Source of the DNA: Bugula neritina | Lineage: Eukaryota; Animalia; Bryozoa | Direction of reading: 5' to 3' | Assembly (NCBI GenBank): GCA_964035545.1 | Contig: OZ037765.1 | Coordinates: forward strand, 7,078,698 to 7,142,697 | Length of the DNA: 64,000 nucleotides | Shown: in pieces, positions 1 through 64,000 of the stretch | Layout: each line of letters starts with the position of its first letter | How positions within the stretch are numbered: position 1 is the stretch's first letter | The notes under the pieces: generated by a model | Told to the model about the DNA's origin: nothing | The model's database searches: none | Seen by the model: only the letters and a program-made list of their open reading frames with translations | Program-made: the position numbers and the translations under genes

Positions 1-233
1 TACAAGATATACATGTCAATAACTAGTTGTGAATTGTTAGATTCTCCTACATCACTAAAGTCACTTTTTAGTATCATTCGCTAACATTTCGGGAAGAGAT
101 TGAGAACAGCAATTACAGAGAGTTCTAATCACGTAAAAAAACCTTCAATTGGTCAGTCTAAATAAAATGATGACATACTACTTTCTTTTCAAGTGAGACA
201 ACTCCAATAAACAAAGTGATAGAATACAATTTA

Positions 234-5870
<5,637 letters not shown>

Positions 5871-8099
5871 CTAGTTTCAGGGTACATCCAAGAGGTCTGC
5901 TGTCAATAAATTACTACAATAGAAATCATAGTAAAAGGTTACGAAAAAAATGTTGAAAAAATATACAAAAAAACTAATTACATTTACCAATAACTATAAT
6001 TACTTTTTTAAAATGCACACCCATCTGCCAGCATTGTAAAATACATATAAAACTAATTATTTCCGCTAGATTTAAAGCACACCTCCGCTGGAGGAGTTCG
6101 AGACTACAAATATTACTAAAATAGATCAATAATCTGGTATATAGTCGGTCAGCAAAGTGAAATGAGTTTTCTGACAAGATAGAGGGTGCTTATCTGTCCT
6201 CAGAGTTAGTGCTTCAATGGAGACTAAGAAAAGTCAAATTTTACAGAACATTAATAAATCATATAACAGCTGAATGAAGCCAAATGTACAATTTATATAC
6301 ACAGCCATGTTACTAGTAGTAGTACTATGTAAAATAAACACAATAACAAGTAATAAGTTATGTGGGAAAGTTTACTTGCTTTAGAAAAAACTTGGTAATT
6401 CGAAATACTCATGGCAACAAAAAAAATATTTATTGAAATAAAAAAATTCAAAAATTAAAAATAAACTTTGCTATGGCAATTGCTTTTTCCAGCATAAATA
6501 ATAAACTTCTGTCAGTAATTTAAAGCATGAAGTTATATATACATGAGCTTAACTGGTTAATAATAATGCAAAAGCAACTAATACTTTTAATTACTATCAA
6601 TAATCCTACTCAAACTGAACATAAATTATATAAAGTAAATAAATCGAACTGTAATACTGATTATAAAATTTTCGGCAAATATCAGGATGTGTAATCGCCC
6701 AAAACAAGTAAGTCTATAACTATCGTTACATTAATAGTTTAATAGTGCAGATATTGAATTTAGTAATTTTGACTATTATTTTATTGTAACTTTATGTCTT
6801 TGTTGCTGACAAAGAAGAAAACTCCTAACAATTATAAAAACCTATTTCATTAAAATAACATAAGCAAAGCTGGGTCAAAGCAACTTTGATCTAAGTATCT
6901 ACTGGCTCACTTGTTAACTTGAATAGATGAAATGTCTTGATTTGCCAGAAGCATTGGCATAACTTGACTAGCTATTTAATATCTGACTTAGCAAAGGTTG
7001 CCATTGACTAGAACTAGACTAAGCAATTTTTGCCTGAATCATAAGTTTAACTTAGTTGGTTAGCTTTTGCACGCTAAATTCCTGTGAAATACTTGCACAG
7101 ATTGTCTTCACAATGAACTACTATATTAGGTAAATGTGTGTGCTCCATTGCTATTTGTGAATTATGTTTGCATAACAAAAAGTCAATGTAGAGAACTTGG
7201 TATTTATTTACATGATAACAGAATGGGCAAATTAGCTTATCTGTAGAGAGGGCATATATTTTTACTGCACCGGGTCCATATTCATGTCTCAAAGTGCCTT
7301 AAACAAAAAAAACTAATCAAGTATCTGCTGCTTTTGGCATTCACAGCGACTGCAAGATTACTTAAGTTTGCAATCTAGTCTAAATTAATAATGTAGTTGG
7401 CTGATTTATTACATATGCCAGACAGTACTTTTATTGTGACAGAATTTCAAGAAACCGTCAAATGCAGCATATATTTCGATATGGCAGTAAGTTTAGGCCA
7501 AACTGGCCAAGGCTAATTCTACATTTTCCAATTTCTTCATATTGCAAAAGAGTTAGAGAGCTTCTAACTGTATATTTCACAAATCAGCAACTTTTTTTTC
7601 GAAAACTGAGTGCAATATCTTACTATATGCAAACAATTTAGCATGTTAGGGCACCCATAAAAAGCCCTTTTATTAGACAAGTTGCTTCCTGACACTCACA
7701 GTTGTAGCTGATATAAGCATCAGATTTGCAGCCTAGTTTTATTGTTATTCACAGGTAGTTACTAAAATATCAACACTCTGAAGTAAAATCATTCAGTGTA
7801 TAATTTGATATGTTAGGGTTAAAGCCTATAATTTAACATTTAGTGTCATCAAATGATATGCCCTATTGCTGAAAGTTATCAAGTAAATTGACAGTATTTT
7901 GCAATCGTAAAGTGTCTTATATATTACTGACAACATAAAATAAAAGCCAACAGAACTATTAAGGAAGTCTGAAAGATTCTTGTTGAAAACAAAAAATAAA
8001 ATCAGATCCAAAAGCTGACCTTTAGAGACACAGATAAAACTGGTAGTGGGTTTGAAGCACAACCAGAAGACAATATCAATATGAGATCATCAATTAGTA

Positions 8100-9060
8100 G
8101 TTGGATACTGAATGCAAATTTTAACTCGAGTTAATAATAGTATCAGTAAGTTCAAATTCAAGCCACACACACACTAGAAATATTAGTATAATAATATTAA
8201 TCAGCATAAACATGAGTATTACTATAGTAAAAGTAATATTATTGGTCTATTACTATTACGATTTGTATGTTACCATTAGATTAATATCTTTATGCATTTT
8301 GCTTAGCCTTAAAATAAAGTACAACACAGATTGTAAGTCATTATTGGTTACAGTTAAACTTAATTTTAAATTCAAGTCCTTAAAGTTAGTACCAAGATTA
8401 ACTCCAAGAGCAACTCAGTTTAACAGTAACACTAACAGGTTTAGGAATAACTGCAAGACTAAGTCTAATACTAATGCTAATAGTAATAGTAATACTAATT
8501 ACTAACAGTAACACTAATACTAATAGTTAGTGTTACTCATACTCATAGAGTATCACACTTTCATGTCTACTTAATCTTATACAGTTAATGTTAATGTTAT
8601 ACTTATACGCATACTCATACTGACTGATACTGATAGCCATACTCATACTGATACTGTGACTATGAGTATGAGTAAGTCAGTAACACTTCTAGTTCGTAGA
8701 CTTAGAGTTAGACTACTCAGTACTCTACAACATTTACTAACGGTTACTATTAGTATTAGTATTACATTTACTATTAGTATTAGTATTACTATTACTATTA
8801 GTATTAGTATTACTATTACTATTAGTATTATCATAAGTATTACTATTAGACACTTTAACTTTGAGTCTATTAGACTTATAGCTAGTGTTGCAGAGTGAGA
8901 GTCACTGTCATTGTGCTTATCAGATCACAGTTTAAGTTTGAGTTTCAGTTCGACTTTGAGTTGCAGATTCAGTTTCAGTTTGAGCCTTGAGCCTGAGGTT
9001 GAGTTTTAACTTTTACTTTTAGAATTTATTCAACCAAAGTGAAAACAAAGAGTGACAGAA
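8100..9060. repeat. Degenerate 6-bp periodic tract (ANNNTN) in JNK first intron
   Basis: e.g. AGACTA AGTCTA ATACTA ATGCTA ATAGTA (~8456) and AGTTTG AGTTTC AGTTCG ACTTTG (~8935). Boundaries approximate. Confidence 0.75.
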
Positions 9061-9108
9061 ATCACTAAGATGAGTAATTCTCAAATATAAAGGTTTAATT
9101 ATTAATAC

Positions 9109-9766
9109 CTTTATTGGATAACTAATTTGAATGAAAGTTATTCCACTTCGCTGCACCAACCAAGACTTCTTAGTTGGGTCTTCGAGGAAAATTGGTGTTT
9201 TCTTATATTTGACACTATAACTATTACTTTGCAGCTAAGAATGACGTCACTTCTTGTTTTAAATTATTTCATAGTAAACTTCTGTGCTGGGCCGTAATAT
9301 GATACAGCCGTTGATTTAATGCATTATAGCGAATGAATTTAACTTGTATTCTGTTTCAATGATTGCAGTCGTATATTTGAGAGTTGTTTTCTTCGAAATA
9401 ACAATAACTTCAATGTTGAAGTCATGAAGTGTTTTTTTATAATTATTATTTTATTTAGTAACAATTTTTGTTTTAAATTTTAGCATAAACAACTTTTTTT
9501 GAAAATAGCATTTTTATAAATAAAGTAATTGGTGTCAGTTGCTTAGCGAATAATATTCGATAATGTGTTTTGTTGCGGGATCACATAGCATTTGGAATCT
9601 AAGAAACGTATTTCAACTTGGCCAACTTGAAAATAAATTTTAAATTCTTCTTTGTTGAAAAAGTTGAATTGTTTGAACAAAGTTGGGCACATTTTAAAAA
9701 ATATTGGTTTTATTAAATCAATTATTTTATTAGCTATCAGTGTAATCAGCGGTCCACAGTAATCAT
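9109..9766. promoter_or_regulatory. Putative bidirectional promoter between JNK (minus) and IFT74 (plus), with a perfect CRE palindrome TGACGTCA at 9242-9249
   Basis: Head-to-head gene layout. A candidate minus-strand donor (AG|GTATTA) at 9109/9108 could end a JNK 5'UTR exon (acceptor near 5897). The plus-strand donor AT|GTAAGT at 9766/9767 serves IFT74. TSSs themselves are inferred. Confidence 0.6.
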
Positions 9767-12700
9767 GTAAGTAAAAACTAAAAGTCAAACTCAGTGAGAG
9801 TGTCAGCGTGAGTGTCACTGGCAATGTCATACCGATACTAATACTCATTGTCGATATCATTAACCTAAATTAAATTATATTATTGGTTTGTCTTTGATCA
9901 GCAATTATTAATTATATCAATAATAGTAATATAATACTCCAAATTACACATTATCATTATGGGTAATTATTATATTTATTATAACTAAGGCTAATGATTT
10001 CAATTATCAATCACTATCAATGTACATTTTTTTCTGTAGTAATAGTATTTTGTTTTATTCAGTGTTACTGTTATGTCAACTTTAGTTGAACTCTGGGCTT
10101 GTAAAATGCAGTTGCTTGTGCAAGTTGCTTACAAAGTATATCATTTTAAACTGTAATAAATTACTTTAAGTAAAAAATAGTCTATTAAGTTTTGTTTTAT
10201 ATTGGATTTATCATTACTGTAAAATAACGTATTAATTTTAAAATCTCCTTAGGCTTCAAACTGGTAAAAGCTATTGATAAGCATTTTTATAATTGAATCA
10301 AATACTTATCTAGTATAATTTATTGGTATTTCTTTAGGGCTGGCAGGCCCCCATCAAGTTTTGGACGACCAGAGACTCGTGGAAGAGATATGCCTTTAAT
10401 GACTGGTATGATTAAATGTTTTAATTTATTTGGATTTATTGCAAATTTTGCTTTAATATTAAATATTTTGATTTGGTATGTTCTACCTCAACGTGTATCT
10501 CGGTAGATTTATGGGCTGCCATTTCTTTTAAAACTTTATTTTTTTATATTTCAGGTTCTGGGAGACCTTTAGGCACAGCCTCTAGATTGGCCACTGCTAA
10601 TAGGGTAAGAAGTTTAGTTGTTTTATATTGTAAATTTCAACTTTTAAATCAATAATACTTGCATTACTCTTTGCTTATGACCAAGTCGTTTTTATTACGC
10701 CTAATTAAGTACAGCTGAATTCAAGAATGCAGAACTTAATCAATGTAAAATCACTCTAACTAAGAATACAAAATTTTCAATTTAGGTTCTAAAAATACCA
10801 CTGATGGTGGTGGTATTAAATATTTGTTTAATTGCAACATGTTTGTTTAATGGCAGCATTTTATAGTCATCTGTATTATACAAGGGTAGCTACTGCAAGT
10901 TTTCTTATGATATTTTGTTATAAAAAGTAAAATAAATGCACAAGCTTTAAGTTACAAAACATAAATATGCTACTTAAATTAAAAATTAATGTTGATATAG
11001 TAATAACATAGGTTATATACTGTTCATAGAAAATAAAGCAACAAAATTTTAAAGCAAATATGATGAGCATAATATAAAAATTTACGCGCAACGATAAAAG
11101 ATAATAATGTAGTAACTTTGTGGGTTGAATGAAACTTAAGTGTAGAACATATCTCTTTGTAAGAGAAAACAAGATGGAATGTATTCTTCAGTAGTAGTAA
11201 TCTTTATTTCTAGCATAAAGTAGTGGTCTTCAACAAGCGAGCTCCAGTAGTAGATTGAACTACACTGGAACTCGCCTGCTTTTATATACACAAGACAAAA
11301 GAATACAGAAATAAAAGATCTTTTGTTGTTCGAAATCGGAGGTCCGAAATGCCGATCTTCGGCTTTTCGGGACTCCGAAATGCCGATATTCGGCATTCCG
11401 CGGATTCCGAAATGCCAATTTCGGGCAACAACATTTAGTATAAGAAAATTATTACATAACTTCAAATGCGTATTCAGTACAATTACATTATGCTGAAAGC
11501 TTTAACAAGTAATTACAATACTGACGCAAGCAGTTACTAGAACTTTCCAGAACAATAGGGGAGGAAAATCCATTACAATAATACCAAATATTAGTTACTG
11601 TAAATGACTAAAACTGTTTTTGCTTGCATAAAAATAATAAATCATCGAACATATATTTAATTCAAAGACTTTTGCTCACAATTGAAAACAAAAGTATTTT
11701 AATTTTTGGTATGTTTTTACACAAGATTTATAGCTTTTAAAACTTTAGTGTAACCTAGCATTTACTGAGTAAAACAGTGCCAGGATGGTTTATTCAGTGG
11801 TTTTACTAACTTGTTTTAAACTACTTTACTTATTTATTAAGCAAAATATTATACCCTATGTATCAAGTCAAGTGTAAACTGATAATGTATTATCTGGTAT
11901 ATATTGTATTTAGCAAAGACCAGGTACTAAAGGGAGTGCTGCAGTTGGTGGTGCTGCCATCTCATCACAGATACAAATCACAGATCGACCAATGACTCAG
12001 CAAGGAATGGTTGGCATGCAGACTGGTAACAGAGGTCCAAACCGACAAGTTCAGGATAAGTCCTATTTCTTAGGACTACTGAGGTTAGTTTGTTACCAAT
12101 ATTACTTAAATAGTGATTCTTATGATTCAATGATGCTATTTCATTTTATTAGTTATGTTTTAGCAAAAGATATGCTAATTTTGCAGTTGATATTTCTCAG
12201 TTTACTTGGAGAATGTAGATTTGAAAATATTGTGCATTGTCACTACTATTCACATGTATAAATTTTTAGGTCTAAAATAAACGAATTGAAAACTGAATGC
12301 CAGAAAATGAATAAAGAAGTAGAAGAAGTGCAATCGGAGAGTCAAACATTCTTGTCTTATGAAAAGAGAGCGGAAAAGTTAGCCAATGAAATTAAGCATC
12401 TGCAGGGCGAGTTGGGAGATTATAACACAGTAAGAAAACTGTTATGCGCTTGCTTATTTACTACTTTTAATGCAATGAGTTTTTTGGTCTGTGCTAAATG
12501 AATTTACCTAATTCATGTTTTTTAATTTTTTATTGCAAGATGATATTTTGTGCATTAGATATTTTTAAAGCGGGTTTTTGTTAGTTCTGCTGTATTGAGT
12601 CAAATCATTTAATGGACTTGCTGCAAATTTATGAAAATTTGAGCGGAAAAAATGCTTAATTCAATCTCTTGATTTTATAAATTTATAAATAAAATACATT

Positions 12701-15700
12701 TGTAACTTCTGTCTATTTAGTATGAGACTTAAAGTTTTTCAATCTTATTCCAGCAATTAGCTATAACTTTGATATTGTTAAAGAAATTTTATGTCTTGTA
12801 ATAATTCAGGTAGCTTTTAAAAATTAGAATCGCTACTTTTAATTCCATTATAGTTATCTGAAAGTAAAAAATTATTAATCTGAAAATATTTTTACATAAA
12901 GGTGCAAATTAATTTTTCTTATTTAATCTGCCAAACGCATAAATTACTTTCTGACAAGTTATATTAATTCCATGTAATCTTTTAAATAACTTTACCGTAT
13001 GAGCTATATATAGTCACTTATTCACTTGAGTTTAGAACTACAACTTTAATTGACATGACTTGACTCACTGTGTTTTCAGCTTAATTTCAATAAGTGTAGA
13101 ATAGTGAATGAGACATTTCTTTCTCGTTTCAGCTGAATGATAAACTGAACACCGACACTGACATCAGAGACGTTGAAAGAGATTACGATGATCTCAAGAG
13201 TCACAATGATGTAGAGGAGAAAGGATTGGATTTTATATTTGAAGAAAAGAAGAGGTTCTTGTTTTTATCAAACAAATATATTATAATAAAGATTTACAAC
13301 TAAACAGTTTGCTATAGTATTCAATCATTTCCAAATAACTTTAGTGTTTGATTAAAAAGGAAAATTTTCATTTTTTTTTATTTTCAATTGATTGTAGAGG
13401 TTTTTAGATTTATATATGGTTTGCAGATAATTGGTATATACTATAATTTGTCTTTCTAGTTTGGCCATAAGACTGTAGCATAAAGTTTGATATTTTTATT
13501 TACATGTAGTTTTTTAGTTTTATTTATCAATCATATTATCCGTGAGCAGGCATATTAAAAATGTCTTTTTTAAATGTGATGATTTGTGTAAACTTGCATT
13601 AAAGTAATGCAATATTTATCCAACGCCTTAGTTTTACCAACTGCTTATATATTATTATATGTAATGGGTAGATTGTAATTTTGATGTAATTTATTTACCT
13701 TCTACAGCAAAGATGCGCAGGTAGAGGCACTCAATGAGGAGTTGAAGCAGGAGACAATGATGGCAGACTCTATGGTGGCAAATATGGTATGTAGAGTGGC
13801 GTCTAATGTTGTATAAATACACATGGTTAGTCTTAAATAAAGAATAAAAAAAACATCCATATCAGAGAGTTTTTTTTCTCAATTAGAAAAATTTTAATTT
13901 TTAAATTATATGTGAATGGTCTGTGATGCATGTATTTGTGTGAACCTTGCATTGTGGAGTGATGATGTAATATGAAAAACTTTTAAATTAATGTTTTTTA
14001 GTGCACTTTGTAAAATGTGAGTTGTTCTGCAATATAATGCATAATCAATTCTTTTTCGTAATATTTGTAGCCTGAGAAAATGCGTATAAAGTATATGAGG
14101 ATGAGGGAGACCAATGAGCACCTCCTCAAAAATCTTGAGAAAGGACAGCAAGAGCTAGATGCATTGAGTTTGAAGAAGGATAATCTGGAGGAGGTATTTT
14201 GTTATTAATAATATGCTGTTGAAAACACGAACCATAAAATAATAATAATAGTAGTTGTCAGGAATTTTGTATTTGGCACAAAGCGAACAACTCCCAATTG
14301 TTTTTTATGTTATATTTTTTCAAACTTTTCAGGAGTTATCCATGTCCCATATCAAACAAGAAGCGGTCAGAATGTATGAACAAATAAATGAGTTGCAAAT
14401 GAAGAAATCAGCCATCATAGAAGAGCAGAAGTCAAACGAATCTCCTAATGATATCCGTAACCGGCTATTGGAACAAGTCAAGCAAGACAATCATGAAATC
14501 AACACTATGGAAAGACAGTAAGTTGTGTAAAGCTGTACGCAGTTTTACTGGTTTTAACTATAAGTTCTTCATATATTTTAGCTGAAAATCTTCAGTTTAT
14601 CAAATTAAGGTTAATGATCAATCCTCGCCATCATCATTAAGACAAATAATCAGTCCTTAAGGTTTATAAAATAATTCTTTTGAGCCAAGCTAAATTAAAT
14701 GCAGTGTCGATATTGTGCTTTTGTTTTATAGGAAAACTAAAGTAAACACTTATGATTTAAAATGCCATTTTAATGTGATACAAATGTGAAAGTTAGCTGC
14801 AATTTCATCATGATATTAAAAATGTAATATAGCACGTTTTGGAGTTTTCACCTCTATAGTCGTGGTCAGAAAATTAGCAGGAGTTTCATCACAATGCTGT
14901 GCACATCATTGAATGTTAAATTGCTACCGTTATTGTTAAAAAAAGCACAATTTCCAATGAAGCCAATCTAAGATTAATAGAGCACAATTATTTTTTTTAT
15001 ACTGCAATTTTACTTTCAAAATTACTTGTTTGGACTAGATTTTTGTAATACCTGCAGATTAAATAAACGATGAAGTTACTCAACTAAAGCATGACATCCA
15101 GGGCTGTGCTAAACCATTTATTTTTGTATTTTATTATAAATTCACACAATTTTAGTTTGTTAATGTTTTATTAATATATATAACATTATTATTTATTACT
15201 ATAGTATATAGGAGTAACGCAAATCTTTTGGCAAGTTTCTTGTTTACAGTTTGAATAATGCAGGCTGTGATATTTTTAGCAATACTCCGGCACAGTTACC
15301 AGACCTTTGGCGTTACTGCTTTGACCTACTTATGAAAATGTAATAAGATGTCAATAAATACACTTGTATTGAATATACAGTATAGCAATAATTTGTAATT
15401 CAGTGTCACTGAGTAGATATAAAACACATGTATTCTCACGACACCAATCTTTAAGGGCTCCCTGTTACTTTAATGTATTAAATCTTGAATTTAGACTTTA
15501 GAAAGGAAAGACAATTTCATATGCTTAAAGTTGCTTTATAATAACATTAAATCATGCTAATGTCCTTTCTCACAAGGGTGAACTATTTCTTATAGGACAG
15601 CTGAACTGAACGATTCAATTGAAAAAATACAGGATGACTTGAGACAGGTGGACGCTGACCTGGAAGATATCTCTGGAGAGAAAAATCAGAAATATAAAGA

Positions 15701-18700
15701 ACTAAAGAAGAGAGAGGAGACAATGAACCAGTTCTTAGATACTTACGAAGAATCTAAAGTATCAGAGGAGGTAAATCCTAATAAATCAAGTTATGAGGAA
15801 AAAGGTAGTCTTTCATGTAACGACCATGTTGCCACTTTTCAAAACTATGGTTGACTAACATATTGTCAGTAAAATAGTATATCAATGTGAGGGTATAGAA
15901 TATATTTTATTTATTCATTTATGTATTTATTTATTTATATATTTATTTATTTATAGGATCGGCTAGTCCAATCAGAAGCTGCTGTGGTTGCTATACTTGA
16001 GAATATAAGCAGAGTAAGTAAAATATTGTTTGTTTTTCTGTCACTTGAGAGATCTTAAAAAATTTTAAATGTTAAACTAATTTTAATAAAATTTTAATAG
16101 TTAATATCAGGACAAGTAGTCTACTGATTTCATGTAAAATTTAAGGTATTAAATTAAAAAAATTTCACAAAATTCTCAGTCATTCATAAGTTATTGCTAA
16201 TTGCATGAAATTCATCCATTAGTTTGAAAGTTGTTTTTATTCATTTGCTCTAATAATGCGGAAAGCTCTAAAGCGTGTTGATTCTATACATCACACATAT
16301 ATTTTTTCAATACTATTTTATATCATATTATAATATATCTATCTATCTATCAAAAACATTTATATTTAGAGAATATAATTATTTAGGGGTTATAAAAATT
16401 TAAATCTTTAATTAACAGTTTCAATATGATTTTCTCATATTTTTAAATTTGAAATCTTTCATATTTTAGTCCACAATATTTCAAATTGTAGTAAACACTA
16501 AAGGTATGGAAGCTGACCAGCTCTTCAAGTGTACATGTAGTGCTTGTGTCAATATGTATAGAGTGATATATGTATCACTTTAACTCTTTGATATGTATAC
16601 AATTAGATAGTGTTGCTATGGTTACAAACATTATCACGGCTCTATTCAGACACAGTGCTAATTACGCAATAAACTTTATATAATGTTTATGAACTTATAG
16701 ATTTTGATTCTATAATCCTTATACAAATTTTGTTTTCAGAACATGGCCCGCACGCACAGCTTGCCCACACCTGCAGAGCTTAGTAGCATGAAAGACGATT
16801 TATCTTTTAAGACTCAAGAAATGAAACATTCAGAAATGACAGCAACTGGACTAGCTAAAGGTTTGAGAACAGTTTTAAAGCTGAAATGTTAATTAGGATA
16901 GTTGCATAATTTATGATGGCTGACTGAAAAAAATTCTTGTAGCCATATATAAATTGTCAAAAGACAGTTACAATTTGTTTGCACTGTTAAAATATATGTA
17001 CTGCATTAGACTATTTTATGCCAAATATATTCAATATAATGTTATTTTCAACTTATTGCATTGTATGTACTGGATAAAGTACATATTGTCTATGTAGTGG
17101 CATAATTTTGTATTCAGCACTTTTGCATAAACATTTTTATAATTGAAGAATTCTAATTAGATTGAAGTGTTTTAGCTGCATAAGGTAAAAAGGCTTTATA
17201 TTTTGTTAAAAAATATGTTTTATTGTAATCAATTATTTATTCTTTTTCTTATATTTAAATGCTGGTAACTGAATACATGTTGTAAAATGTTGATTAAAGA
17301 TGCATAGCGGGTAGCCTATTGTATTTAGCTAATCTTAATATACTCATTCATTCAGAGGATGAGAAGCTGCGGCTAGATTTGGAAAAAGTGGAACAGCTAG
17401 AAAGTAAAGTTACAAAGGAGTTGTCTGACCTCAGAGTTAAAATAGATGAAATGACAAAAGACTTGGTTACTTACTCTGATCTTGAGACGCAGCGCCAGGA
17501 GGCTGATGACCTGAAGCAGGTAAAAGACCTGTGTGCGTGCCTGCGTGTCAGACTACGTTGTTGCCAATAGTCTATACTACTGTAGTGTTACACATTCAGT
17601 ATCAGTCAAATTATCAAAAGGAATCTGTCCAGGCAAAGATTAACCAAATCGCCATTAATACAAATTAATAGTTTAAAGATAAGGATTTGATTAAGTCTGT
17701 AGAGGAACACCTATTAATGCAGGTCGTTGTACTTGGTGTCAAAGGAACTAAAACCAACGGCACTGGCAAGTGACCCAAGTCTGTGGAAGAGGCTATATTT
17801 GATATGTGCCTGCATGCATCTCACTGGGTCATCAACCTTAATAGTAATTTGACAGCTTGGAACAATAGTTTTTGTTGCTGTAATTTTGTGCTCTTTTCCA
17901 TGAACTGATTCCATTTCAAAACCATAAAGTAATTTACTAGGTTTAAGGCCAAGGCACACTATATTCATGTTTAAGCGGTTGCCAACTGGTTGATGATCAT
18001 GTGACCTACTTCATGCTTACATTTAAACGATTTGCTTCTGTCAAGCAATAATCAAAATGAAGATGTTTTAATCTGGTTTAATAGAACTACTTCCTTAAAA
18101 AAAAAATTCATTGACACTATCTCCACTATCTCTCTTGTGTGCTTTGAAAAGCTTTGTTGAGGTATGGGTAAGCTTCACACTGTGAGAAAATCCCTGTAAC
18201 CTGTTTCTTATTTACTGTTTTTAAAACTGACAATCCACTTTAAAGGGACACGTATACAGTATAACACAAGTGATGCCAACATTGCTGGTCAAATTCTTCT
18301 CCTTTAATAGTAATTATGTTTATAGAAACTGATGGAAGAGCGAATAGTGTTGGCCAAGAGGTCGGCCAATATAAAACTGACTGTATCAGAGCTGGCCAAT
18401 TCATACGAGGCTCTCAAATCTTCACTTAATGAGAATGAGACCTACACTCAGGTATGTTTCTATTCTCAGTAGTTGATCATTTTGAAATTGTCTTCTTTTG
18501 TTGAAGTTGGCATTAGTTTTAAGTTAACTCTGTCTAATTGTTTTCTCCCGTGCAAGCTTGCTATTATTCTCAACTGTTTTATAGTAAACAACAAATATTA
18601 TCAGGTTATAGAGTTCAACTACATGGGTAATCATTGTGGTAAAATAACTGCAAGTGACAGATATGGAAATGTGTGATAGATTAATCTGTTCTTTTAATTG

Positions 18701-19222
18701 ATTTGTTTTTAGGTAAAACATAAATATAAGCATACACTGCCCTTAGCAAATATGTAACTTTCCGTTACTGAAAGATGAGTCAGGCTTGTTGACCAGGGCC
18801 TTATTTCTGCCTTATTTGGTGGTGATGTCATATGTCAGATTTGGGCGAAGAGTTCAAAAAGTCATACTGGTTAATCTACTATATTTTTATTCTTATAACT
18901 AGCCAATTGCCCTTTGTATTATTCCAAGCTAGCCGGTTTATTTATGCTACATCCAGGGCTGTAGTGGTCACCGCCACGCTATGCTTAGGTCATTGGTCTG
19001 TCTCAGCATACTGGTTGCCTAGAGGTTATCACTAGTCATTGTTATTTTTAGTTAGGAAATTTGGAAAGAAAATGGCAACATCTGGAGCAAAACAACTTCG
19101 TGATGAAAGAGTTTATAGCCTCTAAGACCATGGAGTGTGATTACAGGCCACTTACTCAAAAGTGTTCAAATATAGCCCAAGAATACAACCAAATGCTTAT
19201 TAAGAATAGCGTGAGATCCTAA
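9765..19222 (+). CDS. IFT74: Intraflagellar transport protein 74
   Basis: Phase-consistent exons 9765-9766, 10338-10405, 10555-10604, 11914-12083, 12270-12429, 13133-13254, 13708-13786, 14071-14193, 14333-14517, 15596-15770, 15957-16013, 16740-16860, 17356-17519, 18326-18451, 19052-19222 give 590 aa. Diagnostic segments: basic RP-rich N-terminus, DRPMTQQGMVGM...[83 protein letters not shown] at 19650-19655. Confidence 0.95.
9775..10090. repeat. Degenerate 6-bp periodic tract (ANNNTN) at the start of IFT74 first intron
   Basis: AGTGTC AGCGTG AGTGTC ACTGGC AATGTC ATACCG ATACTA ATACTC ATTGTC (~9799-9852), fading to the right. Confidence 0.7.
11331..11430. repeat. CpG-rich ~30-bp x3 repeat (TCCGAAATGCCGA..TTCGG); probable DNA-transposon subterminal remnant
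   Basis: Three copies of TCCGAAATGCC with internal CCGA/TCGG inverted motifs in an otherwise very AT-rich intron. Confidence 0.5.
16612..16625. promoter_or_regulatory. RFX X-box (GTTGCTATGGTTAC) in an IFT74 intron
   Basis: 14-bp match to the RFX consensus (reverse complement GTAACCATAGCAAC) inside a ciliary gene. Function is inferred only. Confidence 0.45.
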
Positions 19223-20349
19223 GCAATTAACTCAAGGTGTTTGCTTGAGATGAGGTTTTATTCAATAGAGAAATAATTTGCTATAAGAAACTGTTGTTTA
19301 ATTGTTATTAATAGCTGAAGGCAGTTAATAATAATAGAACTAGAAATACAAGTGACTTATATATGGATGTGATCCTGTATTGGCCATTCATTAACCAACA
19401 TATTATGTTTGTATTGTTACAGTTTAATCATAGTAATTGTTTTTCCTTGAATAATATTTTGTAGTCAGCAGTTCAACATTAATTTCTCTTTCATGAGTCA
19501 TCTAATAAGAGTTTTACTAGTTGCTACTATTTGTGATAATCTATTTTCTCCCTTTATATTATTTTCATGGGAAACTTAATTATTTATTCTGCATATTCTA
19601 TTATATAATATTATTACTTGACTGTTAAATGTGTGCTTGTATTGATTATAATAAAGTCACATTGACAAATGAAATGCCTGGCAATTTTTAGGTCTAGCTG
19701 GCCTGTCTCTTATCAGTTAGCATTAACCAGTAGATTGGTGTACATACTTATTAGTTTTTAGTTGTACATAACCAACCCAGCGCTTGCATTTTAAATTTGA
19801 ATGTCGTCAAATGTCAACACTAAATAGAAGCTGAGCAAATACAATATATACCAAAAGATTTAAAGGTGTAGTAAATAAACAACCAAAGTTACAGCAGAGA
19901 GCTAATATCAGGTAAGTCCCTAGGTTTTTATCAACCACAAGTTTTGCAACAATTTGTTTTCAACATGTGATGTGGTGAAGTTGATAATTGAAGGCAAATG
20001 CAGATATAAATTGTATCCTAGTTACTTTTACTATTTTTGCACAAATACACTGCCTTTGTAATTGTTTACAAGCTTATAGATATCTTTTGAGAAAGTTGTA
20101 GGATAAGTATTGTGCTTTGTAAGACTTAGGCCCTTAGTTTGACATATGAGCTATGTTCCATCAACTGTAAATGACCAGTACATCGTAAACCTTAAGCTAT
20201 ACATGACACTCCAACATCTTTAGTATATGGAAACAAAACAATTCAACACAGCTGAGATTTACACACATGACTGCATCAACATTTACTTGTTTACAGTCAA
20301 AGAGAAAACAGTAGTCTTTTTGTCATTGTACGATATTATACCTACAGCA

Positions 20350-20529
20350 ATGTCGGCTCATTATCGACAGAGGCAGCCATATAATCTTGTGCTGCCGAAT
20401 GAAAATCCAAATTCGATTCCCACGATATGCATCTCTCCACCAGGATATCACGATACTCAAGGATCAAGAAACAACTATGCAATTAAGGCTACAGTGCAGC
20501 AGAAAAAGGCTTTCTGCAGCAGGTGTAAG
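20350..20529 (+). CDS. Candidate alternative first coding exon A of AMPK gamma (MSAHYRQRQPYNLVLP...SRCK)
   Basis: Acceptor CAG at 20345-20347, ATG at 20350, donor AAG|GTAAAA in phase 0, matching the phase-0 acceptor at 36590. A candidate upstream UTR donor CAG|GTAAGT lies at 19911. Confidence 0.5.
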
Positions 20530-23500
20530 GTAAAACTCATCTAGATCGTAAATATTCCTTCTCTTAGTTGAACTTTCAACTTCCTTGTTACAAAGAGATC
20601 CGAATTTTGCACATTTATTCTTTAGAAATCAGCTTTAGTATCCCACAACATTTTATGATTGTATATTATATTGTTCTCACATACTCCATAAAATAAATTA
20701 CTGACATTACCTGGATATTAAGGCATATACTGTGGGGTGTAACAGAGTGTAATTATATAAGCACTTATTGAATTCCATTTTAATATAGTTTTTATTCAGT
20801 AGCATTAAGTTTAAGGTGATAAATATAGAACAGCTGTAACTTTATAATATGATGCTCTATAAGTTTTGAGTATCTATTCTAATTGAAGGTTTATTCAGGT
20901 ATAATGCTCCAGCCTCTTTTGTCTATCGAAATAGATTAGATTGCTGCAGATTGTAGAACGGTTGTATGAATTTGCCAAAAAAGAACAGGATGGGAATATT
21001 TATAACACAATATAAATGTCAATTCATGGCATGAAGCGTTCCTAGTCTTATACAACTGGAATTATCAGATATCTGCTGGGTAGGGAGCTAAGCCGGCTTC
21101 CCTTACATTTGGTGGGTGCTCAAGTTACATCCGTTAAATAGAAATACTCCGTCTGCTGAAAATAGCAATTGATAATAAATTACTAGAACTTGGCAGTAAT
21201 GTCTCTTTTAAACGAGCAAAGACTGTTGCAAAGATGCAAACGTTTATATGAAAAAGACTATTCAGATTAAACATAAGAACATAAGAACATGAAATTGGTA
21301 TGTGTAGGCGTCACAATTTTATAAAGTGACTGATCATGCATATTAATTTCTTAAGTCTTGTTTTCAAAACTGGCGATTCAGTCTATAGTGATAGCTTACT
21401 GTGAGAAAAAATGAAAATCTTTGCATTTTTTGCCTCGCAACAGTTTATGAATGATTCTAGTACTGAAATGAAATAACTACTGTGACAGCTAATAAACAGC
21501 TTATGAAAAATGTTAGATTTATTAAGAGTGTCCATGTCTTTTAGCAACAATCAGTGCAATCAAAAACTTGAATTGTGTTGATGAAATAAGCATATGCATA
21601 TGGCAAAAACATTATTATATAGATAGGAGTAAATTTGACAAAATAATTAGGCAAGTGTTAATGTAGTATTGGTATTCACAGCTATTCGAGCACAGCTGTC
21701 CTGGTTTATCAGTAAATTTATTTAATTTAAAAAAAGTTTAATGTTATAAAAATTGCTGTTGAAAGATTATTTGATATTACAATATGTGCTGCTGTAAGTA
21801 AATAGTATATGCCTATATTATATAGGCTTCAACACAACGTTGGGACATTAATACACCTCTGTTGTAAGTTTTACCCACCATGTTTTACTGACTTACTTAC
21901 TTGTGTATGTTCGACTTACTGCCATAGAAATACTACTGTGTATTAATTTCTTCTTTTATATGCACCTAGATGGAACATCATGTCACACTAGCTGGATTGT
22001 TTGTGGCTTTCAAGTGCTTCACTAATTTTCCTTATTAACCAGCATTAGGCATAAAGTAAGGTCATAGAACTGTTGGTTGTATACATAATAACTGGGAGAT
22101 TTGGTCATTTCAGAAGTTAGTATTAATTTTTTGAATATATATTTTTTAATTATAAATTATCCCAGGGTTTAGCTAAAGCATACCATTGATTTATTGATTG
22201 ATTGACTAATGTGAACCCTTGAAATATTCAATCACTTTGAAAACACTTTTAGCTAGTTCAGCTTGCTGCTAAATGTCTGGTGAACGAAAAATAATGAATC
22301 TACAGGCTGCTGTTAGTGTAAGCTGTAGTCTTGTATTAACCCAACTTACTTGTGTTTTACAAAGTACAACATTGCATTTCATTGGAGAAAAACTGTTCAA
22401 TAAACAATTATGTTGTTATGAGCCGACCTGCTATAAATTGTGGAAAGTAGGCTACACTAGATGTTATACTATTCTCATTCAACTTTGCTGATGTGTGTTG
22501 CTTCTGTTAATGTGATTATTGATTAAGTATGAACTTTAGGCATAATTAACAGATTATTGAAGAGGAGTAATTCCAAATTATTATGCTGCTAATATTTTTT
22601 GCATTTGGGTTGCTGAAACTTGCCCAATAGAGTATTTGATATGAACATAATTTACTAGCTAAATACAGAATTTTATGCACTTGTTATATTAACTTGGTTA
22701 TCTTTAAATATTTTCAACTGTGATGAACCACGGAATTGACATGGTAAGCAACATTTTTTAAATCTCAACTACTTAAAACTGTTGAATTATATCATTCTTG
22801 TAACTATTATTAACTTAGCTTCAATATGGGTGGGTGTGTATACCAAAGTAGCTGCTATTATTATTAAATAAATTAGTTAAAATTATAAGTTGTATTCCAC
22901 ATGTTTCTGTTTAAAATCAAATAGTTCGTTTGAAAAGTTAACCAGTCTACAAGTCATTACTAACCAATTATTATGTATATTTTGCTCCTTCTCAATTAGA
23001 CAAACTATAACTTGGGATACGAAATAACTCATGGTTGTAAACAATGAATCTAAAGAATTCTTCCAACATTTTGTTGATCAGCATAAAATTAGAAGTTTGC
23101 GTTTGAAGCTAATTAAAAACAGTTGAAACAAATTTAGGTTCATCATTGTTTTGATATTTTTCAAATTTTTAATGATTGCTGCATATGAATGAAATTATTG
23201 TGATTAATTTGTAGTTTTTTAAAATTTAAAAAAGATATATTTAGTCTTTTTTCACCAATCTAAAAGTACAATTGATTTGTTTCTTTTTTCTGAGTTATTA
23301 ATATAAATTGAACATCTCTAACCACACTTAATGATCATAACGTAGACTCAGTCTTAATATTTTAGGTTTTTTAGGTAATTATAAGTATATGCGTGTGTTA
23401 GATGTACATTTTATACAAGCATGTTTCTATTTATGCTTCATTTTCATTGCTAATTTCTTCCAACCATAAATTAAATACAAGCATTTACGAGGTTATATGT

Positions 23501-23549
23501 GAAAGCCTATGTACATAATAATATTATCTGTTCACTGAAACATTATATA

Positions 23550-23670
23550 TAATAGAATATAGTAGAATCTAAAATGATATAAAATAATAAAGTGCAATGC
23601 AATATAATATAATATAATATAGTATAATATAATATAATAAACAATATAATAGGATACAATATAATATAAT
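23550..23670. repeat. Degenerate (AATAT)n pentanucleotide microsatellite
   Basis: Direct reading. Confidence 0.7.
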
Positions 23671-24234
23671 GTAGTGTGATAAGTGTGTAGGCATAAAACT
23701 CCATATAGTTTGCTAAAACATCCTTATAAAATTGATAGATATTTGTATAGATTATTGATTAGTTATGTAATGCATGATGGGAAGCAGTAATTATCCATTC
23801 CTCCTTTCTATAAGGCTGAATGTAGTGATATATTTCTCGTATAAAGGGTAAAGTGTGAAGTGCTGTGATTCTAAAACACAACTATTTGCCTGCTTCCGCA
23901 GATTTTACTCAAAAGTGATTATCATGTAAAAATTCACATGGGGTCTAAATACAAATATAACAGGAAGCTGACCTATTAAAACTATACGAATTGTGACATT
24001 AATTTATGGTTTTGTTTGAAAAAGCTAATCTTTACACAACAGAATATGTTTATAGGTTGTCTATGAGTTGTGCTGTTGATTAACACTTGTTTATAAGTAG
24101 CTGACATTGCTGACCTTTCACAACCATCTAAAGCTGTCACTATGTAAACAAAATAGTAGTTTAATTACTGAACTAATTGTTTCCCTTGTAGTAGTGAATT
24201 ACTCCAAACATACCCACTGCATATCCAAAAATTC

Positions 24235-25071
<837 letters not shown>

Positions 25072-26788
25072 ACCACTTTATATACAATGCCAGACTTATT
25101 ATGAACGTTTTACTGCTGAATTTTTAAAAAGGTCACTTCCTTTCTGATCTATCAGAGTTTACTAGAAGGTAATCTGTGGAGTTATTCTCTCTGAAATATG
25201 TGGAATAAAATACTATGTAGTATACACTGTTGCGTTTTATACAGAAAGAGCTAGCTTACAGATTTTAGTATTATCTAATTCCCAGTATCAACCCAGTTGT
25301 ATTTGATAAACGAAAATGTTTGACATCAGTTTGATTGAGTTTCTTATCTTTTCGCACCATTATCATACATGCAGCAATGATAAAATAAGTCATGACAGAA
25401 TTGTATTATATTATGCAGCTAGTTCATCTTAAACACACCCTAGTAAAACTCTTCATATATTGGTAATTACTTATCTAACAAATTGCTGTATGCTTATTAA
25501 GTATGTTCTCATTATTACTTGTACCTTTACAATACTGCTAATTACTCAAGACATGCATGCTTAGTGTTTATATAATAATTGGTATTTGAATAAGCATTAC
25601 AAAGTGGTTTACCTCAAGTGGAAATGGAAGGAAGATGCAAGCTGAATACAGCTCAGCAAATGATATAAAGAATTTTCGTTCTGGTTTGTTTATTTATATT
25701 TTCTGTTTGTTTCCACCATCTGTGCTATAAAATGTTGAATAGTCTTACACAACTGGCTTTAATAATCTATCACACTAGTAAGTTTATAGTCTTAGACTCT
25801 TTTTTATATTCAATTAGCATGTGTTAAACTAAACAGGCGTTTAAGAACAGCTTTAATTGTTTTTTATTCGGATACATTGAAGCATCAAAATCAGAAAATT
25901 GATAAAATTAAGTTTTGTATTCAAAAAGTTGTCAACCAGAGCAGTTTTAGAAGGTTATCTGTCTTGAGAGATCTAGCCAGCCTGTGTATCATAATGGTGC
26001 AGTTCTATACTTACTATAGGCTACTTCACATATATTATTAGTAGCGGAAAGTAAATAACATCATTTACCCAGAGCTCCAAGTAGTCTAATCTATATAATA
26101 TATGTAAATAGAAAAGGTCTTTCCATAGGGCTGGCTCATTGCCATAAGCAAGGAAACATGGAATGGGTGGAACAGTTTTTACTAGCCAATCATTAGCCTT
26201 GAACGTAACACACCTCAGCCACCAAAAGTTCAATGATCCATTAGTAAGCTTTTTGTTTTACATCAGCCAAATTGCAGTAAGTTTTATTGTTGAAATTTAC
26301 AGCAACTTTTGTTATTGTTAATATTATTTAGGAATTGCCATTATCCATAATAATCAATTTCTCTAAGTCTAGTTAGGCACTTGTTTTGGTTTACAATAGG
26401 CGTTATTTTCACAAGCTCAACATTATAATTTGTTAATTTATTTGATCATGCTTCTCAAGGGCAACTGCTAATACTAGGAATGTGGAATGCATATCAGTTT
26501 GGTTGATGCCAGTGTTTCGTCATTTTATCTTAAACAAACTTAATCTTAAGTGAACTTTATACACGAAAGTAGTATACAGTCTATTTATAGACGGTATTTG
26601 ATTCCATTATTACTCTGTTTATCAAACACACAAGTAAGATATTTCCGAGCAACTGATATTGGATTTTATACTCGTTACAACATAGAATCTTCAACAATGA
26701 GACTTCACCAGATGTGATGTATTAGGAGTTTTTAGAACGGTCTCGGACTATATGACTATAGCCTTTTATTCAAATGAAAAGTTAGAGC

Positions 26789-26950
26789 ATGTTGGCCAGA
26801 CAAAAGAAACAAACTAGTCTTGAGGGTTGTATTTCCTCTCCGCGATCCATGCTATGTCCAGTTAGTGAGGATGGCATCTTACATCATCATTTACATAAGA
26901 GTCGGTCTTCGCCATGCTCATCATCTCAGCAAAGTTCCATCAGTAAAGAT
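26789..26950 (+). CDS. Candidate alternative first coding exon B of AMPK gamma (MLARQKKQTSLEG...SSISKD)
   Basis: ATG-initiated Ser-rich ORF ending at a strong donor GAT|GTAAGT in phase 0, compatible with the exon at 36590. Confidence 0.55.
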
Positions 26951-27559
26951 GTAAGTTTTATAACTCACTTTGAAAAACTTGCTTTCTCTTATAGTTGTTG
27001 TGACAAATTGACACACTTCTTTGTCTACTGTTATAATATCTCAGTATAAAACAAAATTAATAAACAGCTTAAAGTGCACATCATTCAATATTTTACAGCT
27101 CTTTAAGAACTCTTATTAAGGCTATTTTGACTATAAATAAAAATATAATAAAATTAAAGTGATATATCAATGAAAAATGGCAAACACTGTAGAGTATAAA
27201 CAATTATTGCTACAATACAAGACTGCTACGCTCCTATAACAAAAGTACACAATATTATTCATGTAATTATTTTTTCCATTAGTATAGACAAGTGGTTATA
27301 GGCTGTTTTAATTGTATAAATCTGTATAGTATTACCAACATAAGCCTATATATTATGGGCTGTAAATTAACTTTTGGCATGCTCAAAATGTTACATATAC
27401 ATATAATATATTCAATTGAGTACCAGTGTGCAACGGAAATTTAAAGTTAAATGATAATTAGGTATAACAAGACAGTATGAATAGCAATATAAATCTAAAA
27501 ATAAAATTTACAAACTTAATTACTAAAACTTGTGCACTTGTACACCAAGTAATGAATAT

Positions 27560-27852
27560 AGAGTTTAAGAGTTGTTTTCTCGTTTTTAATCGCTATGGTT
27601 ACTAGCAAAATGCCTGTTGCAAAAGAATCCCAGGCACGGAAGGGAGACGATCAGCCAATGTCTATTTACATTGCCTCGATTTGAATTATAGGTCAGGTCA
27701 ATCACAATGTTTGGCCGCATGGTGTAGTAATTAATGTGTAAAATCTTGCGAATGGTTGTGTTGTCATTTTTGTTTTTCCAAACTTACGGTCGTAGAAAAG
27801 TTGACAACCTTATTAGGTTGCGGAACTAGTATTTAGCAAGTCAACTGCATGG
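27560..27852 (+). promoter_or_regulatory. Putative internal promoter / first exon of AMPK gamma
   Basis: Locally CpG-containing segment with an X-box-like ATCGCTATGGTTAC (~27589-27602), a CCAAT box (~27655) and ATGG|GTATGT donor at 27852. It is followed by the same periodic tract seen after the JNK and IFT74 first exons. Confidence 0.4.
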
Positions 27853-27879
27853 GTATGTGGATGTTTGATGATTGATAGC

Positions 27880-29330
27880 TTCAACATTAGTTATATTTTT
27901 TTCATGATACTTATACTAATTCGTTAACACTGTAAATCACAATGTAAGTTTAAGTTAGTACTAGTATTACTACTAGTAGTGTTTTACTTTTACTTTTAGT
28001 CACACTAACAGTAAGTGTAGCTCAAACTGTAAGTGTAATACTTGTACTTATACTTAATAATTTATAGTTAATGTTATAGTTAATGTTGTAGTTATACTAG
28101 CAGTAGTATAAATTCAATTTCATATTGAATTTGATATTCATAAAATCATATTAAGTTTGATATTCATATCGTAATTGACTGAGTTTGACTCATGGTCATT
28201 GTTGATTGATCATGATGAGAGTATTATGGTGATTATTTGAAATTTCATATTCATATTGTAATTGATATTGACTTTGAGATTGAGTGACTCAGATTCGGAT
28301 TGTAAATACCAGTAATTATAAGTGTAAGACGAAGTCAAGTGCAAGTGTAACTGTAAGACTTAGACCAAATGTAACTGAAAGTCATCAAAGTCATCACCAC
28401 AGTCACTATTACTATTAGACATAGTATTACTATTAGTATTACTCTTAAACATCACGGGGAGTGATCAAAGACAAATGACAATCACAATGACAATGGAATT
28501 GCGTATAAGTATAACTTTAATGATGATTTTAATCTATAAGTATTAGTATTGCTGTATTATTAATTAATATTGCACCATTTCTTAATTCTTATTATGTTTT
28601 TACGGATTCACATTGAATCAATAATACTACTAGTATTAATCATTTTAATGTTACCAAGACTATTACTATTGCTATTACTATTAGTATTATCATGATTTCA
28701 TAAGTGTAGCATTCACACTCAATTTCATAATAATGATAAAAATATAACTAGAAGTGAACTATCACATTTGCTATAAGCTATGCTGTACAAGATAAGCAAT
28801 ATAGGTTTTAATATTGTGTATTAATATTATTTATTAGTAATTTTATATTCAGTAAATATGATTATGATGTGCATATTGATTATGATATTCATTTTCTAAC
28901 ATAAATTAGAATATTAATGATCAAGTTGTTGATATCATGATTTTTATAGTAATAGTCACAATAAGATTATTTATTAACTATGGTATCAAATTTTATTACC
29001 CAATAAATAATAATTGTAATTATTTATTATGAATTAGAATATATTAATAAAGAATTGATTTAATATATTAAATCAAAGGCGATTCAAGATAACATGCTTA
29101 TGCTACCAGTGGGTTTGAACTTTTACAACTCTAATTTGCTTATATTATTGTCATTATATTAATGTTGATTCATATTCGTTTTGCAATAATCATCGACTCA
29201 CTTCATCATTGATAATTATTATTATTATGGTAGTGAATAAACTTAATGTCAATATAAACTGCAAGTGTAACCAATTAAACAAGAGTTGTTGAATGATAGG
29301 TATTACTGATACTAACAACGTACTATTGAA
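27880..29330. repeat. Degenerate 6-bp periodic tract (ANNNTN) after the putative AMPK gamma internal promoter
   Basis: AAATTC AATTTC ATATTG AATTTG ATATTC (~28110) and AGTGTA ACTGTA AGACTT (~28344). Boundaries approximate. Confidence 0.7.
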
Positions 29331-29835
29331 TCAAAGATGCAGGCTTTTGCTATAAATAACCTTCTTCTGCTGGTCTTGAAGTCTAATGTAAAGTAACAAA
29401 ACTGAAATGAGCCACTAGTAAAATGGAATTGACAATACTTGGACTACACCTCTATCTGATATGATTATAATGTTTTGTACAAAGTCAACACCATCATATA
29501 TATTGCAGTATTTATCACTCCACATATCGATCAATTTTTGTGTAATCAGCTATTGGGTATTGTATTAGATTTATGATGACAACTTTATACAAGTGCTCTA
29601 CATAACTGCCATCATTCATTGAGTGTTTCAACATGAATTTAAGTTTGATTGCTGATAAAACCAAAAGCTTCTAGTTAAGTTACACTAATCAGCAATTTAT
29701 CTAGTAGAATATGATGTAATTCAAGTCATGTTGTAGTACAGTTATTACTAGTCGGTAAATTAGTCATTGTTGGATGTTTACCAGCATGGCAGTATCTATT
29801 CATTTAACCAATGTTCTAATCATCTACTACACTAT

Positions 29836-30286
29836 TGTATTGGTATGCCACCCAGAAGTATTGGCAGGCAGCCAATCATTAAAGCTTTCAAGCTTCAAAA
29901 GCTTTCACCAAAGCTACTATTAGCTGGCAGAGCTAGTTCATTCACTGTACTGCATGAGTCAGTGTATCATGATCAAACCGCCATATTTACACTCTTTGTA
30001 TGAATAAACTATCGGTTTCGGTATTGTGATGGCTAAGATTTTTATCCACGCATCAATATTGTAAGTTTATTAGAATTACAATAGTTCATGTCAATTTTTT
30101 GGTTCTGTAATATTCATAGTGTTCCTCTGAATTTTGATTTATATTGTGACTACTTATTTATACAATTTCTAATGTTTCCCATTTTATAGGGTACGATTTG
30201 ACAGTTAATAAACTCGAAAACCTGTTGCCAAGTTGGCTAGTAGTTAAAGCATATCTTGCAACCAGACACAAACACAAACCGATACA
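29836..30286 (+). repeat. 5' LTR (451 bp) with internal GT-AG intron 30061-30189 and AATAAA 30207-30212
   Basis: Direct repeat of 35564-36014. TG...CA ends. Donor ATT|GTAAGT, branch-like TTCTAAT, pyrimidine tract and TTTTATAG|G acceptor. Confidence 0.97.
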
Positions 30287-30309
30287 GTACCAATATTGCT
30301 GAGGCTGAC

Positions 30310-33300
30310 ATGGACCGACAGGACATAGTTAATCTCAAGAAGCAACGTACTACTCTGAGGTCTAAGGTAACAATGCTAACTAATCTCATAGAATCAGCAA
30401 TCTCTAGTAGCAACTCTACACAAGTGGAATGCCTGCGATCTCAGCTTGAATCTACATATCAAGAGTTTCTAACTATCCATTATGACTTTTTGGAATACGT
30501 TTCATCAGATGAGTCTATGGAAGACATTGCTTATGTTAATAAGATGAGTCCAGTAGAGTACTATCAAACTGTAAAGGCTAGTTATGACAAAGCTATTTCT
30601 GACTGTAATACTTGGCATAGCAAATTCTATAAAATCAAGCACAGCCTTATTTTAGCGATTAAGAAAGCCAATGGATTAGTCACTGATTGTACTGACAATA
30701 CTCTTATCACTGAACATCATAGGAAATGTGTAGCTCTTTCAGAAAGTTTGGCAGATACCATAGGTTTTTCTGATTTATTATTAGAACTAGATGAAGTTAT
30801 TTTATCTTTAGATTATTGTATGTCTAAGTTTACTCTTATGTCAAAGGCTCAGTCACAGAACATGAATTTCGAACACCGTGAATCTGATCCGTCCGTAGTC
30901 CGGTCCGGTCTTGCGGAGAGTGGTGTGGGTGGGGAGTCACCTTCAGACGGCGCGAGTCATGCACCGACTATGGTCGCGTCGAGTCGGTTGTTTTCTTCTA
31001 GATCACACCCTAGCACACATGAGGCTACTCTTGCACCAAATCCAGGTGTCACAGCAAGCGGTAGTGATAGGCAGGTACTATGGGAAGATCACACATCCGG
31101 TGAAGCTTTGGCGTCAAATCCAGGTGTCATAGCAAGTACCAATGTCAGAGATGTTCGTTCTTCTACATTCTCAGTACGTGATCTACATGGTAGTACTGAT
31201 CGTGCAGCTCATTCTGAATTTTTGATTCGCGGCGCAACTTCCTCGGTTGTCAATGCATATGATAGCTACCCTAATGGAACTAGTCAAATAAGTTATGACT
31301 CTAGACATACAGGTGGAAATAACTTCAATTCATCTATACATAAAACTCATTCACAACCCAATCCATTTAACGGCACTAGATACCATTGGCCGGAATTTAG
31401 GTCAGTGTGGCTAAGGTATGCCACTATGTTTTACGATGATGTCGATAGGGCTTGTGAATTAAAAAAATTTCTCACAGGCGAAGCTCTGGAGATGGTTCAG
31501 CCAATCTTTGCAACTCAGCCTCAAGCTTATGAGAGAATGATGTGTAGATTAGAAGAGGTCTACAATGATCCTAGCATGAGTGTGCAAGCAGTCTTCAACA
31601 ATCTACAAGAACTAAAGCCAGTAAAAGAAGGCGATGCACGAGAACTCGTCAAAATGGCCAATGCAGTAGAAAGTTCGTACAGCCAACTCGGTGAAGTGGG
31701 ACTGTTGCAAACTGTTATGCTGCCACAGGTCGATACTCTTGCAAACCTATTACCTACAAGCATTAGACGGGACTGGGATAGACACTTTCACATACTTACT
31801 CACGAGGAGAGAATCAAGCCATTCCCACACCTCATGAGGTTTCTAGAGCAAGAACGGCAGATAGCCCTCAGACGCATAGAAACCGTAAACCCGCAGTCCT
31901 CCAGTATGCATAAACAGAAGGTGAAAGCGTTCCACACTGAAAGCAGTGGCCCAAAGTCTAGTAGTAACAGGTCTACTAATAATAGCAAAACCATTGATAG
32001 TGAGAATTACTGTTTTATTCATCGCAGTGAGCGTCATTGTCTTGTTGAGTGCAGAAATTTCTTGGCGTTGTCTGTAGATGAAAGATACAAGTTAATAAAA
32101 ACTAATTCTCTATGTGCTAGGTGCTTGGGTGCCCATAAGCCCAAGTGCTGTCCAAATTTCCGAACCCCTTGTTCAGTCTGTGATAAAACAACCCACCATG
32201 TATTATTGTGCATCAAATCAGCTGAAACTAATACACATACCAATTGTAATACCAACAAGAATAAAGCAAGAGCTGATCAAATTAAGCACAAGAGTAACGA
32301 GAATTCTGAAGCGTCTGCTGTTAGCACCACGGTCCGTGTGTCTCCCAATCATGGAGCGCACAATCATCCAGGAAATGCTACAGTATTTGCCATTCAGCAG
32401 GCCCAAGTAGTGGGTACATCTCATACAGCTATTATATTCTTTGACGGCGGATCCAATGCTTCATTCATATCGGAGAGAGCCGCTAAAGCGTGGGGTGCGC
32501 GACAGATAGATAAGGTGAATTTGGAAATGAACACACTTGGTGAACATGAAGTTAGCGAAACTTCTACTATTTATGAAGTAAAGTTACAAACTCCAAAGGG
32601 AAGGACCTTTTCGATTTTAGCTTACAGCCTTCGGAAACTCACAGGGGCTATCAACAGGCCACTTGATGCAAACATCCTCAAATCTCTCTTCCCGAAAGTA
32701 GATACTCACAAGCTATTGAAGAAGACGGGACCCATCGACCTGCTAATTGGTAACGATCTTCTTGGATTGCATCCAAAACACCAAGTTGATCAAGCAGGAC
32801 CTCACCTCTATGTATATTCCGGACCCTTTGGACTGTGTGTGCAGGGATCACACCCTACCCTTAGCAACTTTTCTACACTTCCATCCTCATCTTTTCATGT
32901 ACAGGCTACCATGGCGCATGAGAAGTTAGAGGAAGTTGAATTCACTCAAAGCATACACAACGACACGCTCAACAGTTGTGATTTTGAATTGTCTACAGTT
33001 TCTACGCCAACTTACAGTGTCAATAGTCCCGACGCATCTCCCAGTCAGTTTGCAAAGTCATTTTCAAGACCTCAGACTATTATAAATTATGGTGAATCAC
33101 ATACTATAGCCACTGAATGTGGTATGATTGAGTCAGCCGATGATTCCGACCCTTTACAGAGCCCGGGAGACCCAGACACTGAGTCTGCAGGACAAATCGG
33201 TTCTGGACAGTTGAACAGATCTTTAGAAGTCAATGACTCTATGTCCATGTCTGTAGAGATTAAAAGAAAGTATGAATTTACTAGCAGTACCTCTATCACA

Positions 33301-35334
33301 CAATCCACGCCTGTTCCGGCCAATGAGAGGGCAGAATCTAAAGCGACTGCTAAAGGGGTAAACAAAGCTACAGCTAAATGTCGTATAGCACCCATAAAAC
33401 AACAACTCAAGATTCCTCAACTAGAACTCAATGCGGCCGTATGGTCAAAGAGAGGCAGACAAGTTATTAAGACTGAAATGCGCTATGAGTTTGAGAAAGT
33501 TTATCAGCTTATCAATTCTAAAACGGTGCTCAAGATGTTCCAAAAGAAGTCAACAAGGTTTCATGTTTACGAAGGTGTACGCATTGGAGAAATTCAGGGA
33601 GCAACCAATGGGGATATGAGCTGCTGGCACTGGGTAAGTGGCAAGGAAAACACAGCAGATTGGCTTACAAGAGGGAAGCCTGTCAATGACATTGGACCTG
33701 AGAGTGAATGGTGGAGAGGCCCAAATTTTCTCTATCTGCCTGAGGATCAATGGGATATAAAATCGCCATCTGACTCGAATGAGCTTGTCTTTGGAGAGAA
33801 GAAAATAGTTTACACCGTCACTGCATCAACAGAAGTCCAATCATTTATTAAATATGAAAATTTCAGCAGCCTCAAGAGTCTAACATGGACAATAGCTCGA
33901 GTTTGCAACATCTTCAAATACAAAAGTTTTAAGGGAATCCAATCTGATCTCATCACCGTGGAAGATCTACGGCAGACCAAACTCTACTTACTGAAGCAGG
34001 TACAACGCACTATAGATTCTGAGTTGAGCAAGATTAAAGAGAAATACACAAGGCTTCACCCCATTAAGACAGAGAGTGAAGTATGGATAGTAGGCAGTAG
34101 ACTCCTAAGGCATAACCCCATGACAGCGATTAAAACGCACACGCAATCAATCTTTCCCACCTCTCACTACTTTACTTACTTGGCAATGCGGCAGGCACAC
34201 ATAAACAGCTATCACCGTGGCCGAGATGCAACACTCGCAAGATTCCGAGAAGAGTTTTGGACTATGCAAGGATCTAAGGTTGCTAGGGGCATAGTAACAT
34301 CATGCCAAATGTGTCGACTCAAACAACCTCGCTTTACTGATCAACTGATGGGAAGTCTTCCTACAGAACGACTAACGACCGGACCGCCATTCAACAATGT
34401 AATGATAGATCTTTTTGGTCCGTATATTGTGAGAGGAGAAAAACAGACTAGAACTTCGAGCAAAGCTTATGAAGTAATATTCACAGACATCAGTTCACGA
34501 GCAGCACACATCGAAGCAGTTTTCGGATATGACAGTGATTCTTTCCTGTTGGCATTAACTCGATTCGTCAACATTCGTGGCTGGCCATCCAAGATTTATT
34601 CTGATCCTGGAACACAGTTAGCTGGAGCAGAAAAAGAACTCAAAGATATGTGGAGACGCATGGACAAAGATTCTATCAAGAAAACCAGTGCAGAAAATGG
34701 GTTGCAATGGGAATTTGGACCTGGTGACAGCCCCTGGTATCAGGGCGCTGCTGAATCACTCATAAAGGCTGTCAAGAGATGTTTCACATTTTCAAAGAGC
34801 AACCGCCGGCTTTCACCTACAGAATTTCTCACAATCTGCACTGAAGCTGCAAACACACTAAATGAAAGGCCATTGGGATTACTGCCAGATTCAGACTCTG
34901 AGATCAACATATTAACACCTAACTGTCAACTTATTGGACGACCCTTCATCAAGAATCCTGGCAACTGGAATACAGACTACTCCTTAAGGGGGCGACTGGC
35001 TTTGGTAAATACAGTCTCAGATGACTTCTGGCGGAAGTGGACCGAATTGTATGCACCCACACTGATTCATCACCAAAAGTGGCATACCCCAAGACGAAAC
35101 TTTCAGGTGGGAGATGTTGTAGTGGTTATGGATCCAAATCAGCTGCGTAATCAGTATAAACTAGCTCGAGTACATCAAGTATATCCGAGCAAGGATGGCG
35201 TAGTAAGAAAAGTAGCCTTTTCCTACAAAAACTATAAGGTAGCAGGGAAACTGAGGGACTATGTAGGCTGTAAAGACAATATCATAACCCGCAGCGTGCA
35301 TAGGTTGGCTTTATTAACTGAAGTGAACCCATAA
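30310..35334 (+). CDS. BEL/Pao polyprotein: Gag (three Cys/His knuckles), aspartic protease, truncated RNase H, integrase; no reverse transcriptase
   Basis: First ATG at 30310, in frame with the tracked ORF. Gag PFNG...WPEF; knuckles CFIH..H...C, CARCLGAH...C, CSVC...HHVLLC; protease FFDGGSNASFI and DLLIGND; RNase H C-part AKCRIAP...IPQLELNAA and W.WVSGKENTADWLTRG; integrase H..H/CQMC, IDLFGP, YSDPGTQL, AAESLIK; C-terminal FWRKW...VGDVV. No YxDD-containing RT segment between protease and RNase H. Confidence 0.93.
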   Translation: MDRQDIVNLKKQRTTLRSKVTMLTNLIESAISSSNSTQVECLRSQLESTYQEFLTIHYDFLEYVSSDESMEDIAYVNKMSPVEYYQTVKASYDKAISDCNTWHSKFYKIKHSLILAIKKANGLVTDCTDNTLITEHHRKCVALSESLADTIGFSDLLLELDEVILSLDYCMSKFTLMSKAQSQNMNFEHRESDPSVVRSGLAESGVGGESPSDGASHAPTMVASSRLFSSRSHPSTHEATLAPNPGVTASGSDRQVLWEDHTSGEALASNPGVIASTNVRDVRSSTFSVRDLHGSTDRAAHSEFLIRGATSSVVNAYDSYPNGTSQISYDSRHTGGNNFNSSIHKTHSQPNPFNGTRYHWPEFRSVWLRYATMFYDDVDRACELKKFLTGEALEMVQPIFATQPQAYERMMCRLEEVYNDPSMSVQAVFNNLQELKPVKEGDARELVKMANAVESSYSQLGEVGLLQTVMLPQVDTLANLLPTSIRRDWDRHFHILTHEERIKPFPHLMRFLEQERQIALRRIETVNPQSSSMHKQKVKAFHTESSGPKSSSNRSTNNSKTIDSENYCFIHRSERHCLVECRNFLALSVDERYKLIKTNSLCARCLGAHKPKCCPNFRTPCSVCDKTTHHVLLCIKSAETNTHTNCNTNKNKARADQIKHKSNENSEASAVSTTVRVSPNHGAHNHPGNATVFAIQQAQVVGTSHTAIIFFDGGSNASFISERAAKAWGARQIDKVNLEMNTLGEHEVSETSTIYEVKLQTPKGRTFSILAYSLRKLTGAINRPLDANILKSLFPKVDTHKLLKKTGPIDLLIGNDLLGLHPKHQVDQAGPHLYVYSGPFGLCVQGSHPTLSNFSTLPSSSFHVQATMAHEKLEEVEFTQSIHNDTLNSCDFELSTVSTPTYSVNSPDASPSQFAKSFSRPQTIINYGESHTIATECGMIESADDSDPLQSPGDPDTESAGQIGSGQLNRSLEVNDSMSMSVEIKRKYEFTSSTSITQSTPVPANERAESKATAKGVNKATAKCRIAPIKQQLKIPQLELNAAVWSKRGRQVIKTEMRYEFEKVYQLINSKTVLKMFQKKSTRFHVYEGVRIGEIQGATNGDMSCWHWVSGKENTADWLTRGKPVNDIGPESEWWRGPNFLYLPEDQWDIKSPSDSNELVFGEKKIVYTVTASTEVQSFIKYENFSSLKSLTWTIARVCNIFKYKSFKGIQSDLITVEDLRQTKLYLLKQVQRTIDSELSKIKEKYTRLHPIKTESEVWIVGSRLLRHNPMTAIKTHTQSIFPTSHYFTYLAMRQAHINSYHRGRDATLARFREEFWTMQGSKVARGIVTSCQMCRLKQPRFTDQLMGSLPTERLTTGPPFNNVMIDLFGPYIVRGEKQTRTSSKAYEVIFTDISSRAAHIEAVFGYDSDSFLLALTRFVNIRGWPSKIYSDPGTQLAGAEKELKDMWRRMDKDSIKKTSAENGLQWEFGPGDSPWYQGAAESLIKAVKRCFTFSKSNRRLSPTEFLTICTEAANTLNERPLGLLPDSDSEINILTPNCQLIGRPFIKNPGNWNTDYSLRGRLALVNTVSDDFWRKWTELYAPTLIHHQKWHTPRRNFQVGDVVVVMDPNQLRNQYKLARVHQVYPSKDGVVRKVAFSYKNYKVAGKLRDYVGCKDNIITRSVHRLALLTEVNP

Positions 35335-35563
35335 ATGACTGATCTACCTTCTTGGCCGCGTGTACGCTCGTGTCGCTGGAGGGGTCTGCATTCAACCATT
35401 TTTCGGGGGACGGGCTGGTGCGCGGAGGGGTCAGCGGATTGGTGCAAGAATTTCATGGTCTGTGACTGATCCTATTTTGTTTTGTTTGTTTTGTTTGTTT
35501 TGATTTACATAATTTATCAATATTTGTCAGAATAGTATCTGCCAAACAATTCGACCCCACCGA

Positions 35564-36014
35564 TGTATTGGTATGCCACCCAGAAGTATTGGCAGGCAGC
35601 CAATCATTAAAGCTTTCAAGCTTCAAAAGCTTTCACCAAAGCTACTATTAGCTGGCAGAGCTAGTTCATTCACTGTACTGCATGAGTCAGTGTATCATGA
35701 TCAAACCGCCATATTTACACTCTTTGTATGAATAAACTATCGGTTTCGGTATTGTGATGGCTAAGATTTTTATCCACGCATCAATATTGTAAGTTTATTA
35801 GAATTACAATAGTTCATGTCAATTTTTTGGTTCTGTAATATTCATAGTGTTCCTCTGAATTTTGATTTATATTGTGACTACTTATTTATACAATTTCTAA
35901 TGTTTCCCATTTTATAGGGTACGATTTGACAGTTAATAAACTCGAAAACCTGTTGCCAAGTTGGCTAGTAGTTAAAGCATATCTTGCAACCAGACACAAA
36001 CACAAACCGATACA
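35564..36014 (+). repeat. 3' LTR (451 bp); intron copy at 35789-35917
   Basis: Direct repeat of 29836-30286, followed by TSD ACTAT. Confidence 0.97.
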
Positions 36015-36589
36015 ACTATGTATTCTGTGCATTACTCCTAGGACAGTCTCTGTACTGCTAATAACTTCATTAAAGCAGTTTGCAAACTTACCTTTCCACT
36101 GGTTTCCTTCGATGTAAATGTGTCCATTAGGTGAATGAAAAATCCATTCGCATGAATCATGGAAATGTAGTGATTATGTGGATTTTTCATTGATGTTTGG
36201 TAACAGTTGCATCGAATAAGACCTGCAACCACAAATTCTTTCATATGGGCTGAGCATCCATTCCAAAGTAATGGAAACGAAGTAATGTAATGGAAATGCA
36301 GTGATAAAATTTCAACATTTCAATAAATGTTTATTTCAATATACATATTTTTATTTCAATATATTTTTATTTAAATTTTTCAAAGCATCTTCTGGTATCT
36401 TCTAAAATTCTCACTAATTATTTTGTAAACATCACAACCATTTGTTTTATCTGTATTCGTATTAATCTGAATATATTTGCTTACATCTTCCCATCAGGGT
36501 GGTAGATGTAAACATGTGTATGTTATACATATAGAATAGACATATTAGAGTAGAGTATATGACCGAGATAGTCCTTATGCTTGTTGCAG

Positions 36590-39500
36590 GACCCTAGTGT
36601 GTTCATACTACCAGAAGTAGCGGAGGAATCCTCAGAGATAGACAATAACAATAGCTGTGGCAAAGAGTTCAGAGGTCGACTTGGCTCTGGAAGCCTCAAG
36701 AGTCTGTTCAAGAGAATTAAGAGCAAGTCTGGAGACGGCCAGTCCTCCAGTGCTACGACCAACACCACCACTCCTGCAGCTAATGGTGACATAACCTCAG
36801 AGAAGAATACCAAAGGTTTGAAAGCTTTCTTTCGACCACGAAGTCAGTCTGACGCTGTTGCAGTGAGGAACGCGATGCTGCGACGGAGGCATATCAGCAC
36901 AGGGGGCGCTGGTAGTCTAGGCTCTCAGATGGTGGCCACACCTGCAGACGTGTTGAACAACAACCATGCTCCGGTTCAGAGAAGTCGGTCTACGTCGTGG
37001 GGTGCTAAAGAGAAGCTGGCCATGAGTAAACAGATGAGGATATCTGGCAGTCCGGGAACTAGCGCTGTCACACCTATGAGTCAGCTACTAAGTGGTGGTG
37101 GTCTTCCGATTAACAGAAAAGTTGAAAGGGTGAGGGTTTGATGTTTATCATTCTGAAAATCTTAGGCTCGCTATTATTGCTCTGTGAATTTTTTGCAGTT
37201 TCTCGTGGAGTTGTAGTATTTACTGGTTATTTAGAGGTGGAATTGACTTGAATCTGAAATGAATTAAAATAGAACTGTAATCTCTGTGCAACTTTCATGA
37301 ATTTTAGAAAGAAAGAATAAGATCCCGGTCTTTAGCTTACAATTCGTTGGTAGGTCAATAAGGAGCTAGTAATTTAATGATGTGCTTACTTATTACTTAC
37401 TCTGTGGCTAAGCATGGCAAACTGTGGTCATGGTAAACATTAGCGCTGTTACATTTCCTGGCATTGGTTTATTATGGCTTTAGGTTATTGGGAGGTTACT
37501 TCTCTGGCCACTGCATTCTTACTTGTCTTAACTTATTAAACCTTTCTGCTGCTTGCTCTATTGACAGCGTACATTCTTCTGGCATGTTCTCTATTGCTAA
37601 ACTAACATGCGCCGTTTCAGGTTAAAATGATGGATTTAGAATGGCAACCAATGCCTTCTATGTCACCTCCGAAGGTAAAACATTCAAGTGATGTATCTAG
37701 TACCAGTATACCTACGGCTGTGTTATGTGAAGTTTAACAACCTTTCACATTTGGTGTTGGTTATGCAGTGTGCGCAAGTTGACCATACCAGCACCTCAAT
37801 GCCTTCACTTTCGATGCATCACCTCCACCTCGGCGCTGCATCTAACCTTCACCTCAGAGTACCTGCTCTCACCTTCCCAATACCTTCACCACTCAAAGCT
37901 CGGACTTAGTTACACTCTGCATGCAATCAGTTGCACAAGTAAACTTCAAAAGCTCAGTGTCTGTATACTGGACACCCTTCAGTGCCCATAACGTAATAGC
38001 TTCTTCTCTCATGTGTCACACTTCCTCTGCAGTCTACATGAAGCTAACTCATTCAGCATCTTTTTACTTCATGACGTGGTCAAAAGTCACTGGTGATAAA
38101 CAATGACTATTATATTATTATTATGGTAACCACAACTGCAGAGATTTTGTCAGTGTTGCAACACTCTATGTTTTGCAATGCCAATGTTTACTTGATGCTT
38201 AATAGTACGACTCTTGGATTCTTTGTTCTTCTGACTATTTGGTTTGGCATTGTTCCAGTTTCGTAGTCGCTGGTTATTATAAGTAATAAGTAATATGATT
38301 GTTATTGATTGATTGAAAGGTTAGTAGATTTATTAATGCGAGTAGACTAGCCTTTATGTGGAAGTTTGCCTACAGTCTATCTACCAGCCAGCCGCCTATC
38401 TTGGCAATATGCCATGCTTTTACACCCTCGTACATCTTTAAGTTAGGACAAAGGTGAAAGTAAAACAGTACAATAATAACCTTGCTATATGGCACAGCAT
38501 TCAGAAAGAAATATTATTATGCTTTCTCAGTCGCATCTTGCAATCAATCGCAATTCATCTATATGATAGCTGCCATCGCTGCCGCTAACAGCAATGTTCT
38601 AGCGTCATTCTGTGATTCATTGTTAGTGAAAATCCTCCTCGTTGTAATAGTTGACGTAGCTATATGTCTTGTACCAGTACATACCCTTAAACTTACTCAT
38701 TCACTGTTTACATCTTCATATTCTGACTGCACACGCCTCCAAGCTTACTCCTAATATACTTGAATTCAGCAAATGCCGCAATATGAAACAACATGGCCGT
38801 TTCACTACCTCGTTTGGGATCTGAGTTGTTTTTGGTTTGCAAGTTTGCTGGTAGTCATAGTAAACCGTGTTCACTGCTGCTAAAAATCTTTTTAATGGGT
38901 GGTTGTAGTAGTGGTCTGTGGAAAATATATATATTTGTTGGTGGCTGTTGTACCAGTGATGTATTTTTGTAGAGTCCAGCAGGCAGCTTTGACAACCAGT
39001 TTACAGGGAAAGGTAAGAATCATAATATACTACTTTAAACACTCCTATCTTTATTATTCGCTCAACTTTTCATAGTTTCCAATATTTTCTTCAATATTTT
39101 TATTGTTACTTAGTGGTTTGAATTCAAATGTTCTATTTAATTTTTTTAGGATACCCAAAATCTCATGTTTCATTTAAAATTTGAAGTTTTTAAAATTTCT
39201 GTGTACATCTATTATAGGATACAAAGATGATATCAAATATTTTAATTTGATTTTGACCAAGTAAAACCTACAATTGAGTAGAATATTGAAGTTCATTTTT
39301 CAATTAATTATATGTGCTACTTTGTTTACTTTATTTGTGCAAACACTTCCCAAGACGTGCCACGAGGATGATTTCACTAAGTATTTTGATTTATTTTCTT
39401 CAACATACTTGCATACTTATGGCTGGGGAAGCTGTTAGCTGGGCATGAATATTTATTTTTGGTTACAACTTAACTGCCTGTATTAGAAACTTGTTATCAT

Positions 39501-42500
39501 ATACGTAATGTACTTCCTTATCAAGTAGTTTTCAACGCCCACACGATGTCTATTCTTGTTTTGGGCCTATTGCAGCATTTATCTGGCAAAGAGCTGCGTC
39601 AATCGATGATCCTTCCAGGAGACAGGTTAGTAGATATGCTTGTTGGTCATTTTACTTAATTTAGTACACACTATATATCGCTAGTTTTTAGCTATTTTTC
39701 ACAGTTTTGCCGCTAATGTATATTATATATAGTTTCTTGCATTAAACTGATAAAATATTAACAAATACAACTGAATAAGCCAGGTTTTTTCTAGTTTTGT
39801 TTGATTTTCTATGTTTTATCCTAATTTTTCAGTAAATTTGGGTGTGTGGGCGTGATGGAAAAAGCATCCATTCCGCACACTCAAATGTGGACTAAATTGA
39901 TAGTTTTCTCGATAAATCTGGAACTGTCAACTGAGTCCACAGTTCCCATTGGCAGTTGTAGTGCCAACCCTACTTAGAAGTTTAGTTTAGACCTTGGCAA
40001 CCCTCCCTTTACAGGCATGAGGATGTTTCCAGATTTTTGGAATACTAAAAAAATTACCAATAAATAATTTCTAATATTGTGCAATAAATATTTTATGGGC
40101 AAATACTTGGTAATCTGAAAGTTGAAGACATCATTGTATTTACCAGCTGGTGCACTGATAAATCATTGAAGTCAAATCAATGATGTTGGCTAGCAATTGA
40201 AATGTCAAGTAATTAAATCAATATTTTCTATAGCATACATTTTTACAAAGGCTGATTTCATAGTGTACTTTTATGAATATTGAACAAGAATGAAAGACTG
40301 GTTGGCAATTTTTGCATTAGTGCCATAAATTTATTAAGTAGGATCCAAAATAATTCACCATAAATGCAAATGTATAAATCCAGTTGAACTTGGATTTGGC
40401 AAAGTGTTCATTTATTGATAGCTTTAAGGTTTACTAATGGTTGATATTTACAGTATGTTTTTGCACCAGAAATTATCATAATCTGTCATTTGCCCTGAAA
40501 AGCACACAAAACATAATTTAGAAAATCTAATAGCAACTGAATAATCTACATGATAAATTATTTTAAGCATGTCTAAGCATCTTGCATCATCATGAGGTAA
40601 AATTTGCCTCCTCCAAACAAGAACTGGGCTAAAGAATGCCCTTAAAATTTGTGAAATTATTTTACAGATTTTGCGGATATGAGTTTTAATATGGTTAGTA
40701 ATGAAAGGCTATTGATACTGTGTAGTCACTGCTTCCAGTAGTCGCTGTGAACAGCACTGCCTGCAGTAGTCACTGCTTGCAGTAGTCACTGCCTGCAGTA
40801 GTCACTGCTTCCAGTAGTCGCTGTGAACAGCACTGCCTGCAGTAGTCACTGCTTGCAGTAGTCACTGCCTGCAGTAGTCACTGCTTCCAGTAGTCGCTGT
40901 GAACAGCACTGCCTGCAGTAGTCACTGCTTGCAGTAGTCACTGCTTGCAGTAGTCGCTGCTTCCAGTAGTTGCTGTGAACAGCACTGCTTGCAGTAGTCA
41001 CTGATTGCAGTAGTCACTGCTTGCAGTAGTCACTGCCTGCAGTAGTCACTGCCTGCAGTAGTCACTGCTTGCAGTAGTCGCTGTGAACAGCACTGCCTGC
41101 AGTGTCACTGCCTGCAGTATCACTGCTTGCATTAGTCACTGCCTGCAGTAGTCACTGCCTGCAGTAGTCACTGATTACAGCAGTCACTGCTTGCAGTAGT
41201 CACTATTGATGGTGTATCATCTTGAGAATAGATTATGTTAAGAGAAACACTGTGCAGCCCCACCACATCAGTAAGCTGCTTCCTTCATTAAAATATCAAG
41301 TGTTTTCCTGAAGAGCAATCTGCATTTGCATTTGGCTCTCAACATTAGCTTGTCAACCAAGGGATGGCAAGAGAGACTGCAAAGACCTGTTGTTTAGGTT
41401 TAAACAGGAAATGTGCACTTTGTGACACTTGGGCCACAGTTCAAAGCTATATATAGATAAGCTGAAGGCTCAGCTTATAATCCGTGTATTTACATCTGTG
41501 ATGTGGAATTAAGATCTGCTTTACTTGAGATAATGTCTTACTGCCTTAACCATTAGTATTGCAATCTTCATTTATGTTTGTCCTATAAGAGATTTTTATA
41601 GCCTATGGGACCAGAAAGACTGTAGCCATTGGGTCTCGAATGTGCTATTTACACTAAAACAGAGAGGGTCAACAATTTCATTCAATAAATTTTCCCATTT
41701 TCCCAACAATTTATTTCATTATAACAAACTTACACAACATTAACAAGCTGTTATTTTTTTAGCCGTTAGTAATGTTTAAAACTGCTAGCTAAGTTAGAAA
41801 TTAAAACAGTTTATTTAAGTAGTTTTGCAATTTTTATGAGCAGCATTATTTGCTAAAGCAAAATTCGTAATCATAGGTGGCTCAACCTACCAACTCTAAA
41901 ACCAGAAGGGCTCAGTTTGTAAATAATAAGGTTTGTCTCCCCTGTTTTAATGTTTCGTGTGCATGCAGAATAACAAAGCTTAAATTTTCTTCACTGGACA
42001 TAAGCAGATGGTTGCACTGTTATTGGTTTTATTGTTGGGAACATGTAATCGTACACTATTTTTCTACTTTGTTTGTCATTCTATTTTTGCTACAATTTCA
42101 TCATAGAGGAGTGTGCACAGCTGAATGCTTTACTTTTTGTGGCTAAAAACTCACATCTCTTATGTTGTGTTGCGTTTGTTAAGTTTTGCTGATGCACGCA
42201 ATATTTGGCCAAAGCTCTTATCTTTAAGCACTTCTATTGATGAGGAAATCCTAATTAACTGTGATAATATTCTGGTGAAATTGTGACTAATGATATGTTC
42301 ACTTGCCAAAACTCACTGCTGTGTAGCATTTGGTTTTTTTGTGGTTTTCTGTTGCAAAATTTGCAAGTGTTTGGTTTCTTGACCTAATAATATACCACTG
42401 AATCTTAGCTGCTAGTGGGTAGTATTTTGTATGTTTAGGGCGCAATTATAAATTTAAAGCAAAACCGTGTATAATTTTATAATTTTGTGTTTAATCAAAT

Positions 42501-45500
42501 TGCTTACCTTTTTTTAGTGGAATACAGCTGATGTAATGGAAACAGAATTTGAAGATCTAGGTAATTTTTTTAATATTTAATATATCGTGAATTGGTTTTG
42601 CTTGCTGCAAAGCCTTACGTAAGACTATCTCAATACCCTCTTTTGCTGACATTTTGTTTACTGAAAAATTTCCTACCGTTGAATACAAACTTCTTCTTGT
42701 TAAATGGATGTCATTCTTTTTAAAGTCTAACTTCCTTCTAGTTTTATTTACTGTTTCTTCATGTCTGATTGTAGTTAAAGGAGATACGGAAATATTTAAT
42801 AAATTCTTGAAGGCTCACAAGTGTTACGATTTAATACCAGCCAGTGCCAAGCTGGTAGTCTTCGACACTCAACTCAGTGTGAGTATCTACTAGTCCTTAA
42901 CTCTCAACTCAGTGTGAGTATCTAGTAGTCCTTTACTCTCTACTCAGTGTGAGTATCTAGTAGTCCTTTACTCTCCACTCAGTGTGAGTATCTAGCAGTC
43001 CTTAACTCTCTACTCAGTGTGCGTATCAAGTAGTCCTTTACTCTTAACTCAGTGTGAGTATCTAGCAGTCCTTTACTCTCTACTCAGTGTGAGTATCTAG
43101 TAGTCCTTAACTCTCCACTCAGTGTGAGTATCTAGCAGTCCTTAACTCTCAACTCACTGCGACTGTCTACAATGCTGCTATTGCAATGTTTACTATTACG
43201 TCTTAAAATGATTAATTTACAAGTTTTTCCTTGAACCTTTGCTAATATAAACTGTTGAGTGTCATGCAATAATACCCTTTCAGCCAGCCTAGTATGACTT
43301 CCCATTCCATGCGTATGACTCACTGGTTTAGGTGGGAAGGGGAGGTAGTGATGCTAACTGCAACGGTTTGATTTATGTCCACATGATATGCAGTAGCTCT
43401 ACATAATGACCTTGAACTAAGTGTATCCATCTGTCAGTTGATGTAAAATGAAAGTGCTGCTTCTTCAAATAAAGCCTGGCTTTTAATCAGAACTCTAAGA
43501 GCAGCCAGGTGCCAAAATAGCTGCCGAGTTTGCATGGGAAAACATATGGCTCAGTTATGGTATTCTCTTCTTTGATCACAGTCCAACCTCTGAAATAAAG
43601 CTAATATCCATACATGGTTATTTATATTTCAGCCATCCGTCTGATCAACCATTATTTATGTTAGTCTGATCAACAAGAACTGAGTGTAAACTATCATTTA
43701 TCTGTAATTTGCTTTTTGCAATAGAAATACTTGATCAAAGTTTCACAGTATATTCTTTAATTGAAAAAATATTGTTTAGCTTTGCATAAACCTATAAACA
43801 ATAATAGTGATTTTTATATCTGAATTTAGTATAACAACATAACATGGGGATAGAGTGGGGCAAGGTACTGTGGGGTAGGGCAGGGTGATATAGAGTAGGG
43901 TACTATAGAGTAGGGTAGGGTACTATAGAGTAAAGTAGGGTACTGTAGAGTAGGGTACTGTGGGGTAGGGTACTGTGGGGTAGGGCAGGGTAACATGGAA
44001 TAGAGTAGGGTACTATAGAGTAGAGTAGGGTACTGTAGAGTAGGGTACTGTGGGGTAGGGCAGGGTACTGTGGAGTACTGTGGGGTAGGGCAGGGTAACA
44101 TAGAGTAGGGTAATATAGATTAGGGTAGGGTACTATGGAGTAGAGTAGGGTAATGTAGGGTAGAGTAGGGATAATAATATCAATACGAATACACCATTTT
44201 GAAACTGCCTCCCACTCACTATCCGCAGGTGCAACTCACATTCAAATTCCAGAGTGGCTTCTTTTACCAAGATTATATCTTTCCCTATTTAACAATAACA
44301 ATACTACATCAGTTATAGAATAAGTCAGTCCTTTAAACTGTTAGCCTTTTCATTAACTAAAAAAATTGACTAGCATTAATATAGTAAAAACTGAAATAAA
44401 ATTCACTATTTCACAGTCTTGCCGCTTTGTCTATAAAATCTACTGTTGGAGTTATCTCTCCTTGCAGGTGAAGAAGGCATTCTACGCCCTCTCATACAAC
44501 TGTGTGAAGGCAGCACCTCTCTGGGACAGCTCTAAGCAAAACTTTGTTGGAATGCTGACTATATCCGACTTTATCTTCCTCCTCACAACCTACTACAAGA
44601 CCCCAGAGGTGTGTATACTGTGTGTTGTGTATACTGTGTGGTGTGTAGACTGTGTGGTGTGTAGACTGTGTGGTGTGTATACTGTGTGGTGTGTATACTG
44701 TGTGGTGTGTGTACTGTGTGGTGTGTGTACTGTGTGGTGTGTGTACTGTGTGGTGTGTATACTGTGTGGTGTGTATACTGTGCGGTGTGTATACTGTGTG
44801 GTGTGTATACTGTGCGGTGTGTATACTGTGCGGTGTGTATACTGTGCGGTGTGTATACTGTGCGGTGTGTGTACTGTGTGGTGTGTGTACTGTGTGGTGT
44901 GTGTACTGTGTGGTGTGTGTACTGTGTGGTGTGTGTACTGTGCGGTGTGTATACTGTGCGGTGTGTGTACTGTGCGGTGTGTGTACTGTGCGGTGTGTGT
45001 ACTGTGCGGTGTGTATACTGTGCGGTGTGTATACTGTGCGGTGTGTATACTGTGAGGTGTGTATACTGTGTGGTGTGTATACTGTGTGGTGTGCATACTG
45101 TGCGGTGTGTATACTGTGCGGTGTGTATACTGTGCGGTGTGTATACTGTGCGGTGTGTATACTGTGTGGTGTGTATACTGTGCGGTGTGTATACTGTGTG
45201 GTGTGTATACTGTGTGGTGTGTATACTGTGCGGTGTGTATACTGTGTGGCATGTATACTGTGCGGTGTGTATACTGTGTGTTGGTTATACTGTGTGGTGT
45301 GTATACTGTGTGGTGTGTATACTGTGTGGTGTGTATACTGTGTGGTGTGTATACTGTGCGGTGTGTATACTGTGTGGTGTGTATACTGTGCGGTGTGTAT
45401 ACTGTGTGGCATGTATACTGTGCGGTGTGTATACTGTGCGATGTGTATACTGTGCGGTGTGTATACTGTGTGGTGTGTATACTGTGGTGTCTGTAGTGGA

Positions 45501-48500
45501 GGTAGGTGCAGGAAGAAGGAGGAATTGAGAAAAGCCTGTGTTCTAGATTAGAAATGTAACAAAAGAAGTTGCGTTCTCATAAGAATTTCAACCCACACCC
45601 CAAACTTAGGCCATCCCATTTTCTCCACTACTGCTCCTAAATGCTGTGGTTTTGGTAGTTTTGGTGTAGTGTTTGCTGTGTAGTATGTATATTGTAGTGT
45701 GTAGTGGTATGTTTAGCTTGTAGTGGTATATTGTAGTGTGTAGTGGTATGTTTAGTATGTGGTATGTTTATATCTACCCATTGAGTATAGACATCTCTGT
45801 GAATTGTGCATATCTATCAGGCATTACTGTGTACAGATATCATTGCATGTCAATTTATTTTGTTAATGTTGTTGGCCAGTAAACACACAGTGCCTGGGCA
45901 GTACTTGCCACAATCTATGTAATGGGATCTTCTAACTTGCAAACTCTGCACACAATTGCAATTTATTGAATGCTTCAAAACTTGCAATTTGCCAAATCTA
46001 TTTTGATTTCGATTTGCCAGCCAACTTTTCACATTTATATGACTATTTCAACACATATTTTACTTTTAATAATTCTATGCAGGGCTGAGGCCAACTGTCA
46101 GGTGAAATTGAAGCAGCGTTTCTGCGTAATTCAATTTATTCTAATCTTCTGCATTCACTGTGAAGAATTTATTTTTCTGCATCATAAATAATTTTTTAAA
46201 TCGCAGTCAGTTGTAGACTTGGTATACTTATATTATCCAATCAGCAAACTTGGCCACTTGTTGCATAGCTGTTAATTTTTTTGCCAAAATTAATGGGGAA
46301 TGTATTCAGTGTCCAAAGTATTACTCATTATTTAATTGTTGAGGTTTTCCATCAATAAGTCAAAGTAAAATCAGTTAATTATTCAAGTAAAATATTATTG
46401 TATGTAAGTAAGCTTATAATTTTGTCCAAGCTTCTATGCTACAATATGCCAAGTTTGTAAGTCTATCCAAAGTTATTTTTACTTAATTCAAAGATAGAAG
46501 TAGGTGTAGTGATGGAGAAAAGCCTGTGTTTCAGATTAGAAATGTAGCAAAAGAAGTTATGTTCTCAAAAGAAGTTCAACTGGTGCCCCAAACCCAAATT
46601 TATTAAGAAAATTAAAGAACTTAGGCTATCTAAATTTCTCCACTACTGCTCCTAAATGTAAAAATATCTTTTTTATAAATTAAAAATAATTGCATTTTTA
46701 TTAAAATTACTACATTTAAGAAAATTTTAAATTCAACCGTTGCATTTACAGGCAAAGTTAGCTGATCTGGAGGACCATAAGATATCAACATGGCATACAC
46801 TAATGTCTGGTAGGTACGAGGGTCTGGTGTCCATATCCCCAGACGCCAGTCTCCACCGGGCAGTCAGGACTCTGCTCAGAACCAGGATACACAGACTTCC
46901 TATAGTTGACCCTCTCACCGGCAATGCTCTCTACATTCTCACTCACAGACGCGTTCTCAAGTTCCTCTACCTTTATGTGAGTCATCTTAACTCCCTTCCA
47001 TCAACCACTACAGTTTAGTGATATTATTTTGTTGACATATCTGTTTATGCATGATTGCTCTAATAATAGTCTTTAATAACTATGCACCAGGGAAACTGCT
47101 TTTTGCAGCCAGCTGTGTTTTTTATTTAAAATCCTGACACACTGTAAAAAGATTTTTATTTCGACATAAAATTGTGTAATAATAACAAAATTATTGGCAA
47201 CGATGTAATATTTCAACTAATCCTAAGTAGGCTGTTCTCTTTTATATCTGACATTCTAATTGCAGTAGTAAACAATCACAGCTCGAATGCTATTAATATT
47301 GTATGGTTTATGGCTTACCCTCGGCTTGTTTCTTGGCATCAGTTCAATTCTGCTAGCAACTTTGCAAACACCTGCAGCTCGTGTCTGTATCAGTGACATT
47401 TCAATGCAGGTCTGGATATTTATATCCAGTGCAGAAAGAAAGTAAATAAACAGAACACTAACTAGAAAACATTTGAGGGTAGTAGAAAGGTCGAGCTGAT
47501 TTTTCTTTTTCCTCCTGAAGCGGGGATTGTTGCTGTGCGTCACTGCACACCTGAGTGATGAGTTAGTTTCAAGCTCCTAATTTCATTAAACAAAACTGTG
47601 TTTTCGAAATTCTAACCACAATTTGAGAGTACTTATTTGCAGTAATTGATTACATGAGTCATTTTACTAGTTAAATAGGGAATTTAGATTTAAATAAACT
47701 TGGTAAGTAACTTTGGAAATTACTGTAATCTGTCTTGTTTCACTTGTCTCTAAATGTGTCATGTTTTACTCCATATTATCATGACTAAGAGTATTCCCAC
47801 CAATTGTTTGTGTAGATGAGACGACTTCCACAACCTATGTACATGGAGCAATCTCTAGATGAGTTGAAAATTGGAACCTATAGTAACCTGGCTAAGGTTA
47901 GTCCAACCTATAGTAACTTAGCTAAGGTTAGTTCAACCTGTAGTAACCTAGCTAAGGTTAGTTCAGCCTATAGTAACTTAGCTAAGGTTAGTCCAACCTG
48001 TAGTAACCTAGCTAAGGTTAGTTCAGCCTATAGTAACCTAGCTAAGGTTAGTTCAGCCTATAGTAGTAACCTAGCATAGCATTCTACTAGATAGTATTGT
48101 GTGCACTTCAACTTACAGCAACTTGCTTACACCTCTGTACCAGCAGCATATTAGTTGAGTGCACTTACTTACTAATGTATTACATGTAGTTTTTACTCTG
48201 CCTGGTAGGTATGAGAGTTCTATTGGTTTTATGATAGAATACATACATGTTGACATTTGTATTCAATGACTCACAGACATGTGCCTTAGAGCTGGATAAA
48301 ACAATTATGTGGGCATCATTCTAGACTCTAGCAGTAATTTGATCAAATTTGAAACTATTTGCAATAGTTTACTATTATGCATACATTAAAATTTGCATGC
48401 GTAACAGTACATCATACACCCTGTATAGCGTATATGAAGTGTTGCCCCAGGAACAGACAACTTCCCAACAGCTTTATAAAATATATATTATTAAGGTTGA

Positions 48501-50962
48501 CAATGCGCCTACTTATTGTAGTCTATAAATATCTTCCTAAATCCCTATCATGCCACTATTACTCAACATGGCGTTTACACACATTTCCTTCATAGCAACA
48601 AATGTTAGCATTAGTTAGCATTATTTGTGTGTGCTTCACTTAGGTTACCATGGAAACTAAGCTGATTGATGCCCTGAACATGTTTGTAAACAGAAGGGTC
48701 TCTGTTTTGCCTGTGCTGAACGAAGTGAACCAAGTGCTGGACATATATGCTAAGTTTGATGTCATCGTAAGTTCATCTCTTCTTAGTTTGAATCACTTGT
48801 GGAAATGGCGAAAGAAAAACTGGTTTAGTGGTTTAAAAATAGTCACAAGTCACTTTACTGTTGGCTAGTTCATAGCTGGGGCTCAATGTACCTTGGCGAA
48901 TGCATTGCTATTCCAAATAGGCAGTCATCCAAAGGCTTAACACTCTGTAAGTGTTGCTGGCAAAGTTCTTGGCACTGAGTGCACACAATGTTAATGAATT
49001 GAAATATTTATTATTTGCAAATTGCGAAACCGAAACCCTGGTCGCTAATCTATCATGAGTGTTTTGGTTTTCGTAAAATCATGAACTACTTTAATTTGTC
49101 ATTTTGAAATCTTCACATGGCAATTAATATAATTGCCATGTACTAATCAGTGTTTTGCTGTGAAAAATAGGCACTACAAAGGTGTGTTTTCATAAAAATG
49201 ATCTGAAATAAACCACAATAATCCAAATTCATTACGGTTCCACCTTTCCAGTGCCAAATAAATTAGATTTATTAAACTGTATGAGAAGTGATGCAACTGA
49301 AAATATGTTAAAGAGCCGTTATTACAGATCTACACATTTCCTTGCATGCACTTTAAAATTGAAAACATAACTCCTAACTTGCCAACTTTTAGTAGCCAAT
49401 GATGGTATATAGTAACCATTGAATATCAGTCCATTGCAGCATGCCGTTGACATTGTAGAACCTGGCTTTGGATAAGCTCTACACCAACCTAGAAATCTCG
49501 ATGGCTCACGCCATTCAAGTGAGGAAATCTCCTACAGAACCACTCCAGACTTGTTCTAAAAATGATTCACTCAAAGTCATCTTGGAGAAGCTTGTCCGTA
49601 CTGAGGTGGCTGTTTCTTATATTCTTATTCTGTTGCATTGTTTTAGCGGAGACTCAATTTTTCTATAATTTTAGTTAAAATACAGTTAATTTATATGAAA
49701 AAATTGCTATGTATGTACTACTGTATAAGTAATAAGTATTACTTATATTATATCTTTTATTTCAATCTGTAAATATCTTTCATTCATTCAGTTATAGAAG
49801 AACTCTTTATATTCATCACTTACTATATATTTATGAAGCTTGTTTGCACGTGTGTTGGTGCATCGCACACTGTATTGCTATACATGTATCCACTACAGCT
49901 AAATTATTATATGACCTACTTATCATCATTATATGACCTACTTATGATCGTACTCTTCGCTTTGATGTATTGCTTAATGGGAGTGAATTGAATTATCTAA
50001 AGGTTAAACACAATGCTATTACATGGTTTTAAGCATTAAATATTCTGTAATACTAATATTATGTTTACAGAGTTTCAAGTAATGAAATCTGAGTATCTGC
50101 ATTTCAAAGATTTCTGTTGAATTAAAGCTTTTATCTCGTTTTTTACAGGCACACAGGCTGGTGTTAGTTGATGGAGATAATAGACTTGAGGGAATTGTCT
50201 CCCTTTCAGATATACTCAATTACCTTGTATGTGAAGACCGGCATTATTCTGGAAGCTTCAGCAATGGAAGCTGTTCGGGTATGTGGCATATACTACAGTA
50301 TACTGGCTTATAACTCACCCCTTATACACTGCACTCTAACATGCAGCGCTATTCACTGCTAACTAAAATGAGCAAGGAAGGTAATTCTAGATAATCATGA
50401 CTTGCAAATTCAAATGAGTACATTATATAAATTCGCGCAAGTTTATAGTCACTATTCCTGTGAGAAACCCCTGGGTCTTTTTAAAGCTGGTTTACGACTC
50501 ATTCATATGTGGCAAAGAAGCAATTATGATTGGATGCTCTTCTTAACATCACCAATGGCCTTTACTGGGGATCGAACCCAATACTTTGGGTTTACTAAGT
50601 CAGCGCTCCAACTCGTAGGCCACGGCTGCTCCCAAAAAATTACATTACATGCTCTGTATTTATTTCAACTGGTAGGTGTTAAGCACAGCTTTTAATATAC
50701 GCTTCTGATATAGCATGCCTTATATATGCAACTCACTAGGGAATGGTTGTCGGCGCTATTTATGTTCACTCTCAATGCTGTGAAAGTGGTGTGTGTGAAA
50801 GCTACCTCTACGTTGGTTGTAGAGGATGTGTTTGAAGAGTGTAACCACCACAGCATGGGTGTTGGCAGCGACTCGGAAGATATGAGTATATCAATGTCAG
50901 ACCTGGTCATACGACCTTGCAACCATCAAACTTGTGAGTCCAATACTTCCCCCACCTTATAA
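36590..50962 (+). CDS. PRKAG: 5'-AMP-activated protein kinase subunit gamma (SNF4Agamma / PRKAG2-like long form), common exons
   Basis: Phase-consistent exons 36590-37129, 37621-37674, 38973-39012, 39576-39625, 41877-41930, 42518-42560, 42775-42878, 44468-44608, 46752-46976, 47816-47896, 48644-48766, 49459-49605, 50149-50278, 50823-50962. CBS-domain hallmarks: [25 protein letters not shown]...[66 protein letters not shown]...[12 protein letters not shown]. The N-terminal extension has RxRxxS motifs (RPRSQS, RSRSTS). Small 5' exons are less certain than the CBS exons. AATAAA at ~52742. Confidence 0.93.
40722..41204. repeat. 16-bp minisatellite (GTCACTGCYTGCAGTA) with 76-bp higher-order unit
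   Basis: Higher-order unit restarts at 40725, 40801 and 40877. Each monomer has the ACTGC/GCAGT inverted repeat. Confidence 0.92.
42866..43160 (+). repeat. 38-bp minisatellite (~8 units) spanning the AMPK gamma exon/intron boundary at 42878
   Basis: Unit ACTCAGTGTGAGTATCTAGTAGTCCTTTACTCTCT-like. The first unit begins inside the exon. Confidence 0.92.
43843..44170 (+). repeat. G-rich 5-bp-periodic compound repeat (GGGTA/GAGTA/CTGTG)
   Basis: Direct reading. Clustered GGG runs. Confidence 0.85.
44608..45490 (+). repeat. 17-bp minisatellite (GGTGTGTATACTGTGYG, ~50 units) starting at the splice donor 44608/44609
   Basis: Direct reading. Confidence 0.95.
45503..45639 (+). mobile_element. MITE-like dispersed repeat, copy 1 (internally deleted)
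   Basis: Shares GAGAAAAGCCTGTG..ATTAGAAATG and TTTCTCCACTACTGCTCCTA with copies at 46501, 57273 and 58421. Confidence 0.75.
46501..46654 (+). mobile_element. MITE-like dispersed repeat, copy 2
   Basis: ~20-bp imperfect TIRs (TAGGTGTAGTGATGGAGAAA / TTTCTCCACTACTGCTCCTA). Confidence 0.8.
47876..48075 (+). repeat. 30-bp minisatellite (6+ units) spanning the AMPK gamma donor at 47896
   Basis: AAG|GTTAGT recurs at 47896, 47926, 47956, 47986, 48016 and 48046. Confidence 0.95.
50455..50629 (-). mobile_element. tRNA-derived SINE remnant in last AMPK gamma intron
   Basis: Minus strand has A-box-like TGGCCTACGAGTTGG and B-box GGTTCGATCCC (50578-50568), followed by a non-tRNA body. Confidence 0.6.
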
Positions 50963-53924
50963 TTGTAACTAGTGTAACAGGTGGTTGAACTGCTCCATCT
51001 CTTCTATCATTTATACCCGACAATACATCTGCAGGCATGCTATAATTAATGCTATACTAGAAACTAGAATATAATGCTTATTGGCTGTCAACTCATGCTT
51101 GTAATCTGGCTTAGTTTTTCTTCCACTTTTATTTTGTAAGAACATTGACTTTAAATGCACAATAGCTTAGAAATTCATGGAATTTTTATTTCTTTAAACT
51201 AAGAATTATTATGACTGCCTGTCTCTTGATTTAATGGCATTTGATGCTCAGCAAACTTAGACGTTGTGACGCTTGCTTACAGCTTCTGTTAGCGACGACA
51301 AGATGGACGTGTTTCCTCCCGAGCCCCTGGAAGCCATATAAGCAGCTCTTAGAGGTTGAAAAGCTTTCAATGATGGTAGTCATGTAAGGAACTTACAGAG
51401 GCCATTTAAGGAATTTATGGAGGCCGTGTAAGGTGCTTATCTCTTTGCAATACTATTGGAGGGAAGCAGAAGTATTTGCAAAACTTTTATGTTGGTCGGT
51501 TCTTGTAAATATCCTTTCTGTCTTCAAATACCCGACCAGTGGATGGCTGAGTACTGTACTGAATGGGCTATCTTAGTGGTATGACATACTAGTTGTGATG
51601 TCACACAAATATCGAGCTACTAGGCACTGTTACGGAGCAAGTGTTGGGGCTATATTGTAGACACAACTATTCAAATTTTTGGACGTATTTTTCTAATATT
51701 TCAGAGCTGGCTTAGTGACTTTGAAACTGCAGTATTTCGTGGATTATGAGAGCATTGCTATTCTATTTCTTCAAAAAATGATTCTAATTGTTAAAAGCTC
51801 TGGGAATGAGTTTATGGTAGTTTCTTGTTTTAATTTGCTGCCTAATTTTACAAGCAAATAGCAAATGAGCCCATCAGCTCATCATTCATGATTTTCTTGT
51901 ATAATATAATTATATTTAGTTGATCAGTTTATAATTTTTATAGCTGATAGATAGGCATTGCAAATGATCCGGTGTCTGTCATTTTGAACAGTATTTTAAA
52001 TTTCTATATAGTACCAAATGTATTAGTAACTTTAGATTTTGTATTAAGCTGTTGGAAAAACTTTCATCAATTTGGAGTTATGCTCTCGAGTGGACATGTT
52101 CTATTGTATATAAACTGTATTTACACTCTGTTCAATTTCATAGATGTCTTTATATCTATGCCGTCCTTCCCACAATGCTACTTTTCTATTCAGCTCCTAA
52201 CATACTTATCAATAGATGAAGCATATTTTTGTCTAGAGAAAGTATCCCTAAGTATAGCATTTGCTAGCTTTACTCCATGTGGAATAATGGTCAACTTTCT
52301 ACACAAAGTAATGCTAACTACCTCCTAATGTAAATAGTACAGGCTGTATGCAATAATACTCTTTGAAACATGCTATGTAATATGTTGGATATTGCCATTA
52401 TTTTACTTGGTAGTAGTATGTAGTATAGTATTACACAGTCAGTTTTCACTGTTCTGTTTATGGTCTCATTGTATAGCATACGTATGACAGTACAGCTACA
52501 ATATCTTCTATATGTTTACTATGTTGAAACTTTGTGATGATATTACTTGAATCATGTTATTATCACATATTCTGTATACAAAATTCTGTACATTTTAACA
52601 ATTGATTATGATTTAATTACGGTTTTATACAACTCTTTGAAGAATGAAATGCAGAATGATGTTTTTGCATTTGGTATGTCGGGTCATCATGCAGCTGCTA
52701 TGTTGAACAATAATCAAAATATTACTTTTATATAAATTTCAAATAAAATGTTTCGATTTATAAAAAAAGATCATTGGAGTTGGATCATTGTTAAAAAGTT
52801 AATTTCAACAGGGTTCAAGTGAATTAGTGTAAATTTATAACCAGAAAATATTTACTATTGATGCAATGTTCATTTATATATGAATATATTCTTTTCAAAT
52901 TATTGTCTTTAGTATGTATTCTGGACATTCAGCAATGGCTTTGAAAGATATATCATTTATTGCTAACTTAACAAAAAAGATAATACGCCATTAGGTTATG
53001 TGCTTCATGTCTCAATTTGTTGAGAATAAAACAATAAACAACATAATATTTAGTGGTAGATACTTGGTTTAAAACAAGATTTTATTTTGATATTCTCTAA
53101 CATGAAAAATATATGATTTATTTGAAAATACTGCAATTATTGATAATAAGTTATAAAATATTTGAATACTTGCATTACAACTACCAACCTTTCTTTACAG
53201 GGTGAAAATTGAACAGTACTAACAAAGACATCATTATCAAAATAAATTCCATCTCTATCAATGTATATTGAAAATAATTTAGTATCCAGTATTGTCATTA
53301 TATTGGTAATAGGTAATATTTGGTAATAGTCTAACATGGTAGAATAGCAAGACTAGTAAATACAATAATTATGAGTGAAATTTCAACACCAAATCTAAAA
53401 ATTGCCAAGCTCTGGAAGATGGGAGGAACTAACGTAGGAGGAATGCATGGCATTACAGCACACGATTAAAGTAAATGAGAACACAAGTATTTAGTGTGTT
53501 ACTGGAATCCTTGGCACAACTTAGCTACCAGATAGTGCCAACAAACTGCATTAAAAATATTGCTTCACAAATGGGCTGTTTTTTAGCTGTCAACGTTAAA
53601 ATATAACTTGCATTTTAATACAGTTAATTCATGTTAGCTCCTACTAAAATAAATAAGCATACAACACTAATAAACAAACCTATTGGGATGATGCAAGGTT
53701 TTTATAAACCACCCATTGCAGTGACAAGTAAAGCAAGCACAGTATGAAAGCAGAAAATGGAGAGGTTTCAAAACTGCATACTGCAAGTTATACAGGACAT
53801 GAAAGTGTTAGCTATGAAGAAAAAATAACTTATTTTGCTACGTTAGAAAAATAAATTTAGCTAGTTTGATCAACACGACACTTGATTGAAGTTGCCAGGA
53901 CGCAGAAATACTCCACAAAGTATA

Positions 53925-56900
53925 TCATGGAGGTCGGTGAGATGAGTAACTCTCCGCCAATACAAACATTGTCTGGTCAGGAAGACTTTTTTGCAGCTTA
54001 TAATTACGATTGAGATTCTTTCTTGTAGGGCGATAGGGTAGAGTGTCGGGGCCAGGGGTAACTTTAAGGAATCTGTTTATATTGCCAGAAGCTACTAGAG
54101 GTAAACCATCCGGTGGTTTAATAACCAGTTTTCTTGGGGCAAGTGGCACCACCAGCTGGGCGGAGATATCTTTTTGAAGCATTTTTAAAACTCTACTTTT
54201 AGCAGAATGGTTGAGACTGCCCGAAGTAGATGTGGCACCATTACTATTCCGGACATGATAGGGAACTAAACTATCAACATTGTATTCGGATTGTATGCAA
54301 TCCTGTTTACAAGTACAGTCACTGGCCTCATTAGCCAGCTTAATGATACCATTACTTCCACACTTTGGACAGAAAGACTTCTCTGTAGCTCCTGGCTCAA
54401 TCTTCAGTATTTTACGTGCATTGTCAATACCTAGAATATTATAACAAACATGATGTTAGCAGAAGCTCTAAGCAGGATTAATGGAAAATGACAAAACATG
54501 AAACTTATAGAGTCAAAATCATATTTAGTTTAAATAATGGTTTAGTCACTTCTATATAGTATTTGAAACATTCACAAAGCTAAATGAAAAGCAAGTAAAA
54601 ATTTTAGCACGCATTTGCATAAACTGATGAAGCATGTGAAAAAAAGAGCTTTGCAATGAAAAGAGACTTTTGTTTATAAAAAATATACATAGGCGAAGGG
54701 AATTTTAAGATTTCTGAATCAGCATTATAAGCAAAATCAGATCAGTTTGAAAGCCTGGGCTAAAGTAAAAGATGGCGGGTGACTGCAAAAGCTTGAAGCC
54801 TTATTGAGTTGAAGGAAACGGGAGATGAACAAATAGAAATAAGATTGCAGAGGCACAAAACTTGTGAGTCAAATAATGGGTTACTTGCGGATATACATTG
54901 CTCTAGAGCAAGTTAGAGCATAGGCTTGCTAGCTCTACCGATGTAGTAATACTTGGTTATGCTAGTAAACCTGTGAGCTAAAGGAAAAGAATACTTGAGT
55001 TACATATGGATTAGGGTAAAATAAAACCTAAGATTAACAAAAAGCTGCAAGATGCAAACAAACATTGTCTATTTTTGCATATGGTTGAATTTATTTTTGC
55101 ATATTTCAGGGAACTTGAGTTGAGCCAGCTCCCTGATATAGTAGAGTATTCGATTACATTCACGTTGACTGCCATAGATTTGTTGAGGTTGGTTACTCAT
55201 TTTATTTTTTTTAATTGAGAGACTGTGTAAATGTGCGGGAGGCTTCTTTAGTTCAGGAAGTACAAAAGTCTCTCGATGTGTAAACATGAAGGTCACCTGA
55301 CCTACTTCCTGCTTACCTTCTTTTATCTTTCGGAGGTAGGAATCAGTAGGCTTCATCAAATCTAACTGAGCTTTGTGCTGCATTTCCATAGATTTGGAGG
55401 AGTTTCTCTTCCTTTTTAGCAACAAGCCTTCTTTCTTTTCTACTTTGGCGCTGTTTGGTTCACTAAATGATTTATTTTCTGCTATGGGATCTAATAGATG
55501 AGTGGGAGTTGTCTTTTCTGTAGCATCAACCGGAGTTTTCTTTCCTTTAAGGCCATCTGCGAGAGGAGATGGCTCTTTGTGAACTAACTTAATTGATGGC
55601 TTGCGTTTCTTTTCAATATTTTCTTTTTTGTTTGCAGCTGCATTTGAAGAATTGACATCAGTTTTTGAAGAAACATGCTGATATGGTGTTTCATGTACGA
55701 CAACACGCCTTAACCTGGGTGCAACTGTGAGTGGGACTGGGTTTTTCAGACTTGTCCCTTCCACAGAAAGGTTCATGCCTAAGTACTGTGGAACTGCCAC
55801 CATAGCTGTCTTGTATATAAGCTCAAAATTTCCAGTGTCACATGTCTTATCCAGCTTTCTGTCGAGTACAACTAAAATATTATGAAAACAGCCAATAAAT
55901 ACTTGTTGACTAGGAAAAAATTGAAAGTCTCAGAATTTATTAGTACTGCCAGACTAAAATCATTTTCACATGTTAGTATGACATCAACAATTAGCTTTAG
56001 TCATGACATTGTTGCTCCCATCACTTTTTGTCAAGCTAATGAAATTGCAGCTATTCATATAGATATAATGCCACACAACATACCTTTCATGGTGTCCTCA
56101 ACCACGTTCTGACAAAGCCTTTTTGTGACATGTGTATTTTGGGCTAGAGTAGGACTGCAGTTTATTTCCAACAACCAAGGCCTGTAGTCTTCTGTCAACA
56201 TGAAGTCTGCACCATACAACTCAAATGAGCTCTGAAACATATGAAATCCGCATTCTTAAATATTTTTATGTAAGGTTTTGAGCTTGTACATCTTTTGTAT
56301 CACTAAAAATGAGAAAACGGCAATCACTAATTATCACTAGTTAATGCAAATGTATTGCATTGTTAGAGTAAAAATTTGCAGTTGCTAACAAGAACATACA
56401 ATTACACTTTTTAGCCAACAAAATGGTCCTCTGTAGCTTCATCATCAAAACTTACATTCACAAAAACTTAGATGAGATGAAAATAATATTTTAACATGCA
56501 GCTAGATGTTAACTGGGTGTGTCAACTAACCTTTCGGTATTCAATAATATCACGAGTGGTTAAGAGAGAGCAAATAACGGCCTGTTGCATTCCTGGCTTT
56601 ATTCTTTCCTCCATGTAATGACCAGCCCCTCTGTTGCTGCAACCAAATAAAGTTATGAAGACAAAAAATATTACTCAAACAGTACAGCCTAGTGCAGGGC
56701 CTAGTGTATATGGTACCTGCAGCTGTGAATAAACATGTACTTTGTGTGAACAGTCCAACTAGTCAGAAATTCAAAATTTTTACTATTAAATTTGATCTAA
56801 CATATCTTAACTAAGAACAGAAACTATTTATACACATTCTGATATTCTGCCAACTTTGATTATCCTCAAATAAATCAGCATAGCCATTGTGAAGAATTTT

Positions 56901-59900
56901 ATACATGCGGTAATTAGGTTTTTATTTCAAATTTAAAAAAATGGTCACTACATTTACGAAATGAAAAATGATAGCTATGGAATACAAAAACAAAAAGCTA
57001 TAATAAGCAAAGCAAATAGGAAAGCTGTCAACACTAAGTAAGCTAGAACATAACTCCAAGGCAAGAGTCTGCATGTTACTTACTCTAAGAAATGTTGAAA
57101 CTCATCATCTGACGCCCACATAGAGTCCGAAGGTATGTCTTTACTTCTGTTAGGGTCTACTACATAGTGCTTTTGTATTGAGTTGTTAGACAGGTGAATG
57201 ATGCTGAAATATAAATCATGTTTAAATCTTCTGAAAACTGATTTACTTGTTTAGATCAATAAAGAATCCAGGTAGGTGCAGTAATTGAGAAAAGCCTGTA
57301 TTCTAAATTAGAAATATAGCAACAGAAGTTATGTTCTTGCAAAAATTTCAACCCACACCCGCAAACCAAAATTTAATAAAAGAAAATAAAAAAACTTAGA
57401 CTATCTCCATTTCTTCACGGTTGCTCCTAAATGAAAGAACAGCGGTGTGCTTTGCTTGAAAATGAGTTTCTATTTGTAGAAATTCAAATATACATTATAA
57501 TCATGCTAAATATTGACTAGAATTATAATAAGAGCAAGTATTATGGTGCACTATGTACGTATGCATAGTTCTACTCACTCATCTAATTCATCAAGAGAAA
57601 AGTTCTTTTTGCAGAACCGTACATAGAAGTCTTTGTACCACCAGATGGTCAATGGATTCCAATCAGTTACGAGGAACCACTGTCTGATATCAAACTTTGT
57701 TTCGTAAATTAGAAGAGGCCTTTCGATATACTTCTGTACAACAAACTTGCTGTCTTTTCGCACTACTGAATCCACAAGTTTAAGCATATCATGCAGCTTG
57801 TCATAGCAGACAATACCTGTAAAAGTAGGGTGTGTTGAACCTATATTACCAACAGCAAACCTTTTAAATTTATATAAAGATTAGTGCAGTATGGACATTT
57901 GTATTTAATAATACAGCGAGTGTGACCTATACAGTTACCTATACTAATTATTAAGTAATGCTGTGCAACTTGCATATATAAGCATATAATGGGTTGAAAC
58001 TTGATAGTGAGTTGTGATTCAACAAACAGCAGTGTTGATAAGATTACAGAATTAAATTGGCAAATGACAAATTTAAATATTTATTTTTGCATATCAGAGT
58101 TCTAATCATAGCCTTTACCTCTTCCTCTAGACTTGGCTCCTGGCTTTACTATCCACAGGTTTTTAATACCATCCAAATCAAACTGTGGCCAGTATTTTCG
58201 CAGCTCTTCCGCCATCTTTTCACATTCTTCTAGTCTTGGCCCAGTACCTGGTATGATTCCTTTGTTACTAAACATAAAAAACAGACAGTAAAATAATACA
58301 GTTACGCTCTGTAAACTTTATCTTGTTGAAGGTTAGTTGGTAATACAATTTATTATAATTGTCATAACCAAATTCCTATCATACATACACTTAATTCACA
58401 AATTGTATGTTAGTTGCACTTAGGAGCAGTTGAGGAGAAATTGAGATAGCCTAAGTTCTTTATTTCTTTTCATTAAATTTTTGTTGGGTGCGGGTTGAAC
58501 ATACCTTATTTTGCTACATTTCTAATTTAGAACACAAGCTTTTCTCAAGTTCTCTATTACTGCACCTACCTTGTTAGTTGGACAGGAAAAAGATATGTAA
58601 ATATTAATTCCATTAAGCAGTTTTCTAGTCACATGTGAGTCTAGGAGTCTAGTAACTTGTGAATGATGAAGATTAGCATGTGACTTACTGACATAAGAGA
58701 TAGTACTGCTGGAGGAAGCTCTCCCAGTCAATGTCGAGTATTTCCTGTACAGAGAGATCTTCCAACTCCTCATTCTCTCGAAATCTCAGAAAGAGCTCAC
58801 ACTGCAGCAAAGCTGTGTCTAGCAGTGACATGGGAAGACGAGGTGATTTCTTTACCTTCTTCTCTATAAAGATAGCGCCAATTATAACTATCAGATAAAA
58901 GTTTTCAGGATAAAACCAATAACCTTGTGGAGGTGAAAGTAATAAATGATTTGAAGAATGTAATAGGAATATTTAACTGCATCCGACAGCTAAAATATAA
59001 TTTGCTTCTTTGCTAAATTAAATTTCTATTAAAATAGTGCTTAATTTACAATACTGCATAAACATTGTGAAAAAGTAGCTTTTTTTCAAAATAAGTTGAC
59101 TTCAAAGAAGAATTTTCAAACTTAAAGTAAACAAATACAATTTATAGACTTCTAAATGAGAGAAAAATATTATGAAAATAATCATTAAAGCTCATAATGT
59201 GGTGTAAGTTGCATTGGGCGCTTAAAATGTTTTATCTTCTGTCTTGTTTTAACCAGCAAGTCTACCTATTTTTTTCTGGAACATGCATCAATAAAATATG
59301 AATAAATAAAAAATATCTGTTTACAGTTGAGCATTAATTATATAATTATAATAAATTATAAATAATAAAATTAAAAACAGCATGCATTCTACATCATTGA
59401 AGTCACTGACCATTTTTATTACTAATTTATAAAACGACAGCTACAAATATTTTGATGAAAATATATAAAATAAAACGTTCATCTTTTCCAAAAGTTTTGG
59501 GTTGCTTAAATGCACGGGTAAGAGTTTTGAAAATGCAAGCAATGCATACATAAAGTTATATGGAATAACAGTGAAACTGGAAGGTCTTCTGATACCTGGA
59601 AATCCTTGTAGAAAACTTTAAACTACTCATTCCTTTGCATTGTAAAATTTTTTTAAAAACAAGTTATCACATTACAGTACCATTTTGAACATTAATTGGA
59701 CAAATGTATTCTTTTATTTCATAAAACCAATTTAATAGTTCACATGTTTTACATTAGATTGAGTAAATCTCAAGCTCTTTGTGGATACAGAAAGTGTCAG
59801 AAAACCTCCTGCCAAAGTGTTTGCACTGAGCAAATAAATGGAACAGTGAGCAGCAAAACTGATAGAAATTTGTGCAGTGAAGCAGGCTATAGAATGCATA

Positions 59901-62900
59901 TTATGTTTCTTTCAATACTCTACCTTCATCTTCTTCTATTTCCACTTCAACAGGAGTGGAACAAAAGAAATATTCTAATTCATTCTCCTCTAAATAAAAT
60001 TTGAGCGCAGTTAAATCTCTTTTCTTAGAATTTATAAATTGAATATACTAGTTAAACTAGCAAAAAGTTTTAATTAAAACTTTCAAATACTCTCTTCTGC
60101 ATTTCCATTGGCATATGATTGACTTTTTAGAAAAATAGGAAACACAGCGTTTTTATTGTACTAGATTGCAATGCATTTGCTACTGTGAGTCAAGTTTCTT
60201 CTATCAACCAAAAAGCATTGCAAGTACGAAAAATAAAACAGCCTCATTCTACCTTTTCTAGGAGTTTTGCTATCTTTAGAGATAACAGAAGGATGCACTA
60301 GCTGAGGCAGACTGTCTTTAGATTCACCATGCTGCTCTGTCTCTTCTTTTCTGGGACTACTCTTCTCAGACGCATCATCCACGGCAGCATCAGAAGGCAA
60401 GTTATGGGCTGCTGCCTTAGACTGTTCACCCTCTTCATCAGACAAAACGTCGGAGTTTAAATTTTCTGTATTTCTCAAAATCACCCATCTCACGACTCCC
60501 ATGCATGCCGTCAGATAATAGTCATCTGAAATCAAAATGATTACAACTCACTCAATAGGAAGTTATTTGAGGTAAAAAAATATTTATTAACAAATAATAT
60601 CTAGAAAAGTCAGGCACAGGTAAAACGAAGCTGCATGCAACACTACTGAAACTTTGCCAGTTTTAATGTTAGCTCGCATATAATACTTTTTGTTGATAAA
60701 GCTCATAAAACTTGTTTTGAAAACAAGATTAAAACAATGAAGTAAAGACTATGCTATTGTGAACATTTCATCGTAATAAACCAAAGAGTTTATTGTAATA
60801 AGTTAATGAAACGATTAATTAAAGCAGTGTGACTACATTTATATATAGCAATATGGCAAAAGAAAAACTCAGACTAAGCGCACGCAGTGACACCAATGTC
60901 TGCCGTAAACTTACCTATGAAAGCTCCCTTTTCTTCTTCATGGCTGAGTCGGTAGCATCGAGGAAAAAACGTTTCATGTCCAACATTTTGGTACCAATGT
61001 GAGCTTCGGAGATTAGTGCACAAGCCAACTTTGGTGGTGAAGGCACCGTTCTGGCCATAGTGATTCACCATTTGATCTTTCCGTAGATACCGGAAGTCAA
61101 TAGCATCTCTTCTAATACACCATATGAATTGAGGTGCACAGTTTCTAGCCATTCTCGACTAAAATAATGCAAACCAGCTTAAGAACACATAAAATATTTG
61201 TTGATCTTTTGACTATAAAGCAGATTTTGGTGTCCGTGCAGAAAGTATAACACTGCAAAAAAATATCCGAGGTAATCTATCAGAGTCAACTACTAAATTT
61301 TCATAAGAGAATAATGATATTGGTCACCTTTGGTCACCTTTCACCGCCGTGGTCCTGCGCGGGTGGCGGGAAGAGAATAATGATATTATTGAACATTAAA
61401 ACTAGCTGCCAACTCCACATATAAAATCAAGTGCCATTTTGGAAAGTTTAAAATCATAATTCTTAATTTATTAAATATAAAAAGTGTCATAAATTGTTAA
61501 TCAAATCTAAAGTACTAAGCTACTATAATGCAACTGAACTTGTTTTCTAATACTGGTATAGCGATGGAAAGTTCTATTCTATACACAGAACACAACTGGT
61601 TAATTATTGCAGCCATGTATGCAATTTACATATCTATTTGACAGAAAAGAGTAGTTAACAAAGTTTAATAAGCTAATAATACTAAATAATATTCCACCAA
61701 ATGCAATATACTACCACAGAAAAAAAATTATTAGCTACGAGAATAGTTTGAGGTTGCTTGGACTTTCTCACTGCAGAGTAAACATACTTTGCAGCAATAA
61801 TGGTATACTCAGTGTGAATTATTTATGCTATACATATTTCTTACTATAAATAATGAATTATGAGCAAGTCTAAAAAATTAAATTTTATTATAGAAAATTG
61901 GAGAAATTTGTTCATTGGAAGAAATGCAAGTAAGAAGTTATAAGCCAACAGGCACTAATATCTATGGCAGAAGAAATCTAGTAAAAAGCAGAGTTACCTG
62001 TATAGTAGCATATGACTCATCCTATGAGAATAAACTATACATTATTGCACAGGTTTTGTAGTTTTCAAGGGACATACTAGAAGTAATTTATATCATACAC
62101 AAACAAAATGTAGATAATTGTTTACACACCAAGTATGTGCTTTAGTCGTGCAGTAAAAATTACCGTACCACTAAAGTGAAAAATTGACTCACCATAATAC
62201 CATAGATTCCATTTTCTTCCTCCCATGGTTTAGGGACATTTTCATCTTCTTTCAAAGCATCATCTACAATGTTAGATTCAGTAAGTACGATAGTACAATA
62301 GAGAGAATCTTCAAGCTTTTTTGGTTTTATTACGAATATACGAATTTTATCAACAAAGATAATACTGCAGAAGTACAGACCGTCATCGTCAGCTCCATCG
62401 TCATCATCACCATCATCATCTCCATCTGAGTCATCACTTCCCTGTTTACCCTTCTTGTTCCTCGGAGACTTCTTAAGTGGAGGGTCTACTTTGTAAAACT
62501 TCTCTATCCAACCCCGGCGTCTCAGTGCTTCCCGAACATGAGAATAGGGTCCTTGAATAGTGAAAATTTTCTTAGCCTACAAATGAAACAAAGAAGAAAA
62601 TTACACTTATAAAGGGTTATCAATTTTTATGAGCTCAACTGATCTTGTTTGTGTGAAGCATTAAATTTGTCGGTAATTTCTGATGATAGAAAACATGAGT
62701 AGAGTTTCATATTAACTCAAATTTGCTAGTGAAACGATTAATGTAAATGAAAGTACCTTAATCGCTTTTTCTGCTGTTTCTTTGGCATTCTGTAATCTTT
62801 CCAAATTAATGTTTATTGCACCAGAGCCAAATTTCCGATGTTTTCGATCTGATGAAGAATGTATTGAGATCATAGTCTTACTCCTGCCTTCCAACTCATG

Positions 62901-63642
62901 ATGTTCCATTGCACTTTGCCTTCAATAAAAGCAACAAGTTGCAAAACATACAAAACAATAGTTTAAAAACACCTCTTAAGTCTTACATTCAAAATAGCAC
63001 AAAATCAGTCAGTGTGAATGTAAACACAAAAAATAAAATACTTGTAGTAAAATAATTTAAGCAATCTTCATCGATAAACTCGTCTTATAAAATAGCAAGA
63101 AAATGATGATTGCACTAAATCTACAGGTATGAAATATAGCTTGATTTAACATAATTCAAAGGTATAACACTTGAGATAATATACAATTTACCTTTGATGG
63201 TGGCTTTTAATAGCTTGTTTTATTGCAGATTGTCGTTGAAACACATCTGTTTTGATATAAGGGCCTAGAAAAGTAAGATTATTCAATAACCAATTATATT
63301 TTATCTAAAATATTTCACTATTTACTCCATAATATTAGTAACACAATAATCATCTTACTGCTTTCAAGCCTTTCAGCTGCAGTGTCACCAATTGGTTGAT
63401 CTAACAGAGTAGGACTCAGTGTAATGAGATTCATGGGTCCATCACGTGATGACCATGGTCTTTGTACTTGGTCATTGACCTAAACCAGGTAAACTATACG
63501 TATAATGATAGTAATACTCATTGGGTACTTTACTTTATTTGATGCAATTTACAATTTCACAAAGTTTATAAATTTTAAATACTTTAATAATTGAAAAGAT
63601 TACCTTCATACTAGATTGATCTGGACTTGCTCCAATAATCAT
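53925..63642 (-). CDS. TTLL3: Tubulin monoglycylase, TTLL3/TTLL8 family
   Basis: Phase-consistent exons 63642-63604, 63479-63359, 63264-63192, 62919-62757, 62576-62193, 61158-60915, 60525-60253, 59944-59924, 58863-58689, 58267-58119, 57816-57579, 57203-57084, 56636-56531, 56231-56084, 55871-55317, 54430-53925 (~1100 aa). Motifs: [110 protein letters not shown]. The start codon and first three exons are less certain. Confidence 0.93.
57273..57429 (+). mobile_element. MITE-like dispersed repeat, copy 3
   Basis: Same family: TAGGTGCAGTAATTGAGAAA ... TTTCTTCACGGTTGCTCCTA. Confidence 0.8.
58421..58568 (-). mobile_element. MITE-like dispersed repeat, copy 4 (inverted)
   Basis: Reverse complement of the same family. 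Confidence 0.78.
61305..61387 (-). mobile_element. 49-bp GC-rich insertion (61322-61370) flanked by a 17-bp target-site duplication; probable extremely 5'-truncated LINE/SINE
   Basis: AAGAGAATAATGATATT at 61305-61321 and 61371-61387. The insert has a CCGCC/GGCGG stem and a 10-bp tandem tail (AAAGGTGACC x2 on minus). Confidence 0.75.
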
Positions 63643-64000
63643 TTGTCATTTATATTAGTTTGGAGCCTGCCAACTAACTGTTAAGCATGTCACACCTAAA
63701 TTAACAGAAAAAATATATTACACTGATAAAAATTACAATTTTTAGTCTGAAAATTAAAAACAATTAGGAACAAACTCTAATTCTAATGCTAGAAGACACT
63801 GCTTAAAAATATTAGTGATTTTTCCTAATATTCAATAAAGGACTAAACATTTTGTTGTGCATTTTAGAGTTTAAAGTTTACATATTTATCAAAATCAGGA
63901 ATGACATTTTACGCAATTTATACCAGCATATAGGTTTGTTTATTTTATAGAATTTTATTGGTCAATTATATACAGACAGTGCAAATCAATAAAAAGGTTA

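Follow-up and report, generated by a model that had tools for sequence, protein, structure and literature searches.

How does an LTR retrotransposon prime its reverse transcription when the site beside its 5′ LTR fits no tRNA end? This question is raised by an element in the window, by which we mean the whole 64,000-nt stretch of Bugula neritina DNA analysed here. A first-pass annotation, made from the sequence alone, had suggested that the primer-binding site of this element complements a splice junction formed within its own LTR, such that the primer exists only after splicing. This suggestion is supported by intron-less LTRs in the same genome, by co-variation of site and junction in about 16 lineages, and by the absence of a fit to tRNA; one caveat that had accompanied it, an alternative pairing partner, fell away. 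The pairing of junction and site is a step that we consider shown by the sequence together with its co-variation. That this BEL/Pao element goes on to prime its own reverse transcription with its own spliced RNA, rather than with a host tRNA, appears most likely.

The element is a complete, very young BEL/Pao LTR retrotransposon, with 5′ and 3′ LTRs and a target-site duplication all present (all features on the + strand). The duplication, ACTAT, lies at 29831-29835 and again at 36015-36019. Between these copies, the 5′ LTR (29836-30286) and 3′ LTR (35564-36014) are each 451 bp, begin with TG, end with CA and are 100% identical. We set the LTR limits by aligning both LTRs of the element to each other, and position 30287 therefore directly adjoins the 5′ LTR. 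LTRs of the TG..CA form with a short duplication, here 5 bp, fit BEL/Pao, and the coding region agrees. A single gag-pol frame of 1674 codons plus a stop (30310-35334) gives Pfam matches to DUF1759, the tail of Peptidase_A17, Integrase_H2C2 and DUF5641, that is, a Gag with DUF1759, a Pao-type pol segment (recognized by the Peptidase_A17 model) and an integrase followed by DUF5641. The nearest proteins have an identical domain set.

A reverse transcriptase domain is missing from this frame. Aligned to a relative at 68% identity (P0002), the frame covers only residues 5-870 and 1352-1999 and lacks about 340 residues. The missing reverse transcriptase segment would lie around 32950-33370 of the window, near residues 880-1021 of the frame. 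By its domains, the window copy is a deleted BEL/Pao member and not a separate family. Because it has no reverse transcriptase, it must have been mobilised by enzymes of sister copies, whose frames in this genome are 1440, 1676, 1696, 1923 and 2058 aa long. Besides the window copy, the 216-Mb genome contains 21 or more copies of the 5′ LTR plus leader that are 96-100% identical and represent several internal deletion variants; it also contains other BEL/Pao families at 29-35% identity. Open frames in several internally deleted variants, together with identical LTRs and a clean target duplication, point to mobilisation of such variants in trans. Elsewhere in the window, we noted two tandem-repeat arrays (40646-41133, period about 16 nt; 42809-43204, period about 35 nt) and two anomalies of strand composition, with a GC skew of -0.54 at 24001-26000 and of +0.36 at 44001-46000.

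Two further signals complete this anatomy. An AATAAA at 30207-30212 is the likely polyadenylation signal for the 3′ LTR copy, and most relatives carry an AATAAA-like signal within about 10-30 nt after the second exon's contribution to the primer (see below). Just before the 3′ LTR, at the usual place of a polypurine tract, lies a cytosine-rich tract (35551-35563), a motif kept in relatives; a cytosine-rich rather than polypurine tract also directly precedes the 3′ LTR in L071, L075, L078, L079, L080 and L081. Its position suggests that the tract may serve as plus-strand primer. No conserved pairing partner for it was found in the 300 nt upstream of the 3′ LTR, and a hairpin partner was rejected, with duplex energies no better than those of shuffled tracts in 7 of 9 lineages.

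Directly after the 5′ LTR stands the 12-nt putative primer-binding site GTACCAATATTG (30287-30298). It contains no TGG with which the CCA end of a tRNA could pair. As the first-pass annotation had claimed, the LTR contains an intron of 129 nt (30061-30189), with the donor ATT/GTAAGT at 30060/30061, a pyrimidine-rich tract, and the acceptor TATAG/G at 30189/30190 (/ denotes the splice position); a second copy lies at 35789-35917 in the 3′ LTR. Its removal joins 30054-30060, the 7-nt exon-1 half of the predicted primer, to GGTAC at 30190-30194, the exon-2 half. Base for base, the site is the exact reverse complement of the joined sequence: 30054-30060 pairs with 30292-30298 and 30190-30194 with 30287-30291. 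Base 30194, at which the primer is predicted to be cut and to end, thus lies opposite 30287 at the LTR edge. Unspliced RNA, as had also been stated, pairs over only 8 nt (30054-30061 with 30291-30298); it ends 4 nt short of that edge. In older relatives, the complementarity extends to 15 nt (CAT plus the 12-mer, with an A at the position equivalent to 30299), and the exon-1 half grows to 10 nt with the inclusion of 30051-30053; in the window copy, a mismatch at position 13 of the duplex (30299) limits the match to 12 nt.

Such complementarity is far beyond chance. When all 5174 internal 10-mers of the window element were compared with the possible junctions of its own LTR, 8 matched some GT-AG junction and none matched a junction with a consensus donor (analytic p of about 5e-5). 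The 8-9 nt match between the site and the 5′ end of the LTR, which the annotation had raised as a caveat, does not track the site in either L071 or L079, and we rejected it.

If the intron is spliced and the spliced RNA reverse transcribed, the junction should be found in genomic DNA, and it is. Searching the genome with the predicted junction returned 8 exact matches, each in an LTR that lacks exactly 30061-30189 and otherwise matches the window LTR, at 99-100% identity, on either side of the gap. These precise retrocopies show, at the DNA level, that this junction forms in vivo and that reverse transcription takes place on spliced RNA; exact removal of this kind is what marks a spliceosomal intron. 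The intron-bearing form is represented by 49 LTRs in the same genome, against the 8 without it. Pairs among these 8 make up three complete elements in which both LTRs are intron-less, and no mixed element, with the intron in one LTR and not in the other, was present among the elements seen. The intron-less elements retain the same 12-nt site.

Intron-less copies are spread over different internal structural variants, and for three of four of them the nearest neighbour is an intron-bearing copy. Phylogenetic analysis of 28 copies gave a polytomy, and the copies are mosaics. An AU test does not formally reject one common origin for the young intron-less copies (p = 0.295), and independent intron losses are argued only by the nearest-neighbour and structural-variant observations. 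The intron itself reaches well beyond this young family. A diverged family member in the same genome, L042, has a homologous intron with its signals intact, the intron is present in about 19 LTRs belonging to a family of 90% identity, and relatives from other organisms have it at the same place. In the intron-less LTRs of both L042's family and the 90% family, the 12-mer is contiguous. Judged by this distribution, the LTR intron is old.

The annotation had also proposed examining whether site and junction co-vary in diverged families. They do, in about 16 lineages, and on both sides of the intron. Relatives recovered by a protein search reach 65-68% identity, and many others lie near 50%; the bryozoan Watersipora subatra is among the sources. 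We examined contigs for ten of these relatives and 80 metagenome loci. The lineages, at 33-69% protein identity, come from other assemblies, metagenomes and Watersipora, with ten tabulated, about six more, and three distant ones in addition. Their layout recurs: a consensus donor, an intron, an acceptor, the remainder of R and U5, the LTR end, and then a site complementing the element's own exon-exon junction. In the ten tabulated lineages, the intron measures 93-418 nt and the loop of R and U5 on the acceptor side 51-112 nt. Donors agree with the consensus at 3-4 of 4 positions, and 8-13 of the 14 bases before the acceptor are pyrimidines. Pairing with spliced RNA extends over 9-15 bp and starts at the LTR edge in every lineage; pairing with unspliced RNA extends over 4-11 bp and in every lineage ends 3-5 nt short of it.

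The exon-1 half differs among the window element, L071, L074, L077, L085, L095 and L100, and the site changes with it. More telling is the exon-2 half, which reads GGTAC in the window element and several others, GGAAC in L076, GTTAC in L105 and L110, GTCAC in L113, GTTTTAC in L078 and L104, GTTCTAC in L082, GTTTCAC in L083, and TAC in L081 (Watersipora), and which is 8-9 nt long in the three distant lineages (L124, L125 and L135). Each of these is the complement of the first bases of that lineage's own site. Changes in the exon-2 half that are tracked by the site can be explained only by pairing with spliced RNA, because in unspliced RNA the exon-2 bases lie 93-418 nt away (ten lineages) and pairing ends 3-5 nt early. 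In the intron-less lineages L075 (the sister of L078), L079, L080 and L049, the junction sequence is contiguous over 14-23 nt (23 nt in L079).

Controls bear out these matches. Of internal 10-mers, 0-0.06% match a junction with a consensus donor. In an automatic scan, matches of at least 10 bp were found in 17 of 45 real loci and in 3 of 45 when the sequences were reversed; two of the 17 real matches were rejected as coding sequence. The automatic match of L111/L112, which lies inside gag, is a false positive. The copy of L076 is in a tandem arrangement in which the LTR end cannot be fixed. As a side observation, four intron-less LTRs in the same genome as the window (C9:377523, C2:5896012, C2:22516120 and C7:9428135) carry the same junction variant as L071, an A-to-T change in the exon-1 half, indicating that the L071 lineage is present in this genome too.

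Together, these observations suggest the following model. The transcript would start in the LTR, placing the short intron in the repeated (R) region. Once the intron is removed, 30060 would adjoin 30190, forming the 12-nt stretch that pairs with the site beside the LTR. The RNase H of the element would then, as in Tf1, cut the RNA after 30194, and DNA synthesis would proceed from the new 3′ end across U5 and the remainder of R, from 30286 back to 30195. This 92-nt stretch (30195-30286), the loop between primer and site, would thus be the template of the minus-strand strong-stop DNA. The short DNA would next transfer to the RNA's 3′ end, where synthesis would continue through the 3′ GGTAC, the intron, exon 1 and U3. 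The intron of both new LTRs would be copied from the 3′ copy, such that an unspliced 3′ copy regenerates it and a spliced one yields two intron-less LTRs. Plus-strand synthesis would copy the primer back into the site, rewriting the site from the junction in every cycle.

Since both progeny LTRs would take their intron from the RNA 3′ end, the model accounts for the all-or-none state of the elements and for the intron-less LTRs, about one-seventh of the total, as a by-product. The corollary drawn by the annotation, that the 3′ LTR copy must stay unspliced for both LTRs to regain the intron, fits what we see: every element seen carries the intron in both of its LTRs or in neither. The model requires one and the same intron to be spliced out near the RNA's 5′ end yet mostly retained near its 3′ end, which seems plausible. 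Being the last to be transcribed, and having its acceptor only about 40 nt from the poly(A) site, the 3′ copy may escape splicing for these reasons. We also looked for a conserved structure of R and U5. From nine LTRs, RNAalifold predicts a hairpin between the primer sequence and a block at about 30226-30240; with compensatory changes at 2 of its 26 pairs, the hairpin is not established. The predicted pairing, of 30054-30065 with this conserved R block near the likely poly(A) site, could sequester the primer.

Some genomic copies appear to preserve traces of the priming itself. In L023, the LTR end and the 12-nt site are followed by 15-16 nt that reverse-complement exon 1 (30038/39-30053), after which the sequence jumps into gag. 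This is the structure that would be expected if plus-strand strong-stop DNA had read on into an LTR-derived RNA primer and then been mistransferred. Two more such read-through copies lie at C2:23752771 and C1:27092658, the latter belonging to an older family and carrying that family's own exon-1 sequence after the site. Across the three copies, 10-16 nt following the site reverse-complement exon 1 upstream of the junction; a first exon of 7 nt is unlikely. In a further copy, L027 (C3:14161973 region), 73 nt of pol (33575-33647 of the window) are inserted exactly after the site, and the leader resumes at 30307.

A survey of alignment columns across 25 young copies (1800 columns) drew attention to two positions. 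All four bases occur at a single column, 30299 (C in 13 copies, T in 9, A in 2 and G in 1), and three bases at 13 columns, one of which is 30194; the 12-nt site is invariant in all copies seen. The variant at 30194 is found in both LTRs of two elements, and the base after the site usually differs from the one that a longer primer would dictate. Under the model, 30299 and 30194 are the expected ends of the two strong-stop DNAs, where untemplated bases are expected. We noticed this link post hoc and treat it as supporting only, and the variability at 30194 may be due in part to its CpG context.

Could the pairing serve a purpose other than priming? Co-variation by itself demonstrates pairing, not priming, and the duplex could be a structural RNA contact, in packaging, dimerisation or translation control, with some other primer at work; for 5 of 8 lineages, minimum-energy folding of the spliced leader does predict the duplex. 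Against this, the site adjoins the LTR in every lineage, which is by definition the place of the minus-strand primer 3′ end. No other candidate site lies between the LTR and the start codon, where there is likewise no TGG for a tRNA CCA end, and the read-through copies show that the RNA copied into plus-strand DNA carried exon-1 sequence joined to the site. We therefore regard a purely structural role as improbable.

A second alternative is self-priming by unspliced RNA, in which only 30054-30061 would pair with 30291-30298 and the GGTAC match would be an inherited coincidence. The first base of the intron and the first base of exon 2 are both G, and for this reason the exon-1-side changes and the structure of L023 fit unspliced RNA equally well. 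The exon-2 halves do not: they vary by lineage, each complementing its own site, and this co-variation already contradicts such a reading. Unspliced pairing would also leave 3, 4 or 5 nt up to the LTR edge, bases that would have to be U5 and to be trimmed from every 3′ LTR, and it would consist of just 4-5 bp in L082 and L083. Priming by unspliced RNA is accordingly very unlikely. Least credible of all is a host small RNA as primer, whether a tRNA fragment or another non-coding RNA, with the LTR match incidental: among the genomic occurrences of the 12-mer, of which 33 of 40 were inspected, none of the 15 non-LTR loci that hold it has a tRNA gene, the remaining inspected occurrences are LTRs or unrelated unique sequence, and no host RNA explains why each of about 16 different sites, from different hosts, fits the LTR junction of its own element.

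Priming by the element's own spliced RNA thus remains the reading that we favour, and it has partial counterparts in known systems. Like Tf1/Tf2 and the Tf1/sushi group of Ty3/gypsy elements, the window element has a site next to U5 that complements its own LTR-derived transcript and not a tRNA 3′ end. Tf1 self-primes with RNase H cleavage of an 11-nt duplex, the RNA cut being needed to free a 3′ end (PMC7175516); the duplex length is close to the 9-15 nt in the clade of the window element. Unlike in Tf1, the primer stretch is not contiguous and probably not at the very 5′ end of the RNA: it is split by the 129-nt intron, would exist only after splicing, and in read-through copies is preceded by 15 nt or more of RNA sequence. 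The domain set is that of BEL/Pao and not of the Ty3/gypsy chromovirus lineage. The window element appears to work like Tf1 but is no member of the Tf1/sushi group.

Internal tRNA fragments prime some elements, among them copia, which uses an internal fragment of the host initiator tRNA; there, the primer 3′ end is cut inside a longer RNA and the site is without TGG. The window element resembles copia in both respects, with a predicted primer 3′ end arising from a cut inside a longer RNA and a site without the TGG of a CCA-end match. It differs in that the site in its clade follows each element's own LTR, whereas the copia primer is a host tRNA. In HTLV-1/BLV and the foamy viruses, the major splice donor lies in R, the intron extends to a point far downstream, and the products of splicing are subgenomic mRNAs. 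These viruses share with the window element splice signals in an LTR-derived leader and a life cycle shaped by the choice between spliced and unspliced RNA. Here, however, the whole intron lies inside the LTR, and in those viruses splicing has no part in primer formation.

The first-pass annotation was aware of no description of the mechanism, and we found no published account of it. A full-text literature search, limited to sources outside subscription, returned nothing relevant on self-priming in BEL/Pao or on introns within LTRs, and neither the main BEL/Pao survey nor the Sinbad paper takes up priming. To our knowledge, BEL/Pao is the least studied LTR superfamily, and we know of self-priming of reverse transcription from one group of Ty3/gypsy elements so far. 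Judging from the relatives, the same splicing-made primer arrangement is most likely present in a whole clade in marine animals. If so, it would explain the presence of an intron inside an LTR, the coexistence of intron-bearing and intron-less LTR forms, and the failure of annotation tools, which look for tRNA-type sites or contiguous self-complementarity, to locate this clade's priming site. Sharp and cheap predictions for RNA-seq and for the mapping of cDNA ends also follow from the model.

If the model is correct, self-priming would extend to BEL/Pao, and under a new principle: the primer would be absent from both the DNA and the primary transcript, and would be assembled by the host spliceosome. 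Splicing and the priming of reverse transcription, thought to be separate in retroelement biology, would become linked. A further reading, which we put forward tentatively and with slightly less than even confidence, is that splicing acts as an obligatory licence for replication, with the 5′ copy of the intron removed to prime, the 3′ copy kept to transmit, and the host spliceosome serving as a checkpoint for reverse transcription. About one-seventh of the LTRs are irreversibly intron-less, yet intron-bearing lineages persist across distant hosts; under such a licence, selection on the element would be what keeps the intron.
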